DNA from: Bacillota bacterium
GTDB taxonomy: Bacteria; Bacillota; Limnochordia; DTU080; JAAYLA01
NCBI GenBank assembly: GCA_012522135.1
Contig: JAAYLA010000376.1
Coordinates: 1 to 43,066, forward strand
Direction of reading: 5' to 3'
Length of the DNA: 43,066 nucleotides
Shown here: one piece after another, positions 1-43,066 of the stretch
Layout: every line of letters starts with the position of its first letter
Numbering within the stretch: the first letter of the stretch is position 1
Notes under the pieces: generated by a model
Seen by the model: the letters and a program-made list of their open reading frames with translations, nothing else
Told to the model about the DNA's origin: nothing
Database searches by the model: none
Made by a program: the position numbers and the translations under genes

Positions 1-1614
1 CGGAAAACGCTCCTGCAACAGGCGAACCAAGGCTTCGGCTTCGCTCTCTGTCACGTCGGCGCCGTAGTAAAGGGTGATGATCTCGCTGTCATCGTCCCGG
101 AGGGTCTCGACGAGAGTGTAAACTGCGGCCTCAAGATCATCGCTCACACCGACGATTTCGCCTTCGGCTATGCTGAGCGTCTGACCCTCGGTAATCGTCC
201 AGCCGTTCATCTTCGCGTCACGCACGGCACGCGTGATTTCCCCGACGCGCACCGATTGCATGGCACGGCGCATGGCGTCGAGCACTTTTTCGGCCGGCTC
301 ACCGGCCGAAAACGCCATCATGGCGGCGATAGCCTGCGGCATGGACGTGGTGGGGAGCACCGACACCCGTTTTGAGCTAAGGCGGGCTACTTGTTCCGCG
401 GCAAGGCGCACGTTGCGGTTGTTCGGCAAGAGAATCACATGGGCGGCATTGACTGCCTCGACGACCGCCAGCATCTCCTCCGTGCTGGGATTCATCGACT
501 GGCCGCCTTCCACGAACTCGGAGCACCCCAGCTCGGACAAAATGGATCGAAAGCCGCTTCCCTGGACTACGGCGACCGCCGCCAACTCTTGTGCCGCGGC
601 ATTTAGAGAACGTTCGTCGGCGCGCTGAGCGCTCTCGTCCGCTGTATCGCGGTGACCGGCCTCTAGGTTTTGCAGTACCATGTTGCCTACGGAGACATCG
701 GAAAGATCGCCGAACGACGCGCAGATCTCCATGGCGCTCCACGGCTCATTGGTGTGGATGTGCACTTTGACCGTCTTGGCATCGCCTACGACGAGCAGGG
801 AGTCACCCGCTAGCTCCAGGAGGGCCGACTTGATGACTTCGCTTTGCAACTGCGCACCGTGGACCAGAAATTCAGTACAATACTTAAAGGTAATCTCGTC
901 GGTCACCCGGATCCCCGTTGCTCCCTCCCTTTTGCCCGGGAGAGCGGCAACCGTGTTCGGCGCCGCACTGAACTCCCCGACACGTGCGAGGGCGGCCGCC
1001 GTTCCGTTTTGCAAGGCGCCCAAGCTCCCGTAAGCTGCCACTAACAGACCTTCCCCCCCGGCATCGACGACGCCGGCCTCGCGCAGCACGTCGAGAAAGC
1101 GGGGCGTATCTTGCAGCATTTTTCTGGCGCCTTCGAACGCGCCGATCAAGACCTTCGAAAGCTCCAACCCTTGTTCGGCAGCTTCACGGGCAGCCTCGGC
1201 GCCGGCCCTGCCGACCGAAAGCATGGTGCCTTCCACCGGTTTCAACACCGATTCGTAGGCGGCCTTGGCAGCAGACTCGAGAGCATGAACGATCTGATAC
1301 GTATCCGCCTCTACTACGTCTTCCAGCGCTTCGGCCAGTCCACGGAAGAACTGGGACAAGATGACGCCGGAGTTGCCCCTCGCCCCGAGGAGGGCGCCTC
1401 GCGCTGCGGCCTTGACGATGCGTCCTAGATGGTCACCGCCGCACGCTTCGGCAGCTTCCAGAGCGGCCCGCATCGTCAAGGCCATATTCGTTCCCGTGTC
1501 ACCGTCCGGAACCGGAAATACGTTGAGAGCATTCACGCGCTCCTGCTCGGCTTCCAGGCGTTCCGCCCCGCCCCGCAACATAAGCAGGAACGTTCGTGCA
1601 TCTATCGACTTCAT
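1..1614 (-). CDS. fakA: DAK2-domain fatty acid kinase subunit FakA (YloV family); 3' end runs off the window
   Basis: Manual translation from ATG at 1614: MKSIDARTFLLMLRGG...VNALNVFPVPDGDTGTNM, then GNSGVILSQ, KVHIHT and a C-terminal EIITLYYG. Absent from the ORF track because the stop lies outside the window. Divergent from rpmB as in Bacillota. Confidence 0.93.
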   Translation of the reverse strand, partial: MKSIDARTFLLMLRGGAERLEAEQERVNALNVFPVPDGDTGTNMALTMRAALEAAEACGGDHLGRIVKAAARGALLGARGNSGVILSQFFRGLAEALEDVVEADTYQIVHALESAAKAAYESVLKPVEGTMLSVGRAGAEAAREAAEQGLELSKVLIGAFEGARKMLQDTPRFLDVLREAGVVDAGGEGLLVAAYGSLGALQNGTAAALARVGEFSAAPNTVAALPGKREGATGIRVTDEITFKYCTEFLVHGAQLQSEVIKSALLELAGDSLLVVGDAKTVKVHIHTNEPWSAMEICASFGDLSDVSVGNMVLQNLEAGHRDTADESAQRADERSLNAAAQELAAVAVVQGSGFRSILSELGCSEFVEGGQSMNPSTEEMLAVVEAVNAAHVILLPNNRNVRLAAEQVARLSSKRVSVLPTTSMPQAIAAMMAFSAGEPAEKVLDAMRRAMQSVRVGEITRAVRDAKMNGWTITEGQTLSIAEGEIVGVSDDLEAAVYTLVETLRDDDSEIITLYYGADVTESEAEALVRLLQERFP

Positions 1615-1687
1615 AAGCACCACCCACACGAAATATACGGCTTATTCGTTTCGTTAAGAGGCGCCGCTTTCCTCTCCGTGGTCCCGC

Positions 1688-1741
1688 TGGACATGCAAAT
1701 CCCACGTGTGCTAGAATAATACGGTACTGTGACTGGGTCAA
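1688..1741. promoter_or_regulatory. Overlapping divergent sigma-A-like promoters for rpmB and fakA
   Basis: Plus strand: TGGACA(1688-1693)-N18-TAGAAT(1712-1717) with TG extension. Minus strand: TTGACC(1741-1736)-N17-TATTCT(1718-1713). Confidence 0.5.
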
Positions 1742-1761
1742 CAAGAAGGGTGTGATTCCGT

Positions 1762-1953
1762 TTGGCTAGGCGTTGTGTCGTCTGTCAAAAGCAGACGGGA
1801 ACCGGAAACAACGTATCCCACTCCAATCGTACATCTCGTCGCACGTGGGCGCCCAACGTCCAGAAGGTCCGCATCTTGGTCGATAAGCGACCGATGCGAG
1901 CGTACGTCTGCACCCGTTGCCTCAGGGCGGGCAAGGTGCAGCGCGCTATTTAA
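1762..1953 (+). CDS. rpmB: 50S ribosomal protein bL28 (CxxC...CxxC zinc-binding form)
   Basis: MARRCVVCQK...GNNVSHSNRTSRRTWAPNVQKVR...VCTRCLRAGKV; TTG start. Confidence 0.97.
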   Translation: MARRCVVCQKQTGTGNNVSHSNRTSRRTWAPNVQKVRILVDKRPMRAYVCTRCLRAGKVQRAI

Positions 1954-1973
1954 CGGTAGGTGGCTGCGACCTG

Positions 1974-2702
1974 TCACGGGCCACGCGCTGCCTGGACGCG
2001 CCGGTTTGTGGCAGGTCGTATGGCACCTTTCCGATCGACCTCCGCCAAGGCCAGCCATTTTAAGCGCTGTGCACACACCTGTGAATATACACCATTCCAG
2101 GTGGTAACACCTTCCACACTCTCATCGTATGGCAAGACGAACGTATCGAGTCCCGCAAACGGGTTCCGGCCCCGCATTCCCCCGTTCAATATAATACGAA
2201 TCCGGCGAATATCGAGTCCTAGATCGCAAAGGCGACCCAGCATGATGTCGGTCGCTCGCAGGGCAAACGCGTCGGCGGTGGTCACGACCCAAATCACATG
2301 GGACAAGCTGAGCGCGCTGATGGTCGCAAGGTCAAGGCGATGACTCAGGTCGACGATGGCCCAGTCAAAGCCCCGAAATACGGCATTTAACGTGGCAGAC
2401 AGGTCGGAATGTTGGGCCGCAAGGGCGTCCCGCAGATCCATAGGCGCACCTACGAGACTTAAAGTGCGGTTGACGGGAACGGTTATTTTCTCCGGCGGGA
2501 AACGGTGGGCGTGGAGCAAGTGCCGCCCGGGCTGAACGCCGAGAGCGGAAGCCAAGACGCCGCCGCCGTGCAAGTCAAGGTCAACAAGGAGGGTCTTTCG
2601 CCCGCCCTCCGCCAGTCCATGGGCGAGATGGAGGCTAACGAAGGTCTTCCCGACGCCTCCCTTGCCGGACAGCACGGAGACGACCCGTGTTGCGTGCGTC
2701 AT
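1974..2702 (-). CDS. MinD/ParA-superfamily ATPase (CpaE/FlhG-like, no receiver domain)
   Basis: Deviant Walker A SGKGGVGKT, switch region LLVDLD, Walker B-like WAIVDLS; RBS AGGGTGA upstream of ATG. Confidence 0.82.
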   Translation of the reverse strand: MTHATRVVSVLSGKGGVGKTFVSLHLAHGLAEGGRKTLLVDLDLHGGGVLASALGVQPGRHLLHAHRFPPEKITVPVNRTLSLVGAPMDLRDALAAQHSDLSATLNAVFRGFDWAIVDLSHRLDLATISALSLSHVIWVVTTADAFALRATDIMLGRLCDLGLDIRRIRIILNGGMRGRNPFAGLDTFVLPYDESVEGVTTWNGVYSQVCAQRLKWLALAEVDRKGAIRPATNRRVQAARGP

Positions 2703-2736
2703 GGCGGATCACCCTGATTGCGTATGTGTGCGCGAG

Positions 2737-3218
2737 GCCGACAGCCAACCAGGGTGTCGTACCCGTGTGCTATGCACCCGATCGGTTGCAAGCCACTCCC
2801 GGCTGCCGGGGTCCCACCACCGGTCGTGCCCAACGGGGGGGTTCCCCCCTTTCGGGTGTTTTTTTATTGTGTGAACGAGGTGCACCCCGTCGGGTGCGGG
2901 ACATTCCAGCAGCCGAGGTGCCGCACCGGTCGTGTATGCCAAGGACTCCTCCATCGCCTCTATATGATTTTTGATGTAATGACCTGCCCCCACATTGGGG
3001 GCGCCACTCCTCGCAGCTAGGACCAAACGCCGGTCATGTCCAAGGGATGAAACCCCAAAGGGTGCTTCATAATCGTCTACAATCCCGGAAGTTTGATTAT
3101 CCTAGCCGGTATGCGATACGATGCGTGCGAATAAGGACGCTTACAAGCCATGCACAGGATAGGCTGCTATTTTCACCCCCTTACTGGTTGGGCGAACACC
3201 CCCTGGTTGACTGTCGGC
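2737..3218 (-). ncRNA. Large structured ncRNA (482 nt), OLE-RNA-like
   Basis: 5' GCCGACAGUCAACCAGGG pairs with 3' CCCUGGUUGGCUGUCGGC (18 bp, one G-U that works only on the minus strand). Predicted start is about 7 nt after a TTGACA-N18-TATACT promoter. Internal helices: GCUAGGA/UCCUAGC, AUAAUC/GAUUAU, AUGAAG-CCC/GGG-UUUCAU, GCCCCCA/UGGGGGC, CACCCGA/UCGGGUG, GGGG-GGAA-CCCC. No convincing ORF. The OLE assignment rests on recalled motif similarity only. Confidence 0.68.
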
Positions 3219-3224
3219 GAGGCC

Positions 3225-3254
3225 AGTATACCCAACCGGCCGGCAACTTGTCAA
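3225..3254 (-). promoter_or_regulatory. Sigma-A promoter driving the candidate ncRNA
   Basis: TTGACA (3254-3249), 18-bp spacer, TATACT (3230-3225). Same hexamers and spacing as the tRNA-Pro promoter at 12046-12075. Confidence 0.75.
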
Positions 3255-3304
3255 TTGTTTTACATATTGTATCCAATATAAATTGCATGTCGCAAATGTA
3301 AAAT

Positions 3305-3982
3305 TCACCTCGCCCCGGGGGTCGCATTGCGGACGGCCTCTTGCAACTCCCGCCAAGCAGTCGCTGGGTCGGGCTGGCCGAAAATCGCCGAACCGGCCAC
3401 GAGAATGTTTGCTCCCGCCTTACGCGCCAAAGGCGCCGTCGTTACGTCGATGCCTCCGTCGACCTGCACGTCAACGGGCAGGCCCAGATCGGCGACGCGG
3501 CGTGCAACCGCTTCTACCTTTTCCATCGTACGCGCGATGAACGCTTGACCGCCGAAGCCAGGGTTTACCGTCATGATGAGCACCAGATCAATGTCGGGCA
3601 ATAGCCACTCCACGAGGCTTACCGGCGTATGGGGGTTAAGCGCTACGCCTGCGCGAATTCCGTGCTCCTTGATCAGGTGCACGGTCCGGTGCAAATGGGG
3701 ACAAGCTTCCGCGTGCACCGTCAGCTGGTCGGCACCGGCATCCGCAAAGGCTGAGATGAAGCGGTCGGGGTGCTCGATCATCAGGTGGACATCGAAAAAC
3801 TGCTGCGTATGGGCCCGCAGCGCCTTGACTACAGGCGGACCCAGCGTGATATTCGGTACGAAAGCGCCGTCCATCACGTCGATATGCAGCCACTCCGCCT
3901 CTTTGACGCGGGCCACTTCATCGGCAAGGCGCGCGAAATCCGCCGACAAGATCGACGGCGCAACGATCACCTTTTCAGACAT
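3305..3982 (-). CDS. rpe: Ribulose-phosphate 3-epimerase
   Basis: IVAPSILSADF, HIDVMDG, DVHLM, MTVNPGFGGQ, VDGG, VAGSAIF. Start re-called to MSEK (3982). Confidence 0.96.
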   Translation of the reverse strand: MSEKVIVAPSILSADFARLADEVARVKEAEWLHIDVMDGAFVPNITLGPPVVKALRAHTQQFFDVHLMIEHPDRFISAFADAGADQLTVHAEACPHLHRTVHLIKEHGIRAGVALNPHTPVSLVEWLLPDIDLVLIMTVNPGFGGQAFIARTMEKVEAVARRVADLGLPVDVQVDGGIDVTTAPLARKAGANILVAGSAIFGQPDPATAWRELQEAVRNATPGAR

Positions 3983-4037
3983 ATGCATGCAGAGCCCTAG
4001 GATACGTCCCGGGCCCCTGCTCCTCCTCTCCTTGATC

Positions 4038-4967
4038 TCACTGATAACGACGTCTCTCCGCCTCTTCCAACTCACCAAGCAGCCGAAGGTAACGTTCGTA
4101 ACGCCCCGGGTCAATTTCGCCGGCACAGACGGCATCTCGCACGGCGCAACCCGGTTCGTTGCGGTGCAGGCACCCCGTAAAACGGCACGCGCCCCGCATC
4201 CGTCCCATCTCGGGGTAAAGCTCTGGAAGGCGTTCTAGCGAAAGCTCGCTCAAATCAAGTACGGAAAAGCCGGGCGAATCGGCGATCCAGCCTCCACCGG
4301 GCATCGGGACGAGCTCTACGGCGCGCGTCGTGTGCCGGCCGCGGCCTAGGCGCCTGCTCACTTCGCCCGTCTCGAAACGCTTTTCTTGTAGCAGCCAGTT
4401 AAGGAGGGAAGACTTACCTACTCCCGACGCGCCGGCGAGAACCGTCAGATGGCCGCTCAAGCCCCTAAGCAGCTCGTCACGACCCAGGTCGGCCTTCGGG
4501 CTCGTGACCGCCGTGGGAAAGCCCGCCCTCTCGTAAACTCGTATATACGCCTCGGCCTCCGCTCGCGAAACCAAATCGGCCTTGTTCCACACGATAAATG
4601 CCTGCAAGCCTTCGGCCTGGGTCAGAACGAGCAACCGGTCGAGTAAGTCGAGACTCGGGGGCGGCTCAGCCAAAGAAGCCACGAGTACCACCTGGTCCAC
4701 GTTGGCGATGTACGGCCGTACGAGCGTCGACCGCCGAGGCAGGACCTCTTCGACGACGCCCTCCCCGTCCCCAACGCGCGCGAAACGGACTACGTCGCCC
4801 GGCAAAATGCGGACGCCCGATTTGCGCAAACGCCCCCTCACATGGCAACGCAGCACGTCGCCGCTCGGCGTGTGCACGGTACTCGCGCCTCCAATCGCCT
4901 GCGTTACGAGTCCCAAATCCGGGTGGTAAGATCCGGAAATGCGGGTCACGATATCTCGAACGTCCAT
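4038..4967 (-). CDS. rsgA: Ribosome small subunit-dependent GTPase A (RsgA/CpgA)
   Basis: Circularly permuted GTPase: NKAD, GASGVGKSS, GRHTT, DSPG; C-terminal CRFTGCLHRNEPGC zinc finger. Confidence 0.96.
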   Translation of the reverse strand: MDVRDIVTRISGSYHPDLGLVTQAIGGASTVHTPSGDVLRCHVRGRLRKSGVRILPGDVVRFARVGDGEGVVEEVLPRRSTLVRPYIANVDQVVLVASLAEPPPSLDLLDRLLVLTQAEGLQAFIVWNKADLVSRAEAEAYIRVYERAGFPTAVTSPKADLGRDELLRGLSGHLTVLAGASGVGKSSLLNWLLQEKRFETGEVSRRLGRGRHTTRAVELVPMPGGGWIADSPGFSVLDLSELSLERLPELYPEMGRMRGACRFTGCLHRNEPGCAVRDAVCAGEIDPGRYERYLRLLGELEEAERRRYQ

Positions 4968-5017
4968 GCATACCCCCCTGGTCCTTCTCGTTGAGCCGGT
5001 GTCGAAGCGGCCGACGC

Positions 5018-7153
5018 TCAGCGGGCTTCCGCGATGAGTCCCTGGGCCCTCAGTTCGCCTCCGATATACACTTGGTACATCGCGCCCGCTCCCCGTCCTT
5101 TGAGCATGTGGGTCACACGGGCATCTCCCCGGTGCACTCCATAGTAAACACGGCGAGCGCTGATGTTGTCGATGATGACGATCTCGACTTCTTGCTCGGG
5201 ACCCGGTGGAACGTGAATCGTAATGAGCGATTGCACGATGACGTCGCCGTCGGATGCTGTCTCGTCGGTTGCCGTCTGACCTCCTGCGGACGGCACGAAA
5301 CCTATCTGCGTCGCAGCCGCCGGACGGTAGACGAAGTTGACCACTGAACCTACCTCTACCTCGGCTCCCGGCTCGGGGAATTGATCGGTCACCTGACCGG
5401 GCTGAAAGTTCGGGTCTTCTTCCCCGAACGTCTCCCCTACCACAAGGCCCAGTTCCTCGACACGCTGCACGGCAAGTTCAAGGGGCTGCCCACGAAAATC
5501 CGGCACCTGTACGAGCGGCAACGGTTCGGCGCCCGTACTGAAAACGAGATCGACGGCGGTACCGCGCAGCACACGGGCATGGGGGGCCGGGTCTTGGGCG
5601 ACGACTAAGTTGGGCGGAACATCCAATCGGTATTCCGTCGTCACCTCACCGACCTCGAGCCCCCATTGCACAAGGCGGAGCATGGCTTCACGCTCCGAGT
5701 GCATGGTCAGATCCGGCACTTCGACGATCTCTCTGCCGATGCTGACGTGAACCTCTATCTGGCGTCCCATCTTCACTGTCCGTCCGGGATCTTGCAACTG
5801 CCGCACGATCGTATTCACCGGCTGGTCCGAATTGACTTCCCGGACGATGCTCAGACCGAGGCCGTGCTCCTCCAATACGGCGCGCGCTTGCTCGACGGTC
5901 ATGCCGAGAACCTCCGGAACGACCACGTCCTCGGGAAATAGACGGTCAAAGAAGGAAAGGCCTGCCCACACCGCGCCGGAAGTGAAGGACAGAAAGATGA
6001 CGAGACCCAAAACAATGCGAAAGGCCAATGAGCGGCGTTTCTTTTTCTTGGCAGGCACCTGTTCGTCCTCCTCCTCCGGTGACGTGCCGTCTGCCTGGCC
6101 GGCTTCCGACTCGGTCCGGGACGCGCGGACGATGGTCGCCTCCAGCCCTGCCGCCCCGGCTCCCACGAGCGCCTGCTTCATTTCTTCCTCGGCCGGGAGC
6201 TGTGCTACGATCGTTGTCTCTTCATCAGGATCATGCGCCGTCCGCTCTCCCGCCGTTGCCTCCCCCGGATGATCGGGGTGCGGTCCGGGCTCCACGACCG
6301 TCACCGAGGCCGCGGCCACGGGTTCGGTCCTGGCACGATCGGCACGGACGCGCTGCAGGTCGGCCAGCATCTCGCCGATCGTCCCGTAGCGTTGGCTCGG
6401 TTCCTTTGCCATCGCCCGCAAGATCACCTTCTCCAGCGCCTCGGGTACATCGGGACACGCACGGCGCGGGGAATCCGGATCGCTCTGCAGATGTTTGAGT
6501 GCGACTGCTACGGGGCTTTCGCCGTCGAAGGGGACCTTACCCGTCACCATCTCGTAAAGAAGCACGCCGACGGAGTAGATATCGGAAAATACACCTACCT
6601 GCCGGCCAATAGCTTGTTCGGGCGACAGGTAGTGCACGGAGCCGATGACCGTTCCGGTTTGCGTCAACGTGGCCGTGCTGGCAGCCCGCGCGATGCCGAA
6701 GTCCGTCACCTTCACGTGTCCGTCGCGGGTGACCAGGATGTTGTGGGGTTTAATGTCGCGGTGAATGAGTCCCTGTTCGTGGGCCGTCTCGAGCGCCAGG
6801 CAAACTCCTTCGGCGATGTCGAGTGCCTTCGCGACCGGCAGCCGGCCTTGCTCACGCAGTATCTCCTTCAAGTTGCGACCTTCGACGTACTCCATCACGA
6901 TGTAATGCACGTCGCCGTCGGTCCCGACGTCAAATATGTTCACGACGTTAGGATGGGAAAGGCTGGCCGCCGCCTGGGCCTCACGCCGGAAGCGTTCGAC
7001 GAAGTCGGTGTCCGCGGCGTATTGGGGCCGGAGCACCTTGATCGCGACGCGTCGGCCGAGGATACGGTCGCGCGCGCGATAGACGATGGCCATACCGCCT
7101 TCGCCGCGTCGTTCTAAGATCTCGTATCGGTCGCTCAGGATCGATCCGACCAC
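5018..7153 (-). CDS. pknB: PASTA-domain Ser/Thr protein kinase (PrkC/PknB/Stk1)
   Basis: GEGGMAIVY, VAIK, HRDIKPHN, DFG, GSVHYLSPEQ; one TM helix; three PASTA repeats (VPEVLG, VPDLT, VPDFRG). Start re-called to GTG at 7153 after a GGGGGA RBS. Confidence 0.95.
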   Translation of the reverse strand: MVGSILSDRYEILERRGEGGMAIVYRARDRILGRRVAIKVLRPQYAADTDFVERFRREAQAAASLSHPNVVNIFDVGTDGDVHYIVMEYVEGRNLKEILREQGRLPVAKALDIAEGVCLALETAHEQGLIHRDIKPHNILVTRDGHVKVTDFGIARAASTATLTQTGTVIGSVHYLSPEQAIGRQVGVFSDIYSVGVLLYEMVTGKVPFDGESPVAVALKHLQSDPDSPRRACPDVPEALEKVILRAMAKEPSQRYGTIGEMLADLQRVRADRARTEPVAAASVTVVEPGPHPDHPGEATAGERTAHDPDEETTIVAQLPAEEEMKQALVGAGAAGLEATIVRASRTESEAGQADGTSPEEEDEQVPAKKKKRRSLAFRIVLGLVIFLSFTSGAVWAGLSFFDRLFPEDVVVPEVLGMTVEQARAVLEEHGLGLSIVREVNSDQPVNTIVRQLQDPGRTVKMGRQIEVHVSIGREIVEVPDLTMHSEREAMLRLVQWGLEVGEVTTEYRLDVPPNLVVAQDPAPHARVLRGTAVDLVFSTGAEPLPLVQVPDFRGQPLELAVQRVEELGLVVGETFGEEDPNFQPGQVTDQFPEPGAEVEVGSVVNFVYRPAAATQIGFVPSAGGQTATDETASDGDVIVQSLITIHVPPGPEQEVEIVIIDNISARRVYYGVHRGDARVTHMLKGRGAGAMYQVYIGGELRAQGLIAEAR

Positions 7154-7184
7154 AACAACGGTCCCCCACTCTTGAGGCACATCC

Positions 7185-9695
7185 TCACGGCCTGTTCGCA
7201 CCCACTGCGCCGCTGGCGACGTACTCGGCGCTGCGCTGGGCAATCGGTCCAGCCCCGTACGCACCCGACCCACCGTTCTCTACCAAGACCGCAAACGCCA
7301 CGGCGGGCTGCCTGGCAGGTGCGAAACCGATAAACCATGCGTGAGGCTCTCCATGTGGATTCTCAGCCGTACCGGTCTTTCCTGCCAGAAGCGACGGGTC
7401 GATCCTTCCCGCGAAGGTGCCTTCGGCGACGGCCTTGCGCAAGCCCTCCTGTAGAATCTCCGCCGTTTCGGGACTGACCGCCCGGATCGGGGCCGTCCGC
7501 ACGCCTGCAGCAAGCCGGCCCGCCGCCTCAAAATGCGTTACAAGGTGAGGATAAACCCGGTAACCCCCGTTGGCAATGACAGACGTCACAAGAGCCATCT
7601 CGAGGGGCGTTACCAGAACATCCCCCTGCCCGATGCCCGCGGCTGCCAACTGCACCGAGGACTGCAGACTGCCGAGCCGCCCTGCCCGGTAGGGAATCTC
7701 AAACCCAGGCTGATCACCGATACCCAACGCATGGCTCTGCAGGCGGAGGGGCTCCGGACCAAGTGCGACGGCCAAGCGGACAAAAACGACGTTCGACGAG
7801 AGAGCCAAAGCCTCAGCGGGTGACAGTCGGCCGAGGGCCCTGCCTCCTGCGTTCTGGACGACATAGCCGTCGATCACGATGCTGCCGCCGTCGTCCCACC
7901 GTGTCTCGGACGTAACGAGTCCACCTTCTAACGCGGCGGCAAGAACAACCGGTTTAAAGGCCGAGCCCGGCGGATAAAGCCCCTGCGTAGCACGGTTGAG
8001 CAAAGGGCTGCGCTCGTCTGCGAGCGCGTCGGACGTCACGAGGCCCGCGGCCGGCCTCGGCGAACTCGCCATCGCGAGCACGGCACCGCTCCACGGATCG
8101 AGCACTACCACCGCGCCCGTAAGATCGCCGAGGGCCTGTTCCACCACTTCCTGCAGAGCCAGGTCAATCGAAGTATGCACGCGCGTCGCGCCCGCGGCAA
8201 CGCCCCCTCCGGTGATCCCGCGACTCAGTGCGCCGTCGAAGGTGCGTTCGAGACCTGCAGTACCGTACCGGGGGTGAACGTAACCTACCGTGTGAATCAA
8301 CGACGGCAGAACGGGCAGACGCATCCCCGGTTCGACCGCCGTGGTGAGATTTTCTCCGCTCCGTGAGACGATTCCTCCCCTAAGCTCGGCGGATACGGCC
8401 ATACGCAGGGCCACGGCGCGAGGGTGCGCGAGCAACCTGGGCCCCGCTACTAGCGTCCAATAGACTAGGGGAAGACCGACCAGGAGCCCGAAGGGCAGTG
8501 CCCATGCAAGAGCGCGAACGGGACGCGGCGCGCCCTTACACCTGCTTTGGGGGCCGGTCGAAGGTGTGTGACCTAGCGCGAGCAACAGAAAGGTCGCCAG
8601 AAGGGAACTTCCGCCATAGCTGACCAGGGGTAGGGTGATGCCCACTACCGGCGTGATGCCCACGGCTCCCGTACAGGCGAGGAGAGCCTGCACGCCCAAG
8701 AGAAGCCCGCACCCGACGCCGAGTTGACGCTCGAAGCCTTCCGTCTGGCCCCACGCCCTTTGGAGTAAAGATGCGACCAGTCCCGCCAGCAAGCCGATCA
8801 CAAGGAGCCCGCCGGCCAGGCCGATCCGCTCGACAAGACCAACTAAGGGCAGATCGGTGGCAGACGCCGGCACGTCGATCACGCTTCCGTACCAACCGTT
8901 GCCGCTCCAGCGTCCGTGAGCCAGAGCGAAACGAGCCTGCACCGACTGGAAGCCCGCGTCGAAGGGATCGTCCCACGGCGCGAGCCAAGCAGCAAAACGT
9001 CTCGTCAGGTGAGGATAGCGGTGTACGAGCAAGAAACCGCCCGCGGCAACGGGCAAGGCTGCCCCGGTCACATACGGCAGCGGCGTCCCGGCGGCGAGGG
9101 CCCACGCCATTCCTGTCAGGACGATTACCAGCACCGGTCCGAAGTCCCTTTGGATAGCCGCGGTGACCAAAGCCGCAAAGGTCGTCAGCAGGGGCAGCAC
9201 ATACGCACGCAGGGGAACCCGGTCGCGGGCAGACAGAAGCGGAGCCCAGCATGGGATGAGAAGCACTTGAACGAACTGGATCGGCTGCACGGCGTAGGCG
9301 CCCAATGGTAGCCAGCTGCGGGAGCCGCCAACGGATCTTCCGACGAACGCCGTCAGGGCCAGCACCAACGTCGCGAGCGCGGCGATGTACATGCGACGGG
9401 CCAAGAACCACCCGACGAGCGCCGGTCGCATAGAGGCGAAAAGGACTGCGCCACACAGTAACCAGACCATTTGTCTGAAAGCCAGCTGCGGCTCGTCGGT
9501 GCGCAGCAAAGCGAGGGAAAGGGCGGTGAGCGGCGCCGCCCAGATCAAGATCCGCTGATCGGCCCGCGTGCGTGTGCCCGCTACGAGCCACGCGAGGAGG
9601 TACACGGCGGCCGCGCGCCAGCCCTCGGCCTCCGGGAACACGGCTGCGACAATGCCGGCACCGGCGAGGAGAACGGCAGGATACGCGCCAGGCAC
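7185..9695 (-). CDS. Fused FtsW/RodA (SEDS) glycosyltransferase - class B PBP transpeptidase (PbpA-like)
   Basis: N-half is multi-TM with GGSRSW, QRDFG, WDDPFDAGFQ, PASATD and LPLVSYGGSS. C-half has SAFK, SSN and KTG. Single uninterrupted frame. Start uncertain (GTG at 9695 chosen; frame open to 9779). Confidence 0.85.
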   Translation of the reverse strand: MPGAYPAVLLAGAGIVAAVFPEAEGWRAAAVYLLAWLVAGTRTRADQRILIWAAPLTALSLALLRTDEPQLAFRQMVWLLCGAVLFASMRPALVGWFLARRMYIAALATLVLALTAFVGRSVGGSRSWLPLGAYAVQPIQFVQVLLIPCWAPLLSARDRVPLRAYVLPLLTTFAALVTAAIQRDFGPVLVIVLTGMAWALAAGTPLPYVTGAALPVAAGGFLLVHRYPHLTRRFAAWLAPWDDPFDAGFQSVQARFALAHGRWSGNGWYGSVIDVPASATDLPLVGLVERIGLAGGLLVIGLLAGLVASLLQRAWGQTEGFERQLGVGCGLLLGVQALLACTGAVGITPVVGITLPLVSYGGSSLLATFLLLALGHTPSTGPQSRCKGAPRPVRALAWALPFGLLVGLPLVYWTLVAGPRLLAHPRAVALRMAVSAELRGGIVSRSGENLTTAVEPGMRLPVLPSLIHTVGYVHPRYGTAGLERTFDGALSRGITGGGVAAGATRVHTSIDLALQEVVEQALGDLTGAVVVLDPWSGAVLAMASSPRPAAGLVTSDALADERSPLLNRATQGLYPPGSAFKPVVLAAALEGGLVTSETRWDDGGSIVIDGYVVQNAGGRALGRLSPAEALALSSNVVFVRLAVALGPEPLRLQSHALGIGDQPGFEIPYRAGRLGSLQSSVQLAAAGIGQGDVLVTPLEMALVTSVIANGGYRVYPHLVTHFEAAGRLAAGVRTAPIRAVSPETAEILQEGLRKAVAEGTFAGRIDPSLLAGKTGTAENPHGEPHAWFIGFAPARQPAVAFAVLVENGGSGAYGAGPIAQRSAEYVASGAVGANRP

Positions 9696-9714
9696 AAGGG
9701 CGCGTAAGCGGCAG

Positions 9715-10422
9715 TCACGGCTGAGGCAGTTCGAGTACGACCACAGTGATATTATCGGGCCCTCCCCTGGCGTTCGCAATCTGTACGAGACGGGCAGCGG
9801 CCTTTTCAGGTTCTGCCTCTTCCGTTAGTATTTCACCAAGCTCGTGATCTAGGACCACGGCCGTAAGTCCGTCCGTACAGAGCAGCAGGCGATCTCCGGC
9901 CATCAGCGGTTCGGTGACCAGATCGACCTGCACGTCAGGGTTGGCACCCAGCGCCCTGGTCAACAAGTTGCGCTGGGGATGTTCAAGCGCCTCGCGTTCG
10001 CTCAGTGTTCCGGTGCGTACAAGCTCTTCCACGACGGAGTGATCGGTCGTCAGCCGGCGGACTGCTCCATCGCGGACAAGGTAACCCCTCGAGTCTCCGA
10101 CGTGACCGATGACGCAGCGGCCGCTTTCGACTTTCATCAGGGTGAGTGTCGTCCCCATCCCGTCCAGCCAACGGTTTTCTTGGCTGCGGCGCCAAATCAT
10201 GCCGTTCGCCTTGCGGATCGCTTCGACGATCACGGTTTCCGCCGGATCTTCGCGCCCTGCAACGAAGGAGCGGACCGCCTCAATAGCCAGTCGGCTCGCC
10301 ACATCGCCCGCCGCGTGCCCGCCCATGCCATCAGCGACGGCGAACCACGGCGGTTCGGCCAGGAAAGCATCTTCGTTCGTCCGACGGGCCTTGCCGATGT
10401 CGGTCATTACCCCGATCCGCAT
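9715..10422 (-). CDS. stp: PP2C-family Ser/Thr phosphatase (Stp1/PrpC)
   Basis: RRTNED, VADGMGGH, GMGTT, HVGDSR, CTDGL, GGPDNIT. Confidence 0.95.
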   Translation of the reverse strand: MRIGVMTDIGKARRTNEDAFLAEPPWFAVADGMGGHAAGDVASRLAIEAVRSFVAGREDPAETVIVEAIRKANGMIWRRSQENRWLDGMGTTLTLMKVESGRCVIGHVGDSRGYLVRDGAVRRLTTDHSVVEELVRTGTLSEREALEHPQRNLLTRALGANPDVQVDLVTEPLMAGDRLLLCTDGLTAVVLDHELGEILTEEAEPEKAAARLVQIANARGGPDNITVVVLELPQP

Positions 10423-10546
10423 AACCGATCCGTCACACTCCTCAGCACGTTGCACGCGCGCTCCGCAGCGGGGCAAGGATTCGTATCCTAACTTCCAACC
10501 TTCGACATCAGGTCCGCCACTACCTGCGTCACGCTGCCGGCTCCCG

Positions 10547-11596
10547 CTACGAAACGCCCTGCAGGCGCCGGACCCGGCGCAACTGGCCGCAGGCCGCGTC
10601 GATATCGGTCCCCATCTCTCGCCTCAACGTGACCCGGACACCACGGGCGCGCACGATGGCGGCGAAGTCGGCGATGCGCTCCGGTTCCGGCCGGCGGAAG
10701 CCCGTTCCCGGCACCGGGTTGAGGGGGAGGAGATTGACGAGGCAATTCATGTCCCGGAGCAAGACGCCAAGCTCTTCGGCGAGTTCGGGCGTATCGTTCA
10801 GCCCGTCAATCAGGACATACTCCAGCGTCACGCGGCGTCCCGTGGCCGCAAAATACTCGCGGCACGCAGCAAGGAGCGGAGCGATGGGATACCTCCGGTT
10901 TAGCGGCACGAGCTGATTGCGCAGCGCGTCGTTCGGGGCGTGAAGACTCACCGCCAGCCCGATTTGCAATCCTTCCATAGCTAAACGACGAATACCGGGG
11001 ACTACTCCCGACGTCGACACCGTGATGTGCCGTTGCCCGATTCCGCATGCCTTGGGATGATTCAGAAGCCGTATGGCGCCGAGGACCGAACGATAGTTGG
11101 CGAGGGGCTCTCCCATTCCCATCATGACGACGTTCGTGACGCGCTCGCCCGTCAGACGCTGCATGGCCACCAGTTGTCCGACGATTTCCTCCGTCCGCAA
11201 GTTCCGTTCGAGGCCGCCGAGGGCGGTCGCGCAAAAGGGGCAGCCGATACCGCATCCCGCCTGTGACGACAGGCAGGCCGTAAGGCGGCTGCCGTCTCGA
11301 ATCAGAACCGATTCGATCGTGACGCCGTCCGTGAGCCGAAACAAAAACTTTCGGGTGCCGTCGGCCGACTGCCGTAACTCGACCGCCTCAGGTAGCGCGA
11401 CGACACAGTTTTCCGCCAGGCGACTGCGAAACGCCCGCGGCAAGTCGGTCATGACGTCAATCGTCTCGGCTCCCTTGCGGTACAGCCAATGCATTATCTG
11501 TCGGGCTCTGTAAGCTGGAGCGCCGAGGGATTGCACAAACGCAATCATCGCCTCTTCCGTCAAACGGAAGAGGTTCACCTTTTCGTGCGTGAGCAT
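10547..11596 (-). CDS. rlmN: 23S rRNA (adenine(2503)-C2)-methyltransferase RlmN
   Basis: Radical SAM CGIGCPFC, MGMGEP, SLHA, IDAACGQL; AAGGAG RBS before ATG at 11596. Confidence 0.96.
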   Translation of the reverse strand: MLTHEKVNLFRLTEEAMIAFVQSLGAPAYRARQIMHWLYRKGAETIDVMTDLPRAFRSRLAENCVVALPEAVELRQSADGTRKFLFRLTDGVTIESVLIRDGSRLTACLSSQAGCGIGCPFCATALGGLERNLRTEEIVGQLVAMQRLTGERVTNVVMMGMGEPLANYRSVLGAIRLLNHPKACGIGQRHITVSTSGVVPGIRRLAMEGLQIGLAVSLHAPNDALRNQLVPLNRRYPIAPLLAACREYFAATGRRVTLEYVLIDGLNDTPELAEELGVLLRDMNCLVNLLPLNPVPGTGFRRPEPERIADFAAIVRARGVRVTLRREMGTDIDAACGQLRRVRRLQGVS

Positions 11597-11640
11597 AGGA
11601 CGGCTCCTTCGCCTCAGAAAATCGTGGCAGGACACCCCTT

Positions 11641-11668
11641 AGCATACCGCACCATCATGAGATTTCAA
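11641..11668 (-). promoter_or_regulatory. Possible sigma-A promoter of the rlmN-stp-...-rpe operon
   Basis: TTGAAA-N16-TATGCT. Confidence 0.4.
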
Positions 11669-11733
11669 CCCGAACGGGGCAGACTGTCACAAGGAGTATC
11701 CCACGGTACGGTCGTAGCGAGGAGGACAACGGA

Positions 11734-12006
11734 TTGCGACGGTTGAGCCGCGTGCACTTTATGACCTCGTACGTCGAATACTTGCTGCGCTTGGGAATAA
11801 GAAACGAAGACGACTACATCGGTGACGTATCGCGCTTCCTCCGGTATCTATTGACGCAAGTCGACAACGGCGACATCGAAGCATTCTTTGCTGCCTGTAA
11901 CGCGTCGCCAGGTTACCGGCGGAGGCTGCGCCGCACGTTGCGCAGGTTTTTCGACTACAGCCGAGAACATTTGGACATCGACGTGCGCGCAGCTACGGGA
12001 CTTTGA
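11734..12006 (+). CDS. Small helical protein resembling the N-terminal SAM-like (core-binding) domain of tyrosine recombinases
   Basis: Strong AGGAGG RBS 8 nt before TTG. Pattern YVEYL...YIGDVSRFLRYL...DIEAF...SPGYRRRLRRTLRRFFDY resembles Xer/integrase N-terminal domains. No catalytic domain. Confidence 0.6.
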   Translation: MRRLSRVHFMTSYVEYLLRLGIRNEDDYIGDVSRFLRYLLTQVDNGDIEAFFAACNASPGYRRRLRRTLRRFFDYSREHLDIDVRAATGL

Positions 12007-12045
12007 ACCACAAGTTTGACATCGGCTCGCTCTGCCGATTACGCA

Positions 12046-12075
12046 TTGACACAGGGCGATCAGCTCGTATATACT
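12046..12075 (+). promoter_or_regulatory. Sigma-A promoter of tRNA-Pro
   Basis: TTGACA(12046-12051)-N18-TATACT(12070-12075). Confidence 0.7.
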
Positions 12076-12118
12076 GGGGTAGGCACGTCGCCGAAGATGC
12101 CACACAATCAGGCGTTTT

Positions 12119-12195
12119 CGGAGTGTAGCGCAGCTTGGTAGCGCGCCACGTTCGGGACGTGGAGGTCCGGGGTTCAAATCCCCGCACTCCGACCA
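12119..12195 (+). tRNA. tRNA-Pro (anticodon CGG)
   Basis: CGGAGTG acceptor stem, anticodon arm CCACG-TTCGGGA-CGTGG, T-loop GGTTCAAATCC, encoded CCA; 77 nt. Confidence 0.98.
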
Positions 12196-12222
12196 AAGCT
12201 CCCCACCGTGTGGGGAGCTTTG
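12194..12222 (+). terminator. Hairpin after tRNA-Pro, probable intrinsic terminator
   Basis: Perfect 12-bp inverted repeat CAAAGCTCCCCA-ccgtg-TGGGGAGCTTTG; short U tract. Confidence 0.6.
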
Positions 12223-12304
12223 CCATCTCGGCGCATTTTGCATGCACGGCCGCTTGCCGCTTCGCATAGGCTGAACCGCCAGTCTCATGCGAGGAGGCAG
12301 TCCG

Positions 12305-12526
12305 ATGCACGACATGTTGGCCGAAAAACTCCTCATGCTCGAGAGGCTCCTGCTCAAACACGACTACCATGAGCTGCTCCTGCGTACCCGCTCACGGCAT
12401 CTGCACGAGAAAGCGCTGCGCATGATACGCCTGAAAGAGGAGCTGATCCGCCTGCTCGACGATCTGTTGCGGGAGGATGCCCTCCCACACGCTTCATCCT
12501 ACTTTTCCGGCGACACGACCCCGTGA
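12305..12526 (+). CDS. Small hypothetical helical protein (73 aa)
   Basis: GAGGAGG RBS before ATG at 12305; Leu-rich amphipathic sequence; fills the gap between the tRNA and spo0A. Confidence 0.6.
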   Translation: MHDMLAEKLLMLERLLLKHDYHELLLRTRSRHLHEKALRMIRLKEELIRLLDDLLREDALPHASSYFSGDTTP

Positions 12527-12527
12527 A

Positions 12528-13304
12528 CTAACCCACACGTCCTTGCAGCCGCAGCTCGTCGGCCAACTTCGCGATCACCATAGAATTCGTGGGGAAGCGC
12601 CCTTTCCGCGAGTTCCCTCCGCTGAGCTTGTCCAGGAACGCCCGGTTGCCGCTCTCCCACGCGGCCAAAACGGCATTGCGTATCGCCGCCTCGACGCCGC
12701 CGGGCGTCGAACCGTATTTTTCCGCCAACTGAGGATACAGCTTTTTCGTCAGTGAGCCGCCGAGCATCTGCTCGTCGCGCAGCACGATCCGGACGGCATC
12801 ACGCAGGTAGTTGTACCCCTTGAAATGTGCAGGAACGCCCATCTCCTGGAGCAGCCTCGTGATGCTCACCTCGTCGTCGATCACTTGCGGCCGGTACTTG
12901 CCCGTCGAAACGCTTGCGGACGCATTGCTCCCTTGGCTGTGGGCGAACTGGCGAATGCGCTCGGCCAGAAGGTTCAGGTCGAAGGGCTTCACCATGAAGT
13001 AGTCGGCGCCAAGATCGGTGAACCGCTGGATTAAATCGTCACGGCTCAAGGCAGTCAGAACGATCACCCGCGGCCGTTTCTTCAGCCCCAGACTCTCCAT
13101 ACGCTCCAGAACAGCCATTCCGTCGAGGCGCGGCATGGTGATGTCGAGGATGAGCACGTCGACCTCCAGACTGCCCAGAAGGTCCAAGGCCTCCTCTCCG
13201 TCGTAGGCAATACCGCAAACCTCTATGTCCTCCTCCGCTTCCAGAAACTCCTGCAAGGTCACACAAAGGTCCACATTATTGTCCGCGATCAGTACCCGAA
13301 TCAC
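12528..13304 (-). CDS. spo0A: Spo0A-family response regulator (variant recognition helix)
   Basis: Receiver domain (ILDITMP, VKPF) plus Spo0A C-terminal domain GVPAHFKGYNYLRDAV...TKKLYP...PTNS; GAGGAGG RBS and GTG start. Confidence 0.88.
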   Translation of the reverse strand: MIRVLIADNNVDLCVTLQEFLEAEEDIEVCGIAYDGEEALDLLGSLEVDVLILDITMPRLDGMAVLERMESLGLKKRPRVIVLTALSRDDLIQRFTDLGADYFMVKPFDLNLLAERIRQFAHSQGSNASASVSTGKYRPQVIDDEVSITRLLQEMGVPAHFKGYNYLRDAVRIVLRDEQMLGGSLTKKLYPQLAEKYGSTPGGVEAAIRNAVLAAWESGNRAFLDKLSGGNSRKGRFPTNSMVIAKLADELRLQGRVG

Positions 13305-13351
13305 GCCGTACCCTCCTCAGGTTGAAACAGGCTGTACATTCACACATTTTC

Positions 13352-13378
13352 TTCCGACAGAGGGTACGAAGTTCCTGC
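13352..13378 (-). promoter_or_regulatory. Sigma-H-like promoter upstream of spo0A
   Basis: GCAGGAACT-N11-GTCGGAA versus consensus RNAGGAWWW-N11/12-RNNGAAT. Confidence 0.4.
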
Positions 13379-13413
13379 CTAAAAAAGTGAAACTTATCCC
13401 TACACGGCCTGCT

Positions 13414-14799
13414 TTACCGTCGGATAAGGCGAGCGATGAAAAAGCCGTCGGTTCCGTCCAGATGGGGCCACAGCTGCACATAGCCTGCGCGCACCGTCTC
13501 CATCCGTTCGGGCGTGAATGTGGCAAGCAGAGAGGCGGGCAGAACCGATTCCAACGAGTCAAGGCGAAAGTCAGGGCATTCCCGCAAGAACCACCGCACG
13601 TTGCCCAGATTTTCCTCCATGTCGACGGAACATGTACTGTACACCAGGACGCCCCCGGAAGATTTCACCAGCGCGCTCGAGCCGAGGAGGATACTGCGCT
13701 GCAGTTGGATTAGTTCGTCGAAGTCGGACTCCCTCCGGTGCCACCGGAGATCCGGCCGGCGGCGCAGCACTCCCGTTCCCGAGCAAGGTGCGTCGACCAG
13801 CACTTTATCGGCAGAACCCGGCGGACCGACCGGCTCCCGCGCGTCGCCCTGAACGGTGCGGACCGAGCCCAGTCCGAGCCGTTTGCACCCCTCATCCACA
13901 AGGCGCAGCCGCTCCGCGTGAATATCGACCGCAACGATACGGCCTTCATCGCCCATAAGTTCCGCCATATGGGTCGTCTTCGTGCCGGGCGCGCTGCACA
14001 TGTCCCATACCGTCTCTCCCGGCCGTGGATCGACGGCGTACGCCACGACCTGCGAACCCTCATCCTGCGCGGTGAACCACCCGTCACGGAAGGAAGCAAT
14101 GCTCGCCAGGCCGGGCGCGCCCTCCAACCGCACGCTCCCTGGCAGCACAGGCGACGGCTGAGCCTGGACGCCTTCCCGGTCGAGACGCGCGAGCAAGGTC
14201 TCCACCGAGGCACGCAACGTGTTCACCCGCACGCTCAGAGGGGCCGGTTCGTTGTTCGCCAGCAGCAATGGGCGCACGACATCGGGTCCGTACTGTCCCA
14301 ACCAGCGGCGCACCATCCACTCGGGGTGGGAAGTCTCCACGCTCAGCGCTGCGGCCTCATCGTCAGCAACGGACGGAGGCGCCAGGCCGATCCCCTCCCG
14401 CGCCACCTTGCGCAACACCGCGTTCACGAACGGTGCTGCGTGGCGCGCTGCCTTATGGCCTTTCGCCAGTCGAACCGATTCGTTTACGGCCGCGGCTGCC
14501 GGGACGTTTGGCAAGAAGAGCAGCTGGTATGCGCCGAGGCGCAGGATGTTGCGGACGTACGGGTGCTGGGATGCTAAGGAGCGGCGGACGAAATGCGACA
14601 GCACCCAATCGATCCGCCCGCGCCAGCGCAGCGTGCCGTAAGCCAGCTCGGTCGCAAAGGCCCGGTCACGAGCAGGAAGCTCCGCCTGATCCAGGAGTTC
14701 GCCGAGGACCAAATTGACGTAGGCACCCTCATGGTCCACACGATAAAGCGCCGTCAGAGCGACGGCGCGTGCAGACGTTAGTCTACCTTTTTCCCGCAC
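13414..14799 (-). CDS. rsmB: 16S rRNA (cytosine(967)-C5)-methyltransferase RsmB
   Basis: NusB-like N-terminus; QDEGSQ, DMCSAPGTKT, DAPCSGTG, VYSTCS, DGFFIA. Start re-called to GTG at 14799. Confidence 0.95.
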   Translation of the reverse strand: MREKGRLTSARAVALTALYRVDHEGAYVNLVLGELLDQAELPARDRAFATELAYGTLRWRGRIDWVLSHFVRRSLASQHPYVRNILRLGAYQLLFLPNVPAAAAVNESVRLAKGHKAARHAAPFVNAVLRKVAREGIGLAPPSVADDEAAALSVETSHPEWMVRRWLGQYGPDVVRPLLLANNEPAPLSVRVNTLRASVETLLARLDREGVQAQPSPVLPGSVRLEGAPGLASIASFRDGWFTAQDEGSQVVAYAVDPRPGETVWDMCSAPGTKTTHMAELMGDEGRIVAVDIHAERLRLVDEGCKRLGLGSVRTVQGDAREPVGPPGSADKVLVDAPCSGTGVLRRRPDLRWHRRESDFDELIQLQRSILLGSSALVKSSGGVLVYSTCSVDMEENLGNVRWFLRECPDFRLDSLESVLPASLLATFTPERMETVRAGYVQLWPHLDGTDGFFIARLIRR

Positions 14800-14800
14800 C

Positions 14801-15526
14801 TTAATCCCTCTGGCTAAACATGCCACGCAGGACGAGCAACCGCAAGAGCTGCGCGACGGCCATGGCGGTGGCCGCTACGTAGGTGAGCGCCGCCGCCGTA
14901 AGGACGGCCTTCGTCTTCGGCGCTTCATCGGCCGCCAGATACCCGCCTGTGGTCAAAAGGCGCATCGCCCTGGCGCTGGCGTCAAACTCGACCGGCAAGG
15001 TGATGATTTGAAAGGCCAAGGCAGCGATAAAGAACCAGATGCCGATCGTCATCATCGAGTAGCCGAGGTCCCAAGAGCCCATACTGCCGAACAGCAATCC
15101 GATAAAAAACAGCGGGAACGCAGCGCTCGAGCCGAAGGCCGCGACGGGAAAAAGGCTGTTGCGGATGCTCAGCGGCACATAGGCCCGCGCGTGCTGCAAA
15201 GCGTGCCCGGTCTCGTGAGCCGCAACGCCCACCGACGCAACCGAGCGGCCGTTATATACCTCGGGAGACAAGCGCACAACACGTTGCCTCGGATCGTAGT
15301 GGTCGCCCAAGTGCCGATGGGTCATCTCGACGCGCACATCGTGCAGGTTCGCCCGATCCAGTATTTGCCGAGCCACCTGGGCGCCCGTGTATCCCGCGCG
15401 GGCGGGCACCCGCAAATACCTGGCAAAGGTCGACTGGACCTTGGCCTGAGCATACATCGCGAAGATCAAAGCTGGTAAGAGCAGGATCCACGTTGGGTCG
15501 AAAAACAGCGGAAACATCTCTAGCAT
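14801..15526 (-). CDS. Membrane zinc metallopeptidase (YugP / Zn_peptidase_2 family)
   Basis: DHYDP, AAHETGHALQ, LPVEFDAS, AALTYVA; several TM segments. Confidence 0.9.
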   Translation of the reverse strand: MLEMFPLFFDPTWILLLPALIFAMYAQAKVQSTFARYLRVPARAGYTGAQVARQILDRANLHDVRVEMTHRHLGDHYDPRQRVVRLSPEVYNGRSVASVGVAAHETGHALQHARAYVPLSIRNSLFPVAAFGSSAAFPLFFIGLLFGSMGSWDLGYSMMTIGIWFFIAALAFQIITLPVEFDASARAMRLLTTGGYLAADEAPKTKAVLTAAALTYVAATAMAVAQLLRLLVLRGMFSQRD

Positions 15527-15612
15527 TCCCCCCTATGAGCGCCTTCGGGCCATGGGTGACCTGGCTGTAGTGGTACCCAAATAAGTCCAACCGCTGGAGC
15601 CGGGGCACGCAC

Positions 15613-16548
15613 TCAGGAACCTAATATGTCGCCCACGGCCACCCGATAGCCATTGACGAAGTCCGGCGCGGCAAGCCGCTTGCCGTTCTCAGGTTGCACT
15701 TCAAGTACCGCGAGCATTCCGTCTCCGGTCGCCACCTTGAACCCTTCGGCTTCGACGGCAACCACTTCTCCCGGCGCACCCGCGGCCGGTATTTCCGCAA
15801 CGGGGCGCGTGTGCCACAGTTTCAGCCTGCGGCCTTGATAATAGGTGTACGCTCCCGGCCGGGGGCGCAATGCTCGAACTTGCGCATCGATGGCGGCGGC
15901 AGACCGCGTCCAATCGATTTTTTCGTCTTCGGGTCCGATTTTCGGTGCGAAGGTTACCTCGGACTCCTCTTGCGGGTGACGCGGCGCCGCGCCCTGAGCG
16001 ATCAGGTCTACGGTTCGCACCAACAGCCGGGCGCCGATCTGCGCCAGCCGGTCGTGCAGCGTCCCGGCATCGTCGGAGGCGTTGATGGGCACACGCTCCT
16101 GCAAGATGACGTCACCCGCATCCATCTCCTCCGACATGTACATGGTGGAGACTCCCGTCTCCAATTCACCGTTCATGATGGCCCGCTGAATCGGAGCCGC
16201 GCCACGGTACTTCGGCAGCAAAGACGGATGGACATTGACGCAGCCGGCGGGCGGCTGCTCGAGCAGCCAACGAGGCAAGAAGGCCCCGTAGGCTACCACG
16301 CAGACGCAGTCCGGCGCGAGCGCCTCGACGAGGTCGCGGAAAGACGGCTCATTCAGCTTGTCGGGTTGATGGACCGCGAATCCCAACTCCTCCGCCGCCA
16401 GCTTGACCGGCGGGGCCTGGAGCCTGCGCCCCCTGCCGGCCGGCCGATTGGGCCGGGTTACCACACCTACGACGTCGTGACCGCTTTCGGCCAGAAGCTG
16501 CAAGTGGGGAACGGCAAACTCGGGCGTACCCATAAAGAGAATCCTCAT
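15613..16548 (-). CDS. fmt: Methionyl-tRNA formyltransferase
   Basis: MRILFMGTPEFA, NVHPSLLPKYRGAAPI, MDAGD; ATGA overlap with def. Confidence 0.97.
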   Translation of the reverse strand: MRILFMGTPEFAVPHLQLLAESGHDVVGVVTRPNRPAGRGRRLQAPPVKLAAEELGFAVHQPDKLNEPSFRDLVEALAPDCVCVVAYGAFLPRWLLEQPPAGCVNVHPSLLPKYRGAAPIQRAIMNGELETGVSTMYMSEEMDAGDVILQERVPINASDDAGTLHDRLAQIGARLLVRTVDLIAQGAAPRHPQEESEVTFAPKIGPEDEKIDWTRSAAAIDAQVRALRPRPGAYTYYQGRRLKLWHTRPVAEIPAAGAPGEVVAVEAEGFKVATGDGMLAVLEVQPENGKRLAAPDFVNGYRVAVGDILGS

Positions 16549-17018
16549 GTCGAGTCCGCCCCGTCCTCTTGTTTCGTGATACCAGTCGCTTTGTCGATGA
16601 AGAGAATCCCGTCCAAGTGATCGATTTCGTGCTGCAAAGCCCGGGCCAACCAGTCTTCGGCCTCGACCCGGCGGGGCCTGCCCTTCATATCGAGGCCGTC
16701 TACGACGACCTTTTGGGCTCGCTCTACATATCCCACCACGCCGGGAATGCTTAGGCACCCTTCCACGTCGACGACCGATCCCTCGGCCGCAACCAGCACG
16801 GGGTTGACGAGGTGAATCGGCCCGTCACCCACGTCGACCACGATGAGCCGTTCGGAGACGCCCACTTGCGGTGCTGCCAAGCCCACACCGTCCGCTGCAT
16901 ACATGGTTTCTTCCATATCCTGTAACAACTTGACGATGCGTTTGGTCACCTTGGGCACCGGTTGGGCCTTTTGTCTGAGTACCGGGTCGCCCTCTTTACG
17001 GATCGGCAAAATCGCCAA
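16545..17018 (-). CDS. def: Peptide deformylase
   Basis: GVGLAAPQ, EGCLS, QHEIDHLDG; TTG start after GGAGG. Confidence 0.97.
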   Translation of the reverse strand: MAILPIRKEGDPVLRQKAQPVPKVTKRIVKLLQDMEETMYAADGVGLAAPQVGVSERLIVVDVGDGPIHLVNPVLVAAEGSVVDVEGCLSIPGVVGYVERAQKVVVDGLDMKGRPRRVEAEDWLARALQHEIDHLDGILFIDKATGITKQEDGADST

Positions 17019-17152
17019 AAAGAGATCCCTCCATGCGGAGGACCGTGCTATCGCACGTCCCCTACCTAAAATATACCACACAGGTCAACCTGCGTTTGTG
17101 AAGCATTTGTGAACCTGCGGTGTGCCGCGTCGAAAGTGCTGCCTCGTCCTGA

Positions 17153-19396
17153 TTACAGCAAACTGAGCGGGTCGACGTCAACTGCCACGTTCACGGCAGC
17201 CGAGGCCTCGGGCACGCGGGCCACGATCTCGTGGGCGAGGGCGTGCACGCCGTTCTCGCCTTTGACGAGAACGTGCCAGCGCGTCTTGCCGTGCAAGCGG
17301 CTAAGCGGTGCAGGAGACGGGCCGATCACCTTTACGCCCGTCTGCGGCTTTACCTGCGCTGCTTCCATAGCCGTCTTGGCCACTTGCTGCTCGTCCTCTC
17401 CGGTGAACAAGATCCGGACCAGTCGCGCAAAGGGCGGGTAGCCCGTCCGCTTCCTGAACGTCAGCTCGTGGCGAACGAACTGGGCATAATCGTGACGGCT
17501 GGCCGTTTGAATCGCGTAATGGTCCGGGGAATAGGTTTGCAGGATAACCTCCCCTGCCTGTTCTCCCCGCCCCGCCCGTCCCGCGACCTGGGTGAGGAGC
17601 TGAAAAGTGCGTTCGGCCGCTCGAAAATCGGGAAAATGCAGGGCGGTGTCGGCACTGACCACACCGACCAGCGTGACACCGGGAAAGTCGAGGCCCTTCG
17701 CTACCATCTGGGTGCCGACCAAGACGTCAACCCGGCGCTCCTGAAAAGCCCGCAGTAGCTCTCTATGGGCGCCTTTGCGAGTCATTGTGTCCCGGTCCAT
17801 GCGGGCAACGCGTGCAGCCGGAAAGAGCTCCCGCAGCGCCTGTTCCACACGTTGGGTACCGACACCGAAGGGACGCAGGTACTTGCCGCTGCACTGCGGG
17901 CAAGCCCCCGGCACGCGGGCGGAGTATCCGCAATAATGGCAGCGCAGTCCCGGCGGCGCCTGATGGTAGGTCAGCGAAACTCCGCAAGCCTCACAGCGCG
18001 GCACGTGGCCGCATTCCCGGCAGAGCAAGAACGAGGCGAAACCACGTCGGTTGATCAGAATAATGGCCTGTTCCCTGCGGCTCAGCGTCTCAGCCAAAGA
18101 ACCTTGAAGGGCTCTGCTGAACATCGAGGTATTGCCGATGAGCAGTTCTTCCCGCATGTCGACCACGTCAGCTGTGGGCAGAGGCCGGCCGTGCACCCTC
18201 TCCGGCAATGAAGCGTAGGCTACCTGGCGGTTGTATGTCCGGTAGAAGGTCTCGAGAGAAGGCGTCGCACTGCCCAGCACTACAAGGCCGCCCAGCTCCG
18301 TCATGCGAGCTTCCGCCACCTCGCGAGCGTGGTAGCGCGGCGTCTCGTCTTGCTTATAGGAGCCTTCATGCTCTTCGTCGATGATGATGACGCCGAGGCG
18401 GGGCACAGGCGCAAATACCGCCGAACGTGCGCCGACGACAATCGGCGCGTCGCCTCGCTTTATGCGGAGCCACTCGTCATAGCGCTCGCCGTCGCTCAAG
18501 CGGCTGTGCAGCACCGCCACCCGGTCGCCGAAACGGGCCTGGAACCGTCCTAAAGTTTGCGGTGTGAGCGAGATGTCGGGGACGAGGACGATAGCGCCTC
18601 GCCCTTGCTCAAGGCAAGCCGCGATGATGCGCAGGTACACCTCGGTCTTGCCGCTGCCCGTCACGCCGTGCAACAACAGGGTCTGCAAGCCGGCGGGTCC
18701 ACCGGCCAGGATCTCCCGGGCCTGAGCGACCGCCCTTTCTTGATGTGGCGTGAGGGCAGGAACCGCGGCGCCGGCCTCCAAGCCGCCGGCCGGCGCCCTG
18801 CGCACCGCCACCTGACCCTCATGAACGACGCCGCGCCGCACAAGGGCCTGCAACGGTTCGTAGCTTCCTCCGTTCACCAGGTCCTTCGCCGGCACCGGCT
18901 TGGACGGAGCCGCGGCCAGGCGTTTGAGCACCTCGGCTTGGCGCGGCGCCCGGCCCGCTAACTCGTCCGCCAGGCGCAAGGCTTCAGGCACCGAAACGGC
19001 CAACCGGTAGGCCTTGACGGACCGCTCGCGTACGGGCCGGGCTCTGCGGGACGATGCGCCGGGCGGCAGGAAACATTGCAACGCCTGCACGAACAGGCAC
19101 ATGTAATGTTCACTCATCCACTTGGCAACGGCTAGGTCGGCGTGCGAGAATACAGGCTCATCGTCCAGGAGGCGTTGAATCGGACGCAAACCGGAAATAG
19201 GCGGTCGCTCGTCCGTCAGCCCGACTACGTACCCCACCACGCTGCGGCGGGAGCCGAAGGGCACCAGAACCCGGTGGCCCACCGCGATGCGTGAACGCAG
19301 CTGTTCGGGTACGGAGTAATCGAAGGCGCGATCTACCCGGCTGACCCGTACGTCGACGACGACGGACGCCCAAAGTTCTTTGGATTCAGCACACAT
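17153..19396 (-). CDS. priA: Primosomal protein N' (PriA helicase)
   Basis: GVTGSGKT, DEEH, SAT, four CxxC motifs, QVAGRAGR. Confidence 0.97.
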   Translation of the reverse strand: MCAESKELWASVVVDVRVSRVDRAFDYSVPEQLRSRIAVGHRVLVPFGSRRSVVGYVVGLTDERPPISGLRPIQRLLDDEPVFSHADLAVAKWMSEHYMCLFVQALQCFLPPGASSRRARPVRERSVKAYRLAVSVPEALRLADELAGRAPRQAEVLKRLAAAPSKPVPAKDLVNGGSYEPLQALVRRGVVHEGQVAVRRAPAGGLEAGAAVPALTPHQERAVAQAREILAGGPAGLQTLLLHGVTGSGKTEVYLRIIAACLEQGRGAIVLVPDISLTPQTLGRFQARFGDRVAVLHSRLSDGERYDEWLRIKRGDAPIVVGARSAVFAPVPRLGVIIIDEEHEGSYKQDETPRYHAREVAEARMTELGGLVVLGSATPSLETFYRTYNRQVAYASLPERVHGRPLPTADVVDMREELLIGNTSMFSRALQGSLAETLSRREQAIILINRRGFASFLLCRECGHVPRCEACGVSLTYHQAPPGLRCHYCGYSARVPGACPQCSGKYLRPFGVGTQRVEQALRELFPAARVARMDRDTMTRKGAHRELLRAFQERRVDVLVGTQMVAKGLDFPGVTLVGVVSADTALHFPDFRAAERTFQLLTQVAGRAGRGEQAGEVILQTYSPDHYAIQTASRHDYAQFVRHELTFRKRTGYPPFARLVRILFTGEDEQQVAKTAMEAAQVKPQTGVKVIGPSPAPLSRLHGKTRWHVLVKGENGVHALAHEIVARVPEASAAVNVAVDVDPLSLL

Positions 19397-19436
19397 CTGA
19401 AAGGATGAGCTCCTTCGACGATTTGTTCGGGAACGA

Positions 19437-19466
19437 CAAAGAGGGCGGCTGCAAGGCCGCCCGCTC
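19437..19466 (-). terminator. Hairpin after rpoZ, possible weak terminator
   Basis: GAGCGGGCGGC...GCCGCCCTC followed by TTTG on the minus strand. Confidence 0.4.
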
Positions 19467-19494
19467 CCCCGATGCAGGGTCGGAAGTCGCTGGG

Positions 19495-19704
19495 TTACTT
19501 AATGCCGGAGCGGGTGCGTTCGTAGTGGATCTTTCCTTGCGCGAGCTCGTGCATAGCGACTGTGACGGGCTTGGCCGAGTCCACTTCGACCTGGGCCTTG
19601 GCCCCGTCGAGCAGCTGCCGGGCGCGCTTTGCGACGGCGACAACCAGCGTGTAGCGGCTGTCCACCTGTTCTCGCAACTCCTCCAGCGACGGTTGGTTCA
19701 TCAT
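19495..19704 (-). CDS. rpoZ: RNA polymerase omega subunit
   Basis: MMNQPSLEEL...DSRYTLVVAVAKRARQL...KPVTVAMHEL. Confidence 0.96.
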   Translation of the reverse strand: MMNQPSLEELREQVDSRYTLVVAVAKRARQLLDGAKAQVEVDSAKPVTVAMHELAQGKIHYERTRSGIK

Positions 19705-19724
19705 GCTGCGAAACACCTCTTCTT

Positions 19725-20333
19725 TTAAAACAGATCGTACCCCACGGAGTCGGGATCGATGCGCGAGACACGACGCCGCTCGGCGCAGATAATGGCCGCC
19801 AGCTCGCTGGCAGCCGTCTCGAGCGAGTCGTTCAGGATCCAGTAGTCGTAATCGACGATGGCCCGCAGTTCGTGAGCCGCGGTCTCGAGGCGCTTCGCAA
19901 TGGCTTCGCTGCCCTCCGTCCCCCGTTCCGTGAGACGACGCTGCAGTTCTTCCATCGACGGAGGCAACAAGAACACGAAGACGCCGTCCGGATACGTACG
20001 TCGGATCTGCCTTGCCCCTTGGATGTCCAGATCGGTGATGACGCTCTCGCCCCGTGCGAGGCACTCCTCGACGAAACGGCGCGGCGTGCCGTAGCGGTGA
20101 CCACAAAACTCGGCCCACTCGAGGAGTTCGTTCTGCTCGATCATCCGGTCGAACGTCGCATCATCGACAAAAAAGTAGTCGACCCCCTCGGTTTCGCCCT
20201 TTCGTGGGGGACGCGTGGTGACCGAGACCGAGTAGCGAAGGTCGGGGATACGCGGTAAGACGGCGTTGAGCACCGTGTTCTTTCCAGCCCCGGACGGACC
20301 GCTCAGCACCACAAGGATCCCGCGGCTCTTCAC
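19725..20333 (-). CDS. gmk: Guanylate kinase
   Basis: SGPSGAGK, TTRPPR, GVDYFF, YGT; GTG start after GGAGG. Confidence 0.97.
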   Translation of the reverse strand: MKSRGILVVLSGPSGAGKNTVLNAVLPRIPDLRYSVSVTTRPPRKGETEGVDYFFVDDATFDRMIEQNELLEWAEFCGHRYGTPRRFVEECLARGESVITDLDIQGARQIRRTYPDGVFVFLLPPSMEELQRRLTERGTEGSEAIAKRLETAAHELRAIVDYDYWILNDSLETAASELAAIICAERRRVSRIDPDSVGYDLF

Positions 20334-20368
20334 GACACTCCTCCATTCACGATTGTAGACCAGCGCGC

Positions 20369-20638
20369 TCAATTGTTCAACTCCGTGGCAGTGCCGTCGC
20401 GATGCGCCAACCTGTGGATGACAGTCTCCGGTTGAACCGCAGAGAGGATGACGTGGTCGGAGTCGGCTATGATGACGGCCCGGGTTCGGCGTCCGTAAGT
20501 GGCATCGATAAGTCGACCCCGATCACGCGCCTCTTGAATGGTGCGCTTGACCGGCGCCGACTCTGGACTGACGATCGCAACGATCCGGTTGGCGGCGACC
20601 ACGTTGCCAAACCCGATGTTGACAAAGCGTATTTCCAT
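20369..20638 (-). CDS. remA: RemA/YlzA (DUF370) extracellular matrix regulator
   Basis: [37 protein letters not shown]. Confidence 0.95.
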
Positions 20639-20672
20639 CGCGAACCGCAGGCTACCCCTTTCCGGGTCGCGG

Positions 20673-20981
20673 CTAACCCAGTCGCCTGAGCAGCTCTTCT
20701 ATTTGGCGCTTGCCCAATCCTTGCACGCGCCGGTTTTGATGTATGCCGATCTCGTTCATGATGCGCTCGGACGTGACCTTTCCGACCTGCGGCAAAGACT
20801 GGAGCAGGTACGAGACACGCATTCTGGCGATCACTTCGTCCGACGAGTTCTCCAGTACCGCACGCAGGGTGAGCTCGCCCGACTTTAACTTCTCCCGCAA
20901 CTTCGCCCGCTGGCTCCTCATCTCCTGCGCCTTTGCCAATGCCTTTTTCTTCTCGTCTAAGGTCAACTTCGGCAACGCCAT
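20673..20981 (-). CDS. mihF: Integration host factor, actinobacterial type (mIHF/sIHF, H2TH fold)
   Basis: MALPKLT...ALAKA...R..RA...LKSG...[16 protein letters not shown]...[14 protein letters not shown]; AAGGAGGT RBS. Confidence 0.88.
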
Positions 20982-21015
20982 GAACAAACGCACCTCCTTA
21001 GAAAGTTCCCCATTC

Positions 21016-21894
21016 TCATTCGATGTTCTGCACTTGCTCGCGCATCTTTTCCAGTTCCGCTTTCGCGTCGACGACGCAGCCTGCGATCTCGCCGTCCGAC
21101 GCCTTCGCTCCGATTGTATTGATTTCACGGTGCATCTCTTGCAGAAGAAAATCGAGTTTGCGGCCAACCGGACCGTCCGCCGCACAGGTTTTCTCGAACG
21201 CCGCTATGTGACTGCGAAGCCGAACGATCTCTTCGTCGATGTTGCTCTTTTCGGCCATGAGAGCGACCTCGGCGCAAAGTCGGCTCTCATCGACCGTCAC
21301 GTCCCGATGCCATTCGGCCAGCCGTTGCACGAGGCGTTCTCTGTACTCTTCGACGACGGCCGGCGCCCGCTCCGCAATTTTCTCGACGCACCGCGCAAAA
21401 ACCGACAGCCGCGCCAGGATGTCCTGCTGCAAGCGCGCACCTTCCGCCCGGCGCATTGCCACTACCGCAGTCAGTGCTTGTCCGAGTGCCTCATCTACCC
21501 ACGGCCATACGCTCTCGGGATCGACGGGCGACTCGCGGACCTGAAACAGCTCGGGTACGGCGAGCAGCGCGGCAACCGTGAGTTCGCCCTCTACCGGGAC
21601 GTGCTGTCGTGCTTCGTTCAATGCGGCATGGTACGAGCGCAGCAAGTGCGAATCTAGGGTGACCGTTCTCCCTCTTAGCGTGAAATCCTCTATTAGAACC
21701 GAAATTTCCACCCGTCCTCGTTGAATCTCTTTTGCCACTTGCGTGCGCACCTTGTCTTCCAGAACCACGTACCCTCTGGGCAGACGAATATACGGCTCGA
21801 AGTAGCGGTGATTTACGCTGCGCATTTCGACGACTACACTGATCTGCTCGGAGTGGACACGGCCCGCACCGAAGCCGGTCATGCTCACCAACAT
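21016..21894 (-). CDS. yicC: YicC/YloC family endoribonuclease
   Basis: SMTGFG, RSVNHRY, RGRVE, EEIVRL, GRKLDFLLQEMHREINTIGAK, REQVQNIE. Confidence 0.96.
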   Translation of the reverse strand: MLVSMTGFGAGRVHSEQISVVVEMRSVNHRYFEPYIRLPRGYVVLEDKVRTQVAKEIQRGRVEISVLIEDFTLRGRTVTLDSHLLRSYHAALNEARQHVPVEGELTVAALLAVPELFQVRESPVDPESVWPWVDEALGQALTAVVAMRRAEGARLQQDILARLSVFARCVEKIAERAPAVVEEYRERLVQRLAEWHRDVTVDESRLCAEVALMAEKSNIDEEIVRLRSHIAAFEKTCAADGPVGRKLDFLLQEMHREINTIGAKASDGEIAGCVVDAKAELEKMREQVQNIE

Positions 21895-21917
21895 ATCCGC
21901 GCAACCTCCCCGATTCG

Positions 21918-21950
21918 AAAAAAGAAGACACCGCAAAGACGTGCGGTGCC
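21918..21950 (-). terminator. Intrinsic terminator immediately upstream of the yicC RBS
   Basis: GGCACCGCA-cgtctt-TGCGGTGTC followed by TTCTTTTTT. Confidence 0.7.
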
Positions 21951-21987
21951 CCCCTGCCGCCGGACGAGGCCCGGACGGTCCATACCC

Positions 21988-22016
21988 AGTTTACACCTGT
22001 CGGCACTCCCTGTAAA
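21988..22016 (-). promoter_or_regulatory. Sigma-A-like promoter upstream of the yicC leader
   Basis: TTTACA-N17-TAAACT. Confidence 0.45.
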
Positions 22017-22032
22017 TCGCAGCTTCTCCGCC

Positions 22033-24771
22033 TTACGCCACGCGCACCCACGCCAATCTGCGCCACAACCTGGTGCGGACCGTGCGGGCAACCCATTCGA
22101 CGGCATATCCCCAAACACAAGCGACGGCGACGAGAAGCCAGTCGGCTGCGTCGAGGGGAACGGTGCGAAAGACCGCGGCAAGGGGGCTCCAGTACACAAC
22201 CGCGAGCTGCATGGCAAAGGATACGAGCACGGCACCGACGAGATAGCGGTTCGCCAAGGGGCCGGCTTCCCACACCGTAAGCTCCTCCGAGCGGCAAACG
22301 AAGGCGTACAGGAGTTGGGAGACAACCAACGTAGTAAAGGCTAAAGTCCGCGCCCATTCCTCCATGCCGGGGCGGAGCCGCAATGCGAGGGCGAACACGA
22401 GCACCGTCGAACCGCCGATCACCGTGCCGCTCACCACGATCCGCTTCCACAAATTCCGGGCAAAGATCCCCTCTCCGACCGGCCGAGGCCCCCTTTGCAT
22501 GATGTATTCGTCGCCCGGGTCCACGCCTAATGCAATAGCCGGCAACCCGTCGGTCACGAGGTTCATCCAAAGAATTTGCAGGGGAAGCAAGGGCAAGGGC
22601 AGACCGGCGAGGAGGGCAGCTAACATAGAGAGCACCTCTCCCGCGTTGCACCCGAGGAGATAGCGGATAAACTTGCGGATATTCTCGTAGATGCCACGTC
22701 CTTCCTCAACGGCAGCCACGATTGTCGCGTAGTTATCGTCGGCCAGCACCATGTCCGATGCTTCCTTGGTAACGTCAGCGCCGGTGCGCCCCATGCTGAT
22801 ACCGATGTCGGCTTCCTTCACCGCAGGCGCGTCGTTCACACCGTCGCCGGTCATCGCCACGAGCTCTCCGGCCTCTTTGAGGGTCCGTACTATGCGCAGT
22901 TTTTGCACGGGCGAGACCCGGGCAAAGCAGCTCACCCTGCCAAGCACCTCGCGCAAGGAAGAATCGTCCATCCCGTCGATCTCGGCTCCGGTGACCACGT
23001 CATCGCCGCCGCCGGCCAAACCGACGAGGCGACCGATGGCCCGGGCCGTCTCGGGATGGTCACCGGTCAACATGATGGTGCGAATCCCGGCCCGGCGAGC
23101 TTTGGCGATCGCGCGAGCCGCTTCCTCACGGGGCGGGTCGAACAGTCCGGTCAGTGCTACGAAGACGAGACGCTGCTCCCACGCTTCGCTATCGTTGCCG
23201 TCGGCCGGAAGGGGCCGGTAGGCCAACGCGATGACTCGGAGGGCACTTCGGGCGTATCCGCTGACTTGCTGCTCTATGCGGAGCCGGTGAGCTTGCGTCA
23301 GCGGCTCCGTCCGCCCGCCGATCCGAATGAGGGTGCAACGCTGTAGGATCGCAGCGGGTGCCCCCTTGACGTAGGAGTGGAGAACGCCGTTATTTTCCGC
23401 CACGACGCTCATCCGCCGGCGCATCGGATCGAAGGGACGCTCCGCTACGACGGCAAGGCGGCGACGCAGCTCCCGCGGGTCGATGCCGCCCTTGACGCCC
23501 AAAACGAGCAGCGAGCCGTCCGTCGGATCTCCCAGGACGGTCCATGCGGCCGAGCGGCTTCTACCCTTATCGCGCCGGCTGTCTTCCTTGAGCGTCGCGG
23601 CATTGCAGATCATCCCGATCTCGAGCGCCAGCTCCAGGTCCGGGTCACGCCTCGGATCGACGGACCGCCCTCGAGCGATAAACTGCCCCTCGGGAACGTA
23701 GCCTCTGCCCGTCACCTCCACCTCGCCCGTGAACGTCCAGAGCTTCGTGACGGGCATCTCGTTGCGTGTCAAAGTGCCGGTCTTATCGGTGCAGATGACG
23801 GTCACGCAGCCGAGGGTCTCGACGGCGGGCAGCCTGCGTACGATGGCTTGCCGGCGGATCATGCGCTGCACGCCGATGGCCAGTGCCGCGGTGACGACGG
23901 CAGGCAGTCCCTCGGGAATGGCGGCAACGGCCAGACTGACACCGGTGAGGAACATGCTGTACAGAGGCAGACCGCGCCAGATGCCGGCGATGCAAACCAG
24001 GGCGACCAAGAGAAAACACGCGGCCACAAGGCGCCGGCCGAGATGGGCCAGGCGCTTTTGCAAGGGGGACGTCGCGGCCTCGCCTTGCTGGATCAACTGG
24101 GCGATTTCACCCATTTGCGTTCGCTTGCCCGTGCTGGTCACAAGCAGGCGGCCTCGCCCCCGGGTGACCGCCGTACCCATGTATAGCATGTTTTTCCTGT
24201 CGCCGATCGGCTCGTCTTTGCGGCCAACGTAAAACGCGTCTTTTGTCACGGGTGCCGACTCGCCGGTCAGTATGCTCTCGTCCGCCTCGAGGGCCATGGA
24301 CCAGACTAAACGCCCGTCGGCCGCGACGCGGTCGCCCTCGCGTACGAGGACCAAGTCGCCGGGGACGAGGTCGGCGGCGGGGATCTCGAGCATCTCGCCG
24401 TCACGCACGACCATCGCCGTGGGCGCGGTCAAACGGCTAAGCGCTTGCAGCGATTTTTCCGCCCTGTACTCCTGCACGAAGCCGAATACCGCGTTCAGGA
24501 GCAAGATGGCGAAGATCGCCAGGCTGTCCGCGGTTTCGCCGAGAAAGAACGAGACGACGCCTGCACCGAGCAGGACCAGGACCATGAAGTCGGAAAACTG
24601 GGCGAAGAAAAGGGAGAGCGGGTGCCTGCGCTCGCCTTCCGGAAGGCGGTTCGGACCGTAGCGCGCCAGGCGGCGCTCGGCCTCCTCCGACGGCAAGCCG
24701 CGCACCGCGTGCGCGCCGAGCTTGCGCAGGACGGCGTCCACGGTCTCCGCGTGCCACTGTGATGGCTGCAT
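22033..24771 (-). CDS. yloB: P-type (IIA) cation-transporting ATPase, Ca2+-type YloB-like
   Basis: TGES, AAIPEGLP, DKTGT, KGAP, TGDGVND, QILWMNLVTDG; syntenic with yicC(yloC) and rqcH(yloA). Confidence 0.93.
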   Translation of the reverse strand: MQPSQWHAETVDAVLRKLGAHAVRGLPSEEAERRLARYGPNRLPEGERRHPLSLFFAQFSDFMVLVLLGAGVVSFFLGETADSLAIFAILLLNAVFGFVQEYRAEKSLQALSRLTAPTAMVVRDGEMLEIPAADLVPGDLVLVREGDRVAADGRLVWSMALEADESILTGESAPVTKDAFYVGRKDEPIGDRKNMLYMGTAVTRGRGRLLVTSTGKRTQMGEIAQLIQQGEAATSPLQKRLAHLGRRLVAACFLLVALVCIAGIWRGLPLYSMFLTGVSLAVAAIPEGLPAVVTAALAIGVQRMIRRQAIVRRLPAVETLGCVTVICTDKTGTLTRNEMPVTKLWTFTGEVEVTGRGYVPEGQFIARGRSVDPRRDPDLELALEIGMICNAATLKEDSRRDKGRSRSAAWTVLGDPTDGSLLVLGVKGGIDPRELRRRLAVVAERPFDPMRRRMSVVAENNGVLHSYVKGAPAAILQRCTLIRIGGRTEPLTQAHRLRIEQQVSGYARSALRVIALAYRPLPADGNDSEAWEQRLVFVALTGLFDPPREEAARAIAKARRAGIRTIMLTGDHPETARAIGRLVGLAGGGDDVVTGAEIDGMDDSSLREVLGRVSCFARVSPVQKLRIVRTLKEAGELVAMTGDGVNDAPAVKEADIGISMGRTGADVTKEASDMVLADDNYATIVAAVEEGRGIYENIRKFIRYLLGCNAGEVLSMLAALLAGLPLPLLPLQILWMNLVTDGLPAIALGVDPGDEYIMQRGPRPVGEGIFARNLWKRIVVSGTVIGGSTVLVFALALRLRPGMEEWARTLAFTTLVVSQLLYAFVCRSEELTVWEAGPLANRYLVGAVLVSFAMQLAVVYWSPLAAVFRTVPLDAADWLLVAVACVWGYAVEWVARTVRTRLWRRLAWVRVA

Positions 24772-24845
24772 AGGCCGCGATCACCTCATGCCTGTAGGGA
24801 AGTCACTGCCCTATAGGTATGAAGGCGCGCGGCTGGACATACCGC

Positions 24846-25664
24846 CTAAGGCCGGGGCGTGCAGCCGAGGCGTTCGATAGCGGCCGTCACGTCGGCATCG
24901 TTGCTACCGAGGCGCAGCGCGGTCCTCAGTTCGGAACAAGCTTCGTCCCGCCGGTCCAAAGCCTCGTACACGAAGCCGAGCTGTCCGTGGTAGGCCGCTC
25001 CGGTGCGGCGTTCTTCGTCTACTTCCTCCAGGACCGCTAAAGCCGAGTCGGGGGCACCGTGCCGGAGGAAAAATGCCGCCAGTTCCAGATATGCGCCGGG
25101 CTCGGGTGCGGTGATGCGGATGATGCGGCGCAGGTACATCTCGCTGTCGGTCAAACGCCCCGTCCGCTCCGTAAGCCGAGCCAACCCCGAAAGGGCGAGG
25201 ACGCTTTCCGGTTCCACCTCTAGGGCGCGCAAATAGGCCGCTTCAGCATCCTCGAGGTCTCCTGCGGCAAAATAGGCGTCGCCTATCATCGCGTCGACCG
25301 GAAAGCTGGGTGCAAGATCCCGTACGGTCTCATAATAGGCGATCGCTTCCTGGATCCTGCCGAGGGCCTGGAGCGACATGGCGGCCATGAGATGCGCCTC
25401 GGCGCTCGACGGGTCTCCGGCGGCGGCCCGTTCAAAGAGTTCAGCCGCTTCCGCTGTCCAACGGGCCTCGCCGCGAAACGCGCCGATAGCCAGATACGTG
25501 TAAGCCCGTTCCAACAGATCGTCCACGGGCAAGGCAGCGAAGTTGTTGCTGCCCCAGACGAGCAGCGCCGCCGCGACGAGAATCAAGAACATGCCAACGA
25601 ATCCGGCCGTACGAAAGCGCATCGCGCCGCCTCCCGCGTTCTGCTTCCTGGCTTCCTTCGTCAT
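24846..25664 (-). CDS. Tetratricopeptide-repeat protein with N-terminal membrane anchor or signal
   Basis: Hydrophobic N-terminal segment; repeated A..LG..Y...G...A...Y..AL...P units. Alternative start MRFR at 25622. Confidence 0.8.
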   Translation of the reverse strand: MTKEARKQNAGGGAMRFRTAGFVGMFLILVAAALLVWGSNNFAALPVDDLLERAYTYLAIGAFRGEARWTAEAAELFERAAAGDPSSAEAHLMAAMSLQALGRIQEAIAYYETVRDLAPSFPVDAMIGDAYFAAGDLEDAEAAYLRALEVEPESVLALSGLARLTERTGRLTDSEMYLRRIIRITAPEPGAYLELAAFFLRHGAPDSALAVLEEVDEERRTGAAYHGQLGFVYEALDRRDEACSELRTALRLGSNDADVTAAIERLGCTPRP

Positions 25665-25692
25665 AGGCCCGCCCTCTCCCTGCTCGACCGGG

Positions 25693-25721
25693 CTGCCATT
25701 GCCCGGCCCGTCTGATATACT
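25693..25721 (+). promoter_or_regulatory. Extended -10 promoter of rqcH
   Basis: CTGCCA-N17-TATACT with TG extension. Confidence 0.45.
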
Positions 25722-25738
25722 AGCAAACGGTGATGCCC

Positions 25739-27523
25739 ATGCCGCTCGACGGACTGAGCGTACACGCCCTAAAGAACGAACTCGCCGAGCGTTTGACCAA
25801 CGCCCGTGTGGTCAAGATATTCCAGCCGTGGTCCGACACCATCATCCTGCACCTGCGGAGCGGAGATCGGAGCGAAAAGCTTCTCGTTTCGGCCTTCCCG
25901 GAGTTTCCTTCGGCCCATTTGACCCGGCTGCAGCCGGAAAATCCCCTGCAGGCGCCGATGTTCGCCATGGTGCTGCGCAAGCACCTGGAGCCGGCCCGGC
26001 TCCTGCGCGTCGACCAGGTGGGTCTAGACCGGATCTTGCACTTTGTCTTCGAGGCTTTCGACGAAGACGGACGGCGCACGGAACGCACGCTGGTGGCCGA
26101 GCTGACGGGACGGTCGGCCAATGTCGTTCTGGTCGATACGCCGAGGGCCCAGATTATCGACGCCCTGCGCCGCGGCGAGTCGGCGGGCCGTACAATGCTG
26201 CCAGGTGCGCCGTACGAACCGCCACCCGCCCCGGAAGAAGGTCGGCTTTCCTTTGATATCGACGCGCCCGTTCTGCTGCGCCATGTGCGGCTGGCCGCCT
26301 CACCCGAGCGCCTTGCCGGCATCTTGATGCAACGCTTGGAAGGTTTCAGCCCGTTCGCAGCCGAAGAATGCCTGCTCAGAGCGGGCTACTCACCGAAGAC
26401 GGTGCGCGGCGATCTCGACGTAGACGAGCTGCAGCCCGTCGTAGACGCGGCCCTCGATGTGGCGGCCCGTGTGCGCGACGGACGGATTGCGCCCACGTTG
26501 TTTCGTAAAGGCGGGCGCCTCGACTGTTGGATCCTTCCGCCGCACGCTGAGGGCGTGGAGGTCTTACGCCAAAGCCCGTCGATCAGCGAGGTCGCGGACG
26601 AGGCCTTCGCCGCACGGCACCTGGACGCGCGGCTCGGCCGCGAGCGCCGGCAACTGGCAAAACTATTGCGCCGCCATTTAAAGAGGGCGGAACGCAAACT
26701 CGACGAGCGGCTGCGGGAGCGCCGCGAGGCGGAAGAGGCCGAACGGTACCGCCATTGGGGCGATCTTCTGACCGCGAATTTATACCGCATTCCGTCCCGT
26801 GCCGAATCCGTCGACGTGCCCGATTACCTGCAGGACAATGCTCCCGTCCGCATTCCTCTCGATCCGCGTCTGTCAGCCGTGCAGAACGCGCAAGCCTACT
26901 ACAAACGCTATCAGCGGGCAAGGCGCGCCGCGGCCGAACTCGAGCGGCTTGTGCGCGATGCCCGCATGGAAGCCGATTACTTGGCACAAGTTCTCGTGTC
27001 CGTTGAACTCGCGGAGAGCGAGGACGACCTCGCCGAGATCGTGCAGGAACTGCGGGATCAAGGCTTGTTGCCGCCCGGCGGCTCCGACCGCAAGCGCAAA
27101 AGCAAACGGCGAGAGGAACCGTCCCGCCCCTTGCGTTTTGTCAGTTCCGACGGCCATACGATTTGGGTCGGCCGCAACAACCGACAAAACGAACGACTGA
27201 CCCTGCGGACGGCCAGGCCCCACGATCTGTGGTTCCACGCGAAGGACATTCCGGGTTCCCACGTTATCTTGCGGGCCGACGGGCCGGTATCCGACGAGGC
27301 GCTGCGGGAAGCCGCCGTCCTGGCCGCCTACTACTCCAAAGCCCGCAGTTCGGGGAACGTACCGGTCGACTTCGTCGAGCGGCGGCACGTGCGCAAGCCG
27401 GCCGGTGCGCCTTTAGGTTACGTGATCTACGACCATCACAGGACGATCTACGTCACGCCCACTGACGAGCTGGTCGCGAGGTTGCGCCCGTCCGACGAAG
27501 CCCTGGATTCCGGAGATACATAA
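25739..27523 (+). CDS. rqcH: Ribosome quality-control protein RqcH (FbpA/NFACT family)
   Basis: MPLDG, LRKHL, LDRI, ELTGRSAN, NAQAYYKRY, VGRNNRQNERLT, WFHAKDIPGSHV, AAYYSK. Confidence 0.95.
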   Translation: MPLDGLSVHALKNELAERLTNARVVKIFQPWSDTIILHLRSGDRSEKLLVSAFPEFPSAHLTRLQPENPLQAPMFAMVLRKHLEPARLLRVDQVGLDRILHFVFEAFDEDGRRTERTLVAELTGRSANVVLVDTPRAQIIDALRRGESAGRTMLPGAPYEPPPAPEEGRLSFDIDAPVLLRHVRLAASPERLAGILMQRLEGFSPFAAEECLLRAGYSPKTVRGDLDVDELQPVVDAALDVAARVRDGRIAPTLFRKGGRLDCWILPPHAEGVEVLRQSPSISEVADEAFAARHLDARLGRERRQLAKLLRRHLKRAERKLDERLRERREAEEAERYRHWGDLLTANLYRIPSRAESVDVPDYLQDNAPVRIPLDPRLSAVQNAQAYYKRYQRARRAAAELERLVRDARMEADYLAQVLVSVELAESEDDLAEIVQELRDQGLLPPGGSDRKRKSKRREEPSRPLRFVSSDGHTIWVGRNNRQNERLTLRTARPHDLWFHAKDIPGSHVILRADGPVSDEALREAAVLAAYYSKARSSGNVPVDFVERRHVRKPAGAPLGYVIYDHHRTIYVTPTDELVARLRPSDEALDSGDT

Positions 27524-27645
27524 AAGGCAAGAAACGGGCGAGTTCGCTTGCCAGCAAGCCATCTGCACCCGTCCCCTGCCCATGCGGCACGCCGCCCAAC
27601 GTCGAAGATATCATTGCACCGTGCGTTAGGGCAGCGTGTTGGAAC
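27521..27645 (-). ncRNA. Candidate small RNA or structured 3' UTR between purD and rqcH
   Basis: Sigma-H-like promoter at 27677-27651; long hairpin CACGCUGCCC-U-AACG/CGUU-GGGCGGCGUG; terminal GGCAAG/CUUGCC-UUUU. Confidence 0.35.
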
Positions 27646-27695
27646 TTGTAATACGCCGTCCGCACGGTTTTTCCTGCTGGCGCAGCCGAAAAGTA

Positions 27696-28973
27696 TCATC
27701 CCGAGCGCGCAAGGGCCCGGTGTGCGATGTCACGCCGGAACGTCATGCCTTCGAACCGGACGTGTTCCACGCCCCGGTACACGCGGGCAACGGCGTCCGC
27801 TATGTCCGTGCCGAGCCCAGCGAGCGTCAAGACGCGTCCTCCCGCCGTGACAAGACGCCCCGCCTCCTCACGGGTCCCGCCGTGAAATACAAGGCCGTCG
27901 AGTTCCTTTTCGGCGGCCGCGAGTCCCTCGATCGGATAGCCCGTCCGGAACGGGCCCGGATAGCCGGCCGAGGCCAGCACCACCGCCACGCACGGGCGCG
28001 GGTCCCACTCCAGCCGCACGTTCGACAGATCGCCCCGCGCCGTAGCGAGCAGGACGGGGACGATGTCGGTGCGAAGGCGCGGTATGAGCGCCTGGGTTTC
28101 CGGATCGCCGAAGCGGCAGTTGAACTCGATCACCTTGGGTCCTTCGGCGGTGATCATCAGCCCCGCGTACAGGATGCCGCGGTAGGGGCGCCCCTCCCGG
28201 GCCAGGGCCCGTACGACCGGAACCAAGATCTCGTCGTGGACACGCCGCATGACGGCCTCCGACACAACGGGAGCCGGTGAGTAAGCGCCCATTCCGCCTG
28301 TATTCGGACCGGTATCCCCGTCACCGATGCGCTTGTGATCTTGACTGCTGGCCATGGGCAGCACCCGTTCTCCGTCGACGAAGGCAAGGACGGTAGCTTC
28401 TTCTCCCTCTAAAAACTCTTCAATCACGACGCGCCGGCCAGCCGCTCCGAAGCGGCCGTCCACCATGATTTGGCGGACAGCATTCCTCGCCTCGTCCGCC
28501 GAGGCGCACACAAGCACTCCTTTGCCCGCCGCCAAGCCGTCGGCTTTCACCACGAGCGGAGCTCCGACCTCGGCGATGCGCGCTTCGGCTTCCTCGGGCG
28601 AATCGCAGACGTGAAAGGCCGCGGTGGGGATTCCGTAGCGCGCCATCAGCGTCTTGGCAAACACCTTGCTGCTCTCGATCTCCGCGGCTGCTTGCGTCGG
28701 TCCGGCGATGAGCAGTCCCTTCTCCGCAAAGCGGTCGACGATTCCCGCGGCCAAGGGGGCCTCGGGTCCCACTACGGTGAGGTCGATGCGTTCATCCGCC
28801 GCCCAAGCCGCGAGTTTTTCTACTTCCAACGGACCGATGGGAACGGGACGCGCGATGCGCTCGATTCCGGGGTTGCCCGCCGTGGCGTAAAGCTCCTTCA
28901 CCTCGGGGCTGCGCCTAATCGCCCAAGCGAGAGCGTGCTCCCGTCCTCCCGTTCCGACCACGAGTACCCGCAT
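27696..28973 (-). CDS. purD: Phosphoribosylamine-glycine ligase
   Basis: GTGGREHAL, VGPE, KADGLAAGKGV, QDHKR, GPNTGGMG, RFGDPE, GGRV. Confidence 0.97.
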   Translation of the reverse strand: MRVLVVGTGGREHALAWAIRRSPEVKELYATAGNPGIERIARPVPIGPLEVEKLAAWAADERIDLTVVGPEAPLAAGIVDRFAEKGLLIAGPTQAAAEIESSKVFAKTLMARYGIPTAAFHVCDSPEEAEARIAEVGAPLVVKADGLAAGKGVLVCASADEARNAVRQIMVDGRFGAAGRRVVIEEFLEGEEATVLAFVDGERVLPMASSQDHKRIGDGDTGPNTGGMGAYSPAPVVSEAVMRRVHDEILVPVVRALAREGRPYRGILYAGLMITAEGPKVIEFNCRFGDPETQALIPRLRTDIVPVLLATARGDLSNVRLEWDPRPCVAVVLASAGYPGPFRTGYPIEGLAAAEKELDGLVFHGGTREEAGRLVTAGGRVLTLAGLGTDIADAVARVYRGVEHVRFEGMTFRRDIAHRALARSG

Positions 28974-28992
28974 GCGATTTCCCCCTTTGCCC

Positions 28993-30537
28993 TCAGTGCT
29001 TGAAGTGGCGTACGCCGGTAAAGACCATCGCGATGCCCGCGGCGTTCGCCGCGTCGATCGACTCCTGATCCCGCTTCGAGCCGCCCGGCTGGACGATGGC
29101 GGTAATTCCGGCCTCGGCCGCCGCCTGCACCACGTCGGAAAAGGGGAAGAAAGCGTCGGATGCCAAACACGCGCCCTTCGCCTTGTCACCGGCCTGTGCG
29201 ATGCTCATGCGAGTCGGTAAGATCCGGTTCATCTGCCCAGCGCCGATGCCGACGGTCTGCCCGTCGCGCACGAGCACAATAGCGTTCGACTTTACGTGTT
29301 TGACGACACGCCAGCCGAACCATAGGGCCTCGAGTTCCTCATCCGTCGGCCCACGCTCCGTAACGACCCGCCAGCTGCGCGGATCTTCCTTTAAGACGTC
29401 GGCCTCTTGTACCAGAAGACCGCCCCGCACGCGCTTGAGGTCCAGGTGGCCATCGTGCCGGTCCGCTTGACCTGTGCGCAAGAGGCGCAGCGACGGCTTC
29501 TGCGTCAGGACGGCCAAGGCCCCCTCGGTGAAGCCGGGTGCGATGATGACCTCGAGAAAGATCTTGGCCAGCTCCCGGGCAACGGCCTCGTCCACCGTCC
29601 GGTTGAACGCAACGATGCCACCGAAGATCGACGTGGGATCCGAATCATGCGCTCGCCGGTACGCCTCCATGACGTCCGCTCCGATGCCCACACCGCACGG
29701 ATTCGTGTGCTTTACCGCGACCGCCGCCGGCTCTGTAAACTCGCACACGATATCAAAGGCTGCAGCTGCATCGTTCACGTTGTTGAACGACAAGGGCTTG
29801 CCGTGCAATAGCTCCGCCCCGACGACGCTCGGCCCTGCGGCGAACACGTCTTTGTACAAGGCCGCGGACTGATGCGGATTTTCCCCGTAGCGCAAGTCCA
29901 TTACCTTCTTGAACGGAAGGGTCAGCTCCTCGGGGTAAGCCCCCTGCTTTCCCGCGCGCTCCCGCAAGAAGGCTGCGATCGCGGCATCGTAAGCTGCAGT
30001 ATGGGCGAAGGCCTCCCAAGCGAGCTCGCGACGGTAATCCGGAGAAATGCCCTCGCCGGCCCGCAGCTTTTCCAGTACCTCGCCGTAGCGGTCCGGACGG
30101 ACAACAACGAGGACGTCCCGGTGGTTCTTGGCGGCGGCGCGCACCAAGGTGGGGCCGCCGATGTCGATCTGTTCTACGGCCTCCTCCAGGGTAACGCCGG
30201 GCCGGATCGCCGTCTCACGAAAAGGATACAAATTGACCACCACCATATCGATGGGGTCGATCCCGAGGCGCGCGATGCTTTCCATGTCTTGTGCCACGTC
30301 CCGGCGAGCTAAGATGCCTCCATGGATGGTCGGGTGCAAAGTCTTCACCCGGCCCGCCAGTATTTCGGGAAAGCCCGTGACGTCCGACACCTGCAGGACC
30401 GGAATGCCGGCTTCCTTCAGGTGTTCATAAGTCCCCCCGGTCGAAAGCAGTGTCACTCCCATGTCGGCCAAAGCCCTGGCGAACTCACGCACACCCGCCT
30501 TGTCCGACACGCTGATCAAGGCTCGCCTGACTTGCAT
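28993..30537 (-). CDS. purH: Bifunctional AICAR transformylase / IMP cyclohydrolase
   Basis: RALISVSDK, GRVKTLHP, DIGGP, LRYGENPHQ, KHTNPCG, KSNA, SDAFFPF, RHFKH. Confidence 0.98.
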   Translation of the reverse strand: MQVRRALISVSDKAGVREFARALADMGVTLLSTGGTYEHLKEAGIPVLQVSDVTGFPEILAGRVKTLHPTIHGGILARRDVAQDMESIARLGIDPIDMVVVNLYPFRETAIRPGVTLEEAVEQIDIGGPTLVRAAAKNHRDVLVVVRPDRYGEVLEKLRAGEGISPDYRRELAWEAFAHTAAYDAAIAAFLRERAGKQGAYPEELTLPFKKVMDLRYGENPHQSAALYKDVFAAGPSVVGAELLHGKPLSFNNVNDAAAAFDIVCEFTEPAAVAVKHTNPCGVGIGADVMEAYRRAHDSDPTSIFGGIVAFNRTVDEAVARELAKIFLEVIIAPGFTEGALAVLTQKPSLRLLRTGQADRHDGHLDLKRVRGGLLVQEADVLKEDPRSWRVVTERGPTDEELEALWFGWRVVKHVKSNAIVLVRDGQTVGIGAGQMNRILPTRMSIAQAGDKAKGACLASDAFFPFSDVVQAAAEAGITAIVQPGGSKRDQESIDAANAAGIAMVFTGVRHFKH

Positions 30538-31211
30538 CGACTGTCACCTTCTTTTTGCTCGTCCTGTTCGTGATCCCCTGCCGCCCCGGGCGCAAAGATC
30601 CGCACCCGCCGGCCTTCAACCCGGACCCTGCCGTCCAACACCGCCGCGATTGCACGGGGGTAAAGCTCGTGCTCCCGGCGTAGAATGCGCTCGGCGAGGC
30701 TCTTTTCCGTATCGTCCTCCAGCACCGGAACGGCTGCCTGCATGATGATGGGACCCGTGTCCATGCCTTCATCGACAAAGTGGACCGTGCAGCCCGACAC
30801 TTTCACGCCGTAATCGAGGGCCTGCCGGTGCGGATTGAGGCCTGGAAACGCGGGCAAAAGGGACGGATGGATGTTCACGATGCGCTGCGGGAATCTGGCC
30901 ACGATCCGACCGGGAAGAAGTCGCATATAACCGGCCAACACGATGAGGTCGGGCGCGATGCGGACCAAGTGTTCCAAAAGGGCCTCGTGGTACGCGTCGC
31001 GGTCCGGGAAAGCCCGGTAGTCGAGAGCCAAGGCTTCGATTTGCCGCCTCGCCGCCCTTTCGAGTGCCTGCGCATCCGGGCGATCGGATATCACGGCCAC
31101 TACCCTCGCCCGCAGCTCACCCCGGTCGATCGCGTCGAGTATCGCCTCCAGGTTCGATCCCCGGCCCGAAGCCATTACGACGAGGCGCGGCAGCTCCCTT
31201 ATCCGGGTCAT
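30516..31211 (-). CDS. purN: Phosphoribosylglycinamide formyltransferase
   Basis: SGRGSN, LAGYMR, NIHPSLLP, GCTVHFV, MDTGPII. Confidence 0.96.
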   Translation of the reverse strand: MTRIRELPRLVVMASGRGSNLEAILDAIDRGELRARVVAVISDRPDAQALERAARRQIEALALDYRAFPDRDAYHEALLEHLVRIAPDLIVLAGYMRLLPGRIVARFPQRIVNIHPSLLPAFPGLNPHRQALDYGVKVSGCTVHFVDEGMDTGPIIMQAAVPVLEDDTEKSLAERILRREHELYPRAIAAVLDGRVRVEGRRVRIFAPGAAGDHEQDEQKEGDSRCKSGEP

Positions 31212-32242
31212 GCGATCGTGACTCCCTTTTCGCCTGCTTCGATCCGTCCGATCACGTGGGCCTGTTCGCCGTGTTTGCGCAAGACGGCCAGCGCCTCGTC
31301 GACGTCGCCGGGTGCCACGATCACGGCCATGGCGACGCCCATGTTGAAGGTGTTCCACATCACGTCATCGTCTAGGTCGCCTAGCTCCTGAAGCCAGGGA
31401 AATACGGCGGGCACGGGCCAGCTGTCCCGTTCGATCACCGCGTGGGTCCCGGCCGCCATGGCGCGGGGCAGGTTCTCCGGCAGGCCGCCGCCCGAGATGT
31501 TCGCTATGCCCCGTGCGAGCTCCCGTTCGGCCAGCTCGCAAATGGGCCGGGCGTAGATACCGGTCGGGCGCAGTAGCTCTTCACCGACCGTGCAGCCGAG
31601 CGCCTCGACGTACGTATCCGGTCTCAGCCCGGCCCGTTCGAAGACGACCTTGCGGACGAGGGAAAAGCCGCTGGATTGCAAGCCAGTCGACACAATGCCC
31701 AAAATGACGTCGCCGGGCCGCACTTTTTCGCCCGTGATCATCCGTGCACGGCTCACGACGCCGACGGCGAACCCGGCGATGTCGTACTCCCCCTCCGCAT
31801 AAAACCCGGGCATCTCGGCCGTCTCGCCTCCGATGAGCGCGCAGCCGGCCTGCCGACATCCTTCCGCGACGCCTGCTACGATGGCTTCCGCCTGGGCCGT
31901 TTCGAGCTTGCCGACGGCCAGGTAGTCGAGGAAGAACAGAGGCTCCGCTCCGTGGCAGATGATGTCGTTGACGCAGTACGCCACCGCGTCGATGCCGATC
32001 GTGTCGTGCTTGTTCATCATGAAGGCCACTTTCAACTTGGTCCCCACGCCGTCGGTACCCGCGACGAGGACGGGGTCAGGATGCCGCGCCAAGTCCAGGG
32101 CAAAAAGGCCGCCGAAAGAGCCGATCTCTTGCAACACTTCCTTGCGAAAGGTCGAGCGGGCGTGACCGCGCATGCGCCGCACCGCTTCGTACCCTGCCTC
32201 GATGTCCACTCCTGCCGCCTTGTACGTGAGCCGCTCATCCAT
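31208..32242 (-). CDS. purM: Phosphoribosylformylglycinamidine cyclo-ligase
   Basis: TYKAAGVDI, TDGVGTK, FFLDY, GGETAEMP, TFNMG. Confidence 0.97.
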   Translation of the reverse strand: MDERLTYKAAGVDIEAGYEAVRRMRGHARSTFRKEVLQEIGSFGGLFALDLARHPDPVLVAGTDGVGTKLKVAFMMNKHDTIGIDAVAYCVNDIICHGAEPLFFLDYLAVGKLETAQAEAIVAGVAEGCRQAGCALIGGETAEMPGFYAEGEYDIAGFAVGVVSRARMITGEKVRPGDVILGIVSTGLQSSGFSLVRKVVFERAGLRPDTYVEALGCTVGEELLRPTGIYARPICELAERELARGIANISGGGLPENLPRAMAAGTHAVIERDSWPVPAVFPWLQELGDLDDDVMWNTFNMGVAMAVIVAPGDVDEALAVLRKHGEQAHVIGRIEAGEKGVTIA

Positions 32243-32267
32243 GGCCGTACCTCCTCAATACCGAGCT

Positions 32268-34514
32268 TCAGACATCCTTCATCAGCTCGGGGATGGACCG
32301 CCGCCAAGCGTCCGCGAGCTCGCCGACGGCAAGCTCCACACGGCCGCTCGCGGGCGCTCCGGGTGTCCCCGTCACGTCGAGCACCAGGCGATCGCCTCCC
32401 GTGCGACCCAAAACCGCGACCGGCACACCTTCCGCCTGGGCAACAGCCATCGCTTTTTCTACGTCTTTTTCCGCCACCGAGACGACGATGCGCGATTGCG
32501 TCTCGCCGAACAGGAGGGCATCCGCCCGGAAGTCGGCCTGGAGCTTGAGGTCCGCCCCCCGTGCCCCGGCAATGCAGCATTCAGCCAAAGCGACCGCTAG
32601 GCCCCCTTCCGAGCAATCGTGGGCCGAGCGGGCGATGCCTTCGGTAATGAGCCGGCGGCACACCTTTTGCACGGCCAGCTCCCGCGAAAGGTCGAGGCTG
32701 GGCGGCTCGGGGCCAACGATTCCCTTGAGCGCCAAATACTCGCTGCCGCCGAGTTCGTTACGGTTTTCGCCCAAGAGCAGCACGACGTCGCCGTCCCCTT
32801 GCCAGCCGCTGCCGACGCAAAGGCTCACGTCGTCTACCCGCCCCACCATGCCGACCATGGGTGTCGGGTAGATGGCCTGTCCGCCGCTTTCGTTGTACAG
32901 GCTGACGTTGCCGCCGGTCACGGGAGTCCCGAAGGCAAGGCAAGCGTCCCGGATGCCGCGGACGGCCTGTTCGAGCTGCCAGAAAATCTCCGGGTTTTCG
33001 GGACTGCCGAAGTTCAGCCCGTCGGTGATCGCCAGAGGGGTGCCGCCGACGCAGCTGATGTTGCGGGCTGCTTCGGCCACCGCGATCTGCGCGCCGAGGC
33101 GAGGGTTCAAATAGACGTAGCGCGAGTTGCAGGCGACGGACAGCGCAATGCCCCGCGCACCGTCCCCTACCTGCACGACCGCCGCATCAGCCGCGCCGGG
33201 TCCGAAGACGGTCCTGCCACCGGCTTCACTGTCGAAACGGGAATACGCCCACTCCTTGCTTGCGACCGTGGGCGAGGCGAGAAGGCGCAAGAGCTCCGCT
33301 CCGAGATCCAGCGGCACGCCGGCCGGAACCTGCACCTTACGCACTGCCGCCAAGTACGCGGGCTCCCTGCTCTCGGGATGGTACAGGGGAGCCCCGTCGC
33401 TGGCCAAAGCGCGGGCCGGAACCTCTGCCGCGGTCCGTCCACCGTGCAGCACGCGCAACATGCCGTCGTCCGTCACGGAGCCCACGACCGCCGCCGGCAC
33501 GTTCCACCTTTCGGCCACGGCCAAGACCTTGTCCTCCGCGCCATTCTCAACGACGAGCAGCATCCGCTCCTGGGACTCCGAAAGCATCATTTCAAAGGGC
33601 GTCAGGTCCTCGTCCCGCACGGGCACCTTGTCCAGATCGAGCTCGATTCCCGTGCCCGCCCGCGCCGCCATCTCGGCCGCCGAGCTCGTCAGACCGGCCG
33701 CACCCATGTCCTGCACGCCGACGACGAGGCCCGCGGCAATGAGTTCCAAAGTAGCCTCGATCAGCCGCCTGCCGGTCTCGGGATCGCCGATGGCGACGGC
33801 GCTTTCCGGCACCTGCGCTTCGTCGCCCAGCTCCGCCGAAGCAAAGCTCGCCCCGTGCACGCCATCCCGGCCCGTCTTGCCGCCGAGCACGATGACCGGA
33901 TTGCCCACACCGTCGGCCCGGGCCCTTGCCACGCCACCGTGAGGCACGATGCCGACGGCCATGACGTTGACCAGCGGGTTACCCGAGTAGGACGGATCGA
34001 AGTAGATCTCTCCGCCCACGGTCGGTACCCCCACCGCGGCTCCGTAATCCGCAATGCCCTGCACGACGCCGGAAAAAATCTCCCGCACCCGGGATTCCGT
34101 CAGTGGACCGAAGCGCAGGGAGTTCAATACAGCCACGGGGCGCGCGCCCATAGCGAAGACGTCCCGCAGACACCCGCCTACCCCCGTGGCCGACGCTTCT
34201 ACGGGCGCCACGGCGGACGGGTGGTTGTGGGACTCGATCTTGAAGACTACGGCTAGGCCGCCTCCGATGTCGACGACTCCCGCGTTCTCGCCTGGACCTT
34301 CCAAGATCTGCGGGCCGGAAGTCGGAAAAAGGTGAAACAGGCTCCGGCTGTGTTTGTATGAGCAATGCTCCGACCACAGGCCGCTGAACATGCCGAGTTC
34401 GGTCCAGTTCGGAGCCCGCCCGAGCCGCTCTTTGATCAGCTCATACTCATAGTCGGTAAGGCCCAGCTCCCTCCAGGCCTTACGCTCTTCAATCTGCTTT
34501 ACGGTCGGTTCCAT
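32268..34514 (-). CDS. purL: FGAM synthase synthetase subunit (short PurL, no glutaminase domain)
   Basis: WSEHCSYKHS, KIESHNHPS, DMGAAGL, SESQERM, GGNVSLYN, HDCSEGG; 748 aa. Confidence 0.97.
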   Translation of the reverse strand: MEPTVKQIEERKAWRELGLTDYEYELIKERLGRAPNWTELGMFSGLWSEHCSYKHSRSLFHLFPTSGPQILEGPGENAGVVDIGGGLAVVFKIESHNHPSAVAPVEASATGVGGCLRDVFAMGARPVAVLNSLRFGPLTESRVREIFSGVVQGIADYGAAVGVPTVGGEIYFDPSYSGNPLVNVMAVGIVPHGGVARARADGVGNPVIVLGGKTGRDGVHGASFASAELGDEAQVPESAVAIGDPETGRRLIEATLELIAAGLVVGVQDMGAAGLTSSAAEMAARAGTGIELDLDKVPVRDEDLTPFEMMLSESQERMLLVVENGAEDKVLAVAERWNVPAAVVGSVTDDGMLRVLHGGRTAAEVPARALASDGAPLYHPESREPAYLAAVRKVQVPAGVPLDLGAELLRLLASPTVASKEWAYSRFDSEAGGRTVFGPGAADAAVVQVGDGARGIALSVACNSRYVYLNPRLGAQIAVAEAARNISCVGGTPLAITDGLNFGSPENPEIFWQLEQAVRGIRDACLAFGTPVTGGNVSLYNESGGQAIYPTPMVGMVGRVDDVSLCVGSGWQGDGDVVLLLGENRNELGGSEYLALKGIVGPEPPSLDLSRELAVQKVCRRLITEGIARSAHDCSEGGLAVALAECCIAGARGADLKLQADFRADALLFGETQSRIVVSVAEKDVEKAMAVAQAEGVPVAVLGRTGGDRLVLDVTGTPGAPASGRVELAVGELADAWRRSIPELMKDV

Positions 34515-34577
34515 CAGACAGCACCCCCGCCGTAGTCTGAACCGGTTCGGAAACGTCCTAATCCGGCGCGCCCCACA

Positions 34578-35990
34578 TTACCCGACCTGACCGCCCCGCA
34601 GCGCCTGCAGCCGGGCCTCCCACGCGTCGCACACGGCGCGGGCCTTGCGCGCCGCGATGCCCACGTACTTCTCGGGCCGGTACAACACCTCAACCTGCTG
34701 AGGACTCAGCCGCTCGAGCCACGGTGCAAGCTCGCCGTGGGTTCGAAGGGTCTCGGTGAGCGGTGTGCCTTGCTTTTCCGCCTCCAACGTGAGGCGCCGC
34801 ACCGCTTCGTGGGCGTCGGGGTGTCCCGCGGCGGCGAGCAGGATGTACAACGGTTCGGCCACCACCATGTCCTTAGTGCGGTTGAAGTTCTCCTCCATGC
34901 GCGCCCGGTCGACGACGAGCTTGCGGCAAACCCGGCTCAGGCGGTCGGAGGCAAGAGCGGTGCCGTAGATCAGCTCGCCCAAGAAACGCCCCGACGCGGA
35001 ATTGGTCAGGTCGCGCTGATGCTCGGATATCTGGTCCATGTAGACGGTCAACATCCGGGGAGTAAACACTTTCCACAGGCTCTTCACGTGTTCGAAGTTC
35101 CAAGGATTGCGCTTGTGGGGCATGGTCGATGAGCCCACCTGTTCCGCGGCGAAAGCCTCTCCTACCTCGCCGATCTCACTGCGCTGCAGGTGCCGAATGT
35201 CGTCGCTGAAGTTGCCCAGGACGCCTAGGGTGCTGATCAGCGCGTGGGCAAAATCGGCCATATATTCGGGCTCGACGATTTGGGTGGAAACGGAACCGGG
35301 ACGCAGTCCCAAGATGGCGAGCACCTCGCGCTCGAACTCCTCCGGGTCGTCAAAGAATAGGCTTGCCGCATTGTAGGCGCCCACGGCCCCGGCCATCTTC
35401 CCCCGCAGCTCCTCGGCGGCATGGGCGACGGCTTCGATGCGACCGCCGAGCCGGGCTACGTATTCGGCCACGGCGAAGCCGAACGTGATGGGCACCGCGT
35501 GCTGGCCGTGGGTCCTGCCCATCTGCACCGTGTCCGCTTCCCGCCGTGCAATGGCCGCCCACAAGTCCCATAGCTCCAGCAGCTGCGGCAAGAGCAGGTG
35601 CCGTACGGCATCGCGAAACTGCAGGGCTCTCGCGGTATCCGTGATATCGACGGATGTTGCCGTAAGGTGTACGAAGGGCCGGGAGGCAGGGCTCACTTTG
35701 GACTGTATGACGTTGACGAGGGCGCGGACGTTGTGGCGGGTCCTGCGCTCCTCCTCCTGTACTTCGGCAGGCGTCACTGCGGCCGCGGCCCGCTCGATCT
35801 CCTCGGCCTGCTCGGGCGTGCAAATGCCGCGGTTTGCCAAGGCACGGGCCAACGCAGCCTCTACCTTCGCTTGGTAACGGACGGCCGCCTCCTCGGAAAG
35901 ATAAGCAGCGTAGGCGGCAAACATCTCCGGATTGGACGCACGGTAGCGGCTGTCCAGGGGACTGATCGTGAAAAAGTCAATCTCTGGCAC
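34578..35990 (-). CDS. purB: Adenylosuccinate lyase
   Basis: SPLDSRY, GRTHGQHA, GAVG, GSSTMPHKRNP, HQRDLTNSA; GAGGAG RBS and GTG start. Confidence 0.94.
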   Translation of the reverse strand: MPEIDFFTISPLDSRYRASNPEMFAAYAAYLSEEAAVRYQAKVEAALARALANRGICTPEQAEEIERAAAAVTPAEVQEEERRTRHNVRALVNVIQSKVSPASRPFVHLTATSVDITDTARALQFRDAVRHLLLPQLLELWDLWAAIARREADTVQMGRTHGQHAVPITFGFAVAEYVARLGGRIEAVAHAAEELRGKMAGAVGAYNAASLFFDDPEEFEREVLAILGLRPGSVSTQIVEPEYMADFAHALISTLGVLGNFSDDIRHLQRSEIGEVGEAFAAEQVGSSTMPHKRNPWNFEHVKSLWKVFTPRMLTVYMDQISEHQRDLTNSASGRFLGELIYGTALASDRLSRVCRKLVVDRARMEENFNRTKDMVVAEPLYILLAAAGHPDAHEAVRRLTLEAEKQGTPLTETLRTHGELAPWLERLSPQQVEVLYRPEKYVGIAARKARAVCDAWEARLQALRGGQVG

Positions 35991-36040
35991 AAAACGGGCT
36001 CCTCTCGCAATGTTCGCCTTTACACCGGATTGACACCCTC

Positions 36041-36069
36041 ATGCTAGCAAAGACAAGGGGCCGAGTCAA
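36041..36069 (-). promoter_or_regulatory. Sigma-A promoter of the purB operon
   Basis: TTGACT-N17-TAGCAT with TG extension. Confidence 0.6.
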
Positions 36070-36072
36070 CGA

Positions 36073-36115
36073 AAAGGCGAACGTTTTGGTTGTGAATCAC
36101 AAAATGTTCGTCTTT
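36073..36115. promoter_or_regulatory. Inverted pair of PurR boxes (Bacillota PRPP-sensing PurR)
   Basis: AAAGGCGAACGTTTT and reverse-complement AAAGACGAACATTTT (GAAC-N23-GTTC) versus consensus AWWWCCGAACWWT. Extra boxes at 36009-36021 and 36121-36133. Confidence 0.7.
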
Positions 36116-36228
36116 GCAGGTTTCCCGAACACCCCTGTTGAAACCGCAACGACGACACCGGCTGCCGCCAGCGCAAGGCACGGGCGCCGGCACCGGTTCA
36201 CACGTTCGCACGGAAAGGTGATGCAGCG

Positions 36229-36723
36229 GTGGAAACCTCTCGCCCGCTAGTGGGTGTGATCATGGGCAGCGTGTCGGACTGGGAGACCATGTCCCACACC
36301 TGTGCTATTTTGGACGAGCTCGCAATCCCGTACGAAAAACGTGTCGTGTCGGCGCACCGCACGCCGGACGAGATGTTCCGCTACGCGGAAACGGCCGCGC
36401 AGCGTGGGCTTGAGGTCATCGTGGCCGGCGCCGGCGGTGCGGCCCACTTGCCGGGCATGGTCGCCACGAAGACCTTGCTCCCGGTGATCGGGGTGCCGGT
36501 GAAGTCATCAGTTCTCTCCGGCTGGGACTCGCTCCTTTCCATCGTGCAAATGCCGGGAGGCGTTCCCGTCGCGACAATGGCGATAGGACGCGCGGGTGCT
36601 GTCAACGCCGGTCTTTTCGCGGCCCGCATTTTGGGCACGAAGTACCCGGCCGTCGCGGAAAGGCTGGAGGCTTACCGCGCCGCCATGCACCGCCGGGTCG
36701 TCGAGGAGGCTGGGCTGCCGTGA
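36229..36723 (+). CDS. purE: N5-CAIR mutase
   Basis: [37 protein letters not shown]. Confidence 0.97.
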
Positions 36724-37874
36724 CCGTGCCTCTACCCCCCGGAGCGACCATCGGCATGCTCGGCAGCGGACAGCTCGGACGGATGTCGGGTCAGGCGGCA
36801 CGACGGCTCGGTTACCGGCTCATCGTCCTTTCGCCCGACGAAGATGCGCCCGCTAGCCACGTCGCCGACCGCACGATCGTGTCGCCGTTGGACGATGCCG
36901 CCGGCTACCGCGCCATCGCGCCCTTATGCGACGTCCTCACGTACGAGTTCGAGAACGTCGTGGCAAAGCCTTTGCTAGACATCGCAGCCTACGTGCCCGT
37001 CTATCCGCGGCCCGCTATTTTGGACACGGTGCGGCACAGGCTGCGGGAGAAAGAGGCGGTGCGGGCCTTAGGCGTGCCGACCGCCGACTTCGTCCCGGTA
37101 CGCTGCCCGGAGGATCTGAAGAAGGCCCTGGACCAGTTCGGAAAAGGCGTCCTCAAGCGCGCTCTCGGCGGCTACGACGGGAAAGGCCAGCGCGTCGTGT
37201 GGAAAGGTCAAGACGCCGAGGAGGTATACCGGGAACTCGCGCCTGACGGCGCGGAGCTCATTTTTGAGGAGTTCGTCCCCTTCGTGCGGGAGCTGTCGGT
37301 GATCGTGGCCCGCAGCGTGGACGGCCGGGTCGTGACGTATCCCTGCACGGAAAACATCCACCGCCGGGGCATCCTGCACCTTTCCATCGCGCCGGCCCGC
37401 ACCGCCGCGGACCGTGCGGCGAAAGCGCGGCACATGGCGGCCCGCCTTGCGGAAGGACTCGATCTTGTAGGCGTCATGGGCGTGGAGCTTTTCGAAACCG
37501 ACGAGGGACTGCTCGTAAACGAACTCGCGCCTCGCCCCCACAACTCGGGCCACTACACCCTCGATGCATGCTACACTTCCCAGTTCGAACAGCACATCCG
37601 GGCCGTGGCGGGGCTTCCCCTGGGCGATCCGTCCCTGCACACGCCTGCCGTCATGCTGAATCTGCTCGGACAGCACATGGAAAGTTTGGGCCGGCACCTC
37701 GCGACGATCCTGCGCGATCCCTTGCTCAAGCTGCACGTCTACGGTAAGCGGGAGGCACGGCCGGGACGCAAGATGGCCCATCTCACCGCCTTAGGAAGCA
37801 GTGTGGAAGAGGCGTGCGCGCGGCTCGAGAGGGTGTGGCCGTTGCTGCGCGCCGGCGACGAACCGCTCATTTGA
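36720..37874 (+). CDS. purK: N5-CAIR synthase
   Basis: [41 protein letters not shown]. Confidence 0.97.
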
Positions 37875-37895
37875 CGCCGGGATGCGCCGCCCTCG

Positions 37896-39131
37896 TCAGC
37901 CTGCCCGCGCGTGGATGGCTTTCAGCGCGGACGGCGACTGGACATGGTAGAAGGTGATGCCGGGCGCGAGGGGCTTGTGCAAGTACTCCTTATGTACGGG
38001 GTCGAGGCCGACGATGATCACGATAAGATAAAATCCTTGCCGGCGAAGGCGCAACAGCGTGTCGATCAGCCGCGGCGAGTCGACGGGCGTTATGAGGATG
38101 AGCGTCGCGCCCCAGCTAAGCCGCGGCGTCGTCTCGGAAAGGAGCTGCGGCAGTGTGATGCTGGGCACGCACTCGATCGTCGCGAGTACCTCAAGGATCT
38201 CGGTCAGCCCTCCGCTGCCTTTGCGCGACTGTACGAAGACCGTTTGGTCCTTCTGACCCGGTACCGCTCCGTTGGTCACAAGGCCCACGCTCTGGCGGTC
38301 GCGCACGAGGGCGTAACCGATGGACGCCGCCGCTTCGATTGCCAGTTCGGAGTAGTACTCGAGCAGATGCAGCTCGTACTCCGCTTCGTTGAGATTGAGG
38401 TAAATGAACGCGTCGACGGCGATAGTAGGCTGGTATTCGCGCACGTACAGCTCCCCCGCCCGTGCCGACACCTTCCAATGGATGCTCTTGTACGGGTCAC
38501 CGGCTTGGTAGGGACGGGTCCCGATCGTGTGGGCGGGATCGTCGAAAAAGCGGGTCGGCGTTTGAACCTCGCCGAACGGCAGGGACGAGGGCAACCCGAG
38601 GTCTTCCAGGGCGTGGATACGAGGGTACACGATCAAACCGCTCTGCAGCGTCGACGTGCCGCGCAGGTGTGCGAGGCCGAAGGCGTCGCCGGCTTCCAGA
38701 TGGAGCGGACCGAACTTGTGCAAGCCGCGCCGGCGCGCCACCACGCCGTACGTCCAGCCCTTTCTCTCACGAGGGCCCAAGGACAGCACGGCGCGGCGCG
38801 GCGACACCACGTTGACCAAATGCGTGACTTCATCGCTCACCAAAAGCCAGACGACCGGAAGGCGCGAAGGGTTCGTGACGGAGACGGTGACGTCGATGCG
38901 TTCGCCGACAAATGCCCGCTCCGCGCTCAGGTCCCGGGTAAACTGCAGCGCGGCGAAGCTGCGGTTGGCGATGTACCGGGAAAGGAAGTAGGTCGCCACC
39001 GAGGCATACAGCATCACGTAAAGCACCTTACCCCGGAGAAACAGGGCGGCGATGAGGAGGATCCAGATGCCGGCGCGCCACAGCGCCTCGATGCTGCGTC
39101 CCGTCGTTGCCCCGTCCCGCGCCTGCGCCAT
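37896..39131 (-). CDS. DUF58-domain protein (VWA-like, usually MoxR-associated)
   Basis: N-terminal TM hairpin; RRG..FGP...GDAFGL, VYP, RPYQAGD..SIHWKVSAR.GELYVREY. Confidence 0.88.
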   Translation of the reverse strand: MAQARDGATTGRSIEALWRAGIWILLIAALFLRGKVLYVMLYASVATYFLSRYIANRSFAALQFTRDLSAERAFVGERIDVTVSVTNPSRLPVVWLLVSDEVTHLVNVVSPRRAVLSLGPRERKGWTYGVVARRRGLHKFGPLHLEAGDAFGLAHLRGTSTLQSGLIVYPRIHALEDLGLPSSLPFGEVQTPTRFFDDPAHTIGTRPYQAGDPYKSIHWKVSARAGELYVREYQPTIAVDAFIYLNLNEAEYELHLLEYYSELAIEAAASIGYALVRDRQSVGLVTNGAVPGQKDQTVFVQSRKGSGGLTEILEVLATIECVPSITLPQLLSETTPRLSWGATLILITPVDSPRLIDTLLRLRRQGFYLIVIIVGLDPVHKEYLHKPLAPGITFYHVQSPSALKAIHARAG

Positions 39132-39174
39132 GCTGCACCCCTCCGAGAATCCGCCCGCTTTGGCCAAACCTTTC

Positions 39175-40128
39175 CTACTGGTTCGCCTCCGGCCGGGTAG
39201 GTTCCTGTCTCGCGGTTCGACGCGGGTGCGCTGCGCCGATCAGCTCCGCATAGCTTAAGCCCGTCTCTTCGACGTACCGCTCCAGGCCGGCGAGGACGTC
39301 GAGGGCAGCCGTGGGCCGGATGAAATTCGCCGTGCCCACCGCCACCGCGCGGGCACCCGCGAGGACGAACTCGGCCGCATCCGCCCCGTCCATGATGCCG
39401 CCCATACCAATGAGGGGCACCCGTACGGCTTCGTACACCTGCCACACCATGCGCACGGCTAGCGGCCGGATGGCGGGGCCCGACAGCCCTCCGAACACGT
39501 TTGCCAGAACGGGTTTGCGCCGGCGGATATCGATGGCCATGCCGAGAAACGTGTTGACCAAGGAAATCGCGTCGGCGCCGGCATCTTCTACGGCCCGGGC
39601 CATTTGGGCGATGTCGGTCACGTTGGGCGAAAGCTTCGGGATAACGGGCAGGTGCGTCGCCCTTTTGACTGCCTCCACCACTCGGGCCGCCGCCCGCGGG
39701 TCGCTGCCGAACTGGATGCCGCCTTCCTTGATGTTCGGGCAGGAGATATTGATTTCCAAGGCGTCGATCCCTCCGGCGGCGCTCAAACGGGCCGCGACGT
39801 CTGCGTACTCTTCCACCGACCGCCCGATGATGTTCACGATGATACGGGTGTCAAACCCGCGCAGCCACGGCAGATCGACCTCCAGGAAATAGTCGACCCC
39901 GGGATTTTGCAGGCCGATGGCGTTCAGCATCCCCGACGGCGTTTCGACGATGCGCGGCACGGGGTTTCCCGTCCACGGCTCGCTGGAGACCCCCTTGACC
40001 ATGACCGCGCCGAGCCGGGACAAGTCGAAAAACTCGGCGTACTCCCTGCCGTAGCCGAAGGTGCCGGAGGCCACCATGACGGGATTTTTCAACTCCATGC
40101 CGGCGATTTCGATGCTCAGATCAACCAT
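39175..40128 (-). CDS. pyrD: Dihydroorotate dehydrogenase family 1B, catalytic subunit
   Basis: [42 protein letters not shown]. Confidence 0.97.
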
Positions 40129-40912
40129 GGCCGTACACCTCTTCCGCCCAAAAGACCGGCCCTTCCCTGCACACCCTCTGGTACTGCACGCCGCCTTCCG
40201 TGCGCACCGGCAGCACGCAGGACAAACACGCGCCGACGCCGCAGCCCATCGCTTCTTCGAAGGCGAGTTGACAAGGCACGCCGGCCCGGCAAGCGATGCG
40301 GGCGACGGCCTCGAGCATCGGCCGCGGGCCGCACGCGTAAAGGCCGTCCCACTCGTTTCTGTTCAGTTGGTTCTCCAAAAGATCGGTGACGAATCCGCGA
40401 TGGCCCAAGCTGCCGTCGTCGGTCGCCACCTCCGCCTCGATGCCCAGCGCCGCAAACTCGGTCCAGCCGAAAGCGAGCCCGGCCTCGGCAAAGCCGAGGA
40501 GCGCCTTCATTTCTGCTTGACCTTGCCAAGTTTGGGCGAGAAAAAGCAGGGGCGGAACCCCGACGCCTCCCCCGACGAGGAGAAGCCGCCTTGCCTCCGG
40601 GACCTTCACGAAGCCCCTGCCTAAAGGTCCGAGGACGTCGATGTCGTCGCCCGGGCGAAGGCGTGCGAGCGCCTCCGTGCCGCGCCCGACGACACGGTAC
40701 ACGATGCTCCAATCGCCGTTCGCAAAGCGCCGGTACAGGCTGAAGGGCCGGCGCAGCAGAGGATCCCAGCTTCCCGGCCTCGCGACCCGCACGTTGATGA
40801 ACTGTCCGGGCTGGACGGCGTCTAACGCGGGGTGGTGGGCCGCGATGAGCTCGTAGTGCCCAGCTGCCACCGGCCGCTGGGCGACGACTGCGGTTACGAA
40901 CGTCTCAGCCAC
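40121..40912 (-). CDS. pyrK: Dihydroorotate dehydrogenase electron transfer subunit
   Basis: [32 protein letters not shown]...VCREGPVF. Confidence 0.96.
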
Positions 40913-41837
40913 CGGCTTTCCCTCCCCACGCTGCGGGCAGCTTGCCGCCTTCGTCGAGCGCCCGGTTGATGGCAGCCCTAGCCTCTTGCGCTGCACGCGC
41001 CTGTGCCTCGTGGGGTCTTAGGTGGGGCGCCTTTTCGTATGCGTACATAATTGCACGGGATGAGTTGATGAGCGCGCCGTAGCCCTGCTCGTCGAAGGCA
41101 GGCACCACATCCCGAGCCGCGGCACCTTGGGCGCCGAAACCGGGGACGAGAAAAAGCGTGCTCGGCATCAACGAGCGGAGCCGGGCCAGCTCCTCCGGAT
41201 ACGTCGCGCCCACTACCGCGCCGACCGCCCCGAAGCCGCGATCGCCTTTTTCGTCGTTCCAGCTTTCCACCGCCAGGCCGACGTGCTCGAAAACGGGCCG
41301 GCCGGCCGCCACCAGGTCTTGAAACCGGCCCGAGGAAGGATTTGACGTTTTCACCAGGACGAAAATGCCCCTGCCCCTGTCGCGGCAGCGGGCGATGAAC
41401 GGCTTGATCCCGTCCTCGCCTAAGTACGGATTGACGGTCAGGGCATCGGCGGCCAGGGGGCCGTCCTCCAAATATGCTGTTGCGTACGCCTCGGCCGTAG
41501 AACCGATATCGTTTCGCTTGCCGTCGGCGATGACGATCAGGTCTTTCGCCCGGGCGGCTGCGACGATCCGCTCTAAAGCCCGCAGTCCGTGCGACCCGTA
41601 CCGTTCGAAGTAGGCCAGCTGGGGTTTCACCGCCACCGCGTAATCGGCTGTCGCTTCGATCAGCTCCAGGCCGAAGCAGGTAAGGGCGCGCTCTGCCACC
41701 TCGAGATAGGTGCCTCCGGCCGCTTCAGCCTGCTGCAAAATCTCCCGGGGCAATCGCTCGAGACTCGGGTCGATGCCCACCACGAGAACGCTCCGTTTCC
41801 GGTCGACAGCAGCCAACACACGATCCGCAAACATCAT
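40905..41837 (-). CDS. pyrF: Orotidine-5'-phosphate decarboxylase (long, subfamily-2 type)
   Basis: VGIDP, KPQLAYFE, DGKRNDIGST, TVNPYLG, KTSNP, VVGAT, PGFGAQG, NSSR. Confidence 0.95.
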   Translation of the reverse strand: MMFADRVLAAVDRKRSVLVVGIDPSLERLPREILQQAEAAGGTYLEVAERALTCFGLELIEATADYAVAVKPQLAYFERYGSHGLRALERIVAAARAKDLIVIADGKRNDIGSTAEAYATAYLEDGPLAADALTVNPYLGEDGIKPFIARCRDRGRGIFVLVKTSNPSSGRFQDLVAAGRPVFEHVGLAVESWNDEKGDRGFGAVGAVVGATYPEELARLRSLMPSTLFLVPGFGAQGAAARDVVPAFDEQGYGALINSSRAIMYAYEKAPHLRPHEAQARAAQEARAAINRALDEGGKLPAAWGGKAGG

Positions 41838-41842
41838 TTCGC

Positions 41843-43066
41843 CTACCTTCCCGCCTCGTACTGCACCCGGCCACCGATGACCGTGGCCCGCACCTTGCCC
41901 GTAAGCTCGACGCCGAGGAACGGATGGTTCGCGGCCCGGGACGCCTGTTCCTCCCGGGTCGGCGTCCATTGGCGGGCGGGATCGAAGACGACCAGGTCCG
42001 CAGGTGCCCCTTCCTGAACGCCGGCATACGCCAGGTTGAACGCCTTGGCGGGGCTGGAGGTCAGTCTCCGAAGGAGCGTGCCCTCCTCGATAAGGCCCGG
42101 CCGCACGAGCTCCGACCAAAGCGCGGCGAAGGCATGCTCCGCTCCGGCCGCGCCGAAGGGAGCAAAGTCGAACTCAACTACTTTTTCTTCACTTGTGTAA
42201 GGGGTGTGATCCGTGACGATGGCATCGATCACTCCGCTGCGCACCCCTTCGATGAGGGCCCGCCGGTCGTCATCGCTTCCCAAAGGTGGCCACACCTTGA
42301 GCGACGTGTCGTACGAGCCGAGGGATTCGTCGGTACGCACAAGGTGCAGCCAGCTCACTTCGGCCGTCACGTTCCATCCTTGCGCCTTCGCCTCGGCGAT
42401 GCGGGCGACCGCCTTGGCCGTGGCGACCCGCTGTACGTGCAGCCGTCCTTCGGTTAGCCGGGCGAGCAAGAGATCGCGCAGGAGCATGGCTTCCTCCGCC
42501 TCGGCCGGCATCGCCCGCAGGCCGTAGACCGTCGGGTAATAGCCTTCCCACGCCGATGCGTTGCGGGAAAGGTACGGATCGACGGCGTCCGTCAAGAGGG
42601 GTACGCCCCACGGACGCAGGTAAAGTAGCGCCCGCCGCACAAGGCTCGTGTCGTGCACCGGCCGGCTGTCGCCGATGGCTACAGCGCCCGCTTCGGCTAG
42701 CTCTCCCCATTCCGTCGGTTCCTCCCCCTTGCGCGCCAACGTCAGGCACGCCGCGGGAAAAAGCCGAAGCGGCAGTGTCTCGCTGCGGGCGAGGAGCATG
42801 CGCACGTCGGCGGCATACTGCCTAGGCGGATCGGTATCGGGCATGACGATGGCCGTGCCGAATCCGCCGCGCACTAAGGCCCTCGCCAGACTATCCAGAC
42901 TCTCACGGGGCTCGTGGCCGGGCTCGCCCGCATGGACGTGCAGATCGATCAGTGCCGGAAAAACGACACATCCCGACGCATCGACTACCTGCTCCGCCTC
43001 CGTTTCCAACTCCGGGGCGATTGCCGCGATCTTTCCGTCCCGGCACAAAACGTCCAACACGTCGTC
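41843..43066 (-). CDS. pyrC: Dihydroorotase-like protein, probably catalytically inactive (PyrC'); 5' end off the window
   Basis: Amidohydrolase fold motifs DLHVH, GGF, PPL, TDH, PAK, ADLVVFD, in a pyr cluster; several active-site residues substituted. Confidence 0.85.
   Translation of the reverse strand, partial: DDVLDVLCRDGKIAAIAPELETEAEQVVDASGCVVFPALIDLHVHAGEPGHEPRESLDSLARALVRGGFGTAIVMPDTDPPRQYAADVRMLLARSETLPLRLFPAACLTLARKGEEPTEWGELAEAGAVAIGDSRPVHDTSLVRRALLYLRPWGVPLLTDAVDPYLSRNASAWEGYYPTVYGLRAMPAEAEEAMLLRDLLLARLTEGRLHVQRVATAKAVARIAEAKAQGWNVTAEVSWLHLVRTDESLGSYDTSLKVWPPLGSDDDRRALIEGVRSGVIDAIVTDHTPYTSEEKVVEFDFAPFGAAGAEHAFAALWSELVRPGLIEEGTLLRRLTSSPAKAFNLAYAGVQEGAPADLVVFDPARQWTPTREEQASRAANHPFLGVELTGKVRATVIGGRVQYEAGR

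Follow-up and report, generated by a model that had tools for sequence, protein, structure and literature searches.

The stretch from 3218 down to 2737 on the minus strand of a 43,066-nt contig from a Bacillota bacterium (class Limnochordia; the whole contig is called the window below) is tentatively best explained as the structured 5′ leader of the mRNA of a lineage-restricted ParA/MinD-type ATPase, and not as a free OLE-like RNA. Our confidence in this reading falls a little short of even. The stretch spans the interval from a promoter to an ATG with no terminator on the same strand and no second promoter, and it is therefore at least the 5′ leader of the gene. The element is an orphan, a strongly folding leader or insertion which is absent from the libraries searched, yet of a known kind (structured leader or transcribed repeat-bounded insertion).

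Locus and promoter

On the minus strand, genes for a PASTA kinase (5018–7273), rsgA (4038–4967) and rpe (3305–3982) are followed by a 602-nt spacer, the ATPase gene (1974–2702) and then fakA (1–1629). The features around the spacer are the following.

3305–3982, minus: rpe (ribulose-phosphate 3-epimerase), the upstream gene, with no terminator-like site after it on its strand
3225–3254, minus: sigma-70-type promoter TTGACA-N18-TATACT, 11 of 12 positions matched, with an A/T-rich tract directly upstream of the -35 hexamer
2700–2720, minus: Shine-Dalgarno-like AGGGTGA and ATG (2702–2700) of the ParA-like gene, from reading the sequence and the N-termini of four relatives
1974–2702, minus: orphan ParA/MinD-superfamily P-loop ATPase of 242 aa (AAA_31, 56.5 bits; four relatives)
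2834–2870, plus: terminator-like G/C hairpin and T-run inside domain C (see below), from three overlapping plus-strand calls
1762–1953, plus: rpmB (ribosomal protein L28; PF00830, 73.6 bits at 1768–1935)

The ATPase scores below every NCBIfam cut-off. Its start codon is established by alignment with the N-termini of four relatives (P0002–P0005, 52–72% identity), which were found among 5.8 billion proteins and all come from read-archive assemblies. The family is very small (five members found, including the query) and shares invariant blocks, for example DLSHRLDLAT and NGVYSQVC.

The promoter agrees with the claim of the initial annotation that it has the same architecture as the promoter of tRNA-Pro: the tRNA-Pro(CGG) promoter at 12046–12075 carries identical hexamers at identical spacing. 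The -10 hexamer ends 6 nt ahead of the first helix arm of the stretch, and the predicted transcription start lies at about 3218. The stretch fills nearly all of the interval between promoter and ATG, which gives a leader of about 516 nt. Within the 3.22-Mb genome there are five exact copies of TTGACA-N18-TATACT, versus one of a reversed control. The three other copies (G000:C91:1496–1525, minus; C347:11767–11796, plus; C382:24535–24564, minus) have no Rfam RNA nearby, and the idea that this promoter class marks stable RNAs was rejected on that ground.

The leader position was examined by a scan of 2400–3600, which for promoters detects sigma-70-type consensus sites only. Four promoter-like sites were found in the scanned region against 0.4 expected in shuffles. 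All those on the minus strand fall within 3302–3225, none being located downstream of 3254–3225, and the same scan gave no minus-strand terminator-like site, its single terminator-like site being the plus-strand one at about 2834–2870. The stretch thereby lies between promoter and ORF with neither a same-strand terminator nor a second promoter in the region scanned. A hidden protein gene in the spacer (ORFs of at least 25 aa were listed) was also considered and rejected. The three ORFs tested in the stretch, at 2709–3026 (minus), 2718–3020 (plus) and 3047–3301 (plus), have no Pfam match at E ≤ 1, as is the case for an ORF outside the spacer at 1738–2076 (minus).

Downstream, rpmB is convergent with the ATPase gene and ends 20 nt from the ATPase stop codon. 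It has a promoter of its own, TGGACA-18-TAGAAT, at 1688–1717 (plus). The interval 1630–1973 could be taken for non-coding DNA in which an RNA has its 3′ end, at 1733, but PF00830 places rpmB at 1768–1935 (plus). Since no terminator-like site was found between 1400 and 2400, the one at 2834–2870 would be the first available to rpmB transcripts, as far as sequence can tell. To reach it, they would have to extend for about 900 nt in antisense orientation over the ATPase gene.

The closing helix and the predicted fold

The two ends of the stretch are joined by a helix, here called P1, and the interior is predicted to form three hairpin domains. All five elements lie on the minus strand and are given in 5′ to 3′ order of the RNA.

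3201–3218, minus: 5′ arm of P1, equally one terminal inverted repeat (repeat search I1, pair probability 0.96, duplex energy, shuffles)
3014–3108, minus: domain A, a 95-nt irregular hairpin of 10+5+4+3+10 bp (pair probabilities 0.88–1.00; present in the minimum free energy and centroid structures)
2978–3008, minus: domain B, a 13-bp hairpin (pair probabilities 0.82–0.94)
2796–2918, minus: domain C, 13+7 bp closing a multiloop with two hairpins and an A7 run (pair probabilities 0.91–0.96)
2737–2754, minus: 3′ arm of P1, equally the other terminal inverted repeat (I1, I10, fold, duplex energy)

Read directly from the sequence, 3218–3201 (GCCGACAGTCAACCAGGG) is complementary to 2754–2737 over 18 bp of the minus strand. 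The single position outside Watson–Crick pairing is U·G on the minus strand and A·C on the plus strand, so that the full helix pairs on the minus strand only. The repeat search reports the arms as 21 nt at 90% (I1), and the duplex energy is -38.7 kcal/mol. P1 is the longest contiguous Watson–Crick/GU stem of the 602-nt spacer. A stem of at least 18 bp was reached in none of 300 dinucleotide shuffles of the spacer (maximum 17, mean 12.1), and the helix, with its strand-specific G–U pair, stands as the initial annotation had described it. P1 begins at the place where the transcription start is predicted.

The 482-nt minus-strand RNA has a minimum free energy of -222.2 kcal/mol, corresponding to a z-score of -5.76 (0 of 100 shuffles; a second estimate gave -7.8). 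For the plus strand of the same 482 nt the values are -198.9 kcal/mol and -3.38. When P1 is left out, the 446-nt interior scores z -3.5 on the minus strand versus -0.8 on the plus strand (40 shuffles each), and 26 random 446-nt windows of the same genome have a mean z of 0.08 (sd 1.09, minimum -2.3). The structure signal is therefore real and strand-specific. Eleven internal helices are predicted with a mean pair probability of at least 0.85, in line with the six or more that had been proposed, and they form the hairpin domains at RNA positions 111–205, 211–241 and 301–423. The proposed GGAA tetraloop corresponds to a G6-AA-C7 run. It can be drawn as such a loop, but the minimum free energy structure closes it with 3 nt instead. 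The 482-nt RNA is best regarded as a predicted unit.

Sequence variation was seen at four places. The only SNP inside the element is 3068 C>T, present in three of four runs (X15, X16 and X12). It turns a predicted G–C pair of domain A into A·C with no compensating change, which counts against the leader reading. An extra G after 2834 (X19) lies in the C-run of a hairpin, 3271 A>C (X19) lies upstream of the -35 hexamer, and 2637 A>G (X15, X16) falls within the ATPase ORF.

The 3′ arm of P1 overlaps a segment, 2746–2756, able to pair with the Shine-Dalgarno region instead: 2756–2746 can form 11 bp, one of them G–U, with 2720–2710. In silico deletion of the 5′ arm does produce this pairing. The pairing was matched or bettered in 95 of 2000 shuffles and in 399 of 3000 random genomic 42-mers, and the local anti-Shine-Dalgarno hairpin has a z-score of -0.08. 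A switch of this type is thus not above background and is kept as a possibility only.

Relation to OLE RNA

The initial annotation had seen an ordered series of OLE motifs in the stretch and proposed a compact, relocated OLE variant or a related new class. The supposed motif order is the one feature which argues for OLE in particular, to which a matching size class and a Bacillota host can be added. The covariance-model search which the annotation had itself suggested does not return OLE. No match to RF01071 was obtained at the gathering score (50 bits), nor at E ≤ 10 with permissive filters over 2600–3400. At the gathering score, Rfam 15 finds only the tRNA at 12119–12192 in the whole window, and the permissive Rfam scan of 2600–3400 gives four rows with E-values of 2.2–7.9, none of them OLE.

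The genome does encode a bona fide OLE RNA elsewhere, at G000:C321:25838–26470 on the minus strand (L218:1501–2133), which scores 468.1 bits and covers model positions 1–616 of 616. The same model matches none of 14 control genomes. This OLE lies directly upstream of dxs, at a distance of 208 nt. The OLE–dxs interval holds no obvious ORF at the place expected for oapA. Compared with this RNA, the candidate shows blastn matches of at most 11 nt (best E 0.45) and none by nhmmer. Six of the ten listed motifs, including all the long ones, are missing from the genome's own OLE; only TGAAG, GGAA, TGCAA and CCCTGG occur in it, and the supposed motif order is not borne out.

OLE RNAs are typically found in an isoprenoid locus, in the company of ispA, oapA and dxs. 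The candidate resembles them as a large predicted structured RNA with a strong promoter in front, in an anaerobic or thermophilic Bacillota-type host. It differs in that the OLE RNA has about 616 nt and lies upstream of dxs, whereas the candidate has 482 nt and lies between rpe and a ParA-like gene, with neither a covariance-model match nor similarity to the OLE of its host. The gathering-score and permissive searches, together with this comparison, led us to reject OLE and any other Rfam family. With RF01071 silent at E ≤ 10 and a full-length OLE of 468 bits already adjoining dxs in the same genome, the probability of a compact, relocated OLE variant is practically negligible, and nothing relates the stretch to OLE as a kindred new class either. 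The narrower part of the proposal survives, namely a strongly folding minus-strand transcript from a strong promoter; the OLE identity does not. The case illustrates how a supposed motif order can lead to a confident OLE call which one covariance-model search overturns. The parts of the literature on OLE and large noncoding RNAs that were accessible contain no work bearing on this locus, which is not a claim of absence from print.

Distribution among relatives

Within its genome the element is single-copy. Searches of the 399-contig assembly by nhmmer and blastn give no match besides the element, and each P1 arm occurs once at up to three mismatches; repeats may have been collapsed in this assembly. 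BLAST found no homologue in 40 relatives (one of 41 genomes, the query itself), and nhmmer none in 54 loci, including 29 rpe loci. Two single-sequence covariance models, R1 and R2 (domains A+B; domain C), were run over 95 class genomes including the query. In the other 94 genomes they gave nothing credible: R1 finds itself only, and R2 finds itself and one 41-nt match in G072 whose E-value of 0.009 is chance level for 95 genomes. Plasmid and phage collections likewise hold no match to the element. This failure to find a homologue by BLAST (0 of 40) or in the class genomes (0 of 94, bar the one chance-level match) counts against the leader reading as far as sequence comparison goes.

The ATPase gene shows a similarly narrow distribution. 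No orthologue was found in the 40 relatives (best 35%), in 400 other genomes of the phylum, or among the matches listed from the genome collection (best full-length about 31–34%). Among the matches listed from metagenome contigs, the sole one to the ATPase is an identical contig of 1896 nt (L138). In ten relatives of the same order, rpe and rpmB are convergent and separated by spacers of 320–1100 nt, and all ten lack both the element and the ATPase gene in this syntenic position. Judged by these searches, conservation appears undetected beyond one species-level population.

The rpe–rpmB spacers of the same ten relatives carry an almost invariant block of about 22 nt, TCCCTCAYGGGCATGGCTGG(TG), at the following loci.

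Minus strand: L029:1114–1245, L030:1190–1321, L038:1159–1290, L039:1158–1289, L050:1092–1223 and L035:1114–1245
Plus strand: L033:2304–2435, L042:2336–2467, L045:2359–2490 and L049:2449–2580

An A-run stands in front of the block and, in several relatives, a long hairpin behind it. The loci match no Rfam family at the gathering score, and RNAalifold gives 7 pairs with 0 compensatory changes. The block may be an undescribed small RNA, a 3′-UTR element or a protein-binding site. Homology of the block to positions 3141–3159 of the window was rejected: the block HMM misses the spacer, and a local-alignment score at least as high is obtained in 36 of 300 shuffles.

Coverage in RNA libraries

At least half of the sampled sequence words are present in 20 run records, which belong to 16 studies of digester, compost, faeces, fertiliser and wastewater samples. 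Six of the runs are metatranscriptomes, and nine of the DNA runs may be sources of the assembly. Three RNA runs and one DNA run were compared, all as contigs with one depth figure per contig. The RNA contigs cover 1733–3517 in X15 (depth 104.5), 1733–3368 in X19 (depth 65.8) and 1761 to beyond 4300 in X16 (depth 93.9). In all three RNA libraries examined they are continuous through leader and ORF, and the DNA contig passes straight through the region. The neighbouring contigs on the rpe side have depths of 16.9 (X15) and 4.7 (X19), the latter run leaving rpe partly uncovered. This corresponds to a 6- to 14-fold excess for the element-bearing contigs in X15 and X19, which is not creditable to the candidate because the same contigs include rpmB, and rpmB could account for the depth.

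The three RNA runs, which belong to three studies, all break at 1733, with a sequencing adapter attached in X15. Position 1733 lies 29 nt ahead of the rpmB start codon, and the break there is more readily taken for the 5′ end of the rpmB mRNA. No strand-change or excision joint at the arms is listed in the four runs, in which contigs hide minority forms. The contigs show only that RNA libraries contain the region and that it continues into the ORF without a break; strand, ends and abundance are beyond what they can report.

Competing explanations

A near-perfect terminal repeat of 18 bp with 3-bp repeats at its flanks also resembles a mobile insertion, and this counts against the leader reading. 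The flanking repeats are the following.

2734–2736, no strand assigned: GAG next to the left arm, possibly a 3-bp target-site duplication (direct repeat D2)
3219–3221, no strand assigned: GAG flanking the right arm (direct repeat D2)

A serious rival to the leader reading is therefore that MITE-like or foreign DNA was inserted between the transcription start and the ribosome-binding site and is tolerated there with no selected RNA function. We consider this rival unlikely. An origin by insertion and a designed RNA are equally plausible. As inverted repeats the arms are identical at 17 of 18 positions. GAG stands beside both of them, although a 3-bp repeat is expected by chance in 1 of 64 cases. 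Removal of the element together with one GAG leaves TATACT, 6 nt, 31 nt with AGGGTGA, and the ATG, which is an ordinary leader of about 30 nt. The GC content of 50–54% over 2851–3300 (62.7% in the genome) and the lack of element and ATPase gene in the rpe–rpmB spacer of all ten same-order relatives also suggest an arrival from elsewhere. Other searches count against an insertion. The element and each of its arms (at up to three mismatches) occur once in the 399-contig assembly, a search for the arm pattern yields 15 single hits, spread over 14 other genomes of the class, where its reversed control yields 34, the plasmid and phage collections have no match, and the three inner ORFs tested at E ≤ 1 gave no Pfam match and so no transposase remnant. 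A passive insertion furthermore leaves the strand-specific excess folding of the interior unexplained. That same excess (an interior z of -3.5, beyond all 26 genomic controls) argues against a spacer with no function at all, in which the fold would derive from terminator hairpins of the convergent genes and from a chance or relic inverted repeat. The coincidence of domain C with the plus-strand terminator-like site, the missing evidence of conservation and the sole SNP, which breaks a predicted pair, are what such a spacer would offer, but a P1 beyond all 300 shuffles, beginning where transcription is predicted to begin, is not readily accommodated, and we regard this account as distinctly unlikely.

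The RNA could also act on its own. In that case it would be a free-standing structured noncoding RNA and represent a new class; cleavage at P1 would free it from the ATPase mRNA, and it would act in trans or within a ribonucleoprotein. Its size, closing helix, multi-domain fold and strong z-scores fit a large noncoding RNA, its promoter has the hexamers and spacing of the tRNA-Pro promoter, no Rfam family claims it, so that it would be new, and all three RNA libraries examined cover it with contigs. These contigs cannot show a discrete RNA, however, and their depth may come from rpmB. The RNA also has no terminator of its own and none before the ParA-like ORF, no Rfam RNA is found close to the three other copies of the promoter pattern, and conservation is undetected beyond one species-level population. 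A free RNA is for these reasons quite unlikely. We find improbable the more elaborate version in which a new RNA class of about 480 nt, confined to an uncultured Limnochordia-like lineage of thermophilic digesters and compost, is cut from the ATPase mRNA at P1 and forms an RNA–ATPase pair. Lastly, the inverted repeats have a length and spacing suitable for an invertible switch, in which a recombinase would flip the 446-bp segment, turn the internal terminator-like site, currently antisense, into the sense orientation and shut the ATPase gene off. A single orientation was seen in four runs (one DNA, three RNA), with no strand-change joints, which is weak evidence as contigs hide minority forms, and the annotated neighbours (prkC, rsgA, rpe, rpmB and fakA) include no recombinase. 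Such a switch is very improbable.

A possible mode of action

If the stretch is a leader of the ATPase mRNA, the transcript from the promoter at 3254–3225 would run through it into the ATPase ORF, and its ends would close the 18-bp helix around three stable hairpin domains. Long perfect stems are what double-strand-specific RNases recognise. P1 could then act in the RNA as a processing or stability element of the RNase III type, and processing at this helix could either free the domain or determine how stable the mRNA downstream of it is. P1 may in addition set the access to the ribosome-binding site, with the Shine-Dalgarno sequence 17 nt and the start codon 34 nt downstream. Together, processing or stability at P1 and ribosome access would tune the expression of the ATPase. 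On the opposite strand, domain C would offer the convergent rpmB transcript its first terminator-like site. The element may have entered the locus as an insertion, downstream of the transcription start and ahead of the ribosome-binding site; such an origin is compatible with a leader role.

Related systems

Long structured 5′ leaders such as riboswitches, T-boxes and those of the rne/rpoS type occupy the same position between promoter and ORF with no terminator between, and the candidate shares with them a closing helix whose 3′ arm can alternatively pair with the Shine-Dalgarno region. It differs from them by having no Rfam family and an alternative pairing which does not exceed background.

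The stems bracketing rRNA precursors provide a second parallel. There too, a long near-perfect helix formed by distant sequences encloses structured RNA. RNase III substrates comprise about two turns of uninterrupted double-stranded RNA. P1, with 18 bp (21 with mismatches), lies at the short end for RNase III, and cleavage here is putative.

Repeats of the Correia/NEMIS type in Neisseria and the enterobacterial ERIC elements also form long mRNA stems from their terminal repeats, are flanked by short direct repeats and may lie between promoter and ribosome-binding site. When located in 5′ leaders, these elements are associated with RNase III cleavage and effects on mRNA stability. They measure 100–160 bp and exist in tens to hundreds of copies, whereas the candidate is a single-copy element of 482 bp with no family in 94 class genomes.

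Biological implications

The meaning of the element for this lineage depends on which explanation holds. If it is a tolerated insertion, the locus would be a natural case in which an element of 480 bp lies between transcription start and ribosome-binding site and does not silence the gene. The RNA of an RNA–ATPase pair, if such a pair exists, would be made from a tRNA-grade promoter, and the pair would have no described counterpart. Should the stretch prove to be a processed RNA or a functional leader, a small, uncharacterised family of ParA/MinD ATPases would be linked to an orphan RNA that is unusually large and folds unusually well.
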